DNA of 64,000 nt. It comes from Bifidobacteriaceae bacterium. Lineage in GTDB: Bacteria > Bacillota_I > Bacilli_A > Erysipelotrichales > Erysipelotrichaceae. The notes below the pieces were generated by a model. That model made no database searches. It saw only the letters and a program-made list of their open reading frames with translations, and had not been told where the DNA came from. The translations under genes were made by a program, and so were the position numbers. The stretch is from assembly GCA_963661415.1 (NCBI GenBank), contig CAVLCI010000001.1:468-64467 (forward strand), read 5' to 3'. Shown piece after piece: positions 1 through 64,000 of the stretch (its first letter is position 1; the number at the start of each line of letters is the position of its first letter).

Positions 1-174
1 GGTGGTGTTTGGATTGGAATTGCACCATTAGAAGATCGCATGAAAGAAGTAGAACAAATCTTAGAAATTCCTTCTCATTTACATGCGTTTTCTTTGTTCG
101 CACTTGGATATCCTGCAGAAAGCCGTAACCAACAAGATCGTTTTGATGAAAAAAGAATACACTATTGTAAATAA
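1..174 (+). CDS. Nitroreductase family protein, C-terminal fragment (truncated by window edge)
   Basis: Frame 1 reads GGVWIGIAPLEDRMKEVEQILEIPSHLHAFSLFALGYPAESRNQQDRFDEKRIHYCK*, typical nitroreductase C-terminus (G.VW.G ... LGYP). Confidence 0.85.
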   Translation, partial: GGVWIGIAPLEDRMKEVEQILEIPSHLHAFSLFALGYPAESRNQQDRFDEKRIHYCK

Positions 175-196
175 CACCAGCCTAAGCTGGTGTTAT
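171..196. terminator. Bidirectional intrinsic terminator
   Basis: ATAACACCAGC-CTAA-GCTGGTGTTAT perfect hairpin between convergent genes. Confidence 0.8.
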
Positions 197-200
197 TTGT

Positions 201-521
201 TTAGAAACAATTCAATAGAATCATATAAACTGCTGTACCAAAGAATACACTTAAGATTTGATTCTTTTTATAAATGTGAATCAAAGCAGTAAAGATAGAA
301 GCAACAATCATAGAAATTGCGGAATGAAAATCTGCTGTCGTTAAACTTTTTAAACTATAAACTACTAAGATTGCCATTAATGCTGGAGGTAATAAATCTG
401 AAAGCTTTTTGATTTTAATAGGCATTGTTCTTTTTCCAAAGGCAAGCCATGGTAAAGATCTTTCAAAATAGATAATGATAGAACATAATACAATAACAAT
501 CGCTGCAGTAAACTTATTCAT
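201..521 (-). CDS. azlD: Branched-chain amino acid exporter small subunit AzlD
   Basis: 106 aa hydrophobic, LPPALMAILVVY motif, overlaps azlC stop. Confidence 0.85.
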   Translation of the reverse strand: MNKFTAAIVIVLCSIIIYFERSLPWLAFGKRTMPIKIKKLSDLLPPALMAILVVYSLKSLTTADFHSAISMIVASIFTALIHIYKKNQILSVFFGTAVYMILLNCF

Positions 522-1203
522 AAGATTCTCTTCCTTTATTGATACCTAACATCAACAATCCACTTGTAATCAACAAAGATGGCAACAAGAAATTATCTGC
601 GCCAATCAACAATAAAAATAAAATAGAACATCCTCCACCAATGAGTGCTGGTCCATGATCTTTTGTATTTCTCCATTGATCTACAACGATTGTAATAAAT
701 AAAGCAGTTAACGCAAAATCAATACCTTGTATATTTGTTGGAATCAGATTTCCTACAAGTCCTCCAACAATTGATCCTAGTATCCAACTCACTTGAGAAA
801 ACAATTGGATATAAAATTGTGTTTTAGATTTATCCAAATTACTAGGATATTCTGTAATTGAATTCAACAATGCATACGTTTCATCTGTTAATGAATGAAT
901 CATATACGGTAACTTCTTACCTGTTTTTTTAAAATCATCCAAGTAAGATAATCCATAAAAAATTTGTCTTGTAGACATAAAAGCACATGTCAATAAAACA
1001 GTAATCAAAGTCGCTCCAGTCGCAAAAAAAGAAGCTAGTACCATTTGAAATGCACCTGTATAAATAAACATCGAACAAATTGCCGACCAAGCCCATCCAA
1101 ACCCACCTTGTGCCATTACTAAACCATACGCACAAGATACAAAGAAGTAACTCACCATAATTGGTGATGTTTTTAATAACGCAAATCTTATTTCTTTTTT
1201 CAT
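514..1203 (-). CDS. azlC: Branched-chain amino acid exporter AzlC
   Basis: YTGAFQ, RQIFYGLS, LTDETYA, GIDFALTALF motifs; start placed at ATG 1203 just after a TATAAT. Confidence 0.9.
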   Translation of the reverse strand: MKKEIRFALLKTSPIMVSYFFVSCAYGLVMAQGGFGWAWSAICSMFIYTGAFQMVLASFFATGATLITVLLTCAFMSTRQIFYGLSYLDDFKKTGKKLPYMIHSLTDETYALLNSITEYPSNLDKSKTQFYIQLFSQVSWILGSIVGGLVGNLIPTNIQGIDFALTALFITIVVDQWRNTKDHGPALIGGGCSILFLLLIGADNFLLPSLLITSGLLMLGINKGRESYE

Positions 1204-1223
1204 AATAGAAACTATTATACACA

Positions 1224-1249
1224 AAAATAGAAGGTCACCCTTCTATTTT
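1224..1249 (-). terminator. Intrinsic terminator overlapping LysR stop
   Basis: AAAATAGAAGG-TCAC-CCTTCTATTTT hairpin. Confidence 0.7.
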
Positions 1250-2137
1250 CTTATTTTTTTGAAATTCATTTTCTAATATTTCCGCAAAGTCTTCTATGAT
1301 ATATCCAGAATTATCTTTTTCCCAAAAAATACATAGATTTCTTTCAAATTGTGTATCACGTACATAGAAAGGAACTCTTTCTATCGTTTGTGAGAAATGA
1401 GATAAAACAGGATTACCATCAATTGGAATATAACCTTTATTACTTACAACCATTAATCTTGCTTCTTTTAAACTATTTGCGTATAAGAATTCCCCTTCAA
1501 TATTAAAAGTCGTTTGGTAATATTGTTTTTCATCAAATTCTTGTCCTTTATTACAAATCAATATACAAGGTGTATTTCTTAAATCTTCACTTGTTACTTT
1601 TTTTAGTTTTGAAATTGGATTATCTTTTGCGATTTCAATATAACAATGATTCTTCTGTACGATTACATTATTCGCACTATTAAAGAAAGCACGTCTTTGA
1701 TCTGACAATAAAATATCCAATTCTTCTCGCAATAACTTTCTACGCAATTCTTCATGATTATCCGTTATGATTTTAATATTAATATCTGGATATTTTTTAG
1801 AAAAAATAGATACTGCTTTTTGTAGTTCTTCTCCACCATAAGATATCAAGACCCCAATCTTTAGAGAAAGCTCTTTTCCATTTGCGATTTTCAATGTTTC
1901 TCTAACAAGTCTTTCATAATCTGAAACAAGAACCAAAGATTTACGATAAAAATGTTCTCCAGCTTCTGTTAAAGAAATCTTTCGTTTTTCACGATTTAAT
2001 AGTTTCGCACCAAGTTCCATTTCTAAAGATTGAATTTGTTGTGACAATGCAGATTGAGATATATGACATTGTTCTGCTGCTTCTGTAAAAGAACCACATT
2101 CTACGATTGCTTGAAAATGACGTAATTGTTCTAACAT
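1235..2137 (-). CDS. LysR family transcriptional regulator
   Basis: N-terminal LEQLRHF...GSFTEAAEQCHISQSALSQQIQSLE HTH; LTEAGE; 300 aa. Confidence 0.95.
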   Translation of the reverse strand: MLEQLRHFQAIVECGSFTEAAEQCHISQSALSQQIQSLEMELGAKLLNREKRKISLTEAGEHFYRKSLVLVSDYERLVRETLKIANGKELSLKIGVLISYGGEELQKAVSIFSKKYPDINIKIITDNHEELRRKLLREELDILLSDQRRAFFNSANNVIVQKNHCYIEIAKDNPISKLKKVTSEDLRNTPCILICNKGQEFDEKQYYQTTFNIEGEFLYANSLKEARLMVVSNKGYIPIDGNPVLSHFSQTIERVPFYVRDTQFERNLCIFWEKDNSGYIIEDFAEILENEFQKNKKIEG

Positions 2138-2191
2138 AATATCTACCTCATTACGTTCATTTTATTATAAATTCACGATAACAGAAAATAC

Positions 2192-3523
2192 TTAATTTCT
2201 AATTTCTTTCCAAACGCTATTTTTCAATAAAATCAACGCTATGATTGCCGTAAAAATATCAGAAACAGGTTGGGCATGAATAACACCTTGATATCCTAAC
2301 AAAGCACTCATGATGAAAATAATGACTGCGTAAAAAACACCTTGTCTGCCAGCACTTAAAGTTAGAGCTTGTAGAGGTTTTCCACAAGATTGAAATACAC
2401 ATGTCGTTACCATCGTTAAACCTATAAAAGGCATACCAAGTAATACTGCTCTTAACATTGGTGCCCCTAAAGAAATCATCGCACTATCATTCATAAAGAT
2501 GGAAATCATAAATGGCGCAATACAAGCTAGAATTACAGACAAGATAATTGAAACACCTAAAATTAATTGATATGCATATTTCAAACAACCTTTCATTCTT
2601 TCATTTAATTTTGCACCATATAAATAGCCATATAAAGGTTGACCACCAAATGCTAGTCCTACCATGATCATCACAACGATCATTGTAATTTTTGATACGA
2701 TTCCAAATGCCGCTATTGCATCATTTCCATATGGCAATAAAAAGTTATTTAATAACATAACACCAATACTTTGCATAATATTTGTAATAGAACTAGGAAT
2801 ACCAATAGAAAGAATTTGTTTTATTTCATATAAAGAAATATGAAATCCTTTAATTTTCATACTCAATAATTGACTCTTATGAAAAATAAACCAAACATAA
2901 AAAACATCTGCCACTACATTTCCTAATACTGTAGCGATTGCAGCACCACCTGCACCCATATTCAAACCAAAAATAAATACAGGATCTAAAATCATATTCA
3001 CAATCGAACCAGTAACAGAACCAATCATCGCTGCATTTGCGTGTCCTTCTGTACGTAACAAGTTTGTAGGAGCTAAAGCTAAAATAACAAATGGAGAGCC
3101 TATTGCGATCCAAAAATAATAGCTGCTTGCGTGTGCCATTGTTCCTTCATTTGCACCTAGTAAATGTAATATTGGAGTTTGAAATAACAACAAAATAATC
3201 GCTACAATGATTCCAAATATAAAACATCCATCCAAACAAAAAACAGACAATCTTTTTCCATCTTCATTCTTCTTCATTCCTAATAATCTAGAAATCACAG
3301 AAGAACCACCAAGTCCAAATATATCTCCCATCGCAATCAATAACGTAAAGATAGGACCACATAGCGTAACACCCGCAACAATATTCGTATCACCTGTTTT
3401 CGCTACGAAAAACATATCTACCATGTTATAAACAAGTGTTAATACACCTGATAAAACAACTGGCATAGCTAATTTCATGTATGCCTTTTTGATTGGCATT
3501 TTTTCAAACAATTCATTTTCCAT
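2192..3523 (-). CDS. MATE family efflux transporter (MepA-like)
   Basis: 443 aa, multi-TM, YNMVDMFFV, NMILDPVFIFG, GAAIAT motifs. Confidence 0.95.
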   Translation of the reverse strand: MENELFEKMPIKKAYMKLAMPVVLSGVLTLVYNMVDMFFVAKTGDTNIVAGVTLCGPIFTLLIAMGDIFGLGGSSVISRLLGMKKNEDGKRLSVFCLDGCFIFGIIVAIILLLFQTPILHLLGANEGTMAHASSYYFWIAIGSPFVILALAPTNLLRTEGHANAAMIGSVTGSIVNMILDPVFIFGLNMGAGGAAIATVLGNVVADVFYVWFIFHKSQLLSMKIKGFHISLYEIKQILSIGIPSSITNIMQSIGVMLLNNFLLPYGNDAIAAFGIVSKITMIVVMIMVGLAFGGQPLYGYLYGAKLNERMKGCLKYAYQLILGVSIILSVILACIAPFMISIFMNDSAMISLGAPMLRAVLLGMPFIGLTMVTTCVFQSCGKPLQALTLSAGRQGVFYAVIIFIMSALLGYQGVIHAQPVSDIFTAIIALILLKNSVWKEIRN

Positions 3524-3574
3524 AAAGCACCTCTTTTTACTCGTATGATTCTAACAAATGGTTTAAAATAGAAA

Positions 3575-3590
3575 AGTGACATAAGGCACA
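3575..3590. promoter_or_regulatory. Crp-family-like box between divergent MATE and Crp/Fnr genes
   Basis: AGTGA-CATAAG-GCACA resembles TGTGA-N6-TCACA. Confidence 0.45.
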
Positions 3591-3594
3591 ACAT

Positions 3595-4209
3595 ATGAAA
3601 ATTTCTTATAATAAAACAAAAATCAACATGTATCTCAAACAATACAACTTAAAAGACTATTTACAAGATTATGAATTAATTTTGTATTCTTTTGATGCAT
3701 CCGAAAAATTAAATGAGAAATTAAATCCAAAACAATTTCTTTTATTTCTAGTAAAAGGAGATGTTGCCTTAAAATCCGTACGTCAGGATGGTTCTCTTCT
3801 ACAAACAACAACAGCTAAAGCATTTACTTGTTTTGGAGAAATGGAACTCGCAAATTCTGATGCAAAACAAAACATCATTGAAACCATTACTGAATGTGAA
3901 ATGATTGGAATTGATATTGAAAAATATCGGTTAAAAATCGAAAACGATCCTAAGCTATTAAAACTACTACTCAAAAGTGTCGTACAAAAGATTGCCCTCA
4001 TTTCAGATTTATTATTTGAAACAACAGATGTACAAAGTAGAGTATTGTTTTATTTAGAAAATGAATCAAAGAATCATGAAATCCATGGTGTCGAACAATT
4101 ATCACAACATTTAAATTGTTCTAGAAGACAACTACAAAGAGTATTAAAAAATATGGTAAATGAAGGTATGATAGTAAAAAAGAAAAAAGGTGTTTATGTC
4201 AAAAAATGA
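3595..4209 (+). CDS. Crp/Fnr family transcriptional regulator
   Basis: cNMP-binding fold (LVKGDV...FGEMEL) plus C-terminal HTH (LSQHLNCSRRQLQRVL). Confidence 0.9.
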   Translation: MKISYNKTKINMYLKQYNLKDYLQDYELILYSFDASEKLNEKLNPKQFLLFLVKGDVALKSVRQDGSLLQTTTAKAFTCFGEMELANSDAKQNIIETITECEMIGIDIEKYRLKIENDPKLLKLLLKSVVQKIALISDLLFETTDVQSRVLFYLENESKNHEIHGVEQLSQHLNCSRRQLQRVLKNMVNEGMIVKKKKGVYVKK

Positions 4210-4969
4210 AATTTCTATTATGAGTTTAAATCTACTAACAAGTCATTTACGTACATTTCGATACAAATCTTTTTCTAAACGAAGTATCGCAATCAAACAA
4301 ATGATTCAACAATATCAACCAGATATCATAGGTGTACAAGAAATGAACCAAACAATGTACACTGCACTATCTGATCTTTTTGATACTTATGAAATTCATG
4401 GAGAATCAAGACATTCTAAACATAACGATGAATACTGTTCTATTCTATTTAAGAAAGAAAAATATGAATTATTAGAAACAAGAACACTTTGGCTTAGTAA
4501 TTCTCCAATAATTCCTAGTTCTAAACATCCATTTTCCCAATTTCCTAGAATCGTTACTTATGCATATTTAAAAGATAAAAAAACAAATCAAACATTTACA
4601 GTTTATAATACGCACTTAGATTCTAACTTTGAACTTGTACGTCATTTCCAAGCAAGAGCGTTATCTCAAATTATTCAAGACACGCAAAAAGGTGCCTATA
4701 CGATCTTAACAGGAGATTTCAACTGTAACAGTTTATCTTCCGCATACAAGATCATACAAACACCTTTCATGGATCTAGTAGATGATTCCATTGGTTCTAC
4801 ATTAAGAGGTACATTTGGATCCATTCGCTATCATCATATTCCAATTGATCATATCTTTATTTCCCCAAAGTGCAAAAAATCACACGTAACAAAAATCACC
4901 TCTAAGTTTTCAAATATCTATCCAACTGATCATTTTCCAATCTATGTAAAATGCACTCTGAAGTTATAA
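4196..4969 (+). CDS. Endonuclease/exonuclease/phosphatase family protein
   Basis: PDIIGVQE, NTHLD, GDFN, IDHIF, TDHFP motifs; RBS AAAGGTG before ATG 4196. Confidence 0.92.
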   Translation: MSKNEISIMSLNLLTSHLRTFRYKSFSKRSIAIKQMIQQYQPDIIGVQEMNQTMYTALSDLFDTYEIHGESRHSKHNDEYCSILFKKEKYELLETRTLWLSNSPIIPSSKHPFSQFPRIVTYAYLKDKKTNQTFTVYNTHLDSNFELVRHFQARALSQIIQDTQKGAYTILTGDFNCNSLSSAYKIIQTPFMDLVDDSIGSTLRGTFGSIRYHHIPIDHIFISPKCKKSHVTKITSKFSNIYPTDHFPIYVKCTLKL

Positions 4970-7306
4970 TCATTTCAAATAGTTCAATATTTCCTCTAAA
5001 GATGCATAAAGTTTGGTATTTACATCATTCACAGTCACTAGTGTAGGTACTTGTGTGATTCCAAATTCCTTTACAAGATTTGGATTATTATCGATATCTA
5101 CAAGTAAATATGGAATCTTAAATGTATTTAATTCTTTTTGAATCGTTTTACTATCTATATCTGTTTTTGAAATAAACAATAAATTATTTGTGTTATCTAA
5201 AGGCATCCAAGAAATTGATTTTTTTGGTTGTTTTTTCTTTTTGGAAGCTTTTCCTTCAACATCAAAAAAGACACGTTCTTTAAATTCTTGTAACTTTCCA
5301 GCATTCCAGTTTTTAACTGGACGATAATAGCCTGTAATTCTAGAAAAGACTTCTGTTTTTTGTCCACACTTTGGACATTTCCATACTTCTCCTAAAAGAT
5401 AACCATCGTTGATACAAAAGCTATAGGTCGGTGAAAGTGTGAAATATGGCAACGTATAGTGTTCACTGATTTTTTTCACTAACATCGCTGCACTTTTCCA
5501 ATCTGATAATCTTTCTCCTAAATAAACATGAAATACTGTTCCAGATGTATAAAACTTCTGTAATGATTCTTGAATATCTAGCGCACTAAAAATATCAATC
5601 GTTGTATGCGCAGAAAATTGAGAACTATTGGTATAGTAAGGTGTGCCTGTTTGATTGGCACAAATAATATTAGGATCTTTTTCTTGATCCATTTTTGCCA
5701 AACGATACGCTGTACTTTCTGCAGGGGTTGCTTCTAAGTTATACAAATCTCCATATTGTTTTTGGTAATCTAATAATCTTCGTTGCATATACGCTAACAC
5801 TTCTTGTGCGAAATTTTGTGCATTTGGATCCGTTAGATCTTTTTGTAGCCATTTCGCATTCAAACAAGCTTCATTCATCCCAATAATTCCAATCGTAGAA
5901 AAATGATTACCAAAATCTTTTAAATAACGTTTTGTATATGGATATAAACCATTTTCCAATAGTTTTGTTAGTACTGTTCGCTTTGTTTTTAAACAACGTG
6001 CACTGATATCCATGTGATGATTTAAAACGCGATAAAATTCTTGTTTGTCATTTGCTTCAAACGCTATTCTAACAAGATTGATCGTTACAGCCCCAATGGA
6101 TCCTGTTAGTTCTCCACTTCCAAAATAGCCACCACCTTTCCGATAAAGTTGCGACAAGTTTCTTTCTTGATTTAATACAACTTTCGGAATGGAATTCTTA
6201 TGCATTTCATTTGAAAAATAAGGAATTCCATACTTCGCACTCATTTCAAATAAAAGTGCATTATTTTCAGATTCCGACCAATCAAAATCATTTGTTAGAG
6301 AATAGGTTGGAATTGGATATTGAAAGATCTTTCCTTCATAATCTCCTTCCATCATAACTTCCATGAATGCTTTATTAATGACATCCATTTCTTTTTTACA
6401 TTCACCATACGTAAAATCTTGTTGTTTTCCACCAACGATCGCATACGTATCTTTTAAATGTTCTGGTACATTCCAATCCAAAGTAATCGTTGTAAATGGT
6501 GCTTGTGAACCCCATCTACTAGAAGTATTCACACCATAAATAAAGTTTTGGATACTTTGTTTTACTTCCTTATAAGAAAGATGATCTACTTTCACAAAAG
6601 GAGCAAGATACGTATCAAAAGAGGAAAAAGATTGTGCACCAGCCCATTCATTCTGCATGATTCCTAAAAAATTGACCATTTGATCGCACAATGTATCTAA
6701 ATGTTTTGCAGGTCCTCTAGAAATCTTTCCATCCACACCACGCAATCCATTCACCAATAATTGTTTGATTGACCAACCAGCACTATACCCACTTAACATG
6801 CTTAAATCATGAATATGAATATCTCCATTACGATGTGCTTGTGCTACTTCTTCATCATATGCTTCAGATAACCAATAATTTGTAGTAATTGCACCAGAGT
6901 TTGAAAGAATCAAACCACCAATAGAATACGTAATCGTACTATTCTCTTTCATTGTCCAATCCAATGCATTTAAATATCGATTCACAAGAGATTTATAGTC
7001 TAATGTCGTTACAGATATATTACGAATATTTTCTCTTTGTTTACGATATAAGATATACGCTTTTGAAACATCCGCATATCCTGCTTCACTCAATACTTTT
7101 TCTACACTATCTTGAATATCTTCAACATCAATTTTTTCATCTACGATCTTATTTTGAAAATCACTTGTTACACGAATCGCAATCAAATCCACTACATCAT
7201 CTGTATAGTTTTTATGACATCCGATAAAAGCTTTTTTGATTGCATTTGAAATCTTGGATATATCAAATAGAACCGTACTTCCATCTCTTTTAATGACTTT
7301 ATACAT
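4970..7306 (-). CDS. nrdD: Class III (anaerobic) ribonucleotide reductase homologue with N-terminal ATP-cone and C-terminal glutaredoxin-like domain; catalytic cysteines absent
   Basis: VIKRDG ATP-cone, HIHDLS, EWAGAQ, EATPAES, YYTNSS, CxxD/CxxC Zn site, SRITGYYRP glycyl loop; GYC replaced by GYS and SMCCR loop missing. Confidence 0.9.
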   Translation of the reverse strand: MYKVIKRDGSTVLFDISKISNAIKKAFIGCHKNYTDDVVDLIAIRVTSDFQNKIVDEKIDVEDIQDSVEKVLSEAGYADVSKAYILYRKQRENIRNISVTTLDYKSLVNRYLNALDWTMKENSTITYSIGGLILSNSGAITTNYWLSEAYDEEVAQAHRNGDIHIHDLSMLSGYSAGWSIKQLLVNGLRGVDGKISRGPAKHLDTLCDQMVNFLGIMQNEWAGAQSFSSFDTYLAPFVKVDHLSYKEVKQSIQNFIYGVNTSSRWGSQAPFTTITLDWNVPEHLKDTYAIVGGKQQDFTYGECKKEMDVINKAFMEVMMEGDYEGKIFQYPIPTYSLTNDFDWSESENNALLFEMSAKYGIPYFSNEMHKNSIPKVVLNQERNLSQLYRKGGGYFGSGELTGSIGAVTINLVRIAFEANDKQEFYRVLNHHMDISARCLKTKRTVLTKLLENGLYPYTKRYLKDFGNHFSTIGIIGMNEACLNAKWLQKDLTDPNAQNFAQEVLAYMQRRLLDYQKQYGDLYNLEATPAESTAYRLAKMDQEKDPNIICANQTGTPYYTNSSQFSAHTTIDIFSALDIQESLQKFYTSGTVFHVYLGERLSDWKSAAMLVKKISEHYTLPYFTLSPTYSFCINDGYLLGEVWKCPKCGQKTEVFSRITGYYRPVKNWNAGKLQEFKERVFFDVEGKASKKKKQPKKSISWMPLDNTNNLLFISKTDIDSKTIQKELNTFKIPYLLVDIDNNPNLVKEFGITQVPTLVTVNDVNTKLYASLEEILNYLK

Positions 7307-8447
7307 GATTAACACCTCTCAATTGCACTTGCGGTATGATTTTTCTTGCCTCATTTAATATTTCATTCATTTCATCTACACTATATCCATGAAAACCTGC
7401 ATGAATGCAATTATCAGAATCATTAAATTGTTGTAGATACCAAGCATCACATTGTCCAATCCACTTGGCAATCTCAACAATATCTTCTTTTGTATGAAAT
7501 TCTTTTACAACAGTCGTTCTAAATTCATAAGGAATACCACATTGTTTCATATAATTCATGCTTTCTTCTATCATATCTACAGAAAAATGTTCTGATTCAT
7601 TTCCAATTGTCATTGCGTATTTATCTTTTGTATTCTTAATATCCATCGCAATATAATCTACTAGTTCTAAATCTACGATTTCTTTTAAACGACTTAAAAA
7701 ATTACCCGCAACATCCAATTTAACTTGATACCCAATATTTTTAATTTCTTTTAAAAATGGAACAAGTTTTTCCTGCATCAAAGGTTCACCACCACTAATA
7801 CAAACCCCATCTAAAATATTTTTTCTTTTTTCTAAATAAGAAAATATTTCATCTACATCTACAAATGCATAATTTTCTGGAATATAAACCAAATCACGAT
7901 TATGACAATATGGACATTTAAAACTACATCCACTTGTAAAGATCGTCGCACAAACTTTTTCAGGATAATCAATCAAACTCATTTTCACAAGTCCACCAAT
8001 CTTTAGATCCGCAAGATCTTCAAAATGATTTAATTGTTCTCTCGAATTATTTGTTACAACTGACATCATTTCAGAAAACGCATCAAAATCAATATCCTTT
8101 GATAATATCTTTCTACATTCATTTCGATATTGATATATTGCATGCATTACTTCATGTGCTTTCTCTGTTGTATAAAGATGTTTACTTCTTCTATCTTTTT
8201 CATCTTGTTTAGATTGTACATACCCCTGTTCTATCAAGCGATTGATAGATTTTGTTGTGGTACCTTTATCCACTTCTGATACACGCGTTACATCTTGCAT
8301 CGTGCATCCTTCATTTTCATTAATAAATGTCAAAAAAACAATTTGACCAGAACCAATGTCATACTTCGATAAAACATGATCAAAATACTTCATAATATTT
8401 CGATATAAGATCGATATATCCATTAAAAAATTCTCATTTGGATTCAT
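7299..8447 (-). CDS. nrdG: Fusion of MarR-family HTH and anaerobic RNR activating radical-SAM enzyme (NrdG)
   Basis: N-term MarR (VDKGTTTKSINRLIEQGYV..DEKDRR); C-term IGGLVKMSLIDYP, CSFKCPYC, ISGGEPL, YIAMDIK, YEFRTT; RBS GGAGG before ATG 8447. Confidence 0.92.
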   Translation of the reverse strand: MNPNENFLMDISILYRNIMKYFDHVLSKYDIGSGQIVFLTFINENEGCTMQDVTRVSEVDKGTTTKSINRLIEQGYVQSKQDEKDRRSKHLYTTEKAHEVMHAIYQYRNECRKILSKDIDFDAFSEMMSVVTNNSREQLNHFEDLADLKIGGLVKMSLIDYPEKVCATIFTSGCSFKCPYCHNRDLVYIPENYAFVDVDEIFSYLEKRKNILDGVCISGGEPLMQEKLVPFLKEIKNIGYQVKLDVAGNFLSRLKEIVDLELVDYIAMDIKNTKDKYAMTIGNESEHFSVDMIEESMNYMKQCGIPYEFRTTVVKEFHTKEDIVEIAKWIGQCDAWYLQQFNDSDNCIHAGFHGYSVDEMNEILNEARKIIPQVQLRGVNHV

Positions 8448-8472
8448 ATGACACCTCCATGTTCTAAATACA

Positions 8473-8500
8473 ATTTTATCGAACAAACAACCTCTGTCAA
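8473..8500 (-). promoter_or_regulatory. Sigma-A promoter of marR-nrdG/nrdD operon
   Basis: TTGACA (8500-8495) - 16 bp - TAAAAT (8478-8473). Confidence 0.6.
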
Positions 8501-8579
8501 ACAAACTTCAAAAAATAAAACTTGATTTTTAAATCAAAATCGTGTAAAACATTACAACAATGAAAGGAGATTAGATAAA

Positions 8580-8714
8580 ATGAGTCATCGTATTGAGTAT
8601 CTTACGATCGATGGCGGCACTGTTATTGAATTTACAGACGATAAAGGATATGCTCGCTTAGCTAACGAAGCAGACATGGGTTACATCGTAATCAAAAATT
8701 ATAGCCGTTATTGA
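8580..8714 (+). CDS. Unannotated 44-aa small protein MSHRIEYLTIDGGTVIEFTDDKGYARLANEADMGYIVIKNYSRY
   Basis: Strong RBS AAAGGAG, upstream TTGATT-17-TAAAAC promoter, protein-like composition. Confidence 0.7.
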   Translation: MSHRIEYLTIDGGTVIEFTDDKGYARLANEADMGYIVIKNYSRY

Positions 8715-8832
8715 TAAACAATGTTGATCATTGTTTTCATCAATCGATCAAAAGAAAAAATCCCCATTTTGGGAATCATATATAGTATGATAGATGCATC
8801 TGAAAAGATGCATTTTATTTTGGAGAAAACAA

Positions 8833-9300
8833 ATGAAAAAATATACTGAAGAACAATCCATTTCAAATAAACCAGAACTAGATTCTTTACTCGCTCAAAG
8901 AAAGGCACCACTTTCTGAAGAAGGATTAAACAAAGTATTACAACAACTCACACTATTTATTAGTCAAGATATCTTTTTCTTTGGTGCATTATATCCCAAA
9001 AATGATAAACAAACAGAATCTATCTTAGCGTGTACTGAAATTGATAAAGCAGATATGATGGAAGGAACAGATGGCGAAAGATATTATCCTGTATTCTCCT
9101 CTATCGAAAAATTAAAATATTGGAAACCAAAACTACAAAAAGGCGAATACTATTACATCTTTACAAAGAATGATCTATTAACATTTTTAGATTGTAACCA
9201 AAAAGTAGCAGCAGTCGTTATGAACCCACAAGAAGATGATCTTTTATTACATCGTATGTTACTACAAAACCTCATCCAAGTAGGAAAAGATAATCAATAA
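8833..9300 (+). CDS. SseB family protein
   Basis: DGERYYPVFSSIEKLKYW ... AVVMNP pattern of SseB N-domain; RBS GGAG. Confidence 0.7.
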   Translation: MKKYTEEQSISNKPELDSLLAQRKAPLSEEGLNKVLQQLTLFISQDIFFFGALYPKNDKQTESILACTEIDKADMMEGTDGERYYPVFSSIEKLKYWKPKLQKGEYYYIFTKNDLLTFLDCNQKVAAVVMNPQEDDLLLHRMLLQNLIQVGKDNQ

Positions 9301-9303
9301 AAC

Positions 9304-9330
9304 AAAAAGAGTGGCAAAACACTCTCTTTT
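9304..9330. terminator. Bidirectional terminator
   Basis: AGAGTG-GCAAAA-CACTCT flanked by A/T tracts between convergent genes. Confidence 0.65.
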
Positions 9331-10081
9331 ATAATGTCTTTAGTATTTCTAATGCTTGCGCAACACTATCTACGATATAATCAGCTTTCTCTTTTACTTT
9401 TTTGTCAGAAGTTGTAAATGTAAAGGAAATATCTACTTGTTCTAATAATGGGATATCATTGAAGGAATCTCCAATTCCTGCGATTTTATCAATTTTCAAA
9501 GCTTCTTTTAATTTCATCGCACCATTTCCTTTGGATACACCATAATGAATGACATCCAACCAGTTTTGATTTTGATATGCATCAATTGTCCCAACAAAAG
9601 CTGCATTGATATCTGTTGTTAACTTTTCTGCTTCCTCTAAAGAAGGTGTCCAAACAGAAATGGCTGTAATATGTTTTCCATCTAATTCTTTCACGTCAGA
9701 AAGAACGGTTTGTGAAGGATATTGTTTCTTTCTTGTATATAACGTATATATACGACCATCCGCATGTATATAAAGATCCGCTCTTCCTTCACATAGTTTT
9801 TGTACATCATCTACTTGTTGATAAGTAATCGTTTCTTCATAAATCGTTTTGTCTTTTTCTGTAACGATTCCACCTGTCGAAGCAATAATAAAATCTAAAT
9901 TTGGTCCACCATCTAGATCCCCTTCAAATCCTAATAGTGGTCTACCTGTACATAAACCAAATAAATTTCCTTCTTGTTGAAAAGCTTTGATTGCGTTTAA
10001 ATCTTCTTCTTTAAAATATCCTTGATGATCTTCACTTACAAAGTGAAGTGTTCCATCAAAGTCACTTGCCATCGCTAACAT
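9329..10081 (-). CDS. HAD superfamily hydrolase, subfamily IIB (Cof-like)
   Basis: SDFDGTL, CTGR, VSKG, GDSFND motifs; RBS GAGGT before ATG 10081. Confidence 0.92.
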   Translation of the reverse strand: MLAMASDFDGTLHFVSEDHQGYFKEEDLNAIKAFQQEGNLFGLCTGRPLLGFEGDLDGGPNLDFIIASTGGIVTEKDKTIYEETITYQQVDDVQKLCEGRADLYIHADGRIYTLYTRKKQYPSQTVLSDVKELDGKHITAISVWTPSLEEAEKLTTDINAAFVGTIDAYQNQNWLDVIHYGVSKGNGAMKLKEALKIDKIAGIGDSFNDIPLLEQVDISFTFTTSDKKVKEKADYIVDSVAQALEILKTL

Positions 10082-10107
10082 AATTTGTACCTCACGAAAT
10101 AAATTAT

Positions 10108-10345
10108 ATAAAAAACAGAATTCAATTGCGAATGAAACAATCAAATTCTGTTTTTCAATAATGATTTCTTATACTCGGAATGCCGTTCACACGGATGTGA
10201 TATCTAGCACTCTGCACCCATAGGCCTCCTTCCAAAGAGTAACTTGTATCTCTACAAATTAACCATACGAATGTTGAACTGATTGGCAAATGATTCCAAT
10301 CATTCTGTATATGTAATTTATAAACTATTTCTTTCTTTTTTTCAA
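10108..10345 (-). ncRNA. Unassigned structured leader RNA / attenuator (promoter, hairpins, MGAEC mini-ORF, terminator)
   Basis: TTGAAA-17-TATAAA promoter (10345-10317); AAGGAGG RBS + ATG GGT GCA GAG TGC TAG; stem GAGUGCU/GGCAUUC enclosing UCACA-UCCG-UGUGA; long terminator hairpin 10111-10155. Confidence 0.55.
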
Positions 10346-10347
10346 GT

Positions 10348-11013
10348 TCAAAAAGGTTCTTCATCAGACAATAAAAGCGTATGTACCGTCAAAAATAAGA
10401 TTGCGATGAACGAAATCGTTCCAGTGATACTTAACACTGTATTTCTTGTACTCATCTCTAAAATATAGTTATCATACAATCCTGCAATCAATATAAACAA
10501 GCCTGTAATAGCTGCAGATAAATTAATCATCCTTAAAGCAGTCCACAACATCCCGAACTTACGATCTCGAATGGCATTCGTTAAACTCGCCCAAAAACCA
10601 AACAAAATATAAATAATCATTAAATAAAATACACCAACACCATAATGAAACGATCCTTCTCCATAAGTCACGATTAATATAAATGCGCCAAAGATCAAAT
10701 TCAAACAAGCTAATAAAATACCAATAGAAGTTACACCTTTTTTTCGAACAATTGCACGTTTTTCTTCATCTTCTGCAGCACTAACCAATTGTGTTACTTT
10801 AGACCAATGCGTTCTCAATAAGGCAATGCTTCCATAATACGCAGTAACAATTCCCATCCAAATAGATTTTAAACGAATCGTTTCTTCCAAATACAACAAA
10901 ACAAACCCATAGTTTGTCCATGTTGAAATTTCAAAAATCAACCAACTCATAAAGATGCGGTTGTTTTTAGCTGTTTTTAATATCGTTCTTTGAATAGATT
11001 CATTTTCTTTCAT
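10348..11013 (-). CDS. Hypothetical integral membrane protein
   Basis: 221 aa with about six hydrophobic segments. Confidence 0.7.
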   Translation of the reverse strand: MKENESIQRTILKTAKNNRIFMSWLIFEISTWTNYGFVLLYLEETIRLKSIWMGIVTAYYGSIALLRTHWSKVTQLVSAAEDEEKRAIVRKKGVTSIGILLACLNLIFGAFILIVTYGEGSFHYGVGVFYLMIIYILFGFWASLTNAIRDRKFGMLWTALRMINLSAAITGLFILIAGLYDNYILEMSTRNTVLSITGTISFIAILFLTVHTLLLSDEEPF

Positions 11014-11141
11014 TTCTCATAGTTTACTAGGTTTTAACAGATTTTTCATTATTCATTTACTTTCACGTTCTTTTTGTGTTCTTATTTATATTATTTGTGT
11101 TTGTTTTGATATAAAATAAAACACAGAAAGGAAATTTATCT

Positions 11142-11372
11142 ATGGCACAACAAACTTTTTCTATTCGAATGGATGAAAACCTAAAGAAAGAATTTGATTC
11201 ATTAGTTGAAGAAATGGGCATGAATGCAACAACTGCTTTTAACATTTTTGCACGTGCTGTTGTTAGAGAAAAAAAGATTCCATTTGAAATCAACACAAAA
11301 GAATCAAAAAAAGAACAAAAACTCACAAAGAAACAATTATTAGAACTCCTTAACACAATGTCGAATGATTAA
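11142..11372 (+). CDS. RelB/DinJ family antitoxin (RHH), no adjacent toxin
   Basis: FSIRMDENLKKEFDSLVEEMGMNATTAFNIFARAVVREKKIPFEI. Confidence 0.9.
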   Translation: MAQQTFSIRMDENLKKEFDSLVEEMGMNATTAFNIFARAVVREKKIPFEINTKESKKEQKLTKKQLLELLNTMSND

Positions 11373-12459
11373 ACGAAAAAGAAGGAACATTGATCTTGAT
11401 GATACAGTAGAACTTCCTGTAATTGACGCTCAAGATCATCATTCAAAAATAGATCCCTTTAAGATCCTTTTGCCATTTGTCGCAAAAGTAGGTATCTTTC
11501 TTGGAATCATTCTTTCATGTACCCTTTTATTCCGTGCGATTTATCTACATACATATGGGAAAACAATTTCTTTATTGGATGATCAACAAATCACATTCCT
11601 TGGTACAAATGGAAATGGAACAATATCTTCTTTTCATCCTGAAAGCACTGCACTAAAACAATTAAAAGATGATTATCGAAATCTACAAAGAAACAAAAAA
11701 GATACAACCAATTTAGGCACATTAATCAAATCCATTGACTGTTCTTTCTCTCAAAGCAATCAATTATCTAATGGAATGGTCATTACATATGCTTGTTCCT
11801 ATAATCATAAAGCCGCAAAAAAAGCTAAATACAATTTCACAAATACCACAAAAACATATATCGTTAAAAATCTCAAACAAGTTCAACAAATCGATGTATT
11901 TGACAATCTACAAACTGCATGGACTTATCAAGATGGAATTCCATCTTTATCGATTACAAATAATCAATATTCTGATTTAGATATTTTATATTCTTATACG
12001 TTAGATTCTAATCATTCAGCCATAATTACTGCATCTTTTAATGAAGAGGATTTATTGAAAAAAGGATATCAAATCACATATACATCTAAAACTATTGAAA
12101 TCCCACAACTTACATTAGATTCATCAGAAACAATCACTTCCTTCTTTCAAGAATACGAAACTACAGTATCAAATGATTTAGCACTATGTTCTTCATATTC
12201 TTTTGGGAAAGAAGAAATCAATGCATATGATCCAACATTTCAATCATATACTATCAATGATGATGGAACTATTACAGTCATTTATAACATTCACAATTTA
12301 TACACTGATCTTTATCCTTCCTATTATTCCTTTGTAATATCGTATACTGGTTATTTATATGAAGGCCAAAACCAAACTATTATTTTTTCTACAAATACAC
12401 ACCACACTTGTATGTATGATGGGTTTTCTCAAAACTATCAAATCAAAGAAAAAGAGTGA
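11365..12459 (+). CDS. Hypothetical single-pass membrane protein with large extracellular domain
   Basis: One TM (VGIFLGIILSCTLLF), then F.GTNGNG and LSNG..ITY motifs; overlaps relB stop. Confidence 0.7.
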   Translation: MIKRKRRNIDLDDTVELPVIDAQDHHSKIDPFKILLPFVAKVGIFLGIILSCTLLFRAIYLHTYGKTISLLDDQQITFLGTNGNGTISSFHPESTALKQLKDDYRNLQRNKKDTTNLGTLIKSIDCSFSQSNQLSNGMVITYACSYNHKAAKKAKYNFTNTTKTYIVKNLKQVQQIDVFDNLQTAWTYQDGIPSLSITNNQYSDLDILYSYTLDSNHSAIITASFNEEDLLKKGYQITYTSKTIEIPQLTLDSSETITSFFQEYETTVSNDLALCSSYSFGKEEINAYDPTFQSYTINDDGTITVIYNIHNLYTDLYPSYYSFVISYTGYLYEGQNQTIIFSTNTHHTCMYDGFSQNYQIKEKE

Positions 12460-12471
12460 TTTCTCACTCTT
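12452..12471. terminator. Bidirectional terminator
   Basis: AAGAGTGA-TTTC-TCACTCTT between convergent genes. Confidence 0.65.
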
Positions 12472-13327
12472 AGTCAAATGTATGTAATTGTGGAATGTGT
12501 TTATATAACGCTTTTGCGATGCCATCATGTTCATTGTCATCTGTGATTTCATCCGCAATATCTTTTACACATTGTTGTGCATTTCCCATCGCTACACCAA
12601 TGCCAGCAAACTTCAACATCGAAATATCATTCTCTGCATCTCCAAAAGCAATACATTCTTCTGGTAGAATTCCAAGCTTATCCATCGCAACTGTCAAAGC
12701 TTTTCCTTTATCAACACCATTAGCGGTATATTCATAATAGAAGTTCGCAGTAAACATCATTGAAAGTTCTCCTTCGAATGGTGCAGACATTTCTTTATAA
12801 TGTGCTTGTAAGTAATCAGAATCACCAGCCGTTAAGATTTTATTGACTGGTCCATCTACAAATGATTCTAAGTCTTCTACTTCCATTAACTTATAACCAT
12901 TCATACGTGATTCATATTCAATCACATTAAATTCTCTATCTCCATCTTTTACCATGCAGTTGTATACATCTTCTACAACCATATGAGAACCATGTGTAAT
13001 CATTGGTCTTACATCAAAATTCTTCATATGAGCCAATACTCTTTGTGTTGTTTCCTTTGGAATCGTTACATTGACATATACTTCACCTGTTTGACAATCC
13101 ACTACACGTGCCCCGTTGTAACAAACAAAGATTCCATTATGCATTTTCATGTCTAATTGATCCCCATATTGAAAGATACCTTTCGCAGGTCTACCACTAG
13201 CGATTACCAATCGAATTCCGTAGCTTTGTGCATTCATCAATGCTTTTTTTGTTTCTTCTGTAATTTCTTTTTTATGATTTGTTAATGTTCCATCAATATC
13301 TAATAAGATTGCTTTTATTGTTGCCAT
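12470..13327 (-). CDS. Cof-type HAD-IIB hydrolase
   Basis: LDIDGTL, ASGRP, YNGA, VDKG, FGDAEND, AMGNA motifs. Confidence 0.95.
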   Translation of the reverse strand: MATIKAILLDIDGTLTNHKKEITEETKKALMNAQSYGIRLVIASGRPAKGIFQYGDQLDMKMHNGIFVCYNGARVVDCQTGEVYVNVTIPKETTQRVLAHMKNFDVRPMITHGSHMVVEDVYNCMVKDGDREFNVIEYESRMNGYKLMEVEDLESFVDGPVNKILTAGDSDYLQAHYKEMSAPFEGELSMMFTANFYYEYTANGVDKGKALTVAMDKLGILPEECIAFGDAENDISMLKFAGIGVAMGNAQQCVKDIADEITDDNEHDGIAKALYKHIPQLHTFD

Positions 13328-13355
13328 ACTATATTCCTCTGTCCACTATTTTAGC

Positions 13356-14387
13356 TTATCTTTCCAGTTTCGAAAACCTTGAAATCACAATCACAATACC
13401 AAGCATCATATACATCACAATAAATACTGTTTGATAATTCATATAGATTCCATCATATACATTTTGAAGTATCAATAAAACAACACATAACAATACACGA
13501 CTCATACCATCCATAGACATTTGTTTATCTAATTGATTCAATAAGATTTCTAATGCGATAAAAGACGCACCTACCAACAAAATCACAAAACTAAATAACA
13601 TTGATTTTTGAAGTGTCCAAATCGCTATTCCTATCATTGTAATTCCAAACGCAATTCTTTGAGAAATGGATGATGGTTTGTATTTTTGTTCTATGATGCT
13701 TATTAAAATCAATCCAATCCCTAAACCCAAATAATACACAATGATATTTTTGAAATAAAACAATGTTCCTTCTTGATGAATCTGTATCATCGCAAGTGCA
13801 GATACAACAAACACACCTAAAACACATCCATTCTTTAATAATTGTAGAATCGTTTGAATAACAATCTGTTTTTTATCTTTTGAAATAGAATCTTTTTTTT
13901 CTTGTTTTGGTAGATATTGAAATAAGAATACTGTTTCAATACACAAAAAGAATATATATTTACTAATTGTGATCCATCCTTGTAAATAAGCTGTATTCCA
14001 TAGAATCATACTAGAAACAAACATACAAATTGAATAGATCCAATTCTTATTTTTGTATCTCAAAAAACAATCCAATCCATTACACAACAATACAATTCCA
14101 CCAACACGAATATCTGAAATCGATATCAAAATCACAACCAGTACTGCATTCACAAACATACTGCTATTTTCTATTTCATCTTCTTCTTTTTTATTTTCTA
14201 TTAACAATTCAATCAAAAATTGTAATCCTAAAGCACCACTCATCGTCATCCATGTAAATAAAGTTATCCAAGCAGAAGTCATACCATCATAAAACATAGA
14301 TAAATTGACACTCAATCCATAGAAAAACAACACTTTCAAACAAAACATACCTGTGTGGTATACAGTCCAAACAATTTTATTCTTCAT
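13356..14387 (-). CDS. Hypothetical polytopic membrane protein
   Basis: 343 aa, about ten hydrophobic segments, coupled to upstream DUF2130 gene. Confidence 0.65.
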   Translation of the reverse strand: MKNKIVWTVYHTGMFCLKVLFFYGLSVNLSMFYDGMTSAWITLFTWMTMSGALGLQFLIELLIENKKEEDEIENSSMFVNAVLVVILISISDIRVGGIVLLCNGLDCFLRYKNKNWIYSICMFVSSMILWNTAYLQGWITISKYIFFLCIETVFLFQYLPKQEKKDSISKDKKQIVIQTILQLLKNGCVLGVFVVSALAMIQIHQEGTLFYFKNIIVYYLGLGIGLILISIIEQKYKPSSISQRIAFGITMIGIAIWTLQKSMLFSFVILLVGASFIALEILLNQLDKQMSMDGMSRVLLCVVLLILQNVYDGIYMNYQTVFIVMYMMLGIVIVISRFSKLER

Positions 14388-15657
14388 TTTGTTTTTTAGC
14401 TTCCTCTAATTTTTGACGTACACTTGGTGCATTTTTTGTAAGTTTACGAATCGTTAAATCTTGTGCTTTATCATTAGCTAAACGTAGTTGACGATCAGAT
14501 GAAGTCAAAGCGTCTTTAATTTTCTGTAAATGTTGAATAGATTTATCAATTTCATCAATTGCATCCTGAAACTTCTTAGAAGCAGATGCATAGTTTTTTC
14601 CAAATGCATCTTTAAATTGATTCATATTTTCTTCAAAATGAGATAAATCTAAATTGTTATTTTTTTCGACAATCAATTGTTTCTTATATTCCAAAGCATT
14701 CATTGCGGCATTTCTTAATAAAGTAATGATTGGAATAAAAAATTGTGGACGAATGACATACATCTTTTCATAACGATACGAAACATCAACGATTCCTTCG
14801 TTATACAATTCATTATCTGCTTCTAACATGGAACATAACACTGCATATTCACAATTCTTTTCTCTTCGATCTTTATCTAATTCTTTCAAAAAGTCTTCAT
14901 TCTTATGTTTTGTTGAAGTTGTTTCATTCTCATTCTTCATTTCAAACATAATAGAAATGATTTCTGTTCCTTCTTCATCAAAATCACGGAATATAAAATC
15001 TCCTTTAGAACCACTTCTTGCGTCATTATCTTTCTCAAAATATGCATTTGGAAACATTCCCATACGATTCTTATTGAATTCATAAGAACAATGTTGTTCT
15101 AAAGATTCTCCAATCATTTTAGTAGAAAGACGAATCTTAAAGTCTTTATATTGTTCTACCAATGCTTTTTGATCCGCAATTTCTCGATCTTTACTTTTGA
15201 TCATTTCATCATATTGTGTACGCATCTTTTCAGATTCTACATAGGATTGACTCTTTAATGTATCCATTTGTTTTTGAATTTCATGAATTTCAGTATTCTT
15301 TTTTTCACTTAGTTCTTGGATTGCTTGAGAAACTGCCAATTGTTTTTCTGTTTGTTGATTTTCTAATTGGCCTTTTAATTGTGCAATCAATTCTTTATTA
15401 GAAGAAGCATTCTTTTCTAAATTAACTTGGTATTCTGTTTCTTTTAATTTCAATTCATTTTTTAAAGATTCTAATTCTTTTTCTTTTGTTAATAATGCAT
15501 TTTTATTTTCTGTTTTAATTCTTGATTCTATTTCTTTTTCACGTTTTTGTAATTCTTCATCAAAAACATGATCCTTGATTTGTGTAACAATGGAACTATA
15601 GTCTGCTTCATTAATTGTAAAAACAGTACCACAATGTGGGCATTTGATTTGATTCAT
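14377..15657 (-). CDS. DUF2130 domain-containing protein
   Basis: IKCPHCG zinc ribbon, long coiled coil, STKMIGESLEQHC, GSKGDFIFRD, IMFEMKNE. Confidence 0.85.
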   Translation of the reverse strand: MNQIKCPHCGTVFTINEADYSSIVTQIKDHVFDEELQKREKEIESRIKTENKNALLTKEKELESLKNELKLKETEYQVNLEKNASSNKELIAQLKGQLENQQTEKQLAVSQAIQELSEKKNTEIHEIQKQMDTLKSQSYVESEKMRTQYDEMIKSKDREIADQKALVEQYKDFKIRLSTKMIGESLEQHCSYEFNKNRMGMFPNAYFEKDNDARSGSKGDFIFRDFDEEGTEIISIMFEMKNENETTSTKHKNEDFLKELDKDRREKNCEYAVLCSMLEADNELYNEGIVDVSYRYEKMYVIRPQFFIPIITLLRNAAMNALEYKKQLIVEKNNNLDLSHFEENMNQFKDAFGKNYASASKKFQDAIDEIDKSIQHLQKIKDALTSSDRQLRLANDKAQDLTIRKLTKNAPSVRQKLEEAKKQNEE

Positions 15658-15732
15658 ATACTTTCACCTCGCAATTATTATATTCTATTTTTATGTTGTT
15701 TCATGTTATTCTCTTTAGTAGGAGATTACAAT

Positions 15733-16386
15733 ATGTTTAAATTATTACCATGTAGTTACGCAAATAGTGAAGAAATCGTTGAATGGTTAGATGCTTGTAG
15801 TACACAAGGATATCTTGCCACAAAGATCAATAACATATACGCAAAATTTGAAAAAGTAGAACCAAAACGTTATTACCATTGTCAAATCAATTCTGTGACG
15901 GATCAAGCAGAATTTTCACAAAATGGAGCGTGTAGTAAAGATCACATCATTTATAAAATGAAAGAAAAAGGATTTCATTATGTTGGTAAATGTGGTTCTT
16001 ACTTATATTTTCAAACAGAGAACGAAAAACTTGTACAATATTTCGATACAAAAGAAAGACATCAAGCAGCTATTAAAAATGCATTGATTACACAAGTTCT
16101 TTTATTCATTGTATTTCTAATAATTACGATTCAAATTGAAAAAATTATTTTTAAAGAATTTGCTTCGAATCTAATTCTTAGAAATATTGAATTTGGATTA
16201 TTTCTATATCCATGTATCTATTCTTTGTTAGAACTTATAGAAGTTTTCAAAAAGAAAAAAGATGAGAATCCAATTCCCATCCATCAAAGAGAAGTAAAAG
16301 TATCTTCTTCTCTGCCAAATATCATCTTAAATATTTTATTTATTTTAATGATTTTGATTATATTGTTTCAAGGACTACTAGCGTAG
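15733..16386 (+). CDS. DUF2812-like membrane protein
   Basis: EWLDACSTQGY...AKFEK.EPKRYY...GFHYVG pattern followed by TM helices; RBS AGGAG before ATG 15733. Confidence 0.65.
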   Translation: MFKLLPCSYANSEEIVEWLDACSTQGYLATKINNIYAKFEKVEPKRYYHCQINSVTDQAEFSQNGACSKDHIIYKMKEKGFHYVGKCGSYLYFQTENEKLVQYFDTKERHQAAIKNALITQVLLFIVFLIITIQIEKIIFKEFASNLILRNIEFGLFLYPCIYSLLELIEVFKKKKDENPIPIHQREVKVSSSLPNIILNILFILMILIILFQGLLA

Positions 16387-17718
16387 TTCTTTTTCTTTCT
16401 TTGAAACAACAAATTTCATATAGATCACACACATGATAACTTGTAAGAAAGAAGAACAAGGTGTCGCAAGTCCAATCAAAAAAATATTGACTGGTCGGAT
16501 CATAGACATTAAATATGATACTGGAACTCTAATGCATAAAGCACCAATTAAATTTTCAGCCATGACAAACTTCGTATATCCACATCCATTAAAGAAACCT
16601 GCCATGTTGAAGAATATCGCTGTAAAGAAGCAATCAATTGCATACGCTTTGAGATACTGCCAACCTGCGGCAATAACTTGTGAATCATTTGAGAATAAAC
16701 CACATAAAACATCACCATGAAAGAATGATAGATATGCCATGACTAACGCTAAAACAAAGGAAGTAATCAAACCATATCGTAATCCTAAATGTGCTCGATT
16801 CATCTTTCTTGCACCATAATTCTGTGCAACAAAAGCAGCCATAGATTGTCCAAACGCACTTGGAATCAACATGATAAATGCACATACTTTTTCCGCAACA
16901 CCAACACCTGCACTTACGATTACACCAAATTGATTTACTAAGGCAACAATGACCAAGAATGATAATCCAACTAAAAAATCAGATAAGGCAAGCGGAAAAC
17001 CAAATTGAAATACTCTTTTTGTAATATCTTTATTAAAACGAATATTTTCTTTTTTCATATCAAAAGGTAATTGTATTTTTTGAATGATAAAAATAGAAAT
17101 CAAAACAGAAATAGCTTGTGAGGCTACTGTCGCAATTGCTGCACCAGATGCTCCCATATGCATCACATCCACAAAAAACAAATCTCCAAAGATATTAATC
17201 ACTGCCGCAATCGCTACAGAAACCAAAGGTAATCTTGAATTCCCAATCCCTCTAAATAAAGAGCCCAAAACATTGTAGGCAACAATAAAAATCATCCCAA
17301 CACTACAAATCCCAACATAATGTTCTGTCATTTTAAAAGCTTCTTCTGGAGCATTCATGATGGAACAAATATTACTGATATTCAATAACATAATGACTGA
17401 GAAAATCACCGCAACAATTCCAAAAAACACAATAGAAGCACCCACTGCTCTTCCTGCTTCTTCTTTTTTATTTTCGCCAATCAATTGTCCTAATAAGATC
17501 GTTGTTCCCATAGATAATCCCGCAACAACATTTGTAATTGTAGACATGATTTGTGAACCTGTAGATACCGCAGAAACATCTGCACTTGTCGCAAATTGTC
17601 CTACGACAAGAAGATCCACAGCTCCATACAACGACTGCAATACTAACGCAATCATCACTGGAATCGTGAATTTTAATAGTGGTCCTAAAATCTTTCCTTC
17701 TGTTAAACTACTTGACAT
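16378..17718 (-). CDS. MATE family efflux transporter
   Basis: LQSLYGAVDLLVVG, INIFGDL, GAAIAT, AQNYGA motifs. Confidence 0.95.
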   Translation of the reverse strand: MSSSLTEGKILGPLLKFTIPVMIALVLQSLYGAVDLLVVGQFATSADVSAVSTGSQIMSTITNVVAGLSMGTTILLGQLIGENKKEEAGRAVGASIVFFGIVAVIFSVIMLLNISNICSIMNAPEEAFKMTEHYVGICSVGMIFIVAYNVLGSLFRGIGNSRLPLVSVAIAAVINIFGDLFFVDVMHMGASGAAIATVASQAISVLISIFIIQKIQLPFDMKKENIRFNKDITKRVFQFGFPLALSDFLVGLSFLVIVALVNQFGVIVSAGVGVAEKVCAFIMLIPSAFGQSMAAFVAQNYGARKMNRAHLGLRYGLITSFVLALVMAYLSFFHGDVLCGLFSNDSQVIAAGWQYLKAYAIDCFFTAIFFNMAGFFNGCGYTKFVMAENLIGALCIRVPVSYLMSMIRPVNIFLIGLATPCSSFLQVIMCVIYMKFVVSKKEKELR

Positions 17719-17728
17719 ATATCCCTCC

Positions 17729-17849
17729 TAAAACAAAACCCGGACAAGAAAAAGGTTTCTCATCCTTTCTCTTATCCGGTTATCATTTCCTATGAATGAC
17801 TCACCTCCGAGACGATAGGTATTTTAACCAATTGATAAAATTCATGCAA
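17729..17849 (-). promoter_or_regulatory. Promoter plus attenuator leader of MATE gene
   Basis: TTGCAT-17-TAAAAT (17849-17821); internal GGAGG; 16-bp hairpin CCGGATAAGAGAAAGG/CCTTTTTCTTGTCCGG with U-tract just before the MATE RBS. Confidence 0.7.
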
Positions 17850-17890
17850 GTCAATGAACAAAAAAGCGTTTTAGCTATATAATTTTCATC

Positions 17891-19339
17891 ATGAAAGAAA
17901 AAATATATATCCTACAAAAAAGACATCGTTTACCACTAACTGTCATTCTATTATTATCTGTTGGATTTATTCTTTTGTTTTCTAAATCAACAAGTCCAAT
18001 TTCTTACTACTACAATGGAAATGATTCTTCTATTCCAATCACCATCGCAAGAGGCTGGTATTATAACATCATTCCATATCAAGATTTCTTTACAACCAAT
18101 GGTCCATGGATGTATTGGATCAGTCGCATTGGAATTGCCATGTTACATGGGAATAAATGTGGAATCATGATTATTCAAATCATGAATCTATTTCTGTTTC
18201 TGCTTTCTGTATATTCCATAACACAACTTGTCACAAAAAATAAAATCTATGCATGTACCGTGCTTTGTATTACAACTGTATTATTAAAAGGCAATTATCC
18301 AGATGGAATGTATTCCGAAGAATTCCTATTACCATGGATTGGATGGAGTTATTATTTTGTACTTCATTATTTTCAACAACATTCTCTTTCTTATATGCAC
18401 GCCTTATTTTTTGGAATTACACTTGGTATTACGATCATGTGTAATATATCTGGTTTAATTGCGTTAATTCCTATTCTATTTGTTTTTATTCATGTTTTAT
18501 TCCAGAAACAATGGAAGAAGTTATTATATGATTTGTTGTTAGTGATAGTTGGTTGTAGTTTGATTGTGATTCCATTTATTGTCTATTTTTATCATCAAGG
18601 TTGTTTAGATTCTATGTTATATGATGTATTTGAATATCAAACTGATACTTTCTTTCATACAACAAAAACATCCTATTACTATAAAACAGTCCTCTATTTA
18701 CGTATTCCTGTATTTCTTTCCTTTTTATCTTGTATTTTTTCTTTATTCAAAAAGAAATACATCCATAGTTTTATCTATGCATGTATTGGTTTTATTGAAA
18801 GTTATTATTTTTTACAGATGGATTTTTCTACAAATCTATCAATGTTTTGTATCATGAATGTTCCATTATTTTGTAATTCATTATTTGAATTATTTCCATC
18901 ACAAAGCCATCCTAAAACATCAACGATTCTTTGTTGTACACTATCTTTTCTATTTTTATATCGTTTATATGATAAAGATATTCAACGTTCTATTTATACT
19001 GCACAACAATATTCCATTTATAACAATCAAGGTTGGGAAGGGTTATTAGAAAATATTCCTTCTGAAGATTACGATAAACTTGTTGTATATGGCAGTAATA
19101 AGATGAATAACGCATATCTGTTATCCAATGCGATGCCTTGTTATAAATATTTTTTCTTACAAGATAAAATCGCTACACAAGATGAATATTTAAAACAAGA
19201 AATCATTCAAACATTTCAAACAAAGCTAGCAAAATGGATTTTATGTGATACGCACACTGAAACAATACAAAATCTATTAGATTCAGATTATGAATGTATT
19301 GATCACACAAGTATTTATTCCTTGTATAAAAGAAAATAA
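17891..19339 (+). CDS. GT-C fold membrane glycosyltransferase (ArnT/PMT-like)
   Basis: Polytopic; NDSSIP..IARG...IPYQDFF..GP and SEEFLLP motifs. Confidence 0.7.
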   Translation: MKEKIYILQKRHRLPLTVILLLSVGFILLFSKSTSPISYYYNGNDSSIPITIARGWYYNIIPYQDFFTTNGPWMYWISRIGIAMLHGNKCGIMIIQIMNLFLFLLSVYSITQLVTKNKIYACTVLCITTVLLKGNYPDGMYSEEFLLPWIGWSYYFVLHYFQQHSLSYMHALFFGITLGITIMCNISGLIALIPILFVFIHVLFQKQWKKLLYDLLLVIVGCSLIVIPFIVYFYHQGCLDSMLYDVFEYQTDTFFHTTKTSYYYKTVLYLRIPVFLSFLSCIFSLFKKKYIHSFIYACIGFIESYYFLQMDFSTNLSMFCIMNVPLFCNSLFELFPSQSHPKTSTILCCTLSFLFLYRLYDKDIQRSIYTAQQYSIYNNQGWEGLLENIPSEDYDKLVVYGSNKMNNAYLLSNAMPCYKYFFLQDKIATQDEYLKQEIIQTFQTKLAKWILCDTHTETIQNLLDSDYECIDHTSIYSLYKRK

Positions 19340-19645
19340 CACGATCTTCCGAAACAAAAATATCGTATCAGAAATTTCTACAATACGTTCACAACACCCT
19401 CTAGGTACGTTTTTACACGAACCCACTTTTATTGCGCTTAATTTATTTTCTGTCATTGTAGGATCATTATAAACAAAGAGAGTTGTTGGCTTTGTTAAGC
19501 TCATTGACTTTTGATTTCTTGCCATCTGCATAATAGCAATTTTTTCAAGTTCTACAATTATAATCATAGCAAATACATATAAGAATAAACAGACTGTAAT
19601 TTTAAACCTATTTTATATATTCTTTAGTAAAGAAAGGTGGAATTG

Positions 19646-19690
19646 ATGATGATTCCTTATAATCCTTCAAAATATAATCATGAAAAGTAA
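19646..19690 (+). CDS. Possible 14-aa leader peptide MMIPYNPSKYNHEK
   Basis: RBS AGAAAGGTGG directly upstream; ends just before RBS of next gene. Confidence 0.3.
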   Translation: MMIPYNPSKYNHEK

Positions 19691-19708
19691 CATTGAAAGG
19701 AGAATATC

Positions 19709-20302
19709 ATGAAAAAACACAGAATTTTTTATATTGTTTTAAGTGTCCTGTTTGTATATGCTTTTGCATCTTTTTCTACACAAATACACGCTGAAGAAAC
19801 AAAATCTGGTTCTTTTGATACATATGAATTAATAAAAATTGATGAAAAGCGTGTTATCAAAACTAATTCTATTGAGGATAGAATAGATTATTTACTGAAA
19901 TTTCCTTCTGTATATAGAGCACCTGGAAACCAAGGAAAAACAGAAAGTGATTCTACCTCCTCCGTTAAAGTTTCTTTGCGAATTGAGTATGATACTAACG
20001 GAAACACCGTCAAATTAACTAGTGTATCAGGAAATTGGAAATCATTAGATTCGCACGCATATGTAAAAAGTGCAAAATTAATTTATGGATGCAGTTCCCT
20101 TAAATTTATAACTCAAACGGCAACAAAATATCCTTCAACACCATTTACATATAATACAGGATTTAATAAATATGTCGAAAATAACTTTGGAAGTGATGTT
20201 GGAGCAATTATAAAAGTAACGATTGCAATAGGTGGAAGTACATGGAATTTCACCTTAGAGAACTGCCTAATACGATCCAATCTTGATTTAGGAATTTCAT
20301 AA
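19709..20302 (+). CDS. Hypothetical secreted beta-rich protein
   Basis: Sec signal peptide (MKKHR + hydrophobic + IHA/EE); RBS AAAGGAG. Confidence 0.75.
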   Translation: MKKHRIFYIVLSVLFVYAFASFSTQIHAEETKSGSFDTYELIKIDEKRVIKTNSIEDRIDYLLKFPSVYRAPGNQGKTESDSTSSVKVSLRIEYDTNGNTVKLTSVSGNWKSLDSHAYVKSAKLIYGCSSLKFITQTATKYPSTPFTYNTGFNKYVENNFGSDVGAIIKVTIAIGGSTWNFTLENCLIRSNLDLGIS

Positions 20303-20304
20303 AA

Positions 20305-20775
20305 ATGAAAAAAATTTTTATTATTACTTTGTTCATCATTTTCACTTTAAGCTGTTCAAAACAAAATACATATTCTTCATTGAAGATATATCCATGTAAT
20401 TCTGAAATATATGCATACATCTCTCAAACTGATGACCATGCCTATATTTCCATCTTATACTTAACAGATGGAGCAGAATTGAAATTAGACAACGAAGAAG
20501 CTTATCGAAAAGGCGTCTATGAAATTGTAGATGAAGATGCTGCTAAATCAAATATCACGCTTCCTATTCCAAACTCTTTACAAACAGTAGCAGAAAAATA
20601 CCGCAGCACCACATGTTCCACTTTATACATTAAAGGATCTGCACAGGAAATGAATGAATTACAAAAATACCTAGAAACATTTGATTTTCATATCGTCGCG
20701 GTTGGTGATACAAGTTTTGATATTCTTGGAAGGGTTGATTCAGAGATAGTTATTCTTCCAATACAAAAATTCTAA
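20305..20775 (+). CDS. Hypothetical lipoprotein
   Basis: MKKIFIITLFIIFTLS-C lipobox-like signal; starts 2 nt after upstream stop. Confidence 0.7.
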   Translation: MKKIFIITLFIIFTLSCSKQNTYSSLKIYPCNSEIYAYISQTDDHAYISILYLTDGAELKLDNEEAYRKGVYEIVDEDAAKSNITLPIPNSLQTVAEKYRSTTCSTLYIKGSAQEMNELQKYLETFDFHIVAVGDTSFDILGRVDSEIVILPIQKF

Positions 20776-20789
20776 TTTTAATGCACAAG

Positions 20790-20826
20790 AAAAAAAACCA
20801 CTAACACAAGTCAGTTGGTTTTTTTT
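20790..20826. terminator. Terminator downstream of lipoprotein gene
   Basis: AAAAAAAACCA...TGGTTTTTTTT imperfect hairpin. Confidence 0.55.
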
Positions 20827-21018
20827 CACGTATTACTTAAATTGAATATAATCTTTGAAGAAGTTTCAGGTCTTCAAAGCAATCCCATGGAGAAGATCTG
20901 TAGGATTTACTTATTTCTTTATTTTTTTTCATTCGTGATATCCTAATCGATGGAAATATACTGCAGATCAATTATACCCTATCCATACAAAAAGGAAGAA
21001 CTCGTCTTCCTTTATTTC

Positions 21019-22365
21019 TTAGAATAATCCTTGAGACATCATTGCCTCTGCAACTTTTAAGAATCCCGCAATGTTTGCACCCTTGATCAAATCATAACCA
21101 AATCCATATTTTTCAGCAGCCTTTGAGGATTCATCATGAATGGATGTCATGATTTGTTTCAACTTCTCATCTACTTCTTCACTTTTCCAAGAGAAACGTT
21201 CTGCGTTCTGTGACATTTCTAACGCACTGACCGCAACACCACCAGCATTTGCTGCTTTGGCTGGTCCTACGATCACACCATGTTCTTGTAAATAAGCAAG
21301 TGCTTCATTTGTTGCTGGCATATTTGCACCTTCAAAATAATATTTCGCCCCAGCATCAACGATTTGTTTCGCTTCATCCATTCCAACTTCATTTTGTGTA
21401 GCACATGGAATATATACATCAGCCTTTACTTCATATGGTTTCTTTCCTTCAAAGAATTCACAACCAAATTTCTCTGCATACATCTTAATATTCGCATGTT
21501 TACTTGCACGCATTTCTAATAAGTAATTGATTTTTTCTTCTGTATTGATTCCCTCAGGATCATATACATATCCATTATGTCCAGAAATCGTAACAACTTT
21601 GCCACCCATTTCTGTAATCTTTTTCGCAGCACCCCACGCTACATTACCATAACCAGATAATACAACTGTCTTACCTTCTAATGTATCATTTTCATGATCA
21701 AATACGCATTTTGCGTAGTATAAAACACCATATCCTGTAGCTTCTGGACGAATCAAAGATCCACCATATGTCAAAGGTTTTCCAGTTAGAACTCCATTAT
21801 CCCAAGAGTCTCTAACTCTACGATATTGTCCAAATAAATAACCAATTTCTCTTCCACCTACGCCAATATCTCCTGCAGGAACATCCGTGTTAGGACCAAT
21901 ATGTCTTTGTAATTCTGTCATAAATGCTTGGCAGAAACGCATAATTTCCGCATCACTCTTTCCGTGTGGATCAAAGTCACTTCCTCCTTTTCCTCCACCA
22001 ATTGGTAATGTTGTTAAAGAGTTTTTAAATACTTGTTCAAAGCCTAAGAATTTTAAGATTGAAAGATTTACAGAAGGATGGAATCTCAATCCTCCTTTGT
22101 ATGGACCTAAAGCACCATTAAACTGTACACGATATCCTCTATTAACTTGTGCTTTTCCTTCATCATCGACCCAAGCAACACGGAACATCACTTGTCTTTC
22201 TGGTTCAACAAGCCTTTCTAATAATGCAGCTTTTTCATATTCTGGATGTGCATCTACAACTGGGGCGATTGAAGTTAAAACTTCTGTTACTGTTTGTAAG
22301 AATTCAGGTTGATCTGGATTCTTTTTTCTTGTTTCTTCAATCACTCGATTAACATAATCACTCAT
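21019..22365 (-). CDS. gdhA: NADP-specific glutamate dehydrogenase
   Basis: GPYKGGLRFH, GGGKGGSDFDP, DVPAGDIGVG, EATGYG, ANAGGV; RBS AAGGAG before ATG 22365. Confidence 0.98.
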   Translation of the reverse strand: MSDYVNRVIEETRKKNPDQPEFLQTVTEVLTSIAPVVDAHPEYEKAALLERLVEPERQVMFRVAWVDDEGKAQVNRGYRVQFNGALGPYKGGLRFHPSVNLSILKFLGFEQVFKNSLTTLPIGGGKGGSDFDPHGKSDAEIMRFCQAFMTELQRHIGPNTDVPAGDIGVGGREIGYLFGQYRRVRDSWDNGVLTGKPLTYGGSLIRPEATGYGVLYYAKCVFDHENDTLEGKTVVLSGYGNVAWGAAKKITEMGGKVVTISGHNGYVYDPEGINTEEKINYLLEMRASKHANIKMYAEKFGCEFFEGKKPYEVKADVYIPCATQNEVGMDEAKQIVDAGAKYYFEGANMPATNEALAYLQEHGVIVGPAKAANAGGVAVSALEMSQNAERFSWKSEEVDEKLKQIMTSIHDESSKAAEKYGFGYDLIKGANIAGFLKVAEAMMSQGLF

Positions 22366-22499
22366 ACATTCTCCTTTTTCGCATTTTGCGATTTCCCTCA
22401 TGACTTTTTCATTTTATAATAAGTCGATTTTCCTGAAAAGTAATATAAAAAAAGAAACTATTTCTTTTCCAAGAATTCTTCATTCTTTTTGAAACAGTT

Positions 22500-23099
22500 T
22501 CATTGAAGTATTTGATTGATTTGTTCGAGTGTAATAGGTCCTTGTCTTAAGATTTTAATTTCATCTTGTGTACAATCAATGATCGTACTTGCTTCTGAAA
22601 ATGTAGTATCTCCTTCCATCATACCATCTAACAATGGACAATGTTTTTCAATATCCTCTAAACTTGTACAAACAGGTTCTCCCGATTGATTCGCACTTGT
22701 CATAAAAACAGGGCATCCTAATTGTTCAATGATTTGTTCTAAAACATCACTAGTAGCCATACGAATCGCTAACGTATCCATTCCACCATTCACATAATCC
22801 GAAACACAAGCTTTTTTCTTTAAGATAAAAGTTACTGGGCCAGGCATAAACGCTTGAATCAGCTTTTCACTTCTTTCATCTACTACACAAATTTGTTTAA
22901 TTTGTTCTTCATTGGCACACATAATAGGAAATGCTTTTGTTTCTGGTCTTTTCTTCACATCTCTTAATTTTTCTTGTGCTTCTTTATGATCGTATCTACA
23001 ACACACTCCATATACCGTATCTGTAGGAACAGATAGTGTTCCATCATTCTTTAATAAATCAACGATTTCATTGATTTGTGTTTGTTTAAATCTTTTCAT
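22500..23099 (-). CDS. tsaC: L-threonylcarbamoyladenylate synthase (TsaC/Sua5/YrdC family)
   Basis: PTDTVYG, K.RP, PGPVT, TSANQSG, ASTIID motifs. Confidence 0.9.
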   Translation of the reverse strand: MKRFKQTQINEIVDLLKNDGTLSVPTDTVYGVCCRYDHKEAQEKLRDVKKRPETKAFPIMCANEEQIKQICVVDERSEKLIQAFMPGPVTFILKKKACVSDYVNGGMDTLAIRMATSDVLEQIIEQLGCPVFMTSANQSGEPVCTSLEDIEKHCPLLDGMMEGDTTFSEASTIIDCTQDEIKILRQGPITLEQINQILQ

Positions 23100-23167
23100 T
23101 GTTTTCACCGCCCTATCTATTATAATCATTAATATAAAGGAAAGTGATATTTTTTGAGGGAAATACG

Positions 23168-23608
23168 ATGTATACACAAATGCAGAAATTCCATTCTTTA
23201 ACAGCAGAAGAAATTCATAAAATGTATCAGCTGAGAGTTGATGTTTTTGTTGTGGAACAAAATTGTCCCTATCATGAAGTAGATGATTTTGATTTACAAG
23301 CATACCATGCTTTTTTGAAAGATGAAGATGGTACGATTCTAGCGTATTGTAGAATATTACCACCTAACACATCATTTCAAACACCAGCCATTGGCAGAGT
23401 CATTTCTACCCAAAGAAGAAAAGGATACGCAACACAACTATTAAAAGAAGTCATTCCTTTTATACAAAAAGAATATCAACAAGACACCATTACCATTGAA
23501 GCACAAACATACGCTAGAAAATTATATGAAAATATTGGTTTTGTACAAACAAGTGATCCATTTCTAGAAGATGGTATTGAACATATTCAAATGCAATATC
23601 ATAAATAA
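23168..23608 (+). CDS. ElaA-like GNAT N-acetyltransferase
   Basis: LRVDVFVVEQNCPY, IGRV, EAQTYA, FLEDGIEH. Confidence 0.92.
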   Translation: MYTQMQKFHSLTAEEIHKMYQLRVDVFVVEQNCPYHEVDDFDLQAYHAFLKDEDGTILAYCRILPPNTSFQTPAIGRVISTQRRKGYATQLLKEVIPFIQKEYQQDTITIEAQTYARKLYENIGFVQTSDPFLEDGIEHIQMQYHK

Positions 23609-23639
23609 ATATACATTTCTTCCACACAAAATCAACAAA

Positions 23640-23675
23640 AGGATGTCTACGATACATTAGACATCCTCTTTTTTT
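23640..23675. terminator. Bidirectional terminator
   Basis: AGGATGTCTA-N8-TAGACATCCT followed by T-tract. Confidence 0.75.
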
Positions 23676-24585
23676 ATTTTTTAGGTACAAATACAGATAT
23701 TCTTTCTGGAATAACTTTAATTTGTGCGATTTGAACATTTCCACCATCTTCTCCATCTAATGTCCAAGGAACTTCTTCATCAAATTCGAATGTTGCTTCC
23801 TTCATTTGGAATGTTAATACACCTTTACAATGTACTTTATTTCCATTAAATGCGTTAATCATATCCGCAATATCAATTGGAGAAGGATTCGCCTTAATCA
23901 ACAAAGCTTCAAATACACCATCATTTAAGGAACTCATCTTAATGACTCCAGGTTGTGTGCCCGCAACAGAAATACTATTTGTGATAAGTCCAAACATGAA
24001 GTCACCTTCATCCACAATACCATCATGTGTAATTTTACAATGCTTACAATACGTTAAACCACCAGGAATCGTTGTTAGAAAGTTTAATACATACGCAACA
24101 TATCCCAAACGATTTTTCATATCTTGTGGTGTTGTATAGGATACAGATGGGAAAATACCAAATCCAGCAACATAGTTAAAATAATTTTGGTTGAATTTTC
24201 CAATATCATAATCATATGTTTTTCCATGTGTAATAAATCTACAAATTTCTTTAAAGCTATGATTTTTAGGTCCATATAAACTCTTTGAAAAATCATTTGT
24301 GGATCCAACAGGAACATAACTGATAGGTAGATGAATATCATTATCCATGAAACCATTGATTGCGTGATTTAATGTACCATCTCCTCCACAAATAAAGTAT
24401 TGATCAAATCTACCTTTTGTATTTTCAATAATAGATTCACTTGTTAATCCTTTACTTGGAACAATTGGAAATATTGTAACTTCATATCCATGTACACTTA
24501 AATACTCAATACATTGAAATAAATCATTCATACTGCCAGAAATACCAGCTTTTTGATTATAGATCATTAATATTTTCTTAGACAT
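23674..24585 (-). CDS. Diacylglycerol/lipid kinase (DgkB/YegS family)
   Basis: YN.KAG, GGDGTLN, PVGSTNDF, LDGE motifs. Confidence 0.92.
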   Translation of the reverse strand: MSKKILMIYNQKAGISGSMNDLFQCIEYLSVHGYEVTIFPIVPSKGLTSESIIENTKGRFDQYFICGGDGTLNHAINGFMDNDIHLPISYVPVGSTNDFSKSLYGPKNHSFKEICRFITHGKTYDYDIGKFNQNYFNYVAGFGIFPSVSYTTPQDMKNRLGYVAYVLNFLTTIPGGLTYCKHCKITHDGIVDEGDFMFGLITNSISVAGTQPGVIKMSSLNDGVFEALLIKANPSPIDIADMINAFNGNKVHCKGVLTFQMKEATFEFDEEVPWTLDGEDGGNVQIAQIKVIPERISVFVPKK

Positions 24586-27500
24586 CATTGATCCTCCTGT
24601 GTTGGTGGAACACCATCTTCATTTCCTACTGTTACTGTTGTATTCTCTTCACTTGTTTCAACAGGTGTCATTGTTTCACCTTTTTCAAGCAATGTAGTTA
24701 ATTTTCCTTCATCAACTCTATGCCAATTGGATTGTCTACTTCTCAAATAACATACAGCGTATACATGATCAAAATCTAAATCATCTCGTTCAATAGAAAC
24801 AGACCATTCAGAATTATTGGAAGAAGACATACCAATTTCCATCTTATCATTAATATCATCTGCATTCCATAGAACAACTTCAACATCCAATTGTCCACCT
24901 GCAGCATTTACTGCACCATCCGCATGGAATGTAATCGTATCTGCTTCTTCATCATAGGTAGCGTATAGATTTGCGTACCATGGTTTTTCTGCCGTATTGA
25001 AATTACATGTTCCAACGACACTACCAGCTTCCATATCATAGATAACGACATGTACACCATCACGATAGTTTGTTAAATTGGACCAACTATTTCCAATTGT
25101 GATCGTTGCGTAACTACCGTCGGAATCTGCACTAGAAATCGTATAGGAAGTTCCATTCGCAAGTTCACCACTATCTCTGATATATCCCGTACCTTCTTTT
25201 AATACTGTTGTACCTTTTGAGAAGATCGCATATCTAGTATTCTCTTCATCATCAAAGAAAGATTCTGGAATACCTAAAGAAATCAATTCATTCTTTTCAA
25301 CTTCACTCAATTGATTTAAAGCGTCACCTTGTGTCGTAACAAAGATCGCATATTTATTTTTATCTAAAACACTCGCACTATGTAGCGTTTCTTGTAGAAG
25401 ATTATCCTCACAAGGAATCACAGCTAGATTTCCAGCATATTCATAAATGTTTTGCGTCTTTAATGCATCAGAATCATCAATTCTAACATGTGCATCTACC
25501 GATATCGTTTGATTTTCTATACCACCATTAGAGATATCAATAACTGCTTGATATGTACCATTAGCCTCTGCATCATGTTTCGCTTTAACTGTTTGTTTTG
25601 TGCCATCTGGATGTGTCACAGTAACAGAAACATAATCAATATTTCCACCTGTATAAAAAATATCTTCAATCGCTAACGTTGCAGTTTTATCTGTTGCATC
25701 ATATGCATCTAAGTAAACAACAGAAGAACGAATTCCTTCTTCACTTAAGTATTCTTGGAATTCATCTGAAGATACATCATTACCACTCAATTCTGACATG
25801 AATGTACTCTTCTTATTTAATTCTCCTTTTTCTTTATCTAATCCATATTTTTCTGTTAATGTTTGTTCTGATGAAAATAGATTTGTTCCTAATCCTAATC
25901 GATTCCCTTCAATTTGAACACCCATCGCAGCTAATGTTGTAGGAAAATTATCAAATGTTGTATAAGTTCTTTCTACATTATTTTCTACAGATACTGCAGA
26001 ATTAATATAACAAGTATATACTCGTCTTTGATAATCTGTATCAATATCTAGCATATAATCAGAATCCATTGTAGGATGATCTCCTGAAATGACAATTGTT
26101 GTATTTTCATACCAAGATTGTGTTTTACACCATTCTACGAAAGCACTCACTTGTTTATCAGAATTAAAGATAACATTTGAGTAATGATCATCAAATCTAT
26201 ATTCTGCTTCATCATCTAAATAACCATCTTCAAAATGCGTATCAACCGTTAACATCGTATAGTTAAATGGTTGACCACTATTCGCTAGATTTGTCACATC
26301 ATTTTTAGCCATTTCAAACAAATAATCATCTTCAAATCCCCACCAAACATAATACCCGCGAGGAATGATTCCAGCATCTTGTGCATATTCATAATCATGG
26401 AACGCATAATCTCCATGTTCTTGGAAATACAATTCTCTACCACCAAAAGACACTGGAGAACCACAGGCAAACATTTGTGAATATCCTTGTTGTTGTAAGA
26501 TATCACCTAATGTTGTAATTCCAGGAAAGAATGTGCTTTGTGTTGTCATTGTATTACGGCCAACATCTGTTTGTAATGGTAAGCCTGAAGTAGCCGCAAA
26601 TAGTCCACCCATTGTCCAAGTTGTAGATGGCATGGAATACGCACCATTCAATATACTATTATCACTTCCAGAAAAGTCTTCATTCGCTTCCGCAAGTGCT
26701 GTTAAATTTGGAATGACATTTTCATCCTTTGCCCCACCATTTGCCTTATCCGCATAACTCATTTCCATAGATTCACAATAGATATAAATTAAATTTCTTT
26801 TCGTTTCAGGGAATGTTAAATTTGTTGAAGAAGGGTCTACATATTCTGTTTTAATAAAATCAGATGTTGTTGTTTGGTTTTCGACATATGTCCCTACATC
26901 TAAATGATTCCAAAAAGTTGTGCCAGCAATCGCAATACAAACACAAGAAACGATTACCATGACCGTTTTACCAATTCTTCGAAAAATCTTTCCTGCTTTT
27001 GTAAGAATAACAATCAAAATGATTCCAATGGCCATACAAATACACATTGGAACAACAGATTGTTGAATAAAAGCATCAATCATATTAGAACCAGTACCTT
27101 CTAGAGGTGCTGTTGCTTCATACATCAACTCATCCATCTTTAGGTTAGGCCATGTTGTTATCAACCATTGCACAACAAAATACAAAAGTGTACCAAATCC
27201 TAAAAACAATACCGCAAGAATACTTGTAAAGATACCAAGATGTTTTTTACTGGAAATTTTCATTTCTTTTTTAGAAACTTTTAAGTTTTTCTTTGCTTCT
27301 TTGAGAGCTTTCTTTTGATTTTTGGCTTCTAATTTCAATTCTTTGATTTGTGACTTAATGTCTGTAGATGTATCTACATAATCACTCTTCATTGAAATAT
27401 ATTGTTCTTTTGCCTTTTGTAGCTTTTTACTTGCATGTGCTATTTTTTTCTCTCGTTGTTTTTTCGCTTCAATATCTTTTTGACGTAAATGAAATCGTCT

Positions 27501-27677
27501 AAATGCTTTCTTTTCTGGTTTTTCATTTGTAGAAGGAATTTCTGTTCCTTCTACTGCTTCTTTTTTTACAGTTTGAACAGAATAATAGTTATGATGAAGA
27601 CCTGTAGGTTTCTTACCTTTCTTAAAACTATAACGAGAATGTGACTGTTTTTTGTGATTTCTATCTATCTTTTTCAT
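24585..27677 (-). CDS. LTA synthase (LtaS-like sulfatase superfamily) protein with long N- and C-terminal extensions
   Basis: TM segments, NLIYIYCES, WTMGG (Thr nucleophile), TVDTH, SGDH metal ligands; 1030 aa. Confidence 0.85.
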   Translation of the reverse strand: MKKIDRNHKKQSHSRYSFKKGKKPTGLHHNYYSVQTVKKEAVEGTEIPSTNEKPEKKAFRRFHLRQKDIEAKKQREKKIAHASKKLQKAKEQYISMKSDYVDTSTDIKSQIKELKLEAKNQKKALKEAKKNLKVSKKEMKISSKKHLGIFTSILAVLFLGFGTLLYFVVQWLITTWPNLKMDELMYEATAPLEGTGSNMIDAFIQQSVVPMCICMAIGIILIVILTKAGKIFRRIGKTVMVIVSCVCIAIAGTTFWNHLDVGTYVENQTTTSDFIKTEYVDPSSTNLTFPETKRNLIYIYCESMEMSYADKANGGAKDENVIPNLTALAEANEDFSGSDNSILNGAYSMPSTTWTMGGLFAATSGLPLQTDVGRNTMTTQSTFFPGITTLGDILQQQGYSQMFACGSPVSFGGRELYFQEHGDYAFHDYEYAQDAGIIPRGYYVWWGFEDDYLFEMAKNDVTNLANSGQPFNYTMLTVDTHFEDGYLDDEAEYRFDDHYSNVIFNSDKQVSAFVEWCKTQSWYENTTIVISGDHPTMDSDYMLDIDTDYQRRVYTCYINSAVSVENNVERTYTTFDNFPTTLAAMGVQIEGNRLGLGTNLFSSEQTLTEKYGLDKEKGELNKKSTFMSELSGNDVSSDEFQEYLSEEGIRSSVVYLDAYDATDKTATLAIEDIFYTGGNIDYVSVTVTHPDGTKQTVKAKHDAEANGTYQAVIDISNGGIENQTISVDAHVRIDDSDALKTQNIYEYAGNLAVIPCEDNLLQETLHSASVLDKNKYAIFVTTQGDALNQLSEVEKNELISLGIPESFFDDEENTRYAIFSKGTTVLKEGTGYIRDSGELANGTSYTISSADSDGSYATITIGNSWSNLTNYRDGVHVVIYDMEAGSVVGTCNFNTAEKPWYANLYATYDEEADTITFHADGAVNAAGGQLDVEVVLWNADDINDKMEIGMSSSNNSEWSVSIERDDLDFDHVYAVCYLRSRQSNWHRVDEGKLTTLLEKGETMTPVETSEENTTVTVGNEDGVPPTQEDQ

Positions 27678-27780
27678 GCCTATTATTATACTTATTTCTA
27701 ACTATCATTTAAATTGAATTTTACACACAAATCAAAAATAATGTCCAAAACCAACAAAAAAAGTCAGAATAAATCTGACT

Positions 27781-29439
27781 TTACATTTTTTCTGGAGCAG
27801 AAACGCCAATGAGATCCAATGCATTTTCCATTGTTACCATACATGCGCTAACTAATCCCAATCTTTCATTTGTTAATTCAGGATTAGAAGGATCAGCTAC
27901 TCTACAAGAATTGTAGTAAGAATGGAATGCTTTTGCGAAATCATGGCAGTATTGACAAATACGATTTACAGCTCTATATTTTGCAGCTTCTTCTACCTTC
28001 TTAGGGAATTCACTGATTTGTTTTAATAACGCAATTTCCTTTGGATCTGTTAATAAAGTATAAGAATCTTTCTGTACAAATTCAGGTGTTCCTTCTTTAT
28101 GAACGATGTTATACATTCTTGTATATGCATATTGAACATAATAAACAGGATTATCATTGTTCTTTTGTTTCGCAAGATCCATATCAAAATCCATCTGTGT
28201 ATTTAATTCCTTGGATACAAAGAACCATCTTGCGGCATCAACACCTACATCTTCACATAATTCTCTAATTGTGATTGCGTTACCAGTTCTCTTACTCATC
28301 TTAACTTCTTCACCATTAGATACCATTCTAACCATTTGAATCAAATCCACGATCATTTTTTCTGGATCAAAATCAAGTGCTTCTAATGCACATTTCATTC
28401 TCTTTACATAAGAGTGATGATCAGCACCCCAAAGATTGATCAATGTATCATAACCTCTTTCAAACTTATAAACATGGTTTGCGATATCTGGTGTTAAATA
28501 TGTTAATAAACCTGTATTTTTCTTTAAGACTCTGTCTTTGTCATCTCCAAATTTTGTTGATTGGAACCATAAAGCATCATCTTTTTCATATGTTAATCCT
28601 TTTTCTTTTAAGGACTCAATACATTGATTGATTCTAGCACTATCATTTTGATAGAAGAATCTTTCATGCATCCATGAATCAAAATGAACTCTAAATAGAT
28701 CTAAGTCCTTTCTGATGGCATCTAGTTTCATTTCAATACCTTCATCCTTGAAATATTCACACCATTCAGAATGATCCTTATTCAACCACTTATCACCATC
28801 TTTTTCTTTGATTTTTTTTGCGACTTCAACAATATCTTGGGCATGATATCCATTTTCTGGTAATGGATAAGAAACTCCAAATAATTCACAATATCTTGAA
28901 TACATACTTTCCGCAAGCATATCAATTTGATTTCCGGCATCATTGACATAATATTCACGTGTTACATCATATCCTGCTTCACTTAAGATTCTACAAAGTG
29001 CATCACCCCAAGCTGCACCACGTGCATGTCCACAATGTAAATCACCAGTTGGATTTGCGGATACATATTCAACTAATAATTTTTCAGATTTCCCAAAATC
29101 ACTTTTTCCATAATTCTTACCTTCAGAAAGAATTAAATTAATACATGCAGACAATGCTGATTCATTGATTTTAAAATTAATAAATCCAGGACCTGCAACA
29201 CTAATATCGCTTGCTTCTTCTAAATTACCTTTTAAAGATGCAACCAATTCATTGGCAATATCAACAGGCTTTTTATGAAGAGACTTCGCTAAACGCATCG
29301 CAATATTTGTACTGTAGTCTCCCATTTTAGGATCTCTAGGTCTTTCAACCATGATCATATTATCTTCAGTTTCTAATTCAAAAGTTTCTTTTACAGAAGC
29401 TTTAATGGCTTCACAAATTTTCACACTAATGTCACTCAT
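27781..29439 (-). CDS. argS: Arginine--tRNA ligase
   Basis: EYVSANPTGDLHCGH (HIGH-like), KMSKR, YYVQYAY, FHSYYN. Confidence 0.98.
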   Translation of the reverse strand: MSDISVKICEAIKASVKETFELETEDNMIMVERPRDPKMGDYSTNIAMRLAKSLHKKPVDIANELVASLKGNLEEASDISVAGPGFINFKINESALSACINLILSEGKNYGKSDFGKSEKLLVEYVSANPTGDLHCGHARGAAWGDALCRILSEAGYDVTREYYVNDAGNQIDMLAESMYSRYCELFGVSYPLPENGYHAQDIVEVAKKIKEKDGDKWLNKDHSEWCEYFKDEGIEMKLDAIRKDLDLFRVHFDSWMHERFFYQNDSARINQCIESLKEKGLTYEKDDALWFQSTKFGDDKDRVLKKNTGLLTYLTPDIANHVYKFERGYDTLINLWGADHHSYVKRMKCALEALDFDPEKMIVDLIQMVRMVSNGEEVKMSKRTGNAITIRELCEDVGVDAARWFFVSKELNTQMDFDMDLAKQKNNDNPVYYVQYAYTRMYNIVHKEGTPEFVQKDSYTLLTDPKEIALLKQISEFPKKVEEAAKYRAVNRICQYCHDFAKAFHSYYNSCRVADPSNPELTNERLGLVSACMVTMENALDLIGVSAPEKM

Positions 29440-29495
29440 ACTTCTTCTCTACTTTCTAAAATTCCACAATATTATATCAAACAAACAATTGTTTC

Positions 29496-29927
29496 CTACT
29501 TCTTTTTTCGATTCTTATCCACTACATTACGAACTTCATTCATTTGTTTCTTATCAAAAAACAATTTCACTGGGCGATGTCTTCCTTGTAAAGATAAACA
29601 ACCATCCGCATAATTCAAAGTTACTTCTTTGGCATCATTCCAAGTAGTGAGTACTCCCGTCACAATTACACCGTCTTCACTCACACCACTTTTCACAAAA
29701 TAAAATAATGTTCCTATCACTAACAACGAAATTGTTTGAACCCATTTTGTAATCCCGGAATATTGAAAATAACTCATGATTGCCACAAAATAAAACATCA
29801 TTGAAAAAATAATCTTACTACCACTTTTCGCTTCTACAATTACCTTTTGAGATGTTTTTACCCAAAACACTAAAAGTATAACGATGATTACATCAATTGC
29901 ACTAAAAATAATATTTCCAATATCCAT
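29496..29927 (-). CDS. Hypothetical membrane protein
   Basis: Three TM segments and a small soluble C-terminal domain; RBS AGGAG. Confidence 0.7.
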   Translation of the reverse strand: MDIGNIIFSAIDVIIVILLVFWVKTSQKVIVEAKSGSKIIFSMMFYFVAIMSYFQYSGITKWVQTISLLVIGTLFYFVKSGVSEDGVIVTGVLTTWNDAKEVTLNYADGCLSLQGRHRPVKLFFDKKQMNEVRNVVDKNRKKK

Positions 29928-30007
29928 TTCACAAACTCCTATACCAAAAGATTATACGCCAAAAAAAGATGTAACTCTACCTATAAAGCTACATCTCTGC
30001 ATTCTTA

Positions 30008-30700
30008 TCAATTGATTTTACTTGCGTCGTAAGTAACAGTTTTTCCTTCTGTTGTTGTTTGGATTACTGCAGTAACATCCATTCCGTTTTCTTTGAGAAT
30101 CTTTGTCATTTCTTCAACTTCAATAGTACCTGTTGCCTTCACAAAGAATTCTGCACCACGTTCTTCATTCTGATAAACGCCTAATGCTTCTACATTGGCA
30201 TCATTTTCAGAAAATAACGCAGCTGTCTTAGACAACAAACCAGGTTTATTTTCCATCTTAATAACAAATTTTGTACCTTGTTGTTTTAAACCAAGAAGAT
30301 CTACAAATGTTTTGAAAATATCTTTTTCTGTGATAATTCCAATAACCTTATTTGTTGTATCAACAACTGGTAATACATTAATACTTCCTTCTAACATTAC
30401 TTGTGCAGCAACTTCAACAAATTGATCCTCTGTAATTGTCTTAACATCTTTGATCATAATTTCTTCTACTGTTGTTCTAGACAATAAGTAGTTCAATTCA
30501 AAGATAGACAATGACGTTGTATTTTGACCAGAAGCTTCTGTAACTACACCTTCTGTAATCAATCCTTTTAAAACACCATTTCCATCTACTACAGGAACTC
30601 TATGAAAGTGTCCCTTCTGCATGATTTCCAATACTTTAGATACAGATGTATCTGGAGTTACTGTAATTGGATTTTTCGTCATATGATCTTTTACGTACAT
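30008..30700 (-). CDS. CBS + ACT domain protein (AcuB-like)
   Basis: Tandem CBS (MTKNPITV, GIITEKD) and ACT (NKPGLL); last gene of liv operon. Confidence 0.9.
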   Translation of the reverse strand: MYVKDHMTKNPITVTPDTSVSKVLEIMQKGHFHRVPVVDGNGVLKGLITEGVVTEASGQNTTSLSIFELNYLLSRTTVEEIMIKDVKTITEDQFVEVAAQVMLEGSINVLPVVDTTNKVIGIITEKDIFKTFVDLLGLKQQGTKFVIKMENKPGLLSKTAALFSENDANVEALGVYQNEERGAEFFVKATGTIEVEEMTKILKENGMDVTAVIQTTTEGKTVTYDASKIN

Positions 30701-30703
30701 AAA

Positions 30704-31408
30704 TTATCCTCCGAGGTAAGCTTTTCTTACCTGTTCACTAGCTGCCAATTCTTCGCCAGTGCCTTCTAATATTATTTTACCAGTTTCTAGAACATATGCA
30801 CGATTTGCGATACCCAATGCCATCTTTGCGTTCTGTTCTACTAACAATACAGTTGTACCATTTTTATTGATGTCCACAATAATTCTAAAGATTTCTTTTA
30901 CAAGTAATGGAGACAACCCCATAGAAGGTTCATCCAACAACAAAATCTTCGGTCTAGACATCAACGCTCTAGCCATGGCTAACATTTGTTGTTCACCACC
31001 GGATAATGTACCCGCAAGTTGCTTTTCACGCTCTTTTAAACGTGGAAACAATTCAAAAACATACTCTAAATCTTTTTCAATACCATCTTTATCTTTTCTA
31101 AAATAAGCACCAAGTAAAAGATTTTCTCGTACTGTTTGTTCCGCAAATACACGTCTTCCTTCTGGAACTTGTGCTAAACCATCTGTAACGATCTTATGTG
31201 CTGGGGTTTTTATTAAATCTTTATCATCTAATGTAATGGAACCAGAAGCAGGTTTCAATAAACCACTGATTGCGTGCATTGTTGTTGTTTTGCCAGCACC
31301 ATTCGATCCAATCAATGTAACGATTTCACCATCATTTACATGAAATGAAATTCCTTTGATGGCTTCGATCATGCCATACTTTACAACTAAATTTTCTATT
31401 TTTAGCAT
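30704..31408 (-). CDS. livF: BCAA ABC transporter ATP-binding protein
   Basis: GSNGAGKT, VPEGRR, LSGGEQQML, LLDEPS. Confidence 0.96.
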   Translation of the reverse strand: MLKIENLVVKYGMIEAIKGISFHVNDGEIVTLIGSNGAGKTTTMHAISGLLKPASGSITLDDKDLIKTPAHKIVTDGLAQVPEGRRVFAEQTVRENLLLGAYFRKDKDGIEKDLEYVFELFPRLKEREKQLAGTLSGGEQQMLAMARALMSRPKILLLDEPSMGLSPLLVKEIFRIIVDINKNGTTVLLVEQNAKMALGIANRAYVLETGKIILEGTGEELAASEQVRKAYLGG

Positions 31409-31419
31409 TCTCTAAGCCC

Positions 31420-32193
31420 TCACTCTCCAATATATGCCTTTACTACATCTTCATTCGCTTGAATTTCAGCAGGTAAACCTTGTGCTAATACTTGTCCAAA
31501 ATTTAATACTGTAATTCTTTCACAAATACCCATGACTAATTTCATATCATGTTCAATCAATAAAATAGAAATATCAAAATGATCACGAATCTTACGAATC
31601 ATTGCCATTAAGTCTTCTGTTTCTTGTGGATTCATACCAGCAGCAGGTTCATCCAACAATAATAGTTTTGGTTCTGTTGCAAGCGCACGTGCAATTTCTA
31701 GACGACGTTGTGCCCCATAAGGTAAGTTTCCAGCTGTTAAATTCGCAAAGGAATCTAATTCAAAGATTTTCAATAATTCCATTGCCTTTTCAGTAGCTTC
31801 TTTTTCTGCTTTGTAATATTTTGGTAATCTTAATACAGTTGTTAATAAACCATACTTCATAGAATTATGCATACCGGTTTTAACATTATCCAATACTGTC
31901 ATATTCGTAAATAAACGAATATTTTGGAATGTACGCGCTACACCTTCCATATTTGCTTGTACAGGATTCAATTTTGCCATATCTTTTCCCGCAAGAGAAA
32001 TCGTTCCTCTTGTAGGTTGATATACTTTTGTAAGCATATTAAATACTGTTGTTTTACCAGCACCATTTGGTCCAATCAATCCATAGATTTCACCTTTATA
32101 AATATCAAGATCCAAATCATTAACAGCTGTCAAACCACCAAAATCAATGCCAAGATTTCTAACTTCAAGAACTTTTTCACGTGTTTCACTCAT
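31420..32193 (-). CDS. livG: BCAA ABC transporter ATP-binding protein
   Basis: GPNGAGKTT, RTFQNIRLF, LPYGAQRRLE, LDEPAAG. Confidence 0.96.
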   Translation of the reverse strand: MSETREKVLEVRNLGIDFGGLTAVNDLDLDIYKGEIYGLIGPNGAGKTTVFNMLTKVYQPTRGTISLAGKDMAKLNPVQANMEGVARTFQNIRLFTNMTVLDNVKTGMHNSMKYGLLTTVLRLPKYYKAEKEATEKAMELLKIFELDSFANLTAGNLPYGAQRRLEIARALATEPKLLLLDEPAAGMNPQETEDLMAMIRKIRDHFDISILLIEHDMKLVMGICERITVLNFGQVLAQGLPAEIQANEDVVKAYIGE

Positions 32194-33241
32194 GTGCTTC
32201 AGCTCCTTCCTTTTTCTTTAATTTCGCAAAGAAAACTTTTACTTTTTCATTGTTTGTTAAAATCATCATCACAATCAATACGATTGCATAAACAAGCATA
32301 CGATAAGATGACAAGAATCTTAACATTTCAGGTAACATAACTAGTACTGTTGTTGCGATAATTGTACCCGTCATATTTCCTAAGCCGCCTAAAACAACAT
32401 ACACTAAAATTAAGATAGATGTATTAAAATCAAACTTCGTTGCCGCAACAGACGCATAATTCATCATATATAATGCACCTGCAGCACCACCTAATGCACT
32501 ACTCAAAACGAACGCTAATGTTTTTGTGTGTGATACATGAATACCAACCGTTTCAGCCGCAATCTTATTATCACGACAAGCTTGAATTGCACGACCTTCT
32601 CTAGAATCAATGACATTGTAAACAACTAGTAATGCCAAAATAATTAAAATGATGCCAGCTGTAAAAGTAGAAATCGCAGAATTACCTGTTACACCCATTG
32701 GACCAGAAATCACAACTTTGCCACCCTCTTGAAGTTGCATCGTATTATTAATAAATGAGAAATGAATTCCAGTAGAATCAACACCAACATATAAGTTATT
32801 GATTAAAGACATAATAATCTGTCCAAAAGCCAATGTAACAATTGCCAAATAGTCACCTTCCAACTTCAATACTGGAATAGAAATTAACCATCCAACAACA
32901 CCCGCAAAGATCGTACCTACAATAATACATAGAATCAAACGAATAATATCATTTGGAATCGTATTTAATAAACAAGCATTTACAACTGCAGCACTAAAAC
33001 CACCAAGTGCCATAAATCCAGCTTGTCCTAAATTCAATTCACCAGAAAATCCAACATTCATATTTAACCCAATTGCCGCAATAACATAACAACAAACAGG
33101 AACAAGTAAGGATGTAATCATTCTAGGAATGCTTCCACCTGCTTGTAAAAGTGTCATAACAACATAAGCAATCAAAACAAGTGCGAAAGAAGTTGTACGT
33201 CCTCTCATTTTAGGACTGAAAAGCGTTTTAACAAATTTCAT
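32186..33241 (-). CDS. livM: BCAA ABC transporter permease
   Basis: LGQAGF, GDYLAIVTLAFG, LGGLG; RBS GAGGTG before ATG 33241. Confidence 0.95.
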   Translation of the reverse strand: MKFVKTLFSPKMRGRTTSFALVLIAYVVMTLLQAGGSIPRMITSLLVPVCCYVIAAIGLNMNVGFSGELNLGQAGFMALGGFSAAVVNACLLNTIPNDIIRLILCIIVGTIFAGVVGWLISIPVLKLEGDYLAIVTLAFGQIIMSLINNLYVGVDSTGIHFSFINNTMQLQEGGKVVISGPMGVTGNSAISTFTAGIILIILALLVVYNVIDSREGRAIQACRDNKIAAETVGIHVSHTKTLAFVLSSALGGAAGALYMMNYASVAATKFDFNTSILILVYVVLGGLGNMTGTIIATTVLVMLPEMLRFLSSYRMLVYAIVLIVMMILTNNEKVKVFFAKLKKKEGAEAHE

Positions 33242-33252
33242 AACTGTACACC

Positions 33253-34122
33253 TCACACTTTAACATTCACTTTCTTACCTAATAAACCAGTAGGCTTAAC
33301 AAGTAAGATAACAATTAATACCATAAATACAATTGCATCTGACAATTGTGTAGAAATATAAGCTCTTGTCATATTTTCAATGACACCTAATAATAGTCCA
33401 CCTAAAAACGCACCAGGAATCGATCCAATTCCACCAAATACCGCAGCTGTGAAAGCTTTAATACCTGGCATAGAACCTAAAGTAGGATATACAGATGGAT
33501 ATGTTGCACATAACAAAATAGCAGCGATTGCAGCTAAACCTGAGCCAATCGCAAAAGTGATAGAAATAATCTTATTTACATTAATTCCCATCAAAGCAGC
33601 AGCTCCTTTGTCTTCACTACACGCACGCATTGCACGACCTGTTTTTGTATTGTTAATAAACAAAGTCAAAACAATCATAATAACAACACAACTCAAAATC
33701 GTAATCAATGTTAAATATGGAATACTTAATTCTCCAATCGTTAATGAACCAGATAAAATTGTTGGGAAGATTTTTGTATCTGTTCCCCAAAGTAACATCG
33801 CTCCATTCTGTAAGAAATATGAAACACCAATTGCCGTAATTAAAACAGATAAAGAAGATGCTTCTCTTAATGGTTTATATGCTAATCTTTCAACAACAAC
33901 ACCTAATACCGTACATACAACGATGGATAAAATCACTGCCAAAAATACTGGAAGACCAGCTCTCATCGCTAAATAAGCAACAAAAGCACCAACCATGATA
34001 ACGTCACCATGAGCAAAGTTCAGCATTTTCGCAATACCATAGACCATTGAATAGCCTAATGCGATAATTGCATAAACACTACCTAGTCCTAGCCCACCTA
34101 TCAAATAAGATAAAAAAGCCAT
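33253..34122 (-). CDS. livH: BCAA ABC transporter permease
   Basis: YAIIALGYSMVYG, NFAHG, GGIGSIPGA. Confidence 0.96.
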   Translation of the reverse strand: MAFLSYLIGGLGLGSVYAIIALGYSMVYGIAKMLNFAHGDVIMVGAFVAYLAMRAGLPVFLAVILSIVVCTVLGVVVERLAYKPLREASSLSVLITAIGVSYFLQNGAMLLWGTDTKIFPTILSGSLTIGELSIPYLTLITILSCVVIMIVLTLFINNTKTGRAMRACSEDKGAAALMGINVNKIISITFAIGSGLAAIAAILLCATYPSVYPTLGSMPGIKAFTAAVFGGIGSIPGAFLGGLLLGVIENMTRAYISTQLSDAIVFMVLIVILLVKPTGLLGKKVNVKV

Positions 34123-34199
34123 AGCTTACCCTCCTTTTATAAATAAGAAAGAAGGCTGTCATTGACAATGCAATCAACAGCCCTCATACACTTTAGATC

Positions 34200-35393
34200 T
34201 TATTCAGCACTTACGTAAGTACCGCCTTGAATTACAATAGCCTTAGGAGCCTTAGAAACTTCACCATTTTCGTTCCATGTTACGCTAGTACCTGTGATAC
34301 CATCGAAAGTCATAGAAGTGAATTCCTTAACTAAAGCATCTGTAATATCAGCTGTAGAATCAGAAGCAGAAACGCCTGAATTTTCTAATGCTTGAGCGAT
34401 TGCATATACACAATCATATGCATCAGCTGCGAACTGAATTGGAGTTTCTCCATAAGCTTCTTCATAAGCCTTTACGAAGCTTTGTGTCTTTTCATCTTCA
34501 GAATCAGCAGAGAATGGTGTAAGCATATATAAACCTTCAGCTAAATCTGTATCAAATCCTTCAAGAGATAAGATACCATCCATACCATCACATCCAAAGA
34601 ATGATGGAGTATAACCTTCCTTGTTAGCTTCTACAAGAATTTGTGAAGCTGGTTGATAATAAATTGGTAGGAATACGATATCAGCACCCGCATCTTTACA
34701 AGCCTTTACAGCTGTTGAGAAGTCTGTTGTACCATCTTGGAATGCTGCTTCCGCAACAACATCTAAACCTACTTCATCAGCTTCAGCCTTAAACTTCTTG
34801 TAGATACCTGTAGAATAACTATCATCATTTCTATAGATGATACCAACTTTTGTTCCTAAATCTGTATGTTCACTAATGTAATCAGCAGAAGCTACACCTT
34901 GGTTAGGATCTGAGAAACACATTTGGAATACATTTCCATAAGCACCTGTTTCGTTATCAGAATCAGAATAGATAACGGCTGGAGAAGATCCAGAAGGTGT
35001 GATAGCGAAGATGCCATCTTGTTGATAATATGGAGATACAGTTTGTCCTGCACCAGAAGTTGTAGTCGCAAGACTTACTTGCATACCCCAGTCAGCTAAT
35101 GTGTTATAAGCAGTAACAGCTTTTTCACCATCTGCTTCATCATCTTCAAACTTGAACTCAAGTTTTACTTTTCCTTCAGCGTTGATTTCATCAACAGCGA
35201 TTTGAGCACCACGTTGTACAGCTAATCCATACACTGCAGCGTCACCTGTAATAGGACCAGAACCACCTAATTTAAATGCACCGTCAGTAGATGCAGATGC
35301 TGTAGAACCAGCAGTTGATGATGAAGAACAGGCAACCAATGACATTGCCATTGCTGCAACCATTCCTCCTTTTAATACTTTACTAAAATTCAT
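34200..35393 (-). CDS. livK: BCAA ABC transporter substrate-binding lipoprotein
   Basis: Lipobox LVAC; GPITGDAAVYG, AVDEIN; first gene of liv operon. Confidence 0.93.
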   Translation of the reverse strand: MNFSKVLKGGMVAAMAMSLVACSSSSTAGSTASASTDGAFKLGGSGPITGDAAVYGLAVQRGAQIAVDEINAEGKVKLEFKFEDDEADGEKAVTAYNTLADWGMQVSLATTTSGAGQTVSPYYQQDGIFAITPSGSSPAVIYSDSDNETGAYGNVFQMCFSDPNQGVASADYISEHTDLGTKVGIIYRNDDSYSTGIYKKFKAEADEVGLDVVAEAAFQDGTTDFSTAVKACKDAGADIVFLPIYYQPASQILVEANKEGYTPSFFGCDGMDGILSLEGFDTDLAEGLYMLTPFSADSEDEKTQSFVKAYEEAYGETPIQFAADAYDCVYAIAQALENSGVSASDSTADITDALVKEFTSMTFDGITGTSVTWNENGEVSKAPKAIVIQGGTYVSAE

Positions 35394-35462
35394 TTCTTTT
35401 CCCTCACTTTTCTTTGTTAAGAATGATTATGATTATAGTACATTCCAAATATCGTTCAACAT

Positions 35463-35526
35463 GATTTTCACAGAAAATCCACATTTTTCTGAAAGATTTT
35501 TATTTTTCGTGAAAACTTTTTCACAA
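35463..35526. promoter_or_regulatory. CodY-like boxes upstream of liv operon
   Basis: Three TTTTC-N1-3-GAAA motifs about 20 bp apart, incl. ATTTTTCTGAAAGAT (3 mismatches to AATTTTCWGAAAATT). Confidence 0.4.
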
Positions 35527-35566
35527 ATAAAAACAGGAAGATGATTTCCTCCTGCTTTCATCAATC

Positions 35567-36829
35567 TTAGTTCTTTGTTTCTCTCCAAATTTTTGCACCT
35601 AGAGTCGTTAATTTTTTATCTAATTCAGAATACCCTCTATCAATATGATAAATATCTGAAATCGTTGTTATGCCATCCGCAATCAATCCTGCCACGACCA
35701 TTGCAGCCCCACATCTTAGATCTGTAGCGATTACATCCGTTCCCCCAAGTACAGTTGGTCCTTCAATATCTGCTTCTCCACTACGCACTTCAATATGAGC
35801 ACCCATTTTCGCTAGCTCATAACAATGCTTAAATCGTTCTGGGTATATTGTATCTTCTACTTTTGATTCGCCATGTGCTTGCGTCATTAATACTGTTAAA
35901 GGTTGTTGTAAATCTGTCGCAAAACCAGGATAAGGTTTTGTTGTGACATCTGTTCCTTTCAGATCTTTACTTTCTTCCACTTCAACGTAATCGACACCAA
36001 CATTCATCTTAACACCCATTTCTTCAAGCTTTGAAAGTAAAGAATCCAAATGTTGTGGAATCACGTTATTAATACGCATTTTTTTCGCACATGCTGCCGC
36101 AATCACAATAAAAGTTCCTGCTTCAATACGATCTGGAATAATTTCGTGGAAACATCCCATCAAATCATCAACACCATCAATCGTAATGACATTTGTTCCC
36201 GCACCACGTACTTTTGCGCCCATCTTATTTAATAAAGTTGCTACATCAATAATTTCTGGTTCTTTTGCGGCATTTTCGATTGTTGTACGACCTTTTGCGT
36301 AAACTGCAGCCATCATAATATTGATTGTCGCACCAACAGATGAAATATCCAAAAAGATCTTTGTTCCTTTTAATTCTTTCGCTGTAATGTCATAACAACC
36401 TTTTTCAAATTTCACTTCAGCACCTAATGCTTCAAAACCTTTGATATGTAAATCAATCGGTCTAGGTCCTAAGTAACATCCACCAGGCATCTTCATACGA
36501 ACATGTCCATATTTCCCAAGTAAAGCCCCCATGAAATAATAAGAAGCTCTAAGTTTTGTAACTGCATCTTGGACAAGATCTGTATTTTTCATGTGTGTTG
36601 GATCAATAATCAAATGATCATCCGCAACCTTTATTACTTCAATGTTTAATATATTTAATATTTCACACAAATTATTTACATCCGCAATTTGTGGAATTCC
36701 TACAATTGTTACTGGACCATTAGCTAGTACTGCAGCTGGTATCAACGCTACCGTCGCATTTTTCGCTCCAGAAATCGTTACTTCGCCTTCTAATTGATGG
36801 CCACCTTCTATCTTAATTACTTCTTCCAT
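35567..36829 (-). CDS. murA: UDP-N-acetylglucosamine 1-carboxyvinyltransferase
   Basis: SGAKNA, LRASYY, PGGC(YL)GPRP, PDRIEAGT, TDLR. Confidence 0.97.
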   Translation of the reverse strand: MEEVIKIEGGHQLEGEVTISGAKNATVALIPAAVLANGPVTIVGIPQIADVNNLCEILNILNIEVIKVADDHLIIDPTHMKNTDLVQDAVTKLRASYYFMGALLGKYGHVRMKMPGGCYLGPRPIDLHIKGFEALGAEVKFEKGCYDITAKELKGTKIFLDISSVGATINIMMAAVYAKGRTTIENAAKEPEIIDVATLLNKMGAKVRGAGTNVITIDGVDDLMGCFHEIIPDRIEAGTFIVIAAACAKKMRINNVIPQHLDSLLSKLEEMGVKMNVGVDYVEVEESKDLKGTDVTTKPYPGFATDLQQPLTVLMTQAHGESKVEDTIYPERFKHCYELAKMGAHIEVRSGEADIEGPTVLGGTDVIATDLRCGAAMVVAGLIADGITTISDIYHIDRGYSELDKKLTTLGAKIWRETKN

Positions 36830-36844
36830 GAATATACCTCTTCA

Positions 36845-37693
36845 TCACTTGATTTTCTTCTTTACATCATCAACATCAATGATCATCTTCATATTTTTTT
36901 CGTAATCTAAATTAAATATTTCCGCATATAAAATATTCATAATAAACTCCATCGCAATAGATGATCCAAATCCTGAAATCTTTGGTGTAGGTTCATAATA
37001 AGAAATAGAAATCGTTTCTGTTCCATATACAGAAAGTCCACCTTTATCAGGACCTGTAATAACGATCATCGGTATTTTTTTCTGTGATAATGTTTTAGCC
37101 ACTTTTAACATTGCATCTGAAGATTCACTATAATAAATAAACAAACCTATACTATCTTGTTCTTGTAAAACAGCTTGTCGAATATTAGAGCTTATTCCAC
37201 TTTCCATAAACGCCGAAAAATTTATGGTTCTTAATTTTCGTTGAAATTCATACGCTATTAAACTTGCATCATCACCAGCATAAATATACAATTTTTTTCT
37301 TTCATAAATCATCTTAGCGATTTTGTTAAGTTTATCAACATCAATAGAATTCCAAACTTCATTTAACGCACCAATAGATAATGCATATACTTTTTCCGCA
37401 AGTGTTTGTTTTGTATCCATCGCTTCAAATGGCAATGAAAAATTCAATTCTTTCCCATTAAAAACAAAAGTATCTAATTCTTTTGCCAATTGTACACACA
37501 ATTCTTTATGTCCCTTATAACCAAGTTTTTTACAAAAACGAATGATACTACTTTTAGAAGCATGTAATGTTTCTGCCAGTTCATTTAAAGACATATTAGT
37601 TGCTTCTTTGGAATGTTCTTGAAGAAAAATCGCTAAAGTACTTTCTGTCGGTGTTAGATTTTCTCTACTTCGTATCTTGTCAATAATTCTCAT
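36845..37693 (-). CDS. MurR/RpiR family transcriptional regulator
   Basis: LTPTE...SKSSIIRFCKKLGYKG HTH plus SIS domain. Confidence 0.92.
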   Translation of the reverse strand: MRIIDKIRSRENLTPTESTLAIFLQEHSKEATNMSLNELAETLHASKSSIIRFCKKLGYKGHKELCVQLAKELDTFVFNGKELNFSLPFEAMDTKQTLAEKVYALSIGALNEVWNSIDVDKLNKIAKMIYERKKLYIYAGDDASLIAYEFQRKLRTINFSAFMESGISSNIRQAVLQEQDSIGLFIYYSESSDAMLKVAKTLSQKKIPMIVITGPDKGGLSVYGTETISISYYEPTPKISGFGSSIAMEFIMNILYAEIFNLDYEKNMKMIIDVDDVKKKIK

Positions 37694-37766
37694 GGTAGTA
37701 TTTTACCATTATTTCACAATGAACTCCACTTTCAAAAAGAAAAGAAGCTTTCGCTTCTTATTCAAT

Positions 37767-38078
37767 TTAACCAAAGTTTTTCACAATTTCTTGAATCCAT
37801 GCAAAGATAACCATGATTCCTACAAATGTCCATAAATAGAGAGAAGGATCATTTAAATACAACTCATCTTTTTTCTTCCAAATCATATAGATTCCAACTG
37901 GAGGAAGAAAGATAACAAGTGCATACATCAACATATTCTTTTTACTTAAAGAACGAACTAATCTTTGTTGATCTTCAACACTTGTTGTATTTCTTGCACG
38001 TAATTCAGAACGAATCTTTTCGTTTTCTGCGTGAAGTTCTTCTTTTGTTAATTTTTTCTTATTTTCTCTTTCAGCCAT
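37767..38078 (-). CDS. Hypothetical small membrane protein
   Basis: Charged N-terminus, FLPPVGIYMIW and second TM. Confidence 0.7.
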   Translation of the reverse strand: MAERENKKKLTKEELHAENEKIRSELRARNTTSVEDQQRLVRSLSKKNMLMYALVIFLPPVGIYMIWKKKDELYLNDPSLYLWTFVGIMVIFAWIQEIVKNFG

Positions 38079-38178
38079 GTAAATATTATCCTATTTATTA
38101 CGTTGTAATTCAAGTTATTTTATGAAATTGAAAAAAGGAACTAACACATTGTTAGTTCCTTAAAATCATCAATTTTAA

Positions 38179-39552
38179 TTAAGCTTCTGCTTTTTCTTGA
38201 CGGTTTGCAGCGATGACAAATGGTGTATAGATCAATGTTGAAGAACCAATGATGATAACGATTTGCCAAATTGCACCCATGATATTTCCTGAAGAAGCCA
38301 AGAATCCGAAGACACCTACTGGAGTTGTCCATGGAACGTCAATCAAGAATAATGGGCAGAGTCCTAAGTATTGTACTAAGTAACCTAAGCATACAGATAC
38401 AACTGGTGCTAAGAAGAATGGTACAGCGAACATTGCGTTCATAACCATAGGAACACCGAAGATAATTGGTTCGTTGATGTTGAACAATCCACATGGGATA
38501 GATAGCTTAGCGATAGCCTTGAAGTCATCTCTCTTAGAGAATAACATAACAGCGATAATGAATCCCATTGTCAAACCAGAACCTGTTGATGAGAACCAAC
38601 CAGAAACGAATGGATTAGCGATAATGGAATACTTTTGGGAAGCTGTATAGAATACACCAGAAGCAGTTACACCTTCACCAGATTGATATAGTTCAAGGTT
38701 AGATGCCATCATCTTTGTCATAAATGGTGTTGTAACAGCACTCATAACGTTTGGACCATGGATACCGAACCACCATAGTAATTGCATGATCAATACTACT
38801 AATACATATCCTGGAAGACCTGTCATGATCTTTTCAACTGGGGACATGATTGTAGAAATGATATCGAACATTGTTAATCCGAATAGTGAGCAGATGAAAC
38901 CAACGATAGATACACATAATACTGTGATGATTGTTGGGAACAATACTGCGAATGATTGTGATACGTTTGGTGGAACTGAATCAGGAAGATTGATCTTCAA
39001 TTTTCCAGAATCAACCAACTTAACATATAACAATGTTGTTAAGATACCTACGATTAATGCTACGAACAATCCATCAGCCTTTGTATATGAAGAAGCTACT
39101 ACGTTTGAAATTGTAACTGTTTCTCCACTTTCTGTTGTTGTTGATGCTGTTGTATTCATTAATGTAACGAATGAAGCAAGTGCTACTGCTGGAACTGTCT
39201 TGTCATTAGCGTGTCCAATGTTTTCAGCATAATGCATGGAAACAAGTACACAGATAGCTACTGCCATGAAGTTCATACAGCCATAGTTTGCTGTTGTGAA
39301 AATTGGAGTTAAGGATTCCAACCATGCAAATCCTGGAACGTTAGCTAAAGAAATATAGTAAATCATTTCTCCAGTCTTAGGATCAGCGACACCTCCTGTT
39401 TGACACAAGACGAATTGGAATAGAGTACAGAATGCACCCCAAATGACGACTGGCATGTTGTCAATAAATGAGTCCTTAATTGCTGATAGGACTTTGTTTG
39501 ACTGCATCTTACCGGCTAAAGTAAGAAGGCCATTCATAAATTTGTCTTTCAT
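38179..39552 (-). CDS. PTS sugar transporter subunit IIC, lactose/cellobiose family (copy 1)
   Basis: AIKDSF, LPDSVPPNV, WFGIHG, FNINEPIIFG motifs. Confidence 0.95.
   Translation of the reverse strand: MKDKFMNGLLTLAGKMQSNKVLSAIKDSFIDNMPVVIWGAFCTLFQFVLCQTGGVADPKTGEMIYYISLANVPGFAWLESLTPIFTTANYGCMNFMAVAICVLVSMHYAENIGHANDKTVPAVALASFVTLMNTTASTTTESGETVTISNVVASSYTKADGLFVALIVGILTTLLYVKLVDSGKLKINLPDSVPPNVSQSFAVLFPTIITVLCVSIVGFICSLFGLTMFDIISTIMSPVEKIMTGLPGYVLVVLIMQLLWWFGIHGPNVMSAVTTPFMTKMMASNLELYQSGEGVTASGVFYTASQKYSIIANPFVSGWFSSTGSGLTMGFIIAVMLFSKRDDFKAIAKLSIPCGLFNINEPIIFGVPMVMNAMFAVPFFLAPVVSVCLGYLVQYLGLCPLFLIDVPWTTPVGVFGFLASSGNIMGAIWQIVIIIGSSTLIYTPFVIAANRQEKAEA
38615..39552. repeat. 938-bp segment identical to 40291-41228
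   Basis: Visual alignment at offset 1676 shows no mismatch from the ATG down to 38615; identical antisense 148-aa ORFs in the ORF track. Confidence 0.9.
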
Positions 39553-39592
39553 GTTTTTATTCCCCTTTCGACAACTTAAGTTTAAAAATTAA

Positions 39593-39607
39593 AGAAAGCG
39601 ATTTCAA
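39593..39607 (-). promoter_or_regulatory. cre (CcpA) site upstream of PTS IIC copy 1
   Basis: Minus strand TGAAATCGCTTTCT matches TGWAANCGNTNWCW. Confidence 0.6.
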
Positions 39608-39741
39608 TTAAATTTATATATTTTGGAAATTATTTTTCTGTTTTTCGATAATTTTTTGTCATAAAATGACTATTAATTCTTATTTTTGTCATTTTTATAT
39701 ACTTAAAAGCGTTTTCAAATAAAACTTTTTATCATTTTTGT

Positions 39742-39755
39742 GAAACTTAAGTTTC
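39742..39755. promoter_or_regulatory. Palindromic operator GAAACTTAAGTTTC
   Basis: Perfect 14-bp palindrome; variants at 39573-39582 and 41301-41315. Confidence 0.55.
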
Positions 39756-39857
39756 TTTTTTGTGGGAATTTCATGTGTTAATTGTCATATTTCGTGATAA
39801 ATAAGCAAAAAAAAGAACTAGACATATCATCTAGTTCTTCAATTAATTTTTCGAGAA

Positions 39858-41228
39858 TTAAGCTTCTGCACTTTGACGGTTTGCAGCAATTACGAATGGT
39901 GTATAGATTAATGTAGATGCACCGATAATTACTACGATCTGCCAGATAGCACCCATGATATTTCCAGAAGAAGCCAAGAATCCGAAGATACCTACTGGAG
40001 TTGTCCATGGAACGTCGATAACGAATAATGGGCAGAGTCCTAAGTATTGTACTAAGTAGCCTAAGCATACGCAAGCAACTGGAGCTAAGAAGAATGGTAC
40101 AGCGAACATTGCGTTCATAACCATTGGGATACCGAAGATAATTGGTTCGTTGATGTTGAACAATCCACAAGGAATAGCTAACTTAGCGATAGCCTTGAAG
40201 TCATCTCTCTTAGAGAATAACATGATTGCGATAATCAATCCCATTGTGATACCAGAACCTGTTGATGAGAACCAACCAGAAGCGAATGGGTTAGCGATAA
40301 TGGAATACTTTTGGGAAGCTGTATAGAATACACCAGAAGCAGTTACACCTTCACCAGATTGATATAGTTCAAGGTTAGATGCCATCATCTTTGTCATAAA
40401 TGGTGTTGTAACAGCACTCATAACGTTTGGACCATGGATACCGAACCACCATAGTAATTGCATGATCAATACTACTAATACATATCCTGGAAGACCTGTC
40501 ATGATCTTTTCAACTGGGGACATGATTGTAGAAATGATATCGAACATTGTTAATCCGAATAGTGAGCAGATGAAACCAACGATAGATACACATAATACTG
40601 TGATGATTGTTGGGAACAATACTGCGAATGATTGTGATACGTTTGGTGGAACTGAATCAGGAAGATTGATCTTCAATTTTCCAGAATCAACCAACTTAAC
40701 ATATAACAATGTTGTTAAGATACCTACGATTAATGCTACGAACAATCCATCAGCCTTTGTATATGAAGAAGCTACTACGTTTGAAATTGTAACTGTTTCT
40801 CCACTTTCTGTTGTTGTTGATGCTGTTGTATTCATTAATGTAACGAATGAAGCAAGTGCTACTGCTGGAACTGTCTTGTCATTAGCGTGTCCAATGTTTT
40901 CAGCATAATGCATGGAAACAAGTACACAGATAGCTACTGCCATGAAGTTCATACAGCCATAGTTTGCTGTTGTGAAAATTGGAGTTAAGGATTCCAACCA
41001 TGCAAATCCTGGAACGTTAGCTAAAGAAATATAGTAAATCATTTCTCCAGTCTTAGGATCAGCGACACCTCCTGTTTGACACAAGACGAATTGGAATAGA
41101 GTACAGAATGCACCCCAAATGACGACTGGCATGTTGTCAATAAATGAGTCCTTAATTGCTGATAGGACTTTGTTTGACTGCATCTTACCGGCTAAAGTAA
41201 GAAGGCCATTCATAAATTTGTCTTTCAT
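39858..41228 (-). CDS. PTS sugar transporter subunit IIC, lactose/cellobiose family (copy 2)
   Basis: Same motifs as copy 1; RBS AGAAAGGA before ATG 41228. Confidence 0.95.
   Translation of the reverse strand: MKDKFMNGLLTLAGKMQSNKVLSAIKDSFIDNMPVVIWGAFCTLFQFVLCQTGGVADPKTGEMIYYISLANVPGFAWLESLTPIFTTANYGCMNFMAVAICVLVSMHYAENIGHANDKTVPAVALASFVTLMNTTASTTTESGETVTISNVVASSYTKADGLFVALIVGILTTLLYVKLVDSGKLKINLPDSVPPNVSQSFAVLFPTIITVLCVSIVGFICSLFGLTMFDIISTIMSPVEKIMTGLPGYVLVVLIMQLLWWFGIHGPNVMSAVTTPFMTKMMASNLELYQSGEGVTASGVFYTASQKYSIIANPFASGWFSSTGSGITMGLIIAIMLFSKRDDFKAIAKLAIPCGLFNINEPIIFGIPMVMNAMFAVPFFLAPVACVCLGYLVQYLGLCPLFVIDVPWTTPVGIFGFLASSGNIMGAIWQIVVIIGASTLIYTPFVIAANRQSAEA
40291..41228. repeat. 938-bp segment identical to 38615-39552
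   Basis: See partner repeat. Confidence 0.9.
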
Positions 41229-41269
41229 ATTATACAAATTCCTTTCTACGTGAATATTTTGCCTCACAA

Positions 41270-41284
41270 AGTAAACGCTTTCAA
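41270..41284 (-). promoter_or_regulatory. cre (CcpA) site upstream of PTS IIC copy 2
   Basis: Minus strand TTGAAAGCGTTTACT matches cre consensus. Confidence 0.7.
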
Positions 41285-41512
41285 CACAAAAAACACATAA
41301 TGAAACTTAATTTCACACAATTTACGCAATATTATGTGAATGTGTTAATTTTTAAAGAAAAGTTTCATGATTATTATATTTTGAAACATGATTGTTATAT
41401 TTTCATGAAAATTCATTACAAAAATATCATTTTTATGAGAAAGATTTTCTTTTAAAGCACAAAAAAAGAGGAAATCCTTAGATTTCCCCAGTGTTTATTT
41501 GCTTATTTTAAA

Positions 41513-42379
41513 TTAAGCCTTGTTAGCAGAACCAAATGCTTCGCAAAGTTCTACAACCTTCTTTGTTACAGCATCTGTACCTGGCTTTAGAAGTTTACGT
41601 GGATCATATCCCTTACCTTCTTTATCCTTGCCAGCTTCAATGTATGCACGTGTAGCTGCAGCAAATTCTAATTGAAGTTCTGTGTTGATGTTTACTTTAG
41701 AAACACCTAATGTAACAGCCTTATGAACTTGTTCAAATGGAATACCAGAACCACCATGAAGTACAAGTGGTTTTCCTTCAACAGCTGTATCGATTTCTTG
41801 TAGTCTGTCGAAGTTTAATCCCTTCCAATCTTCAGGATATACACCGTGGATGTTACCAATACCAGCTGCTAAGAAATCAACACCTAAGCCAGCGATTTCA
41901 GCACATTCCTTTGGATCAGCAAGTTCACCGTTAGATGTAACACCATCTTCAGTACCACCGATACCACCAACTTCACATTCAACAGAAATTCCCTTTGAAT
42001 GAGCTAAGTTGATAATGTCCTTAGACTTAGCAACGTTTTCATCAAAGTCATAATGAGATCCATCAAACATAACAGATGTGAATCCAACTTCGATACAAGC
42101 CTTTGCACCTTCATATGTACCATGGTCTAAGTGAAGTGCTACTGGAACTGTAATTCCCATTGATTCATATAAATCACGAACCATGTCAGCGACTGTCTTA
42201 AATCCGCCCATGTACTTACCAGCACCTTCAGATACTTGTAAGATTGTTGGAGACTTAGCTTCTTGCACACCAGCAAGTACAGCTTTTGTCCATTCTAAGT
42301 TGTTGATGTTGAAGGCTGGGATAGCGTAATGTCCTTCGTGAGCCTTTTCAACCATTTCTTTTGCAGAAACTAATGCCAT
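41513..42379 (-). CDS. fba: Class II fructose-1,6-bisphosphate aldolase
   Basis: AFNINNLEW, HLDHG, SVMFDGSH, GNIHG, LHGGSG, KVNINTE. Confidence 0.97.
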   Translation of the reverse strand: MALVSAKEMVEKAHEGHYAIPAFNINNLEWTKAVLAGVQEAKSPTILQVSEGAGKYMGGFKTVADMVRDLYESMGITVPVALHLDHGTYEGAKACIEVGFTSVMFDGSHYDFDENVAKSKDIINLAHSKGISVECEVGGIGGTEDGVTSNGELADPKECAEIAGLGVDFLAAGIGNIHGVYPEDWKGLNFDRLQEIDTAVEGKPLVLHGGSGIPFEQVHKAVTLGVSKVNINTELQLEFAAATRAYIEAGKDKEGKGYDPRKLLKPGTDAVTKKVVELCEAFGSANKA

Positions 42380-42480
42380 AATATTTACGATTCCTCCTAT
42401 ATTTTGGTACTTCTATTTTATTCTTGAATAACACTTCTGACAAGCAATAACTTGTGATTCAAATCACTTTCTTTCATTTT

Positions 42481-43731
42481 TTACACGATTGCATAAAAAT
42501 AATACATGATATTTCCATCATCATCTAATGCTTCCATGTAATAAACCGTTGCTTGCTTTGCATCAATTGTGATACTACCAATGACTGAAATTTGTTTTGC
42601 GTCTTTGTTTTTTGTCAATTCATCAAAATGATTAGAAATATAAGAACTACCATCTTTCATCATTTCTTCTTGAGAACTATATTGTTCTGATTGATATAAA
42701 ACATTACCTAAGTACCCACTTAAATTTTCCCATTCGCCAATTTCACTAGAAGCATTTTGTTCTTCTGTGATCTGTTCTAAAACTTTTGTATATGTCGTTG
42801 TCGAAATCGTCATAAAAGACGTTGGGTCTTTTTTCTTTACTGTTACTTGATACGCTAGATCTGTTGCATTGCCATTGATATCTGTCGCTTTGATACGCAC
42901 AGTATATTTACCTGGTGTTTCTGTATCCACATCACTTGTATATGTGTACCATCCACTTTCATAAAAAGGTGCACTTGTGTTTGTTTTCTCTGGTTCTGTT
43001 TCTACATATTCTAGATTCCCATCAATTATATCTGTAACACTTTTGATATTACTACTTTCATCAAAAGTATCACCTTCTGTTATCGTAATGGAACTTTCAT
43101 TAAGTTCAATGATTGGTGATTGGGTATCATGAATCGTCACTTCTAGTGTAAAGTCTTTTGTTACAGTTTCACCATAGCTATCTTGCATTGTCGCTGTATA
43201 TGTCAATTGTTGCTTACCCACTTTTGAAGTATCAATCGTTGTTGGCTTACAGCTAACATCTCCATAATGTGTATCTACAATATCCAAAGGATCCCTTGCT
43301 TGCTCACCATATTCATAAATGGTGTAATCTACTGTATTTCCATCTGCATCTTTTTCATCTTCTTTAAAAGTCACTTTTAATTGTTCATATACTTTTTGAT
43401 ATGAAGCTTGTTTTGCAGCTTTATCTTGTTGATATCGATTCATGTAATAAACACCAAAACAAATCAATACAATCACAACAATCGCACCTAAAACAATCCA
43501 TAATTTCTTGTTTGTTTTTTTGATATTTTGTTTTTCTTCTTTTGGTGGTGCACTTTGTTCTTTGGCTTTTTGTTCTTCAAGAGGTTCATCTGCAGTAATC
43601 GGTGTCATGTGCACTTCTTTTTCAATTGGCCTATCTAAAGAATCTTCTTCCTCTTCTCTATGCCACGCAACATCTTCTACCACTGGAAGTTCTTCTGTAT
43701 GTTCTTCATGTTCTTTTTTTACTTCATCCAT
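42481..43731 (-). CDS. Membrane-anchored protein with Ig-like (DUF5011/HYR-like) domains
   Basis: Acidic N-term, single TM, DTQSPII, VTD..DG, VDTETPGKYTV..ATD.NGN motifs. Confidence 0.75.
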   Translation of the reverse strand: MDEVKKEHEEHTEELPVVEDVAWHREEEEDSLDRPIEKEVHMTPITADEPLEEQKAKEQSAPPKEEKQNIKKTNKKLWIVLGAIVVIVLICFGVYYMNRYQQDKAAKQASYQKVYEQLKVTFKEDEKDADGNTVDYTIYEYGEQARDPLDIVDTHYGDVSCKPTTIDTSKVGKQQLTYTATMQDSYGETVTKDFTLEVTIHDTQSPIIELNESSITITEGDTFDESSNIKSVTDIIDGNLEYVETEPEKTNTSAPFYESGWYTYTSDVDTETPGKYTVRIKATDINGNATDLAYQVTVKKKDPTSFMTISTTTYTKVLEQITEEQNASSEIGEWENLSGYLGNVLYQSEQYSSQEEMMKDGSSYISNHFDELTKNKDAKQISVIGSITIDAKQATVYYMEALDDDGNIMYYFYAIV

Positions 43732-43778
43732 AATTTCCACCTTTCAAAAAAGGAAGGCAATCTACTGCCTCCCCTCAT

Positions 43779-44117
43779 TTAGTTGTCAAATGCATCATCG
43801 CCAGTTGGCAAATCCAATCCACTCTTATCTAGAGTATCTTCAATCTCCTCATCGTCCATTGCGATTTCGCTTGTATCAATATGAACTTCATCAAACTTTC
43901 TTCTATTTCTGAGATCCCATTTATTTCCTTCTAATGAAGCAAATCTAGAATCTAACATCAATTCAGAATAAAACTGGCTCTTCTTTTTTCTTAATTTTTC
44001 TTCAGGTATATTCATTTGTTTACTAACATCTGCCCAAAGTTTTAAGAAATCAATTTCTTTTTTTCTCTTGGACAAGCATTGAAACGCTACATCCGTCATA
44101 CTTTGTGAAACACTCAT
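43779..44117 (-). CDS. rpoE: DNA-directed RNA polymerase subunit delta (short acidic tail)
   Basis: SMTDVA, SQFYSELMLDSRF.SL..NKWDLR; acidic C-term; synteny with DUF1934. Confidence 0.9.
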   Translation of the reverse strand: MSVSQSMTDVAFQCLSKRKKEIDFLKLWADVSKQMNIPEEKLRKKKSQFYSELMLDSRFASLEGNKWDLRNRRKFDEVHIDTSEIAMDDEEIEDTLDKSGLDLPTGDDAFDN

Positions 44118-44213
44118 TTACTATATCTCCCTTGCATATCAAATCATAAGATTTCATATGTTTCTTTAATGCGCAAGTATGTTACATTGTGCAAGACATA
44201 AAGTCAAGCATCA

Positions 44214-44591
44214 TTAAGATAGATATTGTATATTCCAAATTAATTTTTGATGAACAAGCTCTTCGTTATGCGAATAAATACTATATTCTACTACCCATTG
44301 AAAATCATTTTTTAATATGGAATGTGTTTTTGTTTTCATTTCCATATCCCCATATGGACTCATGACAGTTGTATGCCCCCATTTTCCATTATTTAAAACA
44401 GTAATTGAACTAATATCACATTTTCTTTCTAGTTTTACAATTTCATCTTGAAATTCTACAAAATGTAACGCAGTAGTCTCATTTTCTTTATATTTCAAAA
44501 TATTCTTTTCTAGAATTGCATTGCCATCCGCAATGATTTTTTCTTCATTATCTAACAAGTTATATTGAATTAATTTTACTTTTACTTTCAT
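44214..44591 (-). CDS. DUF1934 (YwiB-like) protein
   Basis: LKYKE..., SPYGDM.MKT motif; conserved position before rpoE. Confidence 0.75.
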   Translation of the reverse strand: MKVKVKLIQYNLLDNEEKIIADGNAILEKNILKYKENETTALHFVEFQDEIVKLERKCDISSITVLNNGKWGHTTVMSPYGDMEMKTKTHSILKNDFQWVVEYSIYSHNEELVHQKLIWNIQYLS

Positions 44592-45805
44592 TTTGTCACC
44601 ATAGGAAAAAATACTTTATTATCATCTTTTTCAGGACCATGAATCAAAGAATAAACAATATTAGAAGCATTAGATAATTCTTTTGTAGAACCATCTTTCA
44701 TTCTCACCCATATACTGCCAGCACCTGCTCCAGAATATGGAATATACGGAGATTGTGCAACTTCATCTTTGGCCCAGTAATAATGTGTATCATATCCTTT
44801 CTCTTTTAATAGCTTCTTGAGTTTGCGGTTTTCTTTATCTTGTGAATCTTGATATTCAAATAAATGACGATCTCGTATTCTTTGTGCTAGATCCGCAATA
44901 ATTGGATCGGAATGTCTTGTAAGTTGTTGAAAGCCATATCCACATGTACTTTCATCCAATTCAAAATAATCTTGTAAAGAAATTTTTCTACCAGTAATAA
45001 TTGGATAAAATAGTGGAATGACATGTTCATCTATATTTTCCATTCCCAAATCTTTCAAACGTTTAAACAATAGATGTAATATCGTTTCATAGCTTCTCGC
45101 TACTGGATGATAGTATACTTGCCAATACATGTGATAGCGCGCCATGATATAGTTTTCTACCGCATATACACCACTTTCTTTCACGACCAATTGATTTCCA
45201 TCATGTACACGTAATGTTCTTAAGATTCTTTCTAGATCATATTCTCCATATTTTGTTCCCGTAAAATAAGCATCTCTTAGCAAATAATCAAAACGATCTG
45301 CATCCAATTGTGAAGAAATCAATTGTGTTAATAAAGGATTAGCACTTTCATGACGAATAACATCCGCAACATCTTTACTAAGTCCTTTACAACAATTTTC
45401 TAATATTTTTGTGATTTCTGTATTTTCTTCAATGATTCTACATGTAAAGTCTTCGTGACTCGTTTTTGTAACACCTTCAAATGCATGAGAATATGGACCA
45501 TGACCAATATCATGTAACAATCCCGCAAGCATCGCTGTTACTTTCTCTTTCTCATTAAGTGCTTTTGAAATATCATTCACTTCAGAAACCATTCTCCTAA
45601 CAAGTTCATACACACCTAGAGAATGCCCAAAACGAGAATGTTCTGCACAATGATATACAACATAAGCACCACCTAATTGTCGAATTCTACGTAGTCTTTG
45701 AAACCATGCAGAATTGATAACATCCCATACAACTTGTAAATCTACATGAATATATCCATGTACAGGATCTCTCAAAACTTTTTCTTCCGATGTTTTTTCA
45801 AACAT
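44588..45805 (-). CDS. HD-domain dNTP triphosphohydrolase-like protein (YwfO-like)
   Basis: RDPVHG, FQRLRRIRQLG, HSRFGHSLG, LLHDIGHGP, DADRFDY. Confidence 0.92.
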   Translation of the reverse strand: MFEKTSEEKVLRDPVHGYIHVDLQVVWDVINSAWFQRLRRIRQLGGAYVVYHCAEHSRFGHSLGVYELVRRMVSEVNDISKALNEKEKVTAMLAGLLHDIGHGPYSHAFEGVTKTSHEDFTCRIIEENTEITKILENCCKGLSKDVADVIRHESANPLLTQLISSQLDADRFDYLLRDAYFTGTKYGEYDLERILRTLRVHDGNQLVVKESGVYAVENYIMARYHMYWQVYYHPVARSYETILHLLFKRLKDLGMENIDEHVIPLFYPIITGRKISLQDYFELDESTCGYGFQQLTRHSDPIIADLAQRIRDRHLFEYQDSQDKENRKLKKLLKEKGYDTHYYWAKDEVAQSPYIPYSGAGAGSIWVRMKDGSTKELSNASNIVYSLIHGPEKDDNKVFFPMVTK

Positions 45806-45806
45806 A

Positions 45807-46280
45807 TTATTTTTCCTCTAACAAAACAACCGCAAATGCTTGTACACCTTCTTCTCTTCCAATAAATCCCATTTTTTCACCACGTGTTGCCTTGACACTC
45901 ACTTGATCCAAAGAACAATGTAATGCATGCGCAAAGTTCTCTCGCATTTGTTGAATATGCGGTGCCATTTTTGGTCTTTCAATCATGATCATAGAATCTA
46001 CATTTCCAATGCGATAACCTTTCTCATCCATCATTCTTGCCACTTCTTTTAAAATAATTTGAGAATCAACGCCTTTCCACTTTTCATCTGTATCCGGAAA
46101 CCATTTTCCTAAATCACCTAAAGCTAGCGCACCTAATATTGCTTCCGCAACCGCATGTGTTAAAGCATCCGCATCAGAATGTCCAACCAATCCTTTTGTG
46201 TGAGGGATTTCTACACCACCAATAATCAACTTTCTTCCTTCTGCTAGTTGATGAATATCTGTACTTTGTCCAATTCTCAT
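45807..46280 (-). CDS. ispF: 2-C-methyl-D-erythritol 2,4-cyclodiphosphate synthase
   Basis: RIGQSTDIH, GHSDAD, GDLG..FPDTD, VKAT, GREEG. Confidence 0.97.
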   Translation of the reverse strand: MRIGQSTDIHQLAEGRKLIIGGVEIPHTKGLVGHSDADALTHAVAEAILGALALGDLGKWFPDTDEKWKGVDSQIILKEVARMMDEKGYRIGNVDSMIMIERPKMAPHIQQMRENFAHALHCSLDQVSVKATRGEKMGFIGREEGVQAFAVVLLEEK

Positions 46281-46326
46281 ATTTTTATCTCCATCTTTCC
46301 AATCATTTTACAGTATAATAGTGCCT

Positions 46327-47508
46327 ATGAACTTACAAATTCCCGAATATGTTTCAATATTAATGAAAAAATTAAACGAAAATGGTTATGAATGCTTTAT
46401 TGTTGGCGGTGCAATTCGCTCTATGTTGTTGAAGAAACCAGTACATGATTACGATCTAACAACAAATGCTTTACCACACGAAACAAAACAAGTATTTCAT
46501 GAATTTCATACCATTGATACCGGTTTACAACACGGTACGGTTACTGTTGTCTCCAATCATATCCCCGTTGAAATTACGACGTACCGAAAAGAAACTGCCT
46601 ACAAAGATCATCGCCATCCAGATCAAGTCATATTCACAAGAACGATTCAAGATGATTGTGCGAGAAGAGATTTTACAATCAACGCATTATGTTATAACCA
46701 AACAACTGGTTTATTAGATTTTTTTCATGGAAAAGAAGACTTAGAAAATCAAATCATACGTTGTATCGGAAATCCCTATGAACGTTTTGATGAGGATGCA
46801 TTACGTATTCTTCGGGCAATTCGTTTTGCCTCACAATTAAATTTCTCTATAGAAGAAGAAACTTCTAAAGCAATCTTAGATACCAAAGATACATTGTCTT
46901 ATGTTTCTATCGAACGTATTCAAGAAGAATTTACAAAGTATTTAGAAGGGGAAGGTTTTTTACCATTATTCTATCCATATCGAAAGGTCTTTTCGGTATT
47001 CTTATCTGAAATCAACGAAATCAAGGATTGGGATTCAATGATTCAATCTTTTCAAAATTCCATTCCAAATGCATCTGTTCGCTTAGCGATATTATTCTCT
47101 TCTTTCCAAGATCCAAAGCACACTTTAAAACAATTCAAATATTCCAATAAAGAAATCACAACCGTGATGGAAATGATCCAACATAAAGATTCTCCAATCA
47201 CAACACGTATTGAAATCAAAAAGTTATTGAAAGATTTATCATGTGATTTTAAATTGTATTTAAAATTTAGAGAAGCAATGGATCTAAAATGTTATGAATC
47301 TACATATGATATCTATCAATCCATCCTTCAAAATCATGAATGTTATTCATTAAAACAATTAGAAATCAATGGGTCAGATCTTGTTTCTTTAGGTTATCAA
47401 GGAAAGCAGATTTCTGAAACTTTAAATCGTTTATTGAATGATGTCATTGAAGAAAAAACACCAAACTCTAAACAAATTCTGTTAAAACAAATCAAGGATT
47501 GCCATTAG
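46327..47508 (+). CDS. cca: CCA tRNA nucleotidyltransferase
   Basis: VGGAIR, DYD, EITTYR, RRDFTINA, EDALRILRA, ERI..E. Confidence 0.93.
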   Translation: MNLQIPEYVSILMKKLNENGYECFIVGGAIRSMLLKKPVHDYDLTTNALPHETKQVFHEFHTIDTGLQHGTVTVVSNHIPVEITTYRKETAYKDHRHPDQVIFTRTIQDDCARRDFTINALCYNQTTGLLDFFHGKEDLENQIIRCIGNPYERFDEDALRILRAIRFASQLNFSIEEETSKAILDTKDTLSYVSIERIQEEFTKYLEGEGFLPLFYPYRKVFSVFLSEINEIKDWDSMIQSFQNSIPNASVRLAILFSSFQDPKHTLKQFKYSNKEITTVMEMIQHKDSPITTRIEIKKLLKDLSCDFKLYLKFREAMDLKCYESTYDIYQSILQNHECYSLKQLEINGSDLVSLGYQGKQISETLNRLLNDVIEEKTPNSKQILLKQIKDCH

Positions 47509-47517
47509 GCAATCCTT

Positions 47518-48018
47518 TTATAATACAAGTTGATAAGCAAATCTAGGTGTTCCATCCTCAACATAAATAATGCCAGTTTTAACAAATCCATTCTTTTCTA
47601 ACATTTTTTGCATTGAAATGTTCTTCTCATGTGTATCTACACGAATATTAAAGATTTGATTTCTTTCACATATTTGTTTAGCTAATGTAACAAACAAAGA
47701 AGCTAGATTTTTTCCTTTCATTGTATCTTTGATACATGTTCTATGCATGACAACATATGGTTCATCATTCAACCATTGTCCTTCTATGTGTGCATAATTA
47801 GAATCTTCATATTGTGCTACAAAAGAATAACCAACAACTTCATTTTCATTCATAACACAATATGCACCCTTTTTTTTCATATCTTCTAATACATCAATTT
47901 GATTTGGATATTCACCTTGCCATTGTGATATATCATTCTTTTTAAAATATTGTTTTGCTTGTTGGATAATTAATAAAATATCATCAATATCTTTTTGTTC
48001 TGTTTCTTTGATTTCCAT
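47518..48018 (-). CDS. GNAT family N-acetyltransferase
   Basis: QWQGEYP, RVDTHEKN.SMQ.MLEKNGF. Confidence 0.9.
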   Translation of the reverse strand: MEIKETEQKDIDDILLIIQQAKQYFKKNDISQWQGEYPNQIDVLEDMKKKGAYCVMNENEVVGYSFVAQYEDSNYAHIEGQWLNDEPYVVMHRTCIKDTMKGKNLASLFVTLAKQICERNQIFNIRVDTHEKNISMQKMLEKNGFVKTGIIYVEDGTPRFAYQLVL

Positions 48019-48052
48019 GTTTTAAAAAAAGCAGGTTTCCCTGCTTTTCCTC

Positions 48053-48376
48053 TTAAAGCTTCTTAAATTGATCTACATCAAGAACGAAAATTGTAGCACC
48101 ACCAACCTGTACTTCAACAGGGAAAGATGCATAACGTCCAATGTCATAACTAGCTGTAGAAGGAACGATTTCTGTACGTCTCTTTGCTTCAGAACCAATG
48201 ACATCAATACACTTATCTACAAGATCATCTTCTGTACCTACAATCAATGTTGTGTTTCCTGCTCTTAAGAAACCACCTGTTGTAGATAAACGTGTCATGT
48301 AGAAATTATTCTTTGTTAATGCAGAAGTAACTGCAGCTGCATCATCGTTAGAAACGATAGCTAATACTAGTTTCAT
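48053..48376 (-). CDS. darA: Cyclic-di-AMP receptor (PII-like DarA/PstA)
   Basis: TRLSTTGGFLRAGNTT and VQVGGATIFV signatures; RBS GGAGG. Confidence 0.95.
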   Translation of the reverse strand: MKLVLAIVSNDDAAAVTSALTKNNFYMTRLSTTGGFLRAGNTTLIVGTEDDLVDKCIDVIGSEAKRRTEIVPSTASYDIGRYASFPVEVQVGGATIFVLDVDQFKKL

Positions 48377-48418
48377 ATTTTCAACCTCCAAAAATACAAT
48401 AATATTTTAACACAAATA

Positions 48419-49519
48419 TCAAACATTGAAGCGGAAGAATACAACATCGCCATCTTTCATGACGTATTCTTTGCCTTCCACTCTTAGTTTTCCTGCTTCT
48501 TTTAAAGCTTTTTCACTTCCATATTCCATGAAATCTTCATAACTATATACTTCAGCACGAATAAAACCTTTTTCAAAGTCTGAATGAATCACACCTGCAC
48601 ATTGTGGTGCTTTCATTCCTTCGTGGAATGTCCATGCACGACATTCAGGTTCTCCAACAGTAAAGAATGTACGAAGACCTAACAAATGATAAGCAGCTTG
48701 AATAATTTGATCCAATCCTGATTCTTTGATACCTAAATCATCTAAGAAAGCTTGTTTTTCTTCTTTGTCTAATCCTGACAATTCTTCTTCCATCTTTGCA
48801 CAGATTGCGATAACTTCACTACCTTCTTTTTCAGCTAATTCTTTTACAGATTGAAAATAATGATTATTACTTGGATCATTGATTTCTTCATCTGACATAT
48901 TTGCCACATAAATCACTGGTTTTGCGGTTAATAATCCATAGTTTTTCATGATTTCTAAATCATTTTCATTCAAATCTAATAGACGAACAGATTTACCTTC
49001 TAATAATTGCGCTTTAAATTTATTTAAAGTTTCTAATTCTTTGACAGCATCTTTATCTTTTGTTTGTGCTTTTTTCGCAATCTTACTAATTCTATTTTCT
49101 ACTGAATCCAAATCCGATATCGCAAGTTCTAAATTGATTTCTTCAATATCACGAACAGGATCCACAGATCCTTCAACGTGCTCAATATTAGCATCATCAA
49201 AACATCTAACGACATGAATGATAGCATCTGTTTGACGAATATTCCCTAAGAATTGGTTACCTAAACCTTCGCCTTTGGATGCACCTCTTACTAGACCTGC
49301 AATATCTGTAAATTCAAATGTTGTATAAATTGTTTTCTTTGGATGAAAAATATTAACAAAATCATCCATACGATAGTCTGGTACTTCTACAACACCTACA
49401 TTTGGAGCGATTGTCGCAAATGGGTAGTTTTCTGCAAGTACTTGGCTATTTGTAATCGCATTAAATAAAGTAGATTTTCCAACATTTGGAAGACCTACGA
49501 TTCCTGCTGTTAATGACAT
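48419..49519 (-). CDS. ychF: Redox-regulated ATPase YchF
   Basis: GIVGLPNVGKSTLFN, YPFATI, DIAGLV, HSDFEKGFI, DGDVVFFRFNV. Confidence 0.98.
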   Translation of the reverse strand: MSLTAGIVGLPNVGKSTLFNAITNSQVLAENYPFATIAPNVGVVEVPDYRMDDFVNIFHPKKTIYTTFEFTDIAGLVRGASKGEGLGNQFLGNIRQTDAIIHVVRCFDDANIEHVEGSVDPVRDIEEINLELAISDLDSVENRISKIAKKAQTKDKDAVKELETLNKFKAQLLEGKSVRLLDLNENDLEIMKNYGLLTAKPVIYVANMSDEEINDPSNNHYFQSVKELAEKEGSEVIAICAKMEEELSGLDKEEKQAFLDDLGIKESGLDQIIQAAYHLLGLRTFFTVGEPECRAWTFHEGMKAPQCAGVIHSDFEKGFIRAEVYSYEDFMEYGSEKALKEAGKLRVEGKEYVMKDGDVVFFRFNV

Positions 49520-49534
49520 TCCTTTATTCCCTCT

Positions 49535-49735
49535 CTATTCTTCCGTTGCTTTTTCAACAACCTTTTTCATTTTACGCTCAAATTCATGTCTAGGAAACAT
49601 GATGACGTTTCCACATCCCAAACATTTCACCTTGATATCTGCACCAACACGAATAATCTGCCATAATTTACTTTTATGACAAGGATGTTCTTTTTTCATT
49701 TCAACAACATCATTTAAACCATATTCCGTAACCAT
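49535..49735 (-). CDS. DUF951 family protein
   Basis: VEMKKEHPC...W...RVGADIKVKCLGC; conserved before ychF. Confidence 0.9.
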   Translation of the reverse strand: MVTEYGLNDVVEMKKEHPCHKSKLWQIIRVGADIKVKCLGCGNVIMFPRHEFERKMKKVVEKATEE

Positions 49736-49736
49736 T

Positions 49737-50585
49737 TTAATGACTCCTTTTATATGACTTTAATGTATTTTCCAACAACATTGTTATTGTCATTGGACCA
49801 ACACCTTTTGGTACAGGTGTAATTGCTTGACAATGATCTTTTACTCTTTCGAAGTCAACGTCTCCACATAGATGGCCATCAGCCATACGATTGACACCCA
49901 CATCAATAACATATGCGTTTTCATTTACATAAGTTTCATCAAACAATTTTGGAGAACCAACTGCCGCAATTAAAATATCTGCTTGTTTTGTGATTTCTCT
50001 TAGATTTTTTGTATGTGAATGACAAATCGTAACAGTAGCGTTAGCGTCTTGTAACAAACGTGCTACAGGAGTACCAACCAATTTACTTCTTCCAACAACG
50101 ACAGCGTATTTTCCATCTGGATTACAATCCATTCTTTTTAAAAGTTCCATAATTCCACTCGGTGTACAAGGGGCAAACGATGGCGCATTTAAAAATAGAT
50201 TACCAAAGTTCAACGGTGTTAAACCATCAACATCTTTATCACAAGAAATGTAAGAAATTGCCTCATATTCATTGAGTCCTTTAGGTAAAGGCAACTGTAA
50301 TAAAATGCCATCAATTGAATCATCTGCGGATAACTTCTTCAAAGTATCATTCAATTCACTTTGTGTTGTATTCCCGTCCATATCAATTTCAACACTTTTA
50401 AATCCAACACTTTCACATGCCTTCTTCTTTCCTTTGACATAAGAAATCGAAGCAGGATTATCTCCAACCAAAACAACTGCCAAACAAGGAATTCGTTTAC
50501 CAGATTGTTTGATTTGTTCCACTTCAAGTCGCATTTGTTCTCTTAATTCTTTTGATAATTCACTACCATAAATAACTGCACCCAT
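49737..50585 (-). CDS. folD: Bifunctional methylenetetrahydrofolate dehydrogenase/cyclohydrolase
   Basis: QLPLP, KDVDG, PCTP, GRSKLVG, DVGVNR, TPVP.GVGPMT. Confidence 0.97.
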   Translation of the reverse strand: MGAVIYGSELSKELREQMRLEVEQIKQSGKRIPCLAVVLVGDNPASISYVKGKKKACESVGFKSVEIDMDGNTTQSELNDTLKKLSADDSIDGILLQLPLPKGLNEYEAISYISCDKDVDGLTPLNFGNLFLNAPSFAPCTPSGIMELLKRMDCNPDGKYAVVVGRSKLVGTPVARLLQDANATVTICHSHTKNLREITKQADILIAAVGSPKLFDETYVNENAYVIDVGVNRMADGHLCGDVDFERVKDHCQAITPVPKGVGPMTITMLLENTLKSYKRSH

Positions 50586-50598
50586 AAAATACTCCCTT

Positions 50599-51051
50599 CT
50601 AACGAATCACTTCATCACTATCTAATATGATTGTCACAGGACCATCATTCAATAATTCTACCTTCATATCTGCTCCAAAGATACCTTCTTCTACACAAAA
50701 TCCTAGATTTCTTAAGCATTCGTTAAAATATAAGTAGAGAGGTTGTGCTATTGAAGGATTCCCTGCCATTGAAAAGGAAGGACGATTTCCTTTATGACAA
50801 TCTGCATATAACGTAAACTGGGATATCGAAAGAATCGAACCATTCACTTGTGATAAATTGAGATTCATTTTATCTTCTTCATCTGTGAAGATTCTCAGTT
50901 TTGATACTTTCATTGCCATTTTTTCAACAACTTCTTTTGTATCTTCATTTTTTAATCCAACAAGTATCATATATCCCTTGTTGATTTTTCCATGTACATT
51001 TCCATCAATTGTGACAGAAGCATTTTTTACTCTTTGAATGACTAATTTCAT
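50599..51051 (-). CDS. dtd: D-aminoacyl-tRNA deacylase
   Basis: IQRV, SQFTL, GNRPSF, NDGPVT. Confidence 0.97.
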   Translation of the reverse strand: MKLVIQRVKNASVTIDGNVHGKINKGYMILVGLKNEDTKEVVEKMAMKVSKLRIFTDEEDKMNLNLSQVNGSILSISQFTLYADCHKGNRPSFSMAGNPSIAQPLYLYFNECLRNLGFCVEEGIFGADMKVELLNDGPVTIILDSDEVIR

Positions 51052-51120
51052 AGGAAGAATTTTATAACAAAATTATTACTTTTTCAGTTATATTTGTGAT
51101 AGAAAAGTGAAAAATGATAT

Positions 51121-51135
51121 ATGTAAACGCTTTCA
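51121..51135. promoter_or_regulatory. cre (CcpA) site between dtd and CHAP gene
   Basis: ATGTAAACGCTTTCA matches cre consensus. Confidence 0.65.
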
Positions 51136-51168
51136 TTTTGTGATGGTGATGTGAATTCCTCCCAAAGT

Positions 51169-51197
51169 TTGATACTTTCTTAAGAATTTGTTAACAT
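51169..51197 (+). promoter_or_regulatory. Sigma-A promoter giving leaderless CHAP transcript
   Basis: TTGATA-17-TAACAT with TGn extension; ATG at 51204 is at predicted +1. Confidence 0.6.
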
Positions 51198-51203
51198 TCT
51201 TGT

Positions 51204-52310
51204 ATGCAAAAAAACACAAAAATGAAGAAAACATTTAGATTCATCTTGCCTATATTAGCGGCGGGAGCTATTGTAGCAGCTTCTGTGAACCCTGATGTAA
51301 AGGCTGATGATCCAGTAAAAGGAACACTTCCTGTTTACGATATAGAAGTTGGTGACACAAATGTCGCATCTACATTAAAAGAAGATGTCATTAGTGATCG
51401 TTGTGAGATTGATGAAAATCTTGATATTAATAACATCAATGTTGATTTATCAAGTATTGATATTACAGGATTAAACATTAATCAAGCTGGTATTCAACGT
51501 GCAACTTTAAAAGTAAATCTCGTTAATGCGAATAACACGACAGATTCTGTAGGATATTCCTTTACACAAGAAGTAGTTGTTAATATGAAAGTAGCTTCCG
51601 CCCCACAGTTAAAACTAAAGGCACAAGAAGTAACAGTTAATAACGGAGATAATTTTGTCGCTGAAAGTTATATTTCTTATGTGAATGATGCGCAAAGTAA
51701 TCCTAAACCAGTATTAAAAGTTGATACACATAACTTAGATATGAATGTAGATGGTCAATATGTAGTAAGTTATACAGCTGTTGATCAAAAAGGAAATACA
51801 ACACAACAAGATCTTATTGTGAATGTTCAAACCCCTGAAGAAGTATTACAAGCACAAGCTGCTGAAGCTGAAGCACAAGCGCAAGCAGAGGCTCAAGCAC
51901 AAGCTGAAGAAGCTGCTAGACAAGCAGCAGAATTAGGTGCAAGTGGTGAAAATACAAATACTTCTAACTTAGGTTATTCCGCTGGTGGATCAAATCCATA
52001 TGGTGGTGGTTGGTCAAACTGTACATACGGTGCATGGCAAGCTCTCTACAACGCTAGAGGTATTGCATTACCAAACTTAGGAAATGCTTCTGAATGGTAT
52101 TCCAACGCTGCAGCTGCAGGTTATTCTGTAAGTGGTACACCTACAGTTGGTGGTATCGCTGTATACAATGGACATGTTGCTTATGTCGATGGTGTTGATG
52201 GTGATATGGTTCATATCGTCGAAGGTGGTTTCTCTGGTCACTATAATGAACGTTGGGTATCATCTAGTGGTACAGGAACAAAATCAACAATTGGTTATAT
52301 CAATGTATGA
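51204..52310 (+). CDS. Secreted CHAP-domain peptidoglycan hydrolase with Ig-like domain
   Basis: Signal peptide, Ig-like repeat, AQ/E-rich linker, NCTYG...LGNASEW...GHVAYV. Confidence 0.9.
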   Translation: MQKNTKMKKTFRFILPILAAGAIVAASVNPDVKADDPVKGTLPVYDIEVGDTNVASTLKEDVISDRCEIDENLDINNINVDLSSIDITGLNINQAGIQRATLKVNLVNANNTTDSVGYSFTQEVVVNMKVASAPQLKLKAQEVTVNNGDNFVAESYISYVNDAQSNPKPVLKVDTHNLDMNVDGQYVVSYTAVDQKGNTTQQDLIVNVQTPEEVLQAQAAEAEAQAQAEAQAQAEEAARQAAELGASGENTNTSNLGYSAGGSNPYGGGWSNCTYGAWQALYNARGIALPNLGNASEWYSNAAAAGYSVSGTPTVGGIAVYNGHVAYVDGVDGDMVHIVEGGFSGHYNERWVSSSGTGTKSTIGYINV

Positions 52311-52312
52311 TG

Positions 52313-52339
52313 AAAGAACGGGAATCCCGTTCTTTTTTT
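52313..52339 (+). terminator. Intrinsic terminator of CHAP gene
   Basis: AAAGAACGGG-AAT-CCCGTTCTTT followed by T-tract. Confidence 0.85.
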
Positions 52340-52633
52340 ATACTTTATGATTGTCTAACGAATGAAGCAAGAATGATGCAGTATCATAATCTTTTTTCTA
52401 ACATAGATAATAGAATAGATACTTTTTGATTTTCTTGGGATATATAGAGAGGTAGCTTTATCAATACCAAATACACCATATAAAGCTGAAATCACAACTG
52501 ATAACTGAGAATATTGATTTGTCTGAAATAATTTCCTTTTTTGAATATTATCATAAATACTTTCTGCTCATTTTGTCTTCTCGTACTCTTCTGAATATTA
52601 TCTATATTTTCCAAACAAAAAAGAAGAAGCATT

Positions 52634-52720
52634 TCACTTCTTCATTTTCTTTAAAATAAATAATAATACAAATAATAGTAGTACGATAATACTAATGATA
52701 TTGATGATCGTTCCAAACAT
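52634..52720 (-). CDS. 28-aa single-TM peptide MFGTIINIISIIVLLLFVLLFILKKMKK
   Basis: Starts 2 nt after MATE stop; ends within terminator GAAGAAG-TGAAATG-CTTCTTC-T tract. Confidence 0.55.
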   Translation of the reverse strand: MFGTIINIISIIVLLLFVLLFILKKMKK

Positions 52721-52722
52721 AA

Positions 52723-54063
52723 TTACTCAATCGCTCTATATGCTGTCCACTTTCCACTCTTATATCTTATCGCAAAGAATACGATACGTACAAGCCAGTC
52801 AATATACATCGCAATACGTGTTCCTACTACACCATAGCCCATAACTGTACCTAATACATACGCACCAACAACTCTAGCCGCAAACATCGAAGCAACACCT
52901 ACATACATTGTATACTTCGCATCACCAGCAGCCCTTAAACATGTTGGCAATACAAATGCAGGTGCATGAAATAACGCTACAGCTAAACATTCCATTCCTA
53001 ATATCGTTTCAGCAATCGCTAATGTTTCTCCTTTTAATGTATATAAAGATAATGCATATGGAGAAACAACATAAAGAATAATATTATTTACTACTGCCAT
53101 GATAGATGACATAATCAACATCTTACGAATATAATATTTTGCTTGATCATAATCATTGGCACCAACACATTGGCCTACAACTGTAACAACTGCTAACTGC
53201 ATTGCCATTTCTGTTGTATAACACAATACACACAATGAATTCGTAACACCATTTGCGGCTATCTGCATTGTTCCATATGTCGCAACAAATGTCGAAACAA
53301 TGACTTTACCCAATTGGAACAATCCATTTTCTACACCATTTGGAATCGCAATGGATAATATACGAGAAACGATATCTTTCTTCCAAGTCAAAATATCTTT
53401 CCACACAACATAAATTGGAGCTTCTTTATCGAAACATAATACAAGCATCACAATTGCCGCAACAACTCTACTCGCTAACGTTGGCCAAGCAACACCTGCA
53501 GCACCCATATGCAATAAATATACACAAATGAAATTGCCTACAACATTGATGAGGTTCATTAAGATAGAAACTCTCATCGTTGTATTTGTACGATTCATAC
53601 TACGATATAAAGCAGCTGAGCTGTTATATACACCAAGAAATGGAAATGACAACGCTGTAATCCAGAAGTACACTTTCGCACTATCCATAACATCTGCTTC
53701 TACGCTTCCATATAAGAAGTTTAAGATAGTACCATGGAATACAACACAAAGAATTCCAAAAAACAATGAAATGATAAAACTAATCATAATCAATTGTGAA
53801 GCAGATAACTTCGTATTTTCATCATCACGATTTCCTAAATATTGTGTGACAATAACAGATCCACCACCCGCAATCGCTGTTAATATCGCAATGATCAAGT
53901 TATTCACATCATTAACGATAGAAACTCCAGAAATGGCAGCTTCACCTGCCGCAGATACCATAATTGTATCTGCCATACCAACCAACATAACTAGTAGCTG
54001 TTCTACTAATAAAGGAAGAATTAATCTTCTTAACTGTGCATTTGTAAACATTCTTTTTTTCAT
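52723..54063 (-). CDS. MATE family efflux transporter
   Basis: EQLLVMLVGMADT, NLINVVGN, GQCVGA, LRAAGDA. Confidence 0.95.
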   Translation of the reverse strand: MKKRMFTNAQLRRLILPLLVEQLLVMLVGMADTIMVSAAGEAAISGVSIVNDVNNLIIAILTAIAGGGSVIVTQYLGNRDDENTKLSASQLIMISFIISLFFGILCVVFHGTILNFLYGSVEADVMDSAKVYFWITALSFPFLGVYNSSAALYRSMNRTNTTMRVSILMNLINVVGNFICVYLLHMGAAGVAWPTLASRVVAAIVMLVLCFDKEAPIYVVWKDILTWKKDIVSRILSIAIPNGVENGLFQLGKVIVSTFVATYGTMQIAANGVTNSLCVLCYTTEMAMQLAVVTVVGQCVGANDYDQAKYYIRKMLIMSSIMAVVNNIILYVVSPYALSLYTLKGETLAIAETILGMECLAVALFHAPAFVLPTCLRAAGDAKYTMYVGVASMFAARVVGAYVLGTVMGYGVVGTRIAMYIDWLVRIVFFAIRYKSGKWTAYRAIE

Positions 54064-54179
54064 GGGATTATTTTATTCCTGAAACTATAAATTGTGAAGA
54101 AAAAGCTTAACAATCACATTACAAATTCATAACAAAAAGATTACATTGAAAAAGCATGGACTAAAATCCATACTTTCCA

Positions 54180-57149
54180 TTATTTTCTAGATATTTTTAA
54201 AAGTCTTAATGAATTCAATACACACAGCATCGCAACACCTGTATCCGCAAAGATTGCCCACCACATGTTCGCAATACCTAATGCTCCGAAAATCAATGTT
54301 AATACTTTGATTGTAATTGCACCATAAATATTTTCATTCGCGATAAACAAAATTCTCTTACTTGCGGAAATCGCTAGAGAAATCTTACTTGGTGAGTCAT
54401 CCATCAATACGACATCTGCCGCTTCAATTGCCGCATCGCTTCCTAAAGCACCCATCGCAATACCAACATCAGCTAATGTAATAACTGGAGCATCGTTAAC
54501 ACCATCACCAACAAAGGCCGTCTTTCCTTCTTTCATAAAGTTCTTGACTGCATTTACTTTATCTTCTGGCATACAACCACCAATTGCTTGATCTACATGT
54601 AATTGTTTACCAATTGCTTCTGTAATTTCTTGATTATCACCAGATACTATAATGCATTTCTTACCTTCTTTTTGTAATAAATCAATTGCCTCTTTTGAAT
54701 CCTTTTTCAATTGATCTCTTAAAATCAAGCAACCTTCATATACACCATTTTTCGCGACATAAACAAGTGTACCTGTTGAAGATTGTTGTTCACAAACAAT
54801 TCCTTTATCTTGCATCAACTTATAATTACCAGCGAGTATCTCAACACCCTTTAATTTCACAGATAATCCTCTACCAGCAATTTCTTGTACATCTGTAATA
54901 TCAGCGTCCTCTACTTGTTGGTTACAAGCGTTTTTAATCCCTTGCGCAATTGGATGATTTGAAAAATGTTCTGCGCACGCTGCATCATAAATTAATGTAT
55001 CTTCATTACTAACACTAAATACTTCTTCTACCGCAAACTCTCCAGAAGTCAAAGTACCAGTTTTATCCATAACAACTTGTTTTACTTTCGCTAAATCATC
55101 AATAATATTCGCTCCCTTTACAAGAACGCCTCTTGAAGATAGACCACCAATACCCGCAAAGAAAGATAGTGGAATAGAAATAACCAATGCACATGGGCAA
55201 GAGATTACGAGGAATGTACAAGCTCTACGAATACCTTCATTGAAATCACCAATAAAGACACCAACAAAAATTGCCACTGCAATTGCTAAGAAAACAACGA
55301 TTGGTGTGTAATATTTAGAGAATTTTGTAATGAATTTTTCATGTTCAGCTTTATGAGAATCATTGTTTTCAACTAAATCTAAGATCTTAGCTACTGTAGA
55401 TTCACCATATTCCTTTGTTACACGAATTTCTAAAACACCCGTTTCATTGACAGATCCAGAAATAACTTCATCATCTACATCAACATCTCTTAATTTACTT
55501 TCACCTGTTAAACTCGCTGTATCCAAAGAAGATGCACCACTGATAACAATACCATCTAAAGGAATTCTTTCCCCTGGTTTTACACGAATGATTTCATCAA
55601 TAGATACTTCATCTGGATCTACTTTTTCATAGTCTCCATTACGTTTTACCATCGCATACTCTGGTCTAATATCCATAAGTTCGCCAATAGATCTTCTACT
55701 TCTTCTAACAGCTAAATCTTGGAAATATTCTCCAATCTGATAAAACAACATAACGCCAGCCGCTTCTTCCCACTCTTGTTGATAAATTGCAGCTAATGTT
55801 GCGATAGCCATCAAGAAATGTTCATCGAAGAGTTGCCCTCTTCCCATGCCACGAACTGCTTTGATCAATACATCATATCCAAGTATCAAATACGCAATCA
55901 AAGAAACAATGATTTGCGGAATACCGTTCATCAAAAATGAACTAGCAAATAAAGCAGCACCAACAATCATTCTTGTAAGCATCACTTTATCATTTGTATC
56001 TTCATCTTGAACTTTCTTCTTTTCTTTTACATATTCTGAAAATTCAACTTCAGGTTCTGCCTTGGCAATCATGTCTTTCATTTCAGATGCAATACGACTC
56101 TTATCTTTTGGATTGCATTTCACAATCAATAATTGATTCATAAAATCTGCATCACAACTTTTAACACCATTGATTTTTGTAGTTGCTTCAGCGAGTTCAT
56201 TGGCACAATCCGCACAATCAATATTTTTAATATTAAATTTATACGTTTTTTCTTTTTCGTCTGAAATTTTTTTGATGACTGGATTTTCTTGATCATCTTC
56301 TATGATCTTTATCATTTGTTGTTCAACTGAATGATTCTTTGAAGAAACAACATCATATTTCAAATGAGAATGAATACCAAATTCTAATGTACAATTTGTT
56401 ACACCATCTAATTTTCCGATTTCTTCTTCTAATTCTCTAGCACAATTCGCACAATCAATTCCATCAACAACATATTCCACATGTGTAATATTATGATCTA
56501 TCACTCTAGTGATAATTGGATTTTCTTGGTCATCTTCAATGATCTTGATCATAGATTTCTCTACAACATCTGCTTTATCTATTTCAACATCATATTGTAA
56601 ATGAGAATGAATACCAAACTCTAATATACAATTCGTTACACCATCTAATTTTCCAATCTCTTCTTCTAATTCTTTTGCGCAATTAGCACAATCAATTCCT
56701 TCAATAGTAAAAACTTCATGTTTACATTGATGGTGGTCATGATGATGTTCATGTCCACAACAACATTCTTCTCCATGTTCATGATGATGGTGATGATGTT
56801 CATGGCCACAGCAACATTCTTCTTCATGTTCGTGGTGGTGATGATGTTCATGTCCGCAATGACACCCTTCTTCATCATAATGGTGATCATGGTAATGGCA
56901 TTCTTCATGTTCATGGTGATGTTCAACAGGTGTAATAACAGGATTTTCTTGATCATCTTCTATGATTTGAATCATCTTCTTTTCAATTCCTTCAGGATCT
57001 TCACCTTCATATTCATAAGATAAATGAGAAGGATGTCCAAATTCCAATACACAATTCGAAATACCTTCTAATTTTCCAATTTCTTCTTCGAGTTCTTTTG
57101 CACAATGTTTACAATCAATTCCTTCAACTGTATAACTAAAAGTTTTCAT
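54180..57149 (-). CDS. cadA: Heavy-metal-translocating P1B-type ATPase (Zn/Cd/Pb subgroup) with four HMA domains and His/Cys-rich linker
   Basis: 4x IDCxxC, LTGES, SCPC, DKTGTLT, HP, GDGVND, FADTG; RBS GGAGG before ATG 57149. Confidence 0.93.
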   Translation of the reverse strand: MKTFSYTVEGIDCKHCAKELEEEIGKLEGISNCVLEFGHPSHLSYEYEGEDPEGIEKKMIQIIEDDQENPVITPVEHHHEHEECHYHDHHYDEEGCHCGHEHHHHHEHEEECCCGHEHHHHHHEHGEECCCGHEHHHDHHQCKHEVFTIEGIDCANCAKELEEEIGKLDGVTNCILEFGIHSHLQYDVEIDKADVVEKSMIKIIEDDQENPIITRVIDHNITHVEYVVDGIDCANCARELEEEIGKLDGVTNCTLEFGIHSHLKYDVVSSKNHSVEQQMIKIIEDDQENPVIKKISDEKEKTYKFNIKNIDCADCANELAEATTKINGVKSCDADFMNQLLIVKCNPKDKSRIASEMKDMIAKAEPEVEFSEYVKEKKKVQDEDTNDKVMLTRMIVGAALFASSFLMNGIPQIIVSLIAYLILGYDVLIKAVRGMGRGQLFDEHFLMAIATLAAIYQQEWEEAAGVMLFYQIGEYFQDLAVRRSRRSIGELMDIRPEYAMVKRNGDYEKVDPDEVSIDEIIRVKPGERIPLDGIVISGASSLDTASLTGESKLRDVDVDDEVISGSVNETGVLEIRVTKEYGESTVAKILDLVENNDSHKAEHEKFITKFSKYYTPIVVFLAIAVAIFVGVFIGDFNEGIRRACTFLVISCPCALVISIPLSFFAGIGGLSSRGVLVKGANIIDDLAKVKQVVMDKTGTLTSGEFAVEEVFSVSNEDTLIYDAACAEHFSNHPIAQGIKNACNQQVEDADITDVQEIAGRGLSVKLKGVEILAGNYKLMQDKGIVCEQQSSTGTLVYVAKNGVYEGCLILRDQLKKDSKEAIDLLQKEGKKCIIVSGDNQEITEAIGKQLHVDQAIGGCMPEDKVNAVKNFMKEGKTAFVGDGVNDAPVITLADVGIAMGALGSDAAIEAADVVLMDDSPSKISLAISASKRILFIANENIYGAITIKVLTLIFGALGIANMWWAIFADTGVAMLCVLNSLRLLKISRK

Positions 57150-57162
57150 ACTAACCTCCAAT

Positions 57163-57186
57163 ACATTTGAATAACTGTTCAAATGT
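57163..57186. promoter_or_regulatory. ArsR/SmtB (CzrA/CadC-type) operator
   Basis: ACATTTGAA-TAACTG-TTCAAATGT inverted repeat between TTGACG-17-TAATAT promoter (57227-57199) and ATPase RBS. Confidence 0.8.
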
Positions 57187-57260
57187 TCTTGTGATTCCAT
57201 ATTATTCCTGAATGATTAATTCGTCAATACAAATTCAAAAAAACTGTTACAATGGATATC

Positions 57261-58070
57261 ATGATTAAAACAAATTGGCACACACATACAAAAAGATGCG
57301 GGCACGCAATAGGAGAAGATGAAGACTACGTTATAGCAGCAATCGAAGGAGGTTTTAAAACGTTAGGCTTCTCAGATCACGCTGCGTATAAAACACCATA
57401 TCCAACAGAAAGAATGAATATTGAACAAGTAGATGAATATTTATCTTCTATTCGTTCTTTAAAAGAAAAATATAAAGATCAAATCAATCTTTATGTAGGT
57501 ATGGAAGTAGAATGTTATCGTTCTGAATGGGAAACATTATCTCAATATCGTAAAGAATTAGATTATTGTATTTTAGGACAACATAACTTAGATTTAGATC
57601 TTATGAGTTCTTATGGTTTTACTACACCACAACAATTATCAATGTATGTTGATCGTTTAGAATATGCATGCAAGCATGCGTTATGTGATTATATTGCACA
57701 TCCTGATGTATGTTTATATTCTTATCCATACATGGATGAAAGTGTTAAAAAGATAGCAGAAAGAATCGCTGATATTTCCCTACAATACAACATGCCTCTA
57801 GAATTAAATACAGGTAGTGGCGTACATAATGGTATGACAAAATATCCTGATGGAATGCGTTATGCATATCCTACAAGAATATTCTTTGAAACATTCGCAG
57901 ATAAAAAATGTCCAGTCATTATTGGACTAGATGTCCACAATCCTGAACTATTTAAAACAGATATTGATTTAAATAAAGCTTTATCTGTTGTTGAAGGATT
58001 AGATCTAAATTGGTTAATTGACTTTGATTTAGCATCTTCAGCAAAGGAAAGAAAAAAGTTGTTTTATTAG
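57261..58070 (+). CDS. PHP-domain phosphatase (histidinol-phosphatase HisJ/HisK-like)
   Basis: HTHT..CGHA, GFSDH, GME, GQH, AHPD, LDVH. Confidence 0.88.
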   Translation: MIKTNWHTHTKRCGHAIGEDEDYVIAAIEGGFKTLGFSDHAAYKTPYPTERMNIEQVDEYLSSIRSLKEKYKDQINLYVGMEVECYRSEWETLSQYRKELDYCILGQHNLDLDLMSSYGFTTPQQLSMYVDRLEYACKHALCDYIAHPDVCLYSYPYMDESVKKIAERIADISLQYNMPLELNTGSGVHNGMTKYPDGMRYAYPTRIFFETFADKKCPVIIGLDVHNPELFKTDIDLNKALSVVEGLDLNWLIDFDLASSAKERKKLFY

Positions 58071-58103
58071 ATCTTATGAAAATAAGATCTTTTTTGTATA
58101 TCA

Positions 58104-59363
58104 TTATATTTTTTGAAGCATGAAATCTTGTACTTCAATTACCTTATCTTTATCACAAATTCTTTTATAATGACTTAAAATCAAATTCAAATAAACATCA
58201 TGGAATCTAAAATTTTCATCATTTTCAATCTTACTTTTTACTTTTTTAGCGATTCTAGAAAAAGTTTGATTATTATCTAGAATATCTGCTTTCAATAATT
58301 CTAATAATAGCTTTACATATGGCTCATTAAGATTTGATTTTAATTTTTCTTCAACTCCAACGAGTGCTTCTTCTTTATGGCCCAAATAATAATGTGCCAA
58401 TGGTTCACATGCATCTAACATATTATAAGATATATTTACACCCATTTCTTTTGCTTGATTGATGTATTTCAACGCATTTTCAAATTCTCCTGCTCTGTTT
58501 GATTTCCATATCAAACTATTTAATATCAAGTCTTTTATTTCTTTTTCTTCCTTTTCTAAATTATCCAATAGTTTATAATAAATCTCTTCTGCTTCTTGAT
58601 ACTTTTTTAGAAGAACTAAACTACTTGCGATACATATGTTTATATGTTGAATTCGCTTAAAATATAACGTATCCCTAAAGATCATTCTTGTTTTTTCAGC
58701 ATAATCATAGGATAAAAAACCATCATTCAAGTAAAAATACATAATTGCCATTCTATGATAAATCACACCCAGATAATTTAAATTATTGATACCTGTATAA
58801 TGCTCTTCTGCCTCTTTTAAATAGTTTAAACTTTTTATAGTTTGGTGTTTATATTGATAATAAAATGCTTTCATAAGACAAAAGAATAGTTGTTCTTTAT
58901 AATCAAAAACATATAGATAATATTCTTCTAGTAATTCAATTAATTCTTTTGATTTTTTTAAATCTTTTTTTTCTTCTAGTTCATTGTAAAGTTGAATCAA
59001 TATATAATGGAAAAAAGCTGGAGAATCTTTATATAAAGAAAAGTTCAAAAAATAGGAATTTAACATGATATTAATTTTTGTTTGATTCATTGAAATATGT
59101 GTTTCAAACAATTCTAACAAGAACCGTTTTGATTTATCTAATAATGAAAAATCATTTATAAATTTTATATCAGCTATTTCGGTTAGTTTCTGTAACTTTT
59201 CTGGTGTAATATTTGTCTCACCATTTTCAATCTTACTTAAATATCCTTTGTTGATTTCTAATACATCTCCAACAAAAGACAAAGTCATATTTTCTTCTTT
59301 CCGAATATATCGAATATAAGAACCAATTATTTTACGATTTGTTTTTTCTTTATTTTCAATCAT
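58104..59363 (-). CDS. XRE-HTH plus TPR-like transcriptional regulator (RRNPP-like architecture)
   Basis: IGSYIRYIRKEENMTL...YLSKIENG HTH followed by about 330 aa helical repeat region; RBS AAAGGG before ATG 59363. Confidence 0.85.
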   Translation of the reverse strand: MIENKEKTNRKIIGSYIRYIRKEENMTLSFVGDVLEINKGYLSKIENGETNITPEKLQKLTEIADIKFINDFSLLDKSKRFLLELFETHISMNQTKINIMLNSYFLNFSLYKDSPAFFHYILIQLYNELEEKKDLKKSKELIELLEEYYLYVFDYKEQLFFCLMKAFYYQYKHQTIKSLNYLKEAEEHYTGINNLNYLGVIYHRMAIMYFYLNDGFLSYDYAEKTRMIFRDTLYFKRIQHINICIASSLVLLKKYQEAEEIYYKLLDNLEKEEKEIKDLILNSLIWKSNRAGEFENALKYINQAKEMGVNISYNMLDACEPLAHYYLGHKEEALVGVEEKLKSNLNEPYVKLLLELLKADILDNNQTFSRIAKKVKSKIENDENFRFHDVYLNLILSHYKRICDKDKVIEVQDFMLQKI

Positions 59364-59417
59364 GATTATACCCTTTACTATTAAACTAATTATTTCATAC
59401 TCACAGATAAAACACAA

Positions 59418-59450
59418 AAAGGAACTTTGAAAGTTATTCAAGTTCCTTTC
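59418..59450. terminator. Terminator after the exported-protein gene
   Basis: AAAGGAACTTTGAA-AGTTA-TTCAAGTTCCTTT hairpin. Confidence 0.7.
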
Positions 59451-59474
59451 ATGTTTCTTAAACAGGATTTTCTA

Positions 59475-59912
59475 CTAATTGTTTTGTTTATTAGCTTCTC
59501 TTTCTGCTTGTTCTTCTACAAGTCTATTTAACATGATTTTTTTAGCTTCATATGCAACGATTGCATCTGGATCGGTTTCACTATTTTTCACATTATAATG
59601 AGCTCCTGTTGTTGGATCCATTTGGTAAATCTCACCATAAATCATTCCACCACCTTTTGTTAAGATTACTTTTTCATGATCTCCAATATTTCGGAACAAG
59701 TATTCTACCAATCCTTCTGGTGTTGAAATATCATAGTCTCCAGCAGTATCAGATACTGTCGAAGAATCAATTGTTTTAGATACAGGTGCAGTATATTTCA
59801 CATTTGATGCATCTACTTGATTACTCTTTTCTATTAAAGTAGTCGTTTTAGATGAAATTCCAACTAATGCTACGATTCCAATAATTGGAATCAAAATTAA
59901 AAATTTCTTCAT
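59475..59912 (-). CDS. Hypothetical exported/membrane-anchored protein
   Basis: MKKFLILIPIIGIVALVGI signal; RBS AAGGGAG. Confidence 0.75.
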   Translation of the reverse strand: MKKFLILIPIIGIVALVGISSKTTTLIEKSNQVDASNVKYTAPVSKTIDSSTVSDTAGDYDISTPEGLVEYLFRNIGDHEKVILTKGGGMIYGEIYQMDPTTGAHYNVKNSETDPDAIVAYEAKKIMLNRLVEEQAEREANKQNN

Positions 59913-59926
59913 TTTCTTATCTCCCT

Positions 59927-59992
59927 TCAAATCATTATTTCATTTAAATCTGAATATGCATTATCACCATTTTTATACCTTGCGATATTCAT
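59927..59992 (-). CDS. Possible 21-aa peptide MNIARYKNGDNAYSDLNEIMI
   Basis: Follows repeat-borne promoter and AAAGAGAG RBS-like site; stop abuts RBS of next gene. Confidence 0.35.
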   Translation of the reverse strand: MNIARYKNGDNAYSDLNEIMI

Positions 59993-60069
59993 ACAATTTT
60001 CTCTCTTTCGTTGTTAACTAAATTCTACCTTGATTATATTGTTTATCAAGACAGTGATTTTTGGTAACC
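59980..60069. repeat. 90-bp direct repeat copy A (promoter module)
   Basis: 79/90 identical to 60659-60748; carries TTGATA-16-TAGAAT on minus strand. Confidence 0.9.
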
Positions 60070-60087
60070 GTTTAAGTTTTATTTTTT

Positions 60088-60519
60088 CTATTCTCCAAAG
60101 TTGTCATTTACACCATGAACAATAATAAAAGTATTTGATTCTTTAAACAAAAAGATTTCATTTTTAAATTCATCAATTAGAATGATCCCTTTTTTACTAT
60201 CTATTGTTGTTTCATAAAGATACATTGTTGTTGCTTCATCTTTCAACATAGCAAGTGTATTGCTGATTTTTTCATATTTTCCAGTTTTTATAAAATTGCT
60301 ATCTTCTAATTGACACGTCATATAAAATCCATAATTAGAACTTTCAGGAGGAAGTGACAAATGATATTCCCTATCTTCACTAACGTAAGTACCTGGAATA
60401 TCCAATAAACATTCTTGTGATACTATCGGAAAATATCTTCCTACAGAAAAACTAACTAGCGCTATCAAAATCACCAACATTACATATAAAACAATTTTTG
60501 TATTCCTTTTCATTTTCAA
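60088..60519 (-). CDS. Hypothetical membrane-anchored/exported protein
   Basis: N-terminal TM (IVLYVMLVILIALVSF), GTY..., GKYEK motifs; start may be ATG 60513. Confidence 0.7.
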   Translation of the reverse strand: MKMKRNTKIVLYVMLVILIALVSFSVGRYFPIVSQECLLDIPGTYVSEDREYHLSLPPESSNYGFYMTCQLEDSNFIKTGKYEKISNTLAMLKDEATTMYLYETTIDSKKGIILIDEFKNEIFLFKESNTFIIVHGVNDNFGE

Positions 60520-60658
60520 GCTGTCCTTACACTAAAATTCTCGAACAAGAAACTGATACCTATCCATAATGCGATATTGTTTTAAATTCTAATGAAAGCT
60601 ACGAAATATTCCTTACAATGCTTTCTTTTCGTCCTTTCATTATTATCGAATCTATATT

Positions 60659-60748
60659 TTGCGATATTTATAAAATAATCTCTCTCGTTTTGTTAACTAA
60701 ATTCTAACTTAATTATATTTTTTATCAAGACAGTGATTTTTGGTAACC
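60659..60748. repeat. 90-bp direct repeat copy B (promoter module)
   Basis: Partner of 59980-60069; final 28 bp identical. Confidence 0.9.
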
Positions 60749-60798
60749 TTACAAACAAAAAAAGGCGTTACGAATTATTTCATAACGACCTATTTCTT

Positions 60799-62697
60799 TT
60801 ATTCTAGTTCAAATGCTCCAGTATATAACTGATAGTATTGACCTTTCTTTTCTAATAATTCTTCATGTGTACCACGTTCAATGATATGACCATGATCTAA
60901 TACAATAATGACATTAGAATTCTTAACAGTTGATAATCTATGTGCAATAACAAATACAGTTCTACCATTCATCAAACGGTCCATACCTTCTTGTACGATT
61001 TGTTCTGTACGTGTATCAATGGAAGAAGTTGCTTCATCCATAATCATAACTGGTGGATCAGCTACAGCTGCTCTAGCAATCGCTAACAACTGACATTGAC
61101 CTTGTGATAAAGATGATCCATCTCCATTCAACATTGTGTTATATCCATCTGGTAAATGTTTAATGAAAGAATCTGCACCTGCAAGTTTAGCAGCCGCAAT
61201 ACATTCTTCATCTGTTGCGTCTAATTTACCATAACGAATATTTTCCATAACAGTTCCTGTGAATAAAACTGTATCTTGAAGAATGATTCCAAGTGACTTT
61301 CTTAAAGATGATTTTTTTATCTTATTGATGTTGATACCATCATATCTGATTTTTCCATCCGCAATGTCATAGAAACGATTAATCAAGTTTGTAATCGTTG
61401 TTTTACCAGCACCAGTTGCACCAACAAAGGCAATCTTTTGACCTGGTTTTCCATATAACGTTACATTATGCAAAACAACTTTATCTGGATTATACGCAAA
61501 ATCTACATCATCAAATTGAATATCGCCTTTTAATGGAACATATGTAATTGTTCCATCTGCTTTATGAGGATGTTTCCAAGCCCATTTACCAGTAGGTGTT
61601 GTGCTTTCTACAATCTCTCCATTCACTTCATTTGCGTAAACAAGTTCAACATAGCCTTCATCTGTTTCTGGTTCTTCATCTAATAATGCGAAGATTCTTG
61701 CTGCACCAGCTAATCCCATGATCGTAGAGTTGATCTGTGGAGAAATTTGTTGAATTGCACCAGAGAACTGACGACACATTCCTAAGAAAGGAACAATTAC
61801 CGCAATCGAAAAAGGCAAACCAGAAAGTGATAAGTTATTTACATGCAATTCCATAAATACACCACCCATCACAGCAACCATAACATACACAATATAGTTA
61901 ATGTTATTTAAGATTGGCATTAATGTATTGGAATATTTATTTGCCGCAAAAGATGCTTCATAAAGTTCATTGTTAACTTTATCAAATTCTTCTTCTGTTA
62001 ATTCTTCATGGTTAAATACTTTGACTACTTTTTGTCCATTGATCATTTCTTCTACGACACCTTCTGTTTTACCAACAGTCTTTTGTTGTGCCATAAAGAA
62101 TTTCGCACTCTTACCACCAATGACTCTAGTAATTGTAATTGTTATCACCGCACCAATCACAATAACAAGTCCCATATAAATACTGTAATACATCATAATA
62201 CATAGAATTGTTACAACAGTAATTAATGAAATTAATAGCTGCGGAAAGGATTGTGAAATCATTTGTCTCATCGCATCAACATCATTTGTATAGTGAGACA
62301 TGATGTCTCCATGTTGATGCGTATCAAAGTAACGAATTGGTAGAGATTCCATGTGTTCAAACAATTCATCTCTTACTTTTTTTAGAAAACCTTGTGTGAA
62401 CAAAGCCATCAATTGATTATAAGTAAATGAAATAACTAACGCTAAGGCATATAAACAACCTAATATCAATACAAAATGCATTACTTGAGGTTTTGTGTCA
62501 GCCCATGAAATATTGTTATTCCATGAGTTTTCTAATACCGCAACGACATTTTGTTGGAAGATAGAAGGTAAAGCACCTAGGATTGCATTTAAGATAATAA
62601 ACACTAGAATGAGAGGTAACATTTTAGGGAAAAATGAAAGCATCATTTTCAATAAACGTTTTAATGTTTTTAATTGATTTTCTGTTTTATTTTTCAT
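60799..62697 (-). CDS. ABC exporter ATP-binding/permease subunit (heterodimeric multidrug type)
   Basis: TMD + GATGAGKTT, LSQGQ, MDEATSSID, IAHRLST. Confidence 0.95.
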   Translation of the reverse strand: MKNKTENQLKTLKRLLKMMLSFFPKMLPLILVFIILNAILGALPSIFQQNVVAVLENSWNNNISWADTKPQVMHFVLILGCLYALALVISFTYNQLMALFTQGFLKKVRDELFEHMESLPIRYFDTHQHGDIMSHYTNDVDAMRQMISQSFPQLLISLITVVTILCIMMYYSIYMGLVIVIGAVITITITRVIGGKSAKFFMAQQKTVGKTEGVVEEMINGQKVVKVFNHEELTEEEFDKVNNELYEASFAANKYSNTLMPILNNINYIVYVMVAVMGGVFMELHVNNLSLSGLPFSIAVIVPFLGMCRQFSGAIQQISPQINSTIMGLAGAARIFALLDEEPETDEGYVELVYANEVNGEIVESTTPTGKWAWKHPHKADGTITYVPLKGDIQFDDVDFAYNPDKVVLHNVTLYGKPGQKIAFVGATGAGKTTITNLINRFYDIADGKIRYDGININKIKKSSLRKSLGIILQDTVLFTGTVMENIRYGKLDATDEECIAAAKLAGADSFIKHLPDGYNTMLNGDGSSLSQGQCQLLAIARAAVADPPVMIMDEATSSIDTRTEQIVQEGMDRLMNGRTVFVIAHRLSTVKNSNVIIVLDHGHIIERGTHEELLEKKGQYYQLYTGAFELE

Positions 62698-64000
62698 GCG
62701 ATTACCTCCTTTTCTTCAATTGTTTCAGTACCTTTTTTATTCTGAGATAAATAAACTTCACGATAGATTTTATTTGTTTGTAATAATTCTTCTGAAGTAC
62801 CAATTTGATCAATATGACCACCATCCATCACAATGATTCTATCTGCATCTTCTACAGAAGAAGTACGTTGAGCGATAATAATCTTCGTTGTTTCTGGAAT
62901 ATATTCTTTCATTGCTTTACGAATCAAAGCATCTGTTTTAGTATCAACAGCACTTGTAGAATCATCCATAATCAAAATCTTTGGTTTCTTTAAAAGAGCT
63001 CTTGCGATACAAAGTCTTTGTTTTTGACCACCAGATACATTTGTACCACCTTGTTCGATCCAAGTATCGTATCCTTTTGGAAATTGATCAATGAATTCAT
63101 CGGCACATGCTAAATGACATACATGTTTTACTTCTTCCATTGTGGCATCTTTGTCACCCCAACGAATATTATCTGCAATTGTACCTGAGAAAAGAACATT
63201 CTTTTGTAGTACCATCGCTACAGAATCTCTTAGTGCTACTAAATCGTAATCTTTTACATTTTTTCCACCAACGCGAACTTCCCCTTCGCTCACATCGTAA
63301 AGTCTTGGAATTAGTTGTACAAGAGAAGACTTAGAGGAACCTGTTCCTCCGATAATACCAATTGTTTCACCACTTTTAATATGTAAGTCAATATTTTCTA
63401 ATACTGGTGTTTCAGCATCTTCTGAATATTTAAAATTAACGTTATTAAAATCAATGGATCCATCTTGAATCGTAGAAATTGCATTTTCATTAGAAGTAAT
63501 TGTACTTTTTTCTTTCAATACTTCCGCAATTCTTTCTGCGCTTTCTTCTGAGAATGTAATCATAACGAAGATCATAGAAAGCATCATCAAAGAAACTAAG
63601 ATCTGGAATGAATATGTTAATAAAGTAGAGAATTGTCCAATATCCAATGTTTGTTGATTAATGATATGTTCTGAACCTACAGATAATACAAATAACATAA
63701 CACCATAAACACATACCTGCATGATAGGATTATTTAAAGCTAAAATTCTTTCTGCTTTAGTAAAGATCTTTCTAATATCTTCTGAAGCATTTTGGAATTT
63801 TGTATTTTCATGTTCTTCACGTACATATGATTTTACAACACGAATACCTTTGACATTTTCTTCTACAGATTCATTTAAAGCGTCATATTTAGGGAACCCT
63901 TTACGGAAAACTGGCATTGTAATCTTCGCAATCGCAAATAACGCAATGCCTAAAAAAGGAATTACAATCAAGAAAACAAGTGCCATGCTTCCACCCATGT
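62694..64000 (-). CDS. ABC exporter ATP-binding/permease subunit, degenerate-site partner (5' truncated by window edge)
   Basis: GGTGSSKSS, VSGGQKQR, MDDSTSAVD, IAQR; overlaps partner start. Confidence 0.93.
   Translation of the reverse strand, partial: MGGSMALVFLIVIPFLGIALFAIAKITMPVFRKGFPKYDALNESVEENVKGIRVVKSYVREEHENTKFQNASEDIRKIFTKAERILALNNPIMQVCVYGVMLFVLSVGSEHIINQQTLDIGQFSTLLTYSFQILVSLMMLSMIFVMITFSEESAERIAEVLKEKSTITSNENAISTIQDGSIDFNNVNFKYSEDAETPVLENIDLHIKSGETIGIIGGTGSSKSSLVQLIPRLYDVSEGEVRVGGKNVKDYDLVALRDSVAMVLQKNVLFSGTIADNIRWGDKDATMEEVKHVCHLACADEFIDQFPKGYDTWIEQGGTNVSGGQKQRLCIARALLKKPKILIMDDSTSAVDTKTDALIRKAMKEYIPETTKIIIAQRTSSVEDADRIIVMDGGHIDQIGTSEELLQTNKIYREVYLSQNKKGTETIEEKEVIA

Follow-up and report, generated by a model that had tools for sequence, protein, structure and literature searches.

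What could a class III ribonucleotide reductase (RNR) homologue be kept for once it has lost the cysteines essential in related enzymes, while an activase fused to a DNA-binding-type domain is encoded beside it? This question is raised by two overlapping genes in a stretch of 64,000 nucleotides from the genome of a gut-type bacterium of the Erysipelotrichaceae (contig CAVLCI010000001.1; hereinafter the window):

4970..7306, minus strand: nrdD-like gene, 778 aa, with ATG 7306 as the likely start
7299..8447, minus strand: MarR-NrdG fusion gene, 382 aa, from ATG 8447 to the stop at 7299

The nrdD-like ORF as listed spans 4970-7315 on the minus strand and opens at a GTG (7315); the length of a database twin (P0003, 778 aa) matches the product read from ATG 7306. 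Sequence profile searches with this product recovered the Pfam NRDD family (PF13597, 565 bits, profile positions 1–562) and the NrdD model NF006126 (972.6 bits, cut-off 548), and Foldseek matched its predicted structure best to class III RNRs, with E values from 1e-31 to 1e-20 and no other protein type among the top hits. It is the Cys-less orthologue of the thiol-type class III RNR, typified by an MCCR finger loop, fused to a glutaredoxin (Grx)-like domain. The following parts are retained:

7031..7300, minus strand: ATP-cone, residues 6-95 of P0001 (Pfam PF03477, 83.3 bits)
6803-6817, minus strand: HIHDL motif
6119..6136, minus strand: GGGYFG segment
5714-5734, minus strand: EATPAES motif
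5624-5638, minus strand: YYTNS motif
5246..5440, minus strand: Zn-site and glycyl-radical domain, residues 626-690
5366-5377, minus strand: CPKC motif
5324-5344, minus strand: SRITGYY glycyl loop, with the Gly662 codon at 5330-5332

By its RxxGY motif the last of these is a glycyl-radical loop, and it lies beside the Zn site, whose C634, C647 and C650 are all conserved. In a HMMER alignment GGGYFG is the counterpart of the SIGG/Ile359 stretch of Thermotoga maritima NrdD, described as occupying the finger-loop tip in the crystal (PMC4493059).

Against this conserved background, the following sites have lost their cysteines:

6782..6790, minus strand: GYS for the invariant GYC (beta-A reductive Cys), with the Ser178 codon AGT at 6782-6784
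6137..6211, minus strand: Cys-free finger-loop segment NEMHKNSIPKVVLNQERNLSQLYRK, hypervariable within the Cys-less clade
4973..5179, minus strand: C-terminal glutaredoxin/thioredoxin-like domain, residues 713-781, with its CxxC gone
5147-5170, minus strand: SKTDIDSK in place of TKTCPNCK (CxxC), from the alignment with relatives

GYS is encoded by GGG TAT AGT, a single base from GYC, which stands in 116 of 121 aligned homologues; the residue lost corresponds to Cys125 of T. maritima NrdD. At the finger loop, for which the Cys motifs MGCR and MCCR have been defined (PMC9669993; PMC4493059), canonical relatives read YVNSDMxPSDxRSMCCRLRLDLRELRKK, whereas residues 369-393 of the NrdD-like protein hold no cysteine to carry a thiyl radical. 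A CC pair is found there in 114 of the 121 homologues and a CS in one, and the six with neither are the Cys-less clade and one further sequence, P0025. The C-terminal domain of relatives matches PF00462/PF00085 and carries CPNC; the fused Grx/thioredoxin-like CxxC, the route for reducing equivalents, is missing here, and the domain is modeled with a beta-alpha-beta-alpha-beta-beta-alpha fold (pLDDT 80-89). The intact ORF with its NrdD motifs, the GYS, the Cys-free loop, and an overlapping MarR-fused activase with CxxxCxxC and GGEP had all been read by the initial annotation, and all are in the sequence; the Grx-like domain had been overlooked.

Within the Cys-less clade, C380, C381 and C719 are absent from all seven sequences, C178 is gone in four and kept in three, and C722 is gone in two; all five are invariant across 114 canonical homologues. 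The loop of one member (G191), which also retains GYC, holds a single Cys (LKCLY), and P0025 has one directly ahead of GGYFG. That the missing cysteines are essential in related enzymes, as had been claimed, agrees with the mutagenesis described in PMC4493059, where the C329A and C330A variants of T. maritima NrdD are inactive and the N. bacilliformis enzyme requires both SCCR cysteines. With both thiyl transfer and the uptake of reducing equivalents lost, NTP reduction should therefore be impossible for the NrdD-like protein, and it is very probably dead as an RNR.

A sequencing or assembly error at the cysteine codons, to which the single base between GYS and GYC might point, had been kept in view in the initial annotation; it is vanishingly improbable, as the whole loop is replaced, the CxxC is gone too, and the losses recur in four further, independent species genomes and in all 36 database members scanned, each of them full length. 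Among the genomes compared, most of which are metagenome-assembled, the Cys-less form occurs in five of 116 species of the genus, at the locus where relatives hold the canonical enzyme. Two species (G193 and G165) carry a canonical protein there that is 75-76% identical to the NrdD-like protein, and both in these and in Cys-less genomes (G191 and G221) the locus is bordered by an EEP-family and a Crp-like gene; the nrdD-like gene is the positional orthologue of canonical NrdD. In a full-length tree, P0025 groups with the canonical P0022 (SH-aLRT 98), apart from the main Cys-less clade (100), and its position therefore indicates a second loss of the same cysteines; 38 of 468 canonical-invariant columns are altered in both Cys-less lineages. 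The stem branch of the main clade measures 0.46 changes per site, and the loss, being common to all seven crown sequences, is therefore older than their divergence.

The host makes its DNA precursors by other means. The second, canonical NrdD that had been proposed is indeed present: the same genome (G000) encodes a formate-type NrdD1 (CCL, MGCRSFL, RRTCGYIG) and a separate 191-aa NrdG that is its activase. NrdD1 is found in all five Cys-less species, and the small NrdG in each of the three genomes searched for it, namely this one, G191 and G221. Neither a class I nor a class II RNR was found in the host genome, and NrdD1 with its own small activase is the host's working RNR. A heterodimer of the NrdD-like protein with an active NrdD, an earlier suggestion, is unlikely: the sole other NrdD belongs to a different subclass and is only about 26% identical. 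The host has two ATP-cones, one per NrdD.

The neighboring activase gene and the DNA preceding it comprise the following:

8136..8390, minus strand: MarR-type winged-helix domain (Pfam MarR_2, HTH_27, MarR)
8217-8306, minus strand: MarR recognition region CTMQDVTRVSEVDKGTTTKSINRLIEQGYV, near-identical in the alignment across Cys-less and canonical clades
7458..7949, minus strand: radical-SAM activase domain, with CSFKCPYC at 7905-7928 and GGEP at 7782-7793
8473..8500, minus strand: candidate operon promoter read from the sequence, TTGACA (8495-8500), a 16-nt spacer and TAAAAT (8473-8478)
8522-8537, no strand: perfect palindrome TTGATTTAAAAATCAA, upstream of the -35 box

The end of the fusion gene and the start of the nrdD-like gene share 8 nt (ATGTATAA). 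The N-terminal module scores above the cut-off for three Pfam MarR families (PF12802, 44.5 against 27; PF01047, 40.2 against 24.6; PF13463, 43.6 against 22.2), which identifies a MarR-type winged helix-turn-helix with predicted DNA binding, and the protein is an NrdG2-type activase (TIGR02495, 211.2 bits, cut-off 131.15) whose CxxxCxxC and GGEP are intact in all five Cys-less species. The fusion had been thought peculiar to this pair; instead, both domains are present in all 120 MarR-NrdG homologues among the matches listed, and the fusion adjoins canonical NrdD-Grx genes in relatives. MarR-NrdG is the usual activase for this NrdD type in Erysipelotrichaceae.

A putative GGAGG ribosome-binding site lies upstream of ATG 8447, and the palindrome, kept with a central G in G191 and G262 and in a looser form in G263 and G221, is a candidate MarR site only. 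An RNR-linked dyad element precedes nrdD1 in 30 of 30 loci of the genus and 18 of 20 canonical MarR-nrdG operons, as against none of the five Cys-less operons, which have lost it and changed their regulation. The same dyad precedes nrdD1 in G183 and G255, two genomes that yielded no MarR-NrdG, and occurs in genomes of the genus g7 with no NrdDh match; it is therefore not assignable to MarR-NrdG.

We found that the nrdD-like gene is under purifying selection, as had been claimed: pairwise dN/dS (omega, NG86; 10 pairs among the five Cys-less species) is 0.076-0.104, about 0.09, at dS of 0.43-0.91, with bootstrap 95% confidence intervals of 0.064-0.131 for four of the pairs. The initial annotation had named two observations that would tell against it, of which the first, intact GYC/SMCC in close relatives, is borne out in G193 and G165, while the second, strain-specific decay with dN/dS near 1, is contradicted by these values from five species. 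By domain, omega in the Cys-less clade is lowest in the ATP-cone (0.035), followed by the Zn/Gly domain (0.052), the barrel (0.08), the Grx-like domain (0.13) and the finger loop (0.50). Amino-acid identity in the finger loop is 0.37 among the five Cys-less proteins versus 0.98 among six canonical ones, and this loop is the sole freely drifting part of the former. MarR-NrdG has an omega of 0.058-0.147 among the five species. Compared with canonical relatives, among which dS is partly saturated, the Cys-less genes show a roughly doubled omega; some relaxation is therefore real. With its essential residues gone and purifying selection persisting after the loss, the NrdD-like protein is a pseudoenzyme, and its gene is very likely maintained by selection.

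Further degenerate pairs were recovered from other genomes. NrdD-like proteins with the ATP-cone and without the glycyl domain are encoded in G114, G223 and G227 (508-512 aa), G249 and G160 (564 aa) and G179 (604 aa); beside all of these except that of G160 lies a MarR-NrdG whose radical-SAM motifs are intact, and at G160 no such ORF was found in the stretch examined. Between G114 and G223 omega is 0.074 for both genes at a dS of 1.6. In G050 and in G054/G125, from two genera, the partner retains the MarR helix and has lost CxxxCxxC. The ATP-cone and the MarR domain are the constant parts of these pairs.

Such shortened forms, together with the roughly doubled omega, the long stem branch and the lost leader element, might be read as a gene on its way out, dispensable for dNTP synthesis and redundant once NrdD1 was present, and intact by chance under left-over constraint. 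The selection data largely refute this, and we consider it very unlikely: the loss predates the crown divergence, omega thereafter stays low up to a dS of 0.9 with an upper confidence limit of 0.131, neither a frameshift nor a stop was found in the five species genomes or the 36 database members, only the redox cysteines and the finger loop have decayed, and the truncated forms are themselves constrained.

If selection keeps the gene, the protein might still act as a non-regulatory helper, as an O2 or radical decoy protecting NrdD1 or the activases, a nucleotide buffer, or a scaffold stabilizing MarR-NrdG. The kept glycyl domain, the presence of the activase and an anaerobe-type host genome with glycyl-radical RNRs only would suit a decoy, as would the O2-cleavable radical borne by a Cys-less PflB (PMC12338860), and the ATP-cone, the most conserved part, would suit a buffer. 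However, NrdD1 already has its own activase, a stoichiometric decoy would require high expression, and a helper leaves unexplained the constant presence of a DNA-binding domain as the partner even where the glycyl domain or the Fe-S cysteines are gone; we regard it as unlikely.

Another explanation is that the protein remains a radical enzyme with other chemistry, using a non-canonical residue (the GGGYFG Tyr or a gained Cys441) or a non-nucleotide substrate. The strong constraint on the glycyl loop, the Zn site and the activase motifs would accord with this, as would the alignment of GGGYFG with the segment that abuts the radical Gly in the crystal structure of the T. maritima enzyme (PMC4493059), the fixation of Cys441 in all seven clade members, and four changes at invariant sites (A229S, T270S, N276T and T349S) that are identical in the two independent lineages. 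However, C441 is missing from P0025, canonical enzymes have the Tyr/Phe of GG[YF]FG just as well, most of the shared substitutions are conservative ones of the commonest types, conservation is lowest, and indels occur, in the very loop where a new catalytic residue would be expected, and related lineages without the glycyl domain remain under selection. Moreover, every glycyl-radical enzyme taken into account from the review PMC13450708 uses a thiyl radical, and no precedent without one was found in the literature consulted. We judge continued radical catalysis to be improbable.

We instead favor the view that the two proteins form a pseudoenzyme pair, retained for sensing nucleotides, O2 or both, and for regulation. 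Retained under selection are the ATP-cone, the barrel, the Zn and glycyl-radical domain, and a dedicated MarR-fused radical-SAM activase; a full-length copy so kept without catalytic cysteines, and with a DNA-binding-domain partner, suggests sensing or regulation rather than DNA-precursor synthesis. For this explanation as a whole, in which the function is what we infer, the chances seem to us evenly balanced, and those of a regulatory or sensing role with MarR-NrdG in particular fall a little short of even. Under this scheme, the ancestor would already have possessed the formate-type NrdD with its own activase before the redox cysteines disappeared, namely both finger-loop cysteines and the first of the Grx CxxC and, in this genome, the beta-A and second Grx cysteines additionally. 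The NrdD-like protein may sense ATP/dATP via the cone and allosteric half; ATP and dATP are described as reshaping cone conformation and oligomeric state in class III RNRs (PMC11226230; PMC12662201). In the full-length form the activase probably continues to install an O2-labile glycyl radical, as PflB C418A/C419A, a Cys-less glycyl-radical enzyme, still acquires a stable, O2-cleavable one in vivo (PMC12338860). This state would be relayed to MarR-NrdG, whose winged helix would then bind DNA. The series of degenerate pairs strengthens the idea of a sensor or regulator, which stays an inference. Constraint on the glycyl domain and the radical-SAM motifs is strong and exceeds what a pure nucleotide sensor needs, which tells against the sensor reading and leaves room for radical chemistry. 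The single loop Cys and intact GYC of G191, the Cys ahead of GGYFG in P0025, the fixed Cys441 and the partly relaxed omega also count against this explanation.

NrdR is an ATP-cone and zinc-ribbon repressor of RNR genes; our searches found no match to its model TIGR00244 in this genome, and none of 151 family genomes reaches the cut-off. The present pair resembles NrdR in coupling an ATP-cone to a DNA-binding module, here a predicted one, near or within RNR genes; unlike NrdR, to which it has no whole-protein homology, it divides cone and DNA-binding domain between two proteins that descend from an enzyme and from the activase of that enzyme. We tentatively propose, as a rather unlikely extension, that Erysipelotrichaceae, being without NrdR, may have repurposed an anaerobic RNR, together with its activase, as a transcriptional sensor made of two proteins, in which the NrdD allosteric half (ATP-cone plus dimer/specificity region) would read ATP/dATP and the MarR-fused activase would bind DNA. 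The present form would be an intermediate in which the activase still installs a glycyl radical with nowhere to go, making the protein an O2-cleavable switch that would shed the C-terminal redoxin-like domain. Canonical pairs would already moonlight in this manner, which, if true, would explain the repeated loss of catalysis with the pair kept.

We found no example of a catalytically dead class III RNR homologue in the literature searched. Yeast Rnr4 and the herpesvirus R1 homologues (M45) derive from class I RNRs, have lost catalytic residues and are kept for another role; these eukaryotic or viral proteins are not known to have a glycyl radical, an activase or a DNA-binding partner. The NrdD-like protein shares its fold with the thiol-dependent 'MCCR' enzymes (NrdDh) of T. 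maritima and N. bacilliformis, along with the ATP-cone, GG[YF]FG, EATPAES, YYTNS, the Zn site and the RITGYY loop, and with its 75% identical canonical relatives it shares locus and activase type; unlike the MCCR enzymes, it has no cysteine at either finger-loop position or at the beta-A position and no redoxin CxxC, and its operon has lost the RNR leader dyad. Like PflB C418A/C419A, a catalytically dead but radical-bearing enzyme without thiyl cysteines (PMC12338860), it would carry a radical, here only predicted; the PflB variant is engineered and of another glycyl-radical enzyme family, whereas this form is natural and conserved across species. GrcA/YfiD, the autonomous 'spare part' of PFL named in PMC12338860, likewise bears a glycyl radical and has no active site of its own; however, it is small, a C-terminal module by which a damaged enzyme is restored, whereas the NrdD-like protein spans the full length, and the distantly related NrdD1 would be the sole client available to it.

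Two overlapping genes on the minus strand of the window code for a protein with the build of a class III ribonucleotide reductase (RNR) and for its activase partner:

8447..7299, minus strand: MarR-NrdG gene, coding for a 382-aa fusion of a winged helix to a radical-SAM activase; upstream gene of the pair
7306..4970, minus strand: NrdD-like gene, coding for 778 aa; overlaps the MarR-NrdG gene by 8 nt

The NrdD-like protein aligns along the entire Pfam NRDD profile (565 bits), has an ATP-cone (83 bits) and, as the initial annotation had stated, retains the HIHDL, EATPAES and YYTNS motifs, the Zn cysteines and the glycyl loop SRITGYY; the 8-nt overlap, also reported there, is equally plain in the sequence. 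With NCBIfam NF006126 it scores 972.6 bits (cut-off 548), well above the threshold for 'ribonucleoside triphosphate reductase', so that pipelines automatically name it as an active RNR; metabolic reconstructions built on that name would count an absent enzyme. Both active-site cysteine positions, which the same annotation had read as lost, are indeed gone: the first motif is GYS (AGT codon, 6782-6784) as against GYC in 116 of 121 aligned homologues, and the finger loop is free of cysteine, the 121 homologues having RSMCCRL in 114 cases, SMCSRL in one and no cysteine in six. That description missed a further site, in a glutaredoxin/thioredoxin-like domain (residues 713-781; PF00462/PF00085 at this position in relatives), which reads SKTDIDSK as against the CPNC motif of relatives. 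With GYS, a Cys-free finger loop and the CxxC lost, all three redox sites are absent, which should leave the protein inactive as an RNR.

The canonical relatives, in which an MCCR-type NrdD is fused to a Grx-like domain (NrdD-Grx), are class III RNRs of the double-cysteine (SCCR/MCCR) lineage, like the T. maritima and N. bacilliformis enzymes; MGCR and MCCR are reported as the two dominant finger-loop motifs in a survey of 1,375 class III sequences (PMC9669993). The C329A and C330A variants of T. maritima NrdD are reported to be inactive, N. bacilliformis NrdD to need both cysteines of the SCCR/MCCR motif, and T. maritima Cys125, which matches Ser178 of the NrdD-like protein in our alignment, is described in the same report as a residue conserved throughout the known RNRs (PMC4493059). 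An AlphaFold2 model of the NrdD-like protein (mean pLDDT 73) has class III RNRs as all of its best structural matches, with pLDDT below 50 in the finger, GYS and Gly loops, too low for active-site geometry.

Among the 116 genomes of the genus, this Cys-less form is found in five species (the own genome, G000, and G191, G221, G262 and G263). Its locus is flanked by EEP-family and Crp-like genes, and the same pair flanks the canonical gene in the nearest genomes that carry it, G193 and G165 (75-76% identity); on this gene order, the Cys-less gene is an orthologue altered in place rather than a stray paralogue. Canonical forms with a nearly invariant finger loop account for 56 of the 59 distinct genus and family loci, and other Firmicutes contribute 77 more NrdD-Grx loci, of which 74 are canonical and three are cut by contig ends. 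In a quick IQ-TREE tree the Cys-less sequences are monophyletic (support 100), and their stem measures 0.46 changes per site. The metagenomic protein P0025 also lacks GYC, CC and CxxC; it groups with a canonical protein, P0022 (support 98), a placement suggesting that the loss happened a second time, independently. Of the 468 columns with at least 97% invariance across 114 canonical proteins, the clade has changes at 75 and P0025 at 65, with 38 common to the two. The source genome of P0025 was not found, its best match being 73% in the genus set and 72% among wider genome contigs. Separately, the database protein P0021 (950 aa) has an internally duplicated stretch of ~170 residues in which the finger-loop region is repeated; this may reflect faulty assembly or a genuine tandem duplication.

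Selection on the intact ORF, first proposed from the lack of disruptions in a single sequence, is borne out by comparison across the five species sharing the loss: Nei-Gojobori dN/dS (omega) ranges over 0.076-0.104 (dS 0.43-0.91), and the bootstrap 95% intervals of four Cys-less pairs together span 0.064-0.131. A strain-specific copy decaying with dN/dS near 1, the alternative raised at the outset, is at odds both with these values and with the presence of the Cys-less form in five species. The canonical relatives have omega of 0.035-0.082 in pairs with unsaturated dS. Since the loss of C380, C381 and C719 is common to all crown members of the Cys-less clade, this constraint acted later than the loss. 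By domain, omega in the Cys-less proteins is 0.035 for the ATP-cone, 0.052 for the Zn/glycyl domain, ~0.08 for the barrel, 0.13 for the Grx-like domain and 0.50 for the finger loop; finger-loop identity is 98% in six canonical proteins versus 37% in the five Cys-less ones, and outside the loop the same comparison gives 80-93%. The 36 database members scanned from the Cys-less clusters all have the full length, and none has the CC pair. The MarR-NrdG partner is likewise under constraint (omega 0.058-0.147) and keeps CxxxCxxC and GGEP in 5/5 Cys-less species.

A second, canonical nrdD in the host, for which the initial annotation had advised a search, is present: besides the Cys-less gene, the own genome (97% complete) contains a single NRDD match, a 732-aa formate-type NrdD (NrdD1) with CCL, MGCRSFL and RRTCGYIG, and a separate 191-aa NrdG is encoded ~7 kb away from it. 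Searches of this genome found neither a class I/II large subunit nor NrdR, and its sole ATP-cones are those of the two NrdDs; NrdR was likewise not found in 151 family genomes. NrdD1 occurs in 88 of the 116 genus genomes, including all five Cys-less species, and on its gene content the host has no need of the Cys-less gene as an RNR. At least 15 genomes have a canonical NrdD-Grx and no NrdD1 match, as would be expected if the canonical form works as an RNR.

The MarR-NrdG fusion, at first taken as a mark of the Cys-less pair, proved to be general: MarR-type and radical-SAM Pfam domains are found in all 120 activase homologues listed, most of which are 380-385 aa long. Outside Erysipelotrichaceae, the activase beside NrdD-Grx is mostly short, with a long N-terminal part in 5 of 44. 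In the literature searched, we found no paper describing either a MarR/NrdG fusion or a Cys-less NrdD, and the protein would be the first natural class III RNR pseudoenzyme in that literature. More degenerate relatives of the NrdD-like protein are encoded at the following loci:

L246 (G114), L117 (G223) and L248 (G227): truncated NrdD-like proteins of 508-512 aa, beside MarR-NrdG homologues
L247 (G249) and L249 (G160): truncated NrdD-like proteins of 564 aa; MarR-NrdG beside that of G249, none seen in the G160 stretch
L250 (G179): truncated NrdD-like protein of 604 aa, terminating at the Zn site; ATP-cone present, glycyl domain absent, beside a MarR-NrdG homologue

The proteins of G114, G223, G227, G249 and G160 consist of an ATP-cone and NRDD profile positions about 4-240 only (the first barrel half), and lack the finger-loop cysteines and the Zn/glycyl domain; the radical-SAM motifs are intact in the MarR-NrdG partners of the truncated forms, leaving aside G160, where no partner was seen. 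For G114 against G223, omega is 0.074 for each of the two genes (dS 1.6), a sign of purifying selection on the truncated forms, and an EEP gene is again a neighbour at the G114 locus. NrdD1 and the small NrdG are also present in the truncated-form genomes, G227 excepted; in that 97%-complete genome the truncated gene is the sole NRDD-family match, and if G227 has a working RNR, this must belong to another class or lie in unassembled sequence. In two other genera (L251 of G050; L252 of G054 and L253 of G125) the MarR-NrdG-like partner has lost CxxxCxxC and kept the MarR helix, with the ATP-cone partner still present, and both members of these pairs appear to be dead enzymes. The branches in an N-terminal tree of the truncated forms, at 1-3.5 changes per site, are so long that the number of origins cannot be counted from it. 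Across this series of degeneration, the constant element is that an ATP-cone protein stays paired with a MarR domain.

We infer that the pair is retained for a non-catalytic job using the ATP-cone and the MarR domain, which would most simply be nucleotide- and perhaps O2-dependent gene regulation; the degenerate relatives point to such a job as one shared by RNR and MarR-fused activase, perhaps the control of genes in response to nucleotides or oxygen, in a family where NrdR, the usual regulator of RNRs, was not found. The sensor system originally proposed is supported in part: the cysteine loss, the selection and the second NrdD hold, the fusion is no longer special to it, and the sensing role itself is a putative one. 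ATP and dATP are reported to alter the conformation of the cone and the oligomeric state of class III RNRs (PMC11226230, PMC12662201), and a Cys-less glycyl radical enzyme is reported to be able to carry a stable, O2-cleavable glycyl radical still (PMC12338860). The full-length Cys-less form would still receive its glycyl radical. The strong conservation of this radical machinery also leaves room for an unknown chemistry performed by the Cys-less pair. Radical transfer from Gly to Cys is the defining feature of glycyl radical enzymes and RNRs, and a natural, conserved member with a radical domain, a dedicated activase and no thiyl cysteine offers a ready-made test of the effect of a 'stranded' glycyl radical in the cell.

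As for the regulatory DNA, a dyad, TAGTTGGAnnTCCAACTA, lies 38-56 bp upstream of the nrdD1 start at 30/30 genus loci and, as TAGTTGAAnnTTCAACTA, at 26 of 29 parsed family loci; TAGTTG-N6-CAACTA precedes nrdD1 family-wide (leaders L070-L074, L093-L116, L137-L163), with complementarity reaching up to ~18 bp per side in some genomes. The single perfect copy in the own genome is that before nrdD1 (G000:C7:7478-7493; L092/L088). Of 20 canonical MarR-nrdG operons, 18 likewise have the dyad ahead of them, and it was found in none of the five Cys-less operons and none of the three truncated-form operons examined; its absence from the former indicates that the Cys-less operon has left RNR leader control. 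This distribution does not uphold the dyad as the operator of MarR-NrdG, for which the only favourable points are that G013 lacks both fusion and dyad, and that G114 and G223, whose MarR helix is divergent, have a variant dyad. The dyad further precedes nrdD1 in G183 and G255, two genomes in which the search for MarR-NrdG found none, so that it is not assignable to the MarR domain, and it is present in three g7 genomes without NrdDh, the MCCR subclass of NrdD. The family-wide count of the 16-mer is unspecific (76 of 151 genomes, many control matches, and a perfect match beside groES in G016). The nrdD1 dyad could serve as an operator or form a hairpin in the 5'-UTR; neither of the two nrd loci has an Rfam match at E up to 1.

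The Cys-less operons have a palindrome of their own in common, TTGATTTAAAAATCAA (8522-8537), and a good sigma-70-like promoter lies downstream of it. Divergent from the operon, a 44-aa ORF (MSHRIEYLTIDGG...; 8580-8714, plus strand) follows a strong ribosome-binding site, GAAAGGAG, and its start region is kept in 5/5 Cys-less loci. On the other side, a weak Crp/cNMP-like regulator, under Pfam cut-offs (3595-4209, plus strand), is followed by the EEP-family (Exo_endo_phos) gene (4190-4969, plus strand), whose stop abuts that of the nrdD-like gene; genomes of all three kinds (canonical, Cys-less and truncated-form) keep this convergent neighbourhood. Upstream of the operon, on the opposite strand, 8794-9300 (plus) codes for a 168-aa protein matching the SseB N-terminal domain (27 bits).
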